DNA of 13,072 bases. Source: an uncultured archaeon (GTDB taxonomy: Archaea; Asgardarchaeota; Lokiarchaeia; Sigyniarchaeales; SOKP01). Under the pieces are notes generated by a model. It saw only the letters and a list, made by a program, of their open reading frames with translations. It ran no database searches and had not been told where the DNA came from. Positions 1-13,072 of the stretch are shown here, in pieces. Numbering within the stretch: the first letter of the stretch is position 1; every line of letters starts with the position of its first letter. The translations under genes were made by a program, and so were the position numbers. Where the stretch lies: contig CAZGJX010000107.1 in assembly GCA_964525635.1 (NCBI GenBank), forward strand, positions 1-13,072, read 5' to 3'.

Positions 1-39
1 AGGCATGTGCTAATAAAGATTATGATTTAAAATATGTGA

Positions 40-70
40 AGAAAAAAAAAATAAATAAAAAAGAAAGAAT
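40..70 (-). terminator. Oligo-T tract downstream of the minus-strand operon (putative archaeal intrinsic terminator)
   Basis: The plus-strand A-run 'gaaaaaaaaaataaataaaaaagaaagaa' is a long T tract on the minus strand, about 30-60 bp after the stop at 102. Confidence 0.5.
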
Positions 71-101
71 TTTAATAATTTAGAGTGAGGTACTTTGTTT
101 A

Positions 102-452
102 TTAAAGGAGTTTTTTATAAATGGTGTTAATTCGAAATCCTACCTCAGTAAGAAACTTATTTTTTTCATTTAACTCTGTTTTTATCTTAGATAGATCTGT
201 ATTTTCAGTGTCAATCTCCTTTAAAGGATTAGTAATATTAAGTTTTACTAAGTAACTTTCAAAATAGAAGGGTAATTTTTCATTTAACTTCTCAAACATA
301 ATAGCTAAATGAGAAATAAATATTTTTATCAACTCTTTCTTTTCTTCTTTATTAATTTCTATGTTTTCAATGCTATGCTTTAGACTTCTTAAATCTAATT
401 CATTAAAAACAATTTTCTCAAGATATTCTGCTAATAATTCATTTTTCTCCAT
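102..452 (-). CDS. Small soluble helical hypothetical protein (116 aa), last gene of the operon
   Basis: ATG at 452 with SD-like AGAGGA just upstream; 16 bp after the stop of the large ORF; E/K/L-rich with no TM segment. Confidence 0.8.
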   Translation of the reverse strand: MEKNELLAEYLEKIVFNELDLRSLKHSIENIEINKEEKKELIKIFISHLAIMFEKLNEKLPFYFESYLVKLNITNPLKEIDTENTDLSKIKTELNEKNKFLTEVGFRINTIYKKLL

Positions 453-468
453 TGTAAATCCTCTTAAT

Positions 469-3400
469 TTATTTATATAATATCTCTTGTTGTAATTGAT
501 GGAAAAATTCTAACAATATATTGAAATTCTCTCTAATTTTAGCTTCTAAATCAAGTCCTTCCATTTCTTCAAGCTTACTTAGGTTGAGTAGATATACTAA
601 AAAGTCTTTTGTGAATGAATTCCCTAAATTATCCAAAAAGAAGATCATCGCTTTTTCTACTTGTATATTAGTTATCTTATTTGGATCACCAGGATGAAAT
701 TCACAGTAAAGATTCATAAGAAGCTTCCTTAGAATATCTCTCTGGAGAATTAATGCTTGCTTCAAATCATCCTTTTTCATAGCACTATTGATCTCAGATA
801 AATCATAGAAATAATCTCTGTTTAAATGTTCAATCAACTTTTTTTTAAATTTTGCCTGATTAATTTTAATTACTTCTCTTGAGAATTCTATAGGAGCATT
901 TACTTTCTCTAATTCATAATCAATTCCAGATTCATTTTGAATTACAACAGGTGAGACATTTATTTTATCATCACCGCGAGAGTCAAAATAGTCTTTTAAA
1001 GAGACATCATATTGAGGTCCAATAGAATAGGAAGTACGGATTGATTGCGATCCACTTGCCTTACTCGGATGGCTCTCGACAAGGTACCTATACTTAATTA
1101 AGAGAGCATAGATCTTATCTCTTATTCTCTTTATCTTGCTTTTATTCCTTGAGAATTTTTGAGATGCTTTCGGATAGATTATCTTCAGTAATTCTTCTTT
1201 AATTTTGCTTTCATAGAGATTTCCTATAGTATCAATTTTTCCCAAGATTTGCAGAAATTTAATGATCTCATCTTGAAAGATTATATAATTTCCAAAATGA
1301 GATTGTAATAAAGATTTTTGTGCTATTTTTAGCAATATGCTTTCTTTTTCCCGTAAATTATATCCTTGTATCTCCATATGTTCAATAACATGGTTATAAC
1401 TTGGAATATCTATTTCCTTTATTTTTTTCCAATCAATTACCACCGGAAATGATTGATTGGTATCATATCGTTTAATAATTATTTCATTATCTTTTAGTCC
1501 AAAGAGATAATCAATTTGATATGAATCCTTTCTGGCCGCACTGTAATATCCAAGACCATGAAGCTCTTGCAAGTTCATCTGATTTTTTAAAATAGCTAAA
1601 TCTTTTTTATCTGTTGCTTTAAAGGTTATAATATTATTGAAGTAATTAAACGTATTGTGATGAAGAAATTTGATCTGATTTGAAGAGATGATCATTCCAA
1701 ATCCCTTGCTCATTAAAGGTTCGGTAAATTTTGATATTTTACTATAATTTGCATGCTTTTCTATATAATGATTATCAAAAACAATATCGGCATTAGGGAC
1801 AACACATATTTTTTCATAATAATCATCAGATTGCTTAATGTAATGAATAAATTTAGAGAGGATTGCAAAAGAAATGAATAATTTTTGCTCTAAATCATTT
1901 AAAATAGACAAATCGATGATTATCGTCTTTTCATCTGTTAAGAATTGGTGTGGCATTATATCTTCTTCATATATTTCTGCCTCATCTTGAAATATTAAAG
2001 TCTGATCAGAAAGTTCTGTAAATAATGTTCTAACTGAATCATAATGAGAATCATTCTTCCATTCAGAATCTCGATCCACTCCTAATGTGTTAACATCAAC
2101 ACCATACCCTTCCTTTATGGAATTTCTCAATGTATTCATTGCTTTATGCTCCTGTTTAAATGCCATTCCATATGCATCAATAATGAGATCCAAGTAGTCA
2201 GTATTTTTTTTATCATATAAAATATCAGCAGTTTCTAATTTTATGCGAAATGATTTACCGAGGCTGAAATAAAGGAGATCATTTTCATATTGACTATCTT
2301 GGAAATAGTGTAATAGTTTTGACCAATTACCTGTATAATCAAACACAATAGAAGGCATCTTCTTCATTATTAATTGGGAGACTATTTTCATGAGCAAATA
2401 TTCTCTATTTAGAAAAGTTCCATTTGTTATCAGTAAATTCTTCAATTGTTCATGAGAAAATCCTGCTGGAATCTCCTGTTCTAAAAATTCGGTGTTAATA
2501 GTATTACCAATAATTATATGATTATCAAGCTCAAGTGGAGAGATAAATTCAGCGGCAATCTTCGTCTCAACTCCCTTTTTAAATTCATTTGCTATTTCTA
2601 TTAAATTAGCAATAGTTTTTCCTTGAAGTAATAGATAATTAAAATGTGTGCCAGCCTTTCGGAAGAATTTATTTTTTAGGCTATTTCCTATAATTGCTGT
2701 TACCAAGTTGTTTTTCTTCAACTCAATTAAGTGATAATTTGTTAGGTTAGCTATGAAAATATTATAAAAATGAGCACATTGTAATGCCAATTTTTCTTCC
2801 ATTTGCTTGAGGCTCTCAATAGTTATTTTATTCAGGGAGAGATGCTCAGATATTGTATATAATAAGCATGTTCTCCATATACCGCCACGCATGATAATCC
2901 ATTGTTCTCTCTTGACATCCGTATTTCGTTGCAAAAGCTCTTTTATAGCATAGGTATTTAGTTTCTTAGAACCTTCTTTCATGAAGTTGAGAAAACTAAT
3001 GGGAGAGATAATCGCCGTATAGGTGAAGGGGATTTGTTGGCTTACCATAGATCGATAAAATTTATCTAAATTTGCGATAAATTTATTATCACTTCCATAA
3101 TATTGAGGAACATCGGCAAATTGTGCATTAAATGATTTTAATGCAAAGAGAGTTCTATTATTTGCATGAACAAATATGGAGTCGCTTACATTTCGCGAGA
3201 AATAAAATTTATACGACTGAAATGGATATATCACTTCTTTATGATCTTTAAAAAGAACGCCTTGGTATAGTAAATAGAGGGCTTCTCTCCAAAATAAGAC
3301 TAAAATTATAATAAAGCAGATTACATTTGCGTTAAGAATAATTATAAAATTAATTTTTAAGTTAAAAAATAAAAAGTCTAAGCAGACTATAATAATAATT

Positions 3401-4233
3401 ATCATTAACCCTTTTAGAAATGAACTTTTAGAAAATGATTTCTTGTAAGATTCTTTTTTATAATCCAACTCTCTACCAAATGATATTGTCTGAATCGCCT
3501 CTATTAATGAATTGTCAGAAAGAGAATCAATCCTATAGTGGGGTAAATTAGCAATGCAAGTACTTTTGAACGAATGTGAAAAGATCTCTAAAGCTTTTCT
3601 TATAATATCAAACCTATTCTCATTGAGAAATCCATCAATATAATAAGAAATCGTAAAATATATCGATGTTTTTATTATTTTTTCAGATCCTTTTTTGATG
3701 ATTGGAGTTTGAATTATTTGATAACTGAAGGGTATTTTTACAATACTTAGTGATTTCATAAAATTATTCAAATTGGGCTTTACATTTTCAGCAATTATCC
3801 CAATTTTGAACATACGAATCCCTATGTGTCGTAAATCCTTCTTATTAGAGATAATTATTGTGTATGGATCTTTGTCAGTTCTCCAGAAATCTAAATTTTT
3901 AAAGGGATATACCTTTCCAAATTTCCTAAAAGAGAAATAAAAGGAAAAGAAATTATCCCTAAAGATAATTAAAAATGATATAACAAGTATAAAAGTAATA
4001 AATAATGAATGAATTAAACTTTCATAGAGTAAATATATAAGATAATAGAAAAGTACCATTAAACCCAATAAAAATAGAGCTTGTATAATTACAAATCTTA
4101 AATTGATATCTTTTAATGATGGGATTTTATACCATATGTTTAGATAACTCTTCTTTGATTCCTGCCAGAGATATACCTTTCTACCTTCTTGATTTTCCTC
4201 TTCATCATTGTATATGTTTATCGGTCCTGACAT
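469..4233 (-). CDS. Large membrane protein (~1254 aa): two tandem (2TM + soluble) modules, a HerA/FtsK/VirB4-like P-loop domain with degenerate Walker motifs, and a helical C-terminal region
   Basis: The likely start is ATG 4233 (MSGP), 2 bp after the upstream TAA and preceded by AGGAGAGGAG; the ORF-track start at 4290 overlaps the upstream gene. HerA/VirB4-type motifs occur in the expected order: HIIIGNTI, NLLITNGTFLNREY (Walker A position), PSIVFDYTGNW, KTIIIDLSIL, KICVVPNAD (Walker B position), GFGMIISSNQ, NYFNNIITFKATDKKDL. Confidence 0.85.
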   Translation of the reverse strand: MSGPINIYNDEEENQEGRKVYLWQESKKSYLNIWYKIPSLKDINLRFVIIQALFLLGLMVLFYYLIYLLYESLIHSLFITFILVISFLIIFRDNFFSFYFSFRKFGKVYPFKNLDFWRTDKDPYTIIISNKKDLRHIGIRMFKIGIIAENVKPNLNNFMKSLSIVKIPFSYQIIQTPIIKKGSEKIIKTSIYFTISYYIDGFLNENRFDIIRKALEIFSHSFKSTCIANLPHYRIDSLSDNSLIEAIQTISFGRELDYKKESYKKSFSKSSFLKGLMIIIIIVCLDFLFFNLKINFIIILNANVICFIIILVLFWREALYLLYQGVLFKDHKEVIYPFQSYKFYFSRNVSDSIFVHANNRTLFALKSFNAQFADVPQYYGSDNKFIANLDKFYRSMVSQQIPFTYTAIISPISFLNFMKEGSKKLNTYAIKELLQRNTDVKREQWIIMRGGIWRTCLLYTISEHLSLNKITIESLKQMEEKLALQCAHFYNIFIANLTNYHLIELKKNNLVTAIIGNSLKNKFFRKAGTHFNYLLLQGKTIANLIEIANEFKKGVETKIAAEFISPLELDNHIIIGNTINTEFLEQEIPAGFSHEQLKNLLITNGTFLNREYLLMKIVSQLIMKKMPSIVFDYTGNWSKLLHYFQDSQYENDLLYFSLGKSFRIKLETADILYDKKNTDYLDLIIDAYGMAFKQEHKAMNTLRNSIKEGYGVDVNTLGVDRDSEWKNDSHYDSVRTLFTELSDQTLIFQDEAEIYEEDIMPHQFLTDEKTIIIDLSILNDLEQKLFISFAILSKFIHYIKQSDDYYEKICVVPNADIVFDNHYIEKHANYSKISKFTEPLMSKGFGMIISSNQIKFLHHNTFNYFNNIITFKATDKKDLAILKNQMNLQELHGLGYYSAARKDSYQIDYLFGLKDNEIIIKRYDTNQSFPVVIDWKKIKEIDIPSYNHVIEHMEIQGYNLREKESILLKIAQKSLLQSHFGNYIIFQDEIIKFLQILGKIDTIGNLYESKIKEELLKIIYPKASQKFSRNKSKIKRIRDKIYALLIKYRYLVESHPSKASGSQSIRTSYSIGPQYDVSLKDYFDSRGDDKINVSPVVIQNESGIDYELEKVNAPIEFSREVIKINQAKFKKKLIEHLNRDYFYDLSEINSAMKKDDLKQALILQRDILRKLLMNLYCEFHPGDPNKITNIQVEKAMIFFLDNLGNSFTKDFLVYLLNLSKLEEMEGLDLEAKIRENFNILLEFFHQLQQEILYK

Positions 4234-4235
4234 TT

Positions 4236-5096
4236 TTATCTCCTCTCCTTTAAGAAATAATTCCAATAAATAAAAAATATAAGCAAGCATAATCCAAAGA
4301 TCATTAATAGAAATGAGCCTAAGCCCTCTAATATTAGGGGATTTTCCATAGCTTCATAGACCATAGTGATCCCAAATAAAAAGAAAGTAATAAAAATACC
4401 AAGAAGAAAGAATCCAAAAAGCTTATACTGAGAATCTTTGAATATAAGACTATCTTTTAGAGTTCCTCGAATTATTATCTTATTTCCATTATTTCTCTCT
4501 AAAGAGGCTTTAGCTTGCTGTAATGCGATAGCAGATTCAAATAATTCTGGAGAGTATTGTTTATTTAACTGATTCCTCACCTTTTCTTCTTTTTTTGCTA
4601 TTTTGTACAGAATCAAATTTTTGACTTGATTGGAATCTTGATGGCTTCCTTTATTTGAAAATAAATTTGAATAGGAAGCAACCTCACTTACTCCTTTCAG
4701 AAGGTTTTTATCAATTTTCTTATGGAGATTTGGAACCTCTAGCTTTCTTATATCATAATATAACTCAAACGCCTCTGAGACTTGTTGCAAATTTAATTGG
4801 CCTTTTGTTCTTAGAAATATAAGTTCAATTCGTTTGCAATCTTTTACAAGTTCCTGATTAAAAAATATAATATTAAAACTATCTTGAGATATTTTATTAA
4901 TTAATGTCATATATTCATAGATGTTCTCATCATCTTTTCTATTGCGCGACCTTATTCCTAATTTTAGACCAATCTCGTTCATCCGGTTACTTAGCAAAAT
5001 AAAACAGGCAACTGCTAATTTTCTATAGTTTTGAGACTTCTTACACACTCTAATTAATTCCTTGAGCTTATGATCAATTAACTCTTCTGAAATCAA
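4236..5096 (-). CDS. Hypothetical protein (286 aa) with a soluble helical N-terminal region and two C-terminal TM helices
   Basis: The TTG start directly abuts the upstream TAA (TAATTG), with GAAGGGGGA upstream. Hydrophobic segments LFGFFLLGIFITFFLFGITMVY and GLGSFLLMIFGLCLLIFFIYW are followed by a basic tail (KERR). Confidence 0.85.
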   Translation of the reverse strand: MISEELIDHKLKELIRVCKKSQNYRKLAVACFILLSNRMNEIGLKLGIRSRNRKDDENIYEYMTLINKISQDSFNIIFFNQELVKDCKRIELIFLRTKGQLNLQQVSEAFELYYDIRKLEVPNLHKKIDKNLLKGVSEVASYSNLFSNKGSHQDSNQVKNLILYKIAKKEEKVRNQLNKQYSPELFESAIALQQAKASLERNNGNKIIIRGTLKDSLIFKDSQYKLFGFFLLGIFITFFLFGITMVYEAMENPLILEGLGSFLLMIFGLCLLIFFIYWNYFLKERR

Positions 5097-5819
5097 TTAA
5101 ATCCCCCCTTCTCGTATAATTTGAGTCTTTACTTTTAATTCTTCATTTTTCTGCATCTTTTTAAATTGGTTTCGTATATCCTCCTCAGCAATGAATTTAT
5201 CAAAATCAAGATCTTCATTCTCTTTTGCTAAAAAGTCTTTAATAATCTTCTCGGAATCCTCATGATCAACTTCATATTTTTGAACTGTGTGGAAATATAG
5301 AGCTACATAAGGAAATACAAGGATAAATGAAATAAATTGTAAGTAATAACCAATATTGATAAAATTGAAATATATTATCCCTATATCTTCATCTGAAAGG
5401 GTGATTATAGGAAAATACAGACCATTTGAGATTAAGTAAAAAGCGGGTATGATAAATATATAAAATCCAATGAATAAAACAAACGTTAAAAGAACATATA
5501 CATACGGTCTTAAAGCGATATAATCTTTAGCGCTTATAACATCCTTAAAAAGAACAACAAACACCGAGCCAACTAATAAGACAATGAATATTATATGGAT
5601 TTCAATAGGAATCTCCAATTCGGGGGGCTTTAATAGATCATTATACCCTCTTTGATTATTTAATTGTGTTGTCCAGCTAAAAAAGAGGTTTAGATTCCAT
5701 GAGAGAACTAATTCCCCATCTTCAAAACCCTGATAACTATAATAGTCTACAAACAGAGAAAGAAAAGAAAGGCAGACTCCGATAAAAAAAGTTAATTTGA
5801 AAATTAGTTGTGCTTTCAT
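5097..5819 (-). CDS. Four-TM membrane protein with a charged C-terminal tail (~240 aa), first gene of the operon
   Basis: Four hydrophobic segments. ATG 5819 (MKAQ) is preferred over TTG 5840 because the TATA-containing motif at 5843-5858 ends 24 bp upstream of it, whereas TTG 5840 would lie only 3 bp from the motif. Confidence 0.85.
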   Translation of the reverse strand: MKAQLIFKLTFFIGVCLSFLSLFVDYYSYQGFEDGELVLSWNLNLFFSWTTQLNNQRGYNDLLKPPELEIPIEIHIIFIVLLVGSVFVVLFKDVISAKDYIALRPYVYVLLTFVLFIGFYIFIIPAFYLISNGLYFPIITLSDEDIGIIYFNFINIGYYLQFISFILVFPYVALYFHTVQKYEVDHEDSEKIIKDFLAKENEDLDFDKFIAEEDIRNQFKKMQKNEELKVKTQIIREGGI

Positions 5820-5842
5820 AATTAGATCCAAATGAGACAAAA

Positions 5843-5858
5843 CTATTTAAAGAAAAAA
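5843..5858 (-). promoter_or_regulatory. Shared promoter motif copy 1: TTTTTTCTTTAAATAG (TATA box TTTAAATA with a T-rich element in the BRE position)
   Basis: Identical 16-mer also at 9589-9604 (-) and 9795-9810 (+); ends 24 bp before ATG 5819. Confidence 0.75.
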
Positions 5859-5862
5859 ATCT

Positions 5863-5981
5863 GGGTAGGTACAAATGTTAGTGATAAAAATGCATAAATT
5901 GATTTATTTTAGAATATTTCTCCTAAAATTATAATTTAATAAAAGAATATATTCTTCCATCACTGAATTTTGTACGCACCC
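5863..5981. mobile_element. MITE copy 1 (119 bp, non-autonomous, 23-bp imperfect terminal inverted repeats)
   Basis: Identical to 9672-9790. Left end GGGTAGGTACAAATGTTAGTGAT versus reverse-complemented right end GGGTGCGTACAAAATTCAGTGAT (18/23 match). No coding capacity. The 8-bp flanks AAAAATCT / AAAATTAG do not form a TSD. Confidence 0.9.
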
Positions 5982-6197
5982 AAAATTAGTTTTTTCATTC
6001 TATAGAAAAAGATGATATTGTAATTATAACATTTTAGACCAATTACTATTTATATCCCTTAAGGTCGTTTAATATAGATTTTGATTATAATCTAATCCAA
6101 TCTTCTCTTATTTTTTAACCTTAATATGATTGTGAATATAAAAGATTAAATATTAGTTCTCGGTTAATAATAAGTATATCATAAAATTCTGATTCTT

Positions 6198-7751
6198 ATG
6201 TTAGAATTAGGAAAAGTTAGAAACAAGTATATTGTGAAATTTTTTCTTATCTTGGGTGTCTTTTTCTTAACTGGATATTTTATACAACTAAGCTCATATT
6301 TTAATAGCAATCAATCGAATTTTCAGGAAAATGATACATTAATAGATGATACGTTAAAAACAAGTAATATGCCTATTTGGAGTACAGATTATGAGGGTTA
6401 TTTGACTGAATCAATAGCAATGTCTTCTGATGGAAATTACATAATAGTAGGTCAAACTGATCATTATGTCTATCTATATGAAAAATCAAGTTCCACACCT
6501 CTATGGGGCTATGAGACAGGTGAAGTCAGTGAAGTTGCAATCTCTTCTGATGGAAGTTATATTGCAGTAGCTAGTAGTGGGGGAATTTATTTATTTGATA
6601 AAACAAGTTCCACTCCTTTATGGAATAATAATACTCCTTCTTACCGAATTGATATATCTTCTGATGGGGCTTACATTGCAGTATTAGGAGGAGTTAGCGA
6701 TCAAGTATATCTATTTAATAAAGCAAGTCCCACACCATTGTGGAGTTATGATACGTCTTGGGGAACTTACCCAGAAACAATTTCTATATCCTCTAATGGT
6801 GATTATATAGTAGTAGGTGCTGAACCAACAGTTTATTTCTTTAGTAGGACAAGCTCAACTCCATTATGGATACAATCAATTGGAAATCTTATATGGGACA
6901 CCGATATTTCCTCAGATGGATATTATATTGCTGCAGCTTGTGGTGATGGGCTCTTTTTTTTTGAAAGAACAAGTTCCACTCCCTTATGGGAGTATGATAC
7001 TTATACTTCTATGGTATCTATCTCATCTGATGGAAATTACATTGTTACAGATGGTAATAGTGGACCTACTTTATTAGAAAGGACAAGTTCAACTCCTTTA
7101 TGGGAAACGGATCTTCATCCTCACTCAGTAGCAATATCCTCTAATGGGAATTATATCGTTGTTTGTTCAGGTCAAAAAGTCTATTATTATGTGAGATCAA
7201 GTTCCACTCCATTATGGATTTTTAATAATATGGGTGATGGTGTAGGAAATTTTTACGTATCAATTTCCTCAGATGGAAATGATATTGTTGCTGGAATGGG
7301 ATGGATATATTTCTTTAATCATGATGCAATTCAGATTACCAGTCCCACATTATCAGAAGTATGGCAGGCGGGTAATAGTTATGATATTATATGGACATGG
7401 TTAGGGAGTATAACCTCTGTGGATATCAAACTATATTTATGGAAATATAATTATGTTCAGGATATAGCTCTGGATATTAATAATGTTGGATCATTTTCAT
7501 GGGCAATTCCAAATGATTTAGATAGCGATAACCATTATATTATATGGATTATTGATTCATCTGGATCTGGTATTTATGATGTGAGCTATGATTTTGAAAT
7601 AGAGAATAATTCTGGAACAACTGGAACTACTGGGACTACTGGAACTACGGAATCTAATTCTGGAATTGCAGGATTTAATATATTAATACTTATCATTTCA
7701 ATTGGAAGTATTTCAATAATTATCATCAAAAAGAAATATTCAAAAATTTAA
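6198..7751 (+). CDS. Secreted/surface protein: N-terminal signal/TM, 8-bladed WD40/PQQ-like beta-propeller, Ig-like (Kre9/Ser-Thr-rich GPI-anchored-type) domain, Gly-Thr linker, C-terminal sorting/TM tail
   Basis: Eight ~40-aa repeats (SSTPLW...V/ISISSDGxYIxV...VYLF); IQITSP...WQAGNSYDIIWTW Ig-like start; (GTT)4 linker; IAGF + hydrophobic helix + KKK tail resembling PGF-CTERM/Loki-CTERM signals. Confidence 0.9.
   Translation: MLELGKVRNKYIVKFFLILGVFFLTGYFIQLSSYFNSNQSNFQENDTLIDDTLKTSNMPIWSTDYEGYLTESIAMSSDGNYIIVGQTDHYVYLYEKSSSTPLWGYETGEVSEVAISSDGSYIAVASSGGIYLFDKTSSTPLWNNNTPSYRIDISSDGAYIAVLGGVSDQVYLFNKASPTPLWSYDTSWGTYPETISISSNGDYIVVGAEPTVYFFSRTSSTPLWIQSIGNLIWDTDISSDGYYIAAACGDGLFFFERTSSTPLWEYDTYTSMVSISSDGNYIVTDGNSGPTLLERTSSTPLWETDLHPHSVAISSNGNYIVVCSGQKVYYYVRSSSTPLWIFNNMGDGVGNFYVSISSDGNDIVAGMGWIYFFNHDAIQITSPTLSEVWQAGNSYDIIWTWLGSITSVDIKLYLWKYNYVQDIALDINNVGSFSWAIPNDLDSDNHYIIWIIDSSGSGIYDVSYDFEIENNSGTTGTTGTTGTTESNSGIAGFNILILIISIGSISIIIIKKKYSKI
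7614..7649 (+). repeat. 9-bp tandem repeat (GGAACTACT-like x4) encoding the GTT linker
   Basis: gga aca act / gga act act / ggg act act / gga act acg; bracketed by TAATTCTGGAA at 7607-7617 and 7655-7665. Confidence 0.8.
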
Positions 7752-7785
7752 TTTTTTTTTCTTAATTTTAGTACCTAAAAAAAGC
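7752..7785. terminator. Putative bidirectional T-tract terminator between convergent genes
   Basis: T9 run immediately after the + strand stop at 7751, and an A run near 7777-7783 that is a T run for the - strand gene ending at 7788. Confidence 0.5.
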
Positions 7786-7787
7786 AT

Positions 7788-9563
7788 CTAATCTTCTAAA
7801 AAATCCATATATTTCTTTACCAAGTTATCTTTTTTAGATTTCTCAGAAATAGTTTCCTCAATTTGAACTTTTTGAATCTTATCTTTATAATCACTTTTAT
7901 CATCATTCTTAATATTTTTCTTTATAGCTTTTTCCTCCTTTAAGATAACTTCATTTAATGTATGAGTCTTTCCAAAGCATTCATAGAGAAATTGCTCCAT
8001 TTCTTCATTATTTAACTCCTGTGCTATAAGCTCTATATCAATCTCATCAAGATCTGCTTTTTTTTGATTTATAACCGATTTTTGAGAACTATCTAGATTA
8101 TCGAGCTCCCTCTTATAGTTAAGATAATAATACACAAGCAATATTGAATATGATAAAACAATACCCAACCCCAATCCAATTATAATATGAGTGAAATCAA
8201 CAAGATATGGATATATTAGGTACAATAATACTCCCAGACTAAGAAAAGGGATTGAATATCTCTGTAGTGTATTTATAAGATTACTCTTGATTGTCTCTTT
8301 TGAAATTTTTGGTTTCTTCCCGCTTTCATATTTTCTAATTAATCTATGCTCCTTTTCAGTAAAATCTACGAAGTTAAGTAAATCTCTTTTTGATATAAAA
8401 TGAATATTAGTTGTTTTTTGATAAGGGTAAGGGATGATTTTTTCAATACACCGAGGTTGTTGTTGGCATAAATAAATGGGAGAGATAAATATCTTATACT
8501 CAGTCAATTCAGAATGAAAGTAGAGATCTGTATTAGTCCTAAATTCCACCTGAAAATCATTATTTAGATATTTTTTTATAAACTTGAATAGAGAGCCGTT
8601 ATTATATAAATTATTGTAACTGTTCTTTTGAGTATCATTTAACAAATGGACTTCATGTTGTTTATAAGCTAAATCCTCTTGATCTTTCTCTTTACCTTCA
8701 ATTATTACATTACTTTCGGAAATAATGAGTGAATGGTTAAAATCACAGATCCTGATAGGAAATAGAAGTATAATAGTCTCATATTTATTTATTTTAATTA
8801 ACTTTATTGGAAGAATATCATATCCCGCAATATCTTTAATAGATTTAATAATATAATACCCATTTTGAGTAAGCTGTTGGCAAATCTCTACAAATTCTCT
8901 ATTGGAAATTTGTTTTCCTTGATTTATTTGAATATTACTATTATATGTCACATTTTCTATACTGCTTTCATTTGTATCTATTTCCTGTTGTTTTATTGAA
9001 TATTTATTATTACTTCCATTAAGTTTATTGACTTCTTTTGGTATTACAAATTCTCCTAAATCTTTAATAGTTGAGTTATTATTATTTTGAGATTTTTCAT
9101 TTTCTTCATTAAATTCAATATTTTTAGCCTCTCTTACATTTTTCATAATTTCTTTCGCTAAATCTACATATTTCTGAGCATTATTAATACTAATACCTTT
9201 TACTTCAGATAATTTATCAAGATCTGCATTAGCTAGATCCTTAATTGAACTATATCCCGCATCAAATAGTTTTTCTGCTATTGAACTTCCAATACCTTTT
9301 ATCTTAAGGAATTCTGAGGAATTAGGGTAAATTTGATTGTCTATATTCTGGATTTTTTCTATATCACTTAAAATTTTTTCAAATTCCTTGATATATATTG
9401 ATTTACTGAATTTTTTAGCAATTTTGAGACCTTTATTTGCCAAACTTATTGTTTGTTCATAATCAGAACTGTCAAGGGTTTGCTTTGTCATTTTTAGGCA
9501 AAAATCTAAATCCCATTCATCTTCAAGAATACTATTAGAGATACCTCCAATTACTTTTGTCAT
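7788..9563 (-). CDS. Membrane-anchored helix-hairpin-helix (HhH)2 DNA-binding protein (~591 aa) with a possible degenerate PD-(D/E)xK-like domain
   Basis: Tandem HhH FLKIKGIGSSIAEKLFDAGYSSIKDLANADLDKLSEVKGISINNAQKYV (~9150-9311), of RadA-N/HHH_5 type; N/E/K-rich linker; two TM helices at ~8120-8258. Start set at ATG 9563 (MTKV), 26 bp from the shared motif; the ORF-track extension to 9683 begins inside the MITE. Confidence 0.85.
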   Translation of the reverse strand: MTKVIGGISNSILEDEWDLDFCLKMTKQTLDSSDYEQTISLANKGLKIAKKFSKSIYIKEFEKILSDIEKIQNIDNQIYPNSSEFLKIKGIGSSIAEKLFDAGYSSIKDLANADLDKLSEVKGISINNAQKYVDLAKEIMKNVREAKNIEFNEENEKSQNNNNSTIKDLGEFVIPKEVNKLNGSNNKYSIKQQEIDTNESSIENVTYNSNIQINQGKQISNREFVEICQQLTQNGYYIIKSIKDIAGYDILPIKLIKINKYETIILLFPIRICDFNHSLIISESNVIIEGKEKDQEDLAYKQHEVHLLNDTQKNSYNNLYNNGSLFKFIKKYLNNDFQVEFRTNTDLYFHSELTEYKIFISPIYLCQQQPRCIEKIIPYPYQKTTNIHFISKRDLLNFVDFTEKEHRLIRKYESGKKPKISKETIKSNLINTLQRYSIPFLSLGVLLYLIYPYLVDFTHIIIGLGLGIVLSYSILLVYYYLNYKRELDNLDSSQKSVINQKKADLDEIDIELIAQELNNEEMEQFLYECFGKTHTLNEVILKEEKAIKKNIKNDDKSDYKDKIQKVQIEETISEKSKKDNLVKKYMDFLED

Positions 9564-9588
9564 AGTCGAACTATAATTTAATATGGAT

Positions 9589-9604
9589 CTATTTAAAGAA
9601 AAAA
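9589..9604 (-). promoter_or_regulatory. Shared promoter motif copy 2: TTTTTTCTTTAAATAG
   Basis: Plus strand ctatttaaagaaaaaa; ends 26 bp before ATG 9563. Confidence 0.75.
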
Positions 9605-9671
9605 TCCAGAGTAATGATATCTTTTTACTGTAAAAATCATGACTTCTAAATGAAAAATTCAATCTCTTTTT

Positions 9672-9790
9672 GGGTAGGTACAAATGTTAGTGATAAAAAT
9701 GCATAAATTGATTTATTTTAGAATATTTCTCCTAAAATTATAATTTAATAAAAGAATATATTCTTCCATCACTGAATTTTGTACGCACCC
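9672..9790. mobile_element. MITE copy 2 (119 bp) with a perfect 8-bp target-site duplication CTCTTTTT
   Basis: Identical to 5863-5981 and in the same orientation; CTCTTTTT at 9664-9671 and 9791-9798. Confidence 0.93.
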
Positions 9791-9794
9791 CTCT

Positions 9795-9810
9795 TTTTTT
9801 CTTTAAATAG
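9795..9810 (+). promoter_or_regulatory. Shared promoter motif copy 3: TTTTTTCTTTAAATAG, upstream of the helicase
   Basis: Identical 16-mer; ends 24 bp before ATG 9834. Confidence 0.75.
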
Positions 9811-9833
9811 AGAGCGATGATAGATTATTTTAT

Positions 9834-9860
9834 ATGATAATAACGAAAGTGATCGAATAA
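9834..9860 (+). other. Candidate leaderless 8-codon uORF (MIITKVIE*) whose TAA overlaps an in-frame ATA of the helicase
   Basis: The ATG has the same 24-bp spacing from the motif as the operon start; ATAA overlap at 9857-9860; SD-like GTGATC at 9849-9854. Confidence 0.35.
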
Positions 9861-12403
9861 TTACAATATACGATTTTTCCGAGCAAAAGAATGGAGAAAA
9901 AATAGAGGAGCATAAAGACAAGGAAATTTTTAAACTTATAACAGATGAGCGTATTCTACGAGTTTTATTTGAATCCAAAATTTTTGAACTTAGAGATATT
10001 CAAAAAGAAGCTATAATAAAGGGATTATTTTTTAGGACTTCTTTTTTAGTATGCGCTCCTTCAGGAAGTGGAAAAACTTTAATTGGTGAGATTTCTGCTG
10101 TTCATAATACTTTTCATGGATTTGGTAAAGCAATCTATCTTGTTCCATTTAAAGCACTCGCAACAGAGAAATATATCCATTTGAAAAAGAGTTATTCCAG
10201 ATTTGGGCTAAATATTGAATTATCAATTGGGGATTTTGATATAGATGATTCTAAACTAAAAAAAGCAGATATTATTATCTCGACCTATGAGAAAATGGAT
10301 TCTCTAATTAGAAATTTTTATGATAAGAAATGGATTTTCAAAATATCAACGATTATTATTGATGAAATTCATATCATTGGAGAAGAATCTAGAGGACCAA
10401 GGCTAGAATCTCTAATAGTGAGGATAAATAAATTTTTACATAATCCTCAAATTATTGGACTTTCAGCAACTATTGCAAATCCTGAGTTCTTTAATTCTTG
10501 GCTAAATTCTCTGGGAAATAAAACTATACTTATAAAATCAGATTTACGACCAGTTCCCTTACATTATCATATTGAAGTTAGTCAAAATAAGGATTCTACT
10601 ATTAAGCGCATTGTTAATAAAGTTCTTAAGAAAAAAGGGCAGGTTTTAATTTTCTTAAATAGAAGAAGAGCTACGTTGGATACAGCTATATTAATTAAAA
10701 ATATTGTAAAAAATCTTTTAGAGGAGAATGAAAAAAAAAAGATATGGAGAATTGAAAAGAGACTAAAGAAAATAAGAGGAGGGCACCATGATTTACAGAA
10801 AATAATAAAAAATGGTGTCGCATTCCATCATGCAGGATTATTACCGAAAGAAAGAAAACTTATAGAAGATTATTATAGGAAAAGAGTTATTAAAGTCATT
10901 TGTTGCACGACCACTCTTTCAGCGGGAGTGAATACACCCGCAAGATTAGTTATATTAAAAGATTTTAAGAAATTTACAACCACCGCAGAAAACATAAAGA
11001 ATTATAGTGGATTTCATGAAAATGGAGATGGATTTTCCTATTTTAAACCATTTTCTTCAAACGAGGTGTTTCAAATGCTTGGAAGAGCAGGACGACCTGG
11101 ACTTGATTCAATTGGTCATGGGATTATATTAGTAAATAATTTTGAAGAAAAATCTTGGATTGAAGACCATTATTTTACTTGCGATTATGAGCATCAACTC
11201 TTGCTCCCTAAATATGGGAATCTCGGTTCAGGTTTAAACACCATTAATACCCTTAAAGAGCAAGTCTTACTTCGAGTATATGAAGAAGTGAATATAACAT
11301 TTTTACAATTAAAGGAGTTTTTTGAGAAGACGTATTTTTGGTTTATTATGAAAAATCAAATGAAACAAATTCAAATACCAATTGATCAACTTCTAATGAT
11401 AAAAGAAATTAGCCCGTCAAATATTTTGAAATTACATTCTAACTCACACAGAATTGAGCAAATTAAAAGGAAACAATCGGAAATTAAAATAACAAAACTA
11501 AATTCAGGGAACATATCGGGATATGTCAAAACTGATTTTGGGGTGTTTTTCACTGAATTTGATATAGATAATGGGATTAAATGCTCTTGTGGGTTTGAAA
11601 ATGGTCTATCAGATAACTTTGCTGAGCAGAAATTTACATTTGAATTTTGCGACCATATTACAGAGTTCTTGATATATTTACTCGAATTTTCTGATAAAAA
11701 CATTAAAAAACATATCAATAATATTATTCCAAAGTCTATAAAGAATCAATACATTCTCAGTTATTTATTTGAAAAGGGACTTTTATTATCAAATCAAGAG
11801 AATTTGATAAAATGCTCTCAATTTGGGAAACTTATCATTCGACTCTATTTATATCCCGCTTCAGGAGTACTCATCCGTAATAAATTAGAAAAAAAAGAGA
11901 TAACTTCTTACAAAGATTTAATAAAAGGAGCATATGAAATTCTGATTGCTGAAAATCGAGTAAAAAATCATAAAATGTTAGAACCTATTTTAGAATGGAC
12001 TGATGAGGAACCTATCGATAGCATTTTAGAACGACATAATGTTATGGCAGGAGACTTATATTCTCTTAAAGACAATATTGAGCGAATAATAACGTTTATC
12101 GGGATTATTGCTATTCACTTAAGTTCTTCAGGGCAAGATATTCGGGATAATATGATTTTGATTGGTGAAATGTCAGAAACATTAAGGATACGTATTCATT
12201 ATGGAATTAGAGAAGAGTTATTTGATCTTGTTCTGAGATTAGAAAATGTTGCACGTATGCGAGCAAGAGTTCTTTATAATGCAGGATACCATACTGCTTC
12301 TCAAATTACGAATATAAATCCCTATTTATTACATAGAAAGACAGGATTAGGAGTAAATTTATGTAAGAAGATTGTTAAATCTTTAAATATTAAATCTAAA
12401 TAA
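9857..12403 (+). CDS. Hel308/Ski2-like SF2 (DExH) helicase with a SWIM Zn-finger insertion and C-terminal HhH domain; start codon uncertain (frame open from 9824)
   Basis: In frame upstream of the ORF-track start are the Q-motif LRDIQKEAI, Walker A APSGSGKT (~10055-10078) and motif Ia VPFKALATEK. Downstream: DEIH, GLSAT, GVAFHHAGL, TTTLSAGVNTPA, QMLGRAGRPG, CSC-x19-CDH and RMRARVLYNAGY (Hel308 RAR motif). Confidence 0.92.
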   Translation: MITIYDFSEQKNGEKIEEHKDKEIFKLITDERILRVLFESKIFELRDIQKEAIIKGLFFRTSFLVCAPSGSGKTLIGEISAVHNTFHGFGKAIYLVPFKALATEKYIHLKKSYSRFGLNIELSIGDFDIDDSKLKKADIIISTYEKMDSLIRNFYDKKWIFKISTIIIDEIHIIGEESRGPRLESLIVRINKFLHNPQIIGLSATIANPEFFNSWLNSLGNKTILIKSDLRPVPLHYHIEVSQNKDSTIKRIVNKVLKKKGQVLIFLNRRRATLDTAILIKNIVKNLLEENEKKKIWRIEKRLKKIRGGHHDLQKIIKNGVAFHHAGLLPKERKLIEDYYRKRVIKVICCTTTLSAGVNTPARLVILKDFKKFTTTAENIKNYSGFHENGDGFSYFKPFSSNEVFQMLGRAGRPGLDSIGHGIILVNNFEEKSWIEDHYFTCDYEHQLLLPKYGNLGSGLNTINTLKEQVLLRVYEEVNITFLQLKEFFEKTYFWFIMKNQMKQIQIPIDQLLMIKEISPSNILKLHSNSHRIEQIKRKQSEIKITKLNSGNISGYVKTDFGVFFTEFDIDNGIKCSCGFENGLSDNFAEQKFTFEFCDHITEFLIYLLEFSDKNIKKHINNIIPKSIKNQYILSYLFEKGLLLSNQENLIKCSQFGKLIIRLYLYPASGVLIRNKLEKKEITSYKDLIKGAYEILIAENRVKNHKMLEPILEWTDEEPIDSILERHNVMAGDLYSLKDNIERIITFIGIIAIHLSSSGQDIRDNMILIGEMSETLRIRIHYGIREELFDLVLRLENVARMRARVLYNAGYHTASQITNINPYLLHRKTGLGVNLCKKIVKSLNIKSK

Positions 12404-12508
12404 GCGGGGATTATACATAAAATTTAATAACTATTCAAAAAGAAAAAAGATTTTTTTTATTATATTGCTTAGGAGCATAGCATGATATTTGAAATATATC
12501 TATAAGTC

Positions 12509-13039
12509 TTATCCTGTATCCTTTAATCTCCAATTTATTATAACACCCCTTTCTTTTAACTTCTTTATCCTTTTTTTATTTTCTTCTCCTATAGTTGCCT
12601 CATTAGTAATCCCTATCTGTTCCAAATATGGTAAATCTAAAATAAACTGTGGAATAAATGCTATAGAATTTGTAGTAAAATCTAAATCTTTTATAGATTT
12701 AAGATTTTCTATTGAGTTTGGTAAAATAACAAATTTATTATCATTTATTGATAAAGATTCCAATGATCTTAATTTAGCAATTGATTTAGGTAATAATTTT
12801 AAGTAATTAAAGGATAAATCTAGATATTTCAATGAAAGTAGATTTCCAATCTGTCCAGGTAGTTCTATTATTTTATTATAGCCTAAATTTAATTTTTCTA
12901 GTTTAGTTAGTTTAACTATAGTCTCCGGGAGATATATTATTCTATTATTTTGTAAATCTAACTTTTCTAATAATCTAAGGTTTCCTATTGATTTAGGAAG
13001 ATTTCTTATTTTATTTTTATTTATTTATAACGAATTAAG
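12509..13039 (-). pseudogene. Leucine-rich repeat protein (six 23-aa LRRs), apparently truncated or interrupted
   Basis: The frame is open from 13024 to 12509 with repeats such as LEKLDLQNNRIIYLPETIVKLTK and LKYLDLSFNYLKLLPKSIAKLRS. TAA at 13025-13027 falls inside an LRR consensus (LNSL*INKNKIRNLP). There is no ATG/GTG/TTG before 12832. Confidence 0.65.
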
Positions 13040-13072
13040 TGTTTTCTGATACTTATTCCTTTTTTTATAATC

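Follow-up and report, generated by a model that had tools for sequence, protein, structure and literature searches.

A Lokiarchaeia transposon family found at a fixed distance upstream of TATA-box promoters

Introduction

Promoter-anchored integration is well studied in the retroelements of yeast and amoebae, and it is known for a few Mutator-like elements of bacteria. The LTR retroelement Ty3 is guided by TFIIIB, through protein contacts, to a position at Pol III genes. Other mobile DNA travels without an enzyme of its own: the MICs and MITEs of bacteria and archaea lack a transposase, are bounded by IS ends, carry one passenger gene or none, and are moved in trans. For the IS66, IS6, ISL3 and ISH6 families, we know of no report of a TATA-anchored offset. 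Among prokaryotic Mutator-like transposases (Brochet 2009, Guerillot 2014), the TnGBS, ISLre2 and ISKra4 group inserts 15-17 bp before the -35 box of a host promoter (PMC3942029). These elements normally insert in one orientation, and members with near-symmetric ends insert both ways (PMC3942029).

TnGBS and ISLre2, which insert upstream of sigma-A promoters, are the closest precedent for the family described here. Common to both are a DDE transposase and a fixed distance just before the promoter; moreover, the Lokiarchaeia MITE inserts both ways like the near-symmetric members of the TnGBS group, and the predicted structure of the Lokiarchaeia transposase is closest to that of an IS256/Mutator-like enzyme. 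The differences lie in the target – an archaeal T-tract and TATA box instead of a bacterial sigma-A -35/-10 promoter –, in the 11-bp offset to the TATA box, in the Asgard archaeal hosts, and in the presence of both MITEs and single-gene cassettes within one family. With Ty3, the family shares a precisely placed integration next to a TBP-containing promoter, a gene-sparing 'safe haven', and the reuse of sites. In contrast to Ty3, it is a DNA transposon, its protein tether is unproven, and its T-tract requirement points to reading of the DNA. Its cassettes are set apart from other MICs and MITEs by a common, promoter-anchored target and by their tandem pile-up at one promoter. Our literature search found no paper on promoter-anchored integration at archaeal TATA-box promoters; aloposons and other Asgard mobile elements that have been described are unrelated and use tRNA genes for integration. 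We regard the Lokiarchaeia family as an archaeal counterpart of the promoter-seeking transposons of bacteria and yeast.

Two MITE copies in the window

The window, i.e. the whole stretch of 13,072 nucleotides that was analyzed, comes from a 4.45-Mb Lokiarchaeia-type Asgard MAG. Self-comparison of the window reveals 100% identity between positions 5862-5981 and 9671-9790; the element proper occupies 5863-5981 (copy 1) and 9672-9790 (copy 2), both on the plus strand, with 119 bp of the form GGG...CCC in each case. Both repeats represent a non-autonomous transposon, a MITE without ORF, of which the genome holds 12 copies with 90-100% identity (98-100% except for one copy at 90%). The inverted ends span roughly 23 nt, with matches between the two ends at 18 of 23 positions, and perfect 8-bp target duplications are found at eight of the copies in the genome.

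Copy 2 points with its right end towards the helicase promoter and lies between two copies of the duplication CTCTTTTT (9664-9671 and 9791-9798). The right-hand one is followed on the plus strand by that promoter (9799-9809), consisting of the spacer TTC (9799-9801) and the TATA box TTTAAATA (9802-9809), so that the flank reads CTCTTTTT-TTC-TTTAAATA. Copy 1 points with its left end towards a promoter on the minus strand, and its flank reads AGATTTTT-TTC-TTTAAATA in the direction of the gene: the TATA-side 8-mer (5855-5862) is AAAAATCT, or AGATTTTT when read towards the TATA box, and it is separated by the minus-strand spacer TTC (5852-5854) from the minus-strand TATA box TTTAAATA (5844-5851). 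The initial annotation had stated that both copies keep the same offset from the promoter and that opposite MITE ends face it; both statements hold. The gene behind promoter 1 (5097-5819, minus strand) is a 240-aa ORF without Pfam match. Its ATG is located only 32 nt after the start of the TATA box, at flank position 43, and its mRNA is therefore probably leaderless.

A third promoter of this kind is unoccupied. Upstream of an HhH-domain gene (7788-9563, minus strand, ATG at 9563), a target site at 9590-9608 reads TGGATTTT-TTC-TTTAAATA on the minus strand, with the TATA box at 9590-9597, the spacer at 9598-9600 and, at 9601-9608, the 8-mer that an insertion would duplicate. The 17-nt motif common to the three promoters occurs at 5843-5859 (plus strand), at 9794-9810 (minus strand) and, with one mismatch, at 9589-9605 (plus strand); three matches compare with 0.10 expected, and three were reached in none of 200 shuffles.

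These data bear on the question of whether the motif is part of the element, as an outward-facing promoter, or whether the two copies together with the motif bound a composite or invertible 4-kb segment (5843-9810). The imperfect inverted repeat of 43 nt at 5843-5885 and 9768-9810, which had been pointed out in the initial annotation, does exist and has 81% identity, and the 19 nt before copy 1 recur before another MITE on contig C44. Yet the repeat consists merely of motif, spacer and MITE end and delimits no 4-kb unit: the outer flanks of 5863-9790, AAAAATCT and CTCTTTTT, share no duplication, hence the segment was not inserted as a unit. The element ends are directly adjoined by perfect duplications, which separate the element from the TATA box, as CTCTTTTT does at copy 2; the motif can lie to the left or to the right of the MITE and also occurs where there is none, namely at 9589-9605 and at 49 other intergenic sites. 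The earlier view that the motif does not belong to the element, for which the MITE-free third copy had been cited, is upheld, and we consider an element-borne motif or a mobile segment next to impossible.

Copy 1 does not look like a textbook insertion. Its far-side 8-mer AAAATTAG (5982-5989) mismatches the TATA-side 8-mer AAAAATCT, leaving the copy without a matching duplication; on the opposite strand it reads CTAATTTT, which suits the target consensus of another insertion. We infer from these flanks that two MITE copies may have recombined, with deletion of the intervening DNA. Empty orthologous sites are not to be had from the three genomes of the same genus, in which the DNA is too diverged and the sole helicase orthologue is truncated at the edge of its contig.

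A fixed offset of 11 bp to the TATA box

The initial annotation had proposed that insertion is directed to a promoter class, and suggested locating all other genomic copies and aligning their flanks. The outcome favors targeting over a coincidence of two offsets. In 11 of the 12 MITE copies of this genome, the flank is composed of the 8-bp duplication, 3 nt and a TTTAAATA-like octamer, such that the TATA box starts exactly at flank position 11; the twelfth copy has AATATATA there. A TATA octamer at this offset is expected by chance at 0.6% of intergenic sites, which gives P(>=11/12) = 5e-24. Either end of the MITE can face the TATA box (7:5).

The search for an autonomous IS with the same ends, likewise suggested beforehand, was successful. 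A 1.63-kb IS in relatives shares the end consensus with the MITE, as does one copy in this genome (C73:11821-15758), which is interrupted by a group II intron at transposase residues 192/193; the 11-nt rule is obeyed. For the IS, we compiled distinct flanks from other Lokiarchaeia species-representative genomes and from metagenomes. At the transposase-5' end, 43 out of 51 flanks have a TATA octamer at offset 11, and none of the 51 has one at offset 9, 10, 12 or 13; at the other (transposase-3') end, an octamer at offset 11 is found in 0 of 48. Two autonomous elements, L080 and L081, illustrate the pattern with perfect duplications followed by TTC and TTTAAAT(G/A); TTC is also the commonest spacer (20/43). 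The 43:0 polarity of the IS (P = 2e-13) differs from the 7:5 ratio of the MITE (Fisher P = 2e-4). Both MITE tips begin with GGGT, whereas the 5'-end tips of the IS are mostly unlike its 3'-end tips. A few full-length IS have GGGT at both tips and are polar nevertheless; tip asymmetry therefore does not fully explain the polarity.

Could such a pattern arise if elements inserted at random into AT-rich DNA and selection then acted, with only those copies persisting that lie just upstream of a core promoter and are harmless enough? The genome is 74% coding, so that many insertions would be purged, and the observed position does spare the promoter. Selection cannot, however, yield one exact offset with no IS end out of 51 at the neighboring distances, nor a strict 43:0 polarity; it leaves the T-rich duplicated 8-mer of nearly every case unexplained, and MITE copies with 98-100% identity are recent and little filtered. 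We therefore judge this scenario very improbable. We established the position rule, the polarity of the IS, the two-way insertion of the MITE, the stacking of elements and the resemblance of the sites to promoters from fixed copies throughout; no insertion event was seen. Throughout the family – MITEs, cassettes and full IS –, elements insert upstream of a TATA-box promoter at a distance of 11 bp, exact to the single base.

The element family and its transposase

The family is specific to Lokiarchaeia, is composed of DDE elements of the cut-and-paste type, and occurs in three forms with common ends of ~23 nt and an 8-bp duplication: the 1.63-kb IS, the 119-bp MITEs, and single-gene cassettes of 0.6-3.3 kb. 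The IS encodes a transposase in an ORF of 470 aa, annotated as 'hypothetical protein' in almost all public records. Across 20 sequences, D190, D249 and E373 are invariant, as is C271-x-x-H274. A CxxH motif after the second Asp is a signature of IS256/Mutator-like transposases, and C271 and H274 occupy this place. The predicted structure is of moderate quality (mean pLDDT 61) and displays an RNase H-like order of strands and helices with a helical insert at 272-361; a Foldseek search with this model returns ISCth4 of the IS256 family first (E = 6.6e-9), followed by the P element and Hermes. As far as the model can be trusted, the predicted fold is thus IS256/Mutator-like.

Profile searches did not retrieve this relationship: there is no match to IS256/Transposase_mut in Pfam or NCBIfam, only weak matches to IS6, IS66, ISL3 and ISH6, all below the cut-offs. 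With the IS66 profile NF033517, scores of 29.8-37 bits stay far from the cut-off of 180, and PF03050 remains below the gathering score in every transposase member that matches. A search of the transposase profile against PDB sequences yielded only zinc-ribbon noise. In addition to the weak profile matches, the likeness to IS66 (ISBst12 group), IS6, ISL3 and ISH6 comprises an 8-bp duplication and a single DDE transposase with N-terminal zinc ribbon; ISH6 duplicates an AT-rich 8-mer (PMC3942029). Against this likeness stand scores far below the cut-offs and element ends that are unlike.

At its 5' end, the resident C73 copy shows TTA-TTTAAATA. It escaped both the regular expression for the ends and the footprint of duplication, GG...CC and TATA box, owing to deviant ends and an imperfect duplication; a protein search brought it to light. 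Since simple deletion from this copy does not yield the MITE, the identity of the mobilizer is an assumption: we infer that in this genome the MITE would be moved in trans by the C73 copy, whose transposase gene would first need to have the group II intron spliced out. Two further candidate links to promoters were rejected. One was expression of the IS transposase from the targeted TATA box; a conserved internal promoter is present (an A-rich BRE-like stretch and, 32 nt ahead of the ATG, a TATA-like octamer). The other was a 436-aa ORF in L056 with a weak match to the TFIIB zinc ribbon; it neighbors an element end but is not part of the element, towards which its 3' end points.

Target promoters and the mode of recognition

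In the target logo, flank positions 4-9 are T, position 10 is C or A, and positions 11-18 read TTTAAATA. IS flanks tolerate TATA variants, among them TTTATATA, TTTAAAAA and TTTATAAG, in a manner that resembles the tolerance of TBP. Further downstream, an A occupies flank position 40, i.e. 29 nt after the start of the TATA box and at the predicted transcription start, in 26/33 and 28/43 sites, and several occupied sites have a leaderless ATG 2-5 nt past this A. The strict motif is intergenic in 73% of cases (55/75), with six of these intergenic sites occupied, and can therefore be taken to mark a real promoter class. A general promoter model could not be derived from the distances between TTTAAATA and start codons or from the upstream regions of 51 tRNA genes, neither of which exhibits a sharp position or consensus. 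The T-tract, present at only 8% of 215 gene-proximal TTTAAATA sites, is a requirement of the element rather than a general promoter feature, which favors a reading of DNA beyond the TATA box.

The best explanation, to which we assign a probability of roughly 60%, is that the transposase of this DDE family inserts its elements at one fixed position of a T-tract/TATA promoter class and reads the DNA directly. According to this model, integration would take place at a single position of promoters with a T-tract, then C or A, then TTTAAATA; staggered cuts would bracket positions -11 to -4, counted from the first T of the TATA box, and the product would be ordered as element end, 8-bp duplication, 3 nt and TATA box. 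We infer that T-tract and TATA DNA are recognized by the transposase itself, probably via its N-terminal zinc-ribbon/helix-turn-helix region, and that orientation may be set by the asymmetry between the two element ends.

An alternative is that a bound factor takes part. The transposase could recognize TBP on the TATA box, alone or with TFB, or the sharp bend made by TBP, and integrate at a fixed distance upstream, as Ty3 does with TFIIIB. Such tethering would be consistent with single-base precision relative to the TATA box in spite of several tolerated variants, and with a recognition element that is confined, as in tethered systems, to one side of the insertion point. Furthermore, the initiator-like A at +29 and the leaderless ATGs identify the occupied sites as working promoters, an observation that equally fits recognition of a bound factor. 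The A at +29 fails as a test of factor-guided versus sequence-guided targeting, however, being similarly frequent at unoccupied intergenic motif sites (57%; P = 0.06 versus occupied ones). Against a tether stands that TTTAAATA sites without T-tract are essentially unused, though TBP should bind them. Archaeal TFB is known from structures to contact the BRE; strand transfer at -4/-3 would fall inside this contact region, and a complete TBP-TFB complex would occlude the site. Nor did profile searches detect a TBP- or TFB-like domain in the transposase. Tethering is thus a possibility that we keep in consideration but doubt. The specific version in which the transposase docks on TBP-bent TATA DNA and replaces TFB on the upstream side is speculative, and we think it unlikely. 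The choice between direct reading of DNA and recognition of bound TBP is undecided; we lean towards direct reading, of which there is no demonstration.

Consequences for the host, cassettes and stacking

The initial annotation had argued that insertion spares the gene and its TATA box and displaces upstream regulatory DNA, and the flanks agree with it: the 8-bp duplication and the 3 nt keep the 11 bp before the TATA box unchanged. Because the duplication regenerates these 11 bp, the core promoter survives and only the DNA beyond them is displaced, which explains why the elements are tolerated; for the same reason the target is re-created, and more elements can stack.

The rule is exact to the base across MITEs, cassettes and full elements in many Lokiarchaeia. 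It provides a sequence-only marker of a promoter class (T-tract, TATA box and A at +29) for organisms of which TSS maps are missing and which can hardly be cultivated, and it offers a simple biochemical setting for the question of whether TBP-bound DNA can be read by a transposase. If docking on TBP were true, the archaeal lineage closest to eukaryotes would harbor a DNA transposon that is tethered to the basal transcription machinery in the manner of Ty3; the family would be a natural in vivo reporter of TBP occupancy, and its stacked gene cassettes a promoter-anchored platform for gene capture.

Independently of the mode of recognition, the family offers a route for shuttling single genes and piling them up before host promoters. 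The cassettes carry one unrelated passenger gene each between the same ends and obey the TATA rule. A methyltransferase cassette, for instance, is found with 99% identity at two different promoters in two species. Single-gene cassettes also stack at the same promoter, and stacked arrays with one common 8-mer occur on C44 and in L061. The 8-mer that separates the stacked elements on C44 is the AAAAATCT of copy 1 in the window, and the same 19 nt precede copy 1 and a MITE on C44.

Promoter-proximal MITE copies in the window

The window comprises one complete contig (C107; 13,072 bp). The source assembly (4.45 Mb, 26.8% G+C) is from a Loki-type Asgard archaeon, a placement for which gene content, including FEN1 and a Hel308-type helicase, is among the bases. 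A 120-nt stretch at 5862-5981 is duplicated without a single mismatch at 9671-9790. The MITE proper extends over 119 bp from GGG to CCC (copy 1, 5863-5981; copy 2, 9672-9790), and its two ends are alike at 18 of 23 positions. The initial annotation had described the two copies as lying at equal offset from a 17-nt promoter motif with opposite ends facing it, and this description is accurate. The motif occurs three times in the window (5843-5859, 9794-9810 and, with one mismatch and no adjacent MITE, 9589-9605), with 0.1 occurrences expected. Outward from the left end of copy 1 and the right end of copy 2 follow an 8-mer ending in T's, TTC, and TTTAAATA. The 8-mer CTCTTTTT flanks copy 2 on either side and so represents the target duplication, which places the TATA motif outside the element, as had been proposed.

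The flanks of copy 1 do not match: the 8-mer facing the TATA box is AAAAATCT, and that at the other end of the element is AAAATTAG, which reads CTAATTTT on the opposite strand, in agreement with the target consensus. Recombination between two MITEs in direct orientation, located at different promoters, may have deleted the intervening DNA, but this is inference only. It had also been suggested that a 43-bp imperfect inverted repeat (5843-5885 and 9768-9810) bounds a segment of about 4 kb. Each arm, however, is composed of promoter motif, spacer and MITE end, and since the outer 8-mers of 5863-9790 differ, the segment was not inserted as a unit.

Between the two copies, positions 6198-7751 encode a 517-aa protein with about seven beta-propeller repeats of 38-40 residues (WD40/PQQ-like) and a Kre9/KNH-like Ig domain. 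In the helicase frame, a Walker A motif (~10055-10100) precedes the first start codon listed, TTG at 10181 (window 9824-10181); a short ATG ORF starting at 9834, out of frame with the helicase, has the expected spacing from the TATA box.

Genome-wide copies and target promoter class

A BLAST search of the assembly with the element yields 12 MITE copies on 9 contigs, 11 of them with 98-100% identity and one with 90%; the 8-bp duplications are perfect at eight. In 11 of the 12 copies, an octamer TTT[AT][AT]AT[AG] begins at a distance of exactly 11 nt from one end of the element (offset 11), and in the twelfth (contig C2) AATATATA takes its place. Only 0.6% of all intergenic positions of the genome pass this test, which gives P ~5e-24 for 11 of 12 copies. 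Insertion into generic T-rich DNA, which would have refuted the initial annotation, is thus not what the flanks display. The TATA octamer is faced by the right end of the MITE in seven copies and by the left end in five.

In the target logo of 33 insertions, flank positions 4-9 are T, position 10 is C or A, and positions 11-18 read TTTAAATA. Furthermore, an A occurs at flank position 40, i.e. 29 nt past the TATA start (+29 A), in 26/33 sites and in 28/43 of a larger IS set. In several cases a long ORF begins 2-5 nt past this A, for example at 5819 and, for the unoccupied motif, at 9563; this fits leaderless transcripts and establishes that the promoter points away from the element. In contrast, generic gene-proximal TTTAAATA sites (n=215) possess the T-tract in only 8% of cases, and +29 A at background level (42%). 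The strict motif TTTTT[TC]N-TTTAAATA is predominantly intergenic (55 of 75 occurrences; six of these 55 are occupied in the source genome). Targeting by the family is therefore directed at one specific class of promoters rather than at TATA-like strings in general.

Autonomous elements and their transposase

The autonomous IS that the initial annotation had proposed to look for was located both in relatives and in the source genome. The end consensus is present in 56 of 154 same-order genomes, frequently at the very ends of contigs; the reversed pattern used as a control gave nearly no matches. Complete elements from several genera measure about 1,635 bp, encode a 470-472-aa ORF, and are bounded by perfect duplications followed by TTC and TTTAAAT(A/G). 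The resident copy, C73:11821-15758 (locus L109), carries the only transposase gene found in the source genome with the query used. A complete group II intron, oriented on the same strand, splits this gene behind residue 192 (Rfam domain V/VI, 68.9 bits; 490-aa ORF with reverse-transcriptase and maturase domains). Outward from the transposase-proximal end of the copy, the sequence reads GCACTTTT-TTA-TTTAAATA.

Profile matches of the transposase (IS6, IS66, ISL3, ISH6, DUF6431) are all weak and sub-threshold, and of the curated IS-family profiles that gave a match (IS6, IS66, ISL3, ISH6, IS1) none was passed. Residues D190, D249, E373 and C271-x-x-H274 are invariant among 20 diverse members. The AlphaFold model is moderate in quality (pLDDT 61) and shows an RNase H-like core that carries a helical insertion; the structure matching this model best is that of the IS256-family ISCth4 transposase (E = 6.6e-9), with P element and Hermes next in rank. 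Public data contain more than 150 clusters of such sequences, nearly always named 'hypothetical protein'.

Insertion polarity

Autonomous copies were gathered from species-representative genomes and metagenomes, and duplicate flanks were dropped. At the transposase-5' end, the TATA octamer occurs at exactly offset 11 in 43 of 51 flanks and at neighbouring offsets in none; the remaining eight mostly have near-TATA strings at the same place. At the IS 3' end, no octamer was found at offset 11 in 48 flanks. Full-length elements are hence strictly polar (43:0, P = 2e-13), compared with 7:5 for the MITE (Fisher P = 2e-4). A need to borrow the host TATA box does not account for this polarity, because the transposase gene is preceded by a conserved promoter of its own, 32 nt ahead of the ATG.

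Both MITE tips start with GGGT, and in most IS positions 2-5 differ between the 5'-end and 3'-end tips. End dissymmetry may thus set the insertion orientation, but this remains an inference, since a few IS with GGGT at both tips are polar nonetheless.

Site recognition and comparison with known elements

Targeted integration is well supported. Random insertion followed by selection cannot produce the pattern, as the single exact offset, the strict polarity and the T-rich duplication would all be left unexplained. What is not settled is how the site is recognized. We favour direct reading of the T-tract and TATA DNA by the transposase, because the T-tract is required. Recognition of TBP-bent DNA is a serious rival, which would fit both the range of TATA variants that are tolerated and the promoter-like surroundings; the +29 A does not discriminate between the two, given that 57% of unoccupied intergenic motif sites possess it. 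Direct reading is also favoured because, in known archaeal promoter complexes, TFB contacts DNA at the region holding one strand-transfer point (-4/-3), so a tether to the full TBP-TFB complex is sterically unlikely.

Among published systems, the TnGBS/ISLre2/ISKra4 group of prokaryotic Mutator-like transposons comes closest; its members likewise insert upstream of promoters, 15-17 bp from the -35 box, and in a single orientation unless their ends are symmetric (PMC3942029). Their target is the sigma-A promoter, whereas that of the Loki family is an archaeal TATA-type promoter. The tip pattern of the Loki MITE and IS parallels the published conclusion that end dissymmetry determines orientation in bacterial promoter-targeting elements (PMC3942029). 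Promoter targeting is absent from a recent survey of archaeal IS (PMC13343696), and this family is distinct from the mobile elements so far described in Asgard archaea (PMC8813620).

Cargo cassettes and stacked insertions

Cassettes of 0.6-3.3 kb share the ends of the family, lack the transposase, and carry a single passenger gene each. Among the passengers are genes for a SAM methyltransferase, an FMN reductase, an enoyl-CoA hydratase, a PNPOx-like protein and a 1,002-aa HD-CE/ATPase protein, as well as several ORFs without Pfam match. Those with clean ends possess the duplication and TATA at offset 11. The methyltransferase cassette (99% identity across two species) lies at two different promoters with different duplications and has therefore moved.

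Elements accumulate in tandem because the duplication restores the target. On contig C44 (L001, G000:C44:8000-17000, positions 1766-3277), three elements are arranged head to tail beside one TATA box: a MITE, a cassette of 638 bp whose 131-aa ORF has no known function, and a cassette of 741 bp with a PNPOx-like ORF. AAAAATCT recurs between and after the elements; the junction of MITE and first cassette reads TTTTTT instead. At locus L061, a cassette lies between the TATA box and an older MITE.

A related element with a methyltransferase-like passenger is represented at C196:3170-3230 by a solitary end, which adjoins a T-tract and TTTAAAAA box upstream of a gene with paralogues on C130 and C6; the left end of the element was not located. 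Two species of a different genus (L005, G010:C27; L025, G033:C355) share a MITE relative with 72% identity at one and the same position, next to a TATA box and downstream of a tRNA gene, which indicates an old, inherited insertion.

Other repeats in the genome

About 28 tRNA genes (ARAGORN) are packed on contig C54, many only a few tens of bases apart; this could be a mobile-element tRNA array or a binning artefact. A second repeat family of ~320 bp has at least six copies with 95-99% identity (C17:34950-35300, C34:27416-27765, C86:1-326, C167:5656-5983, C177:4288-4638, C230:1465-1806). At C125:4768-8361, a 1.8-kb unit is tandemly duplicated with 94% identity.
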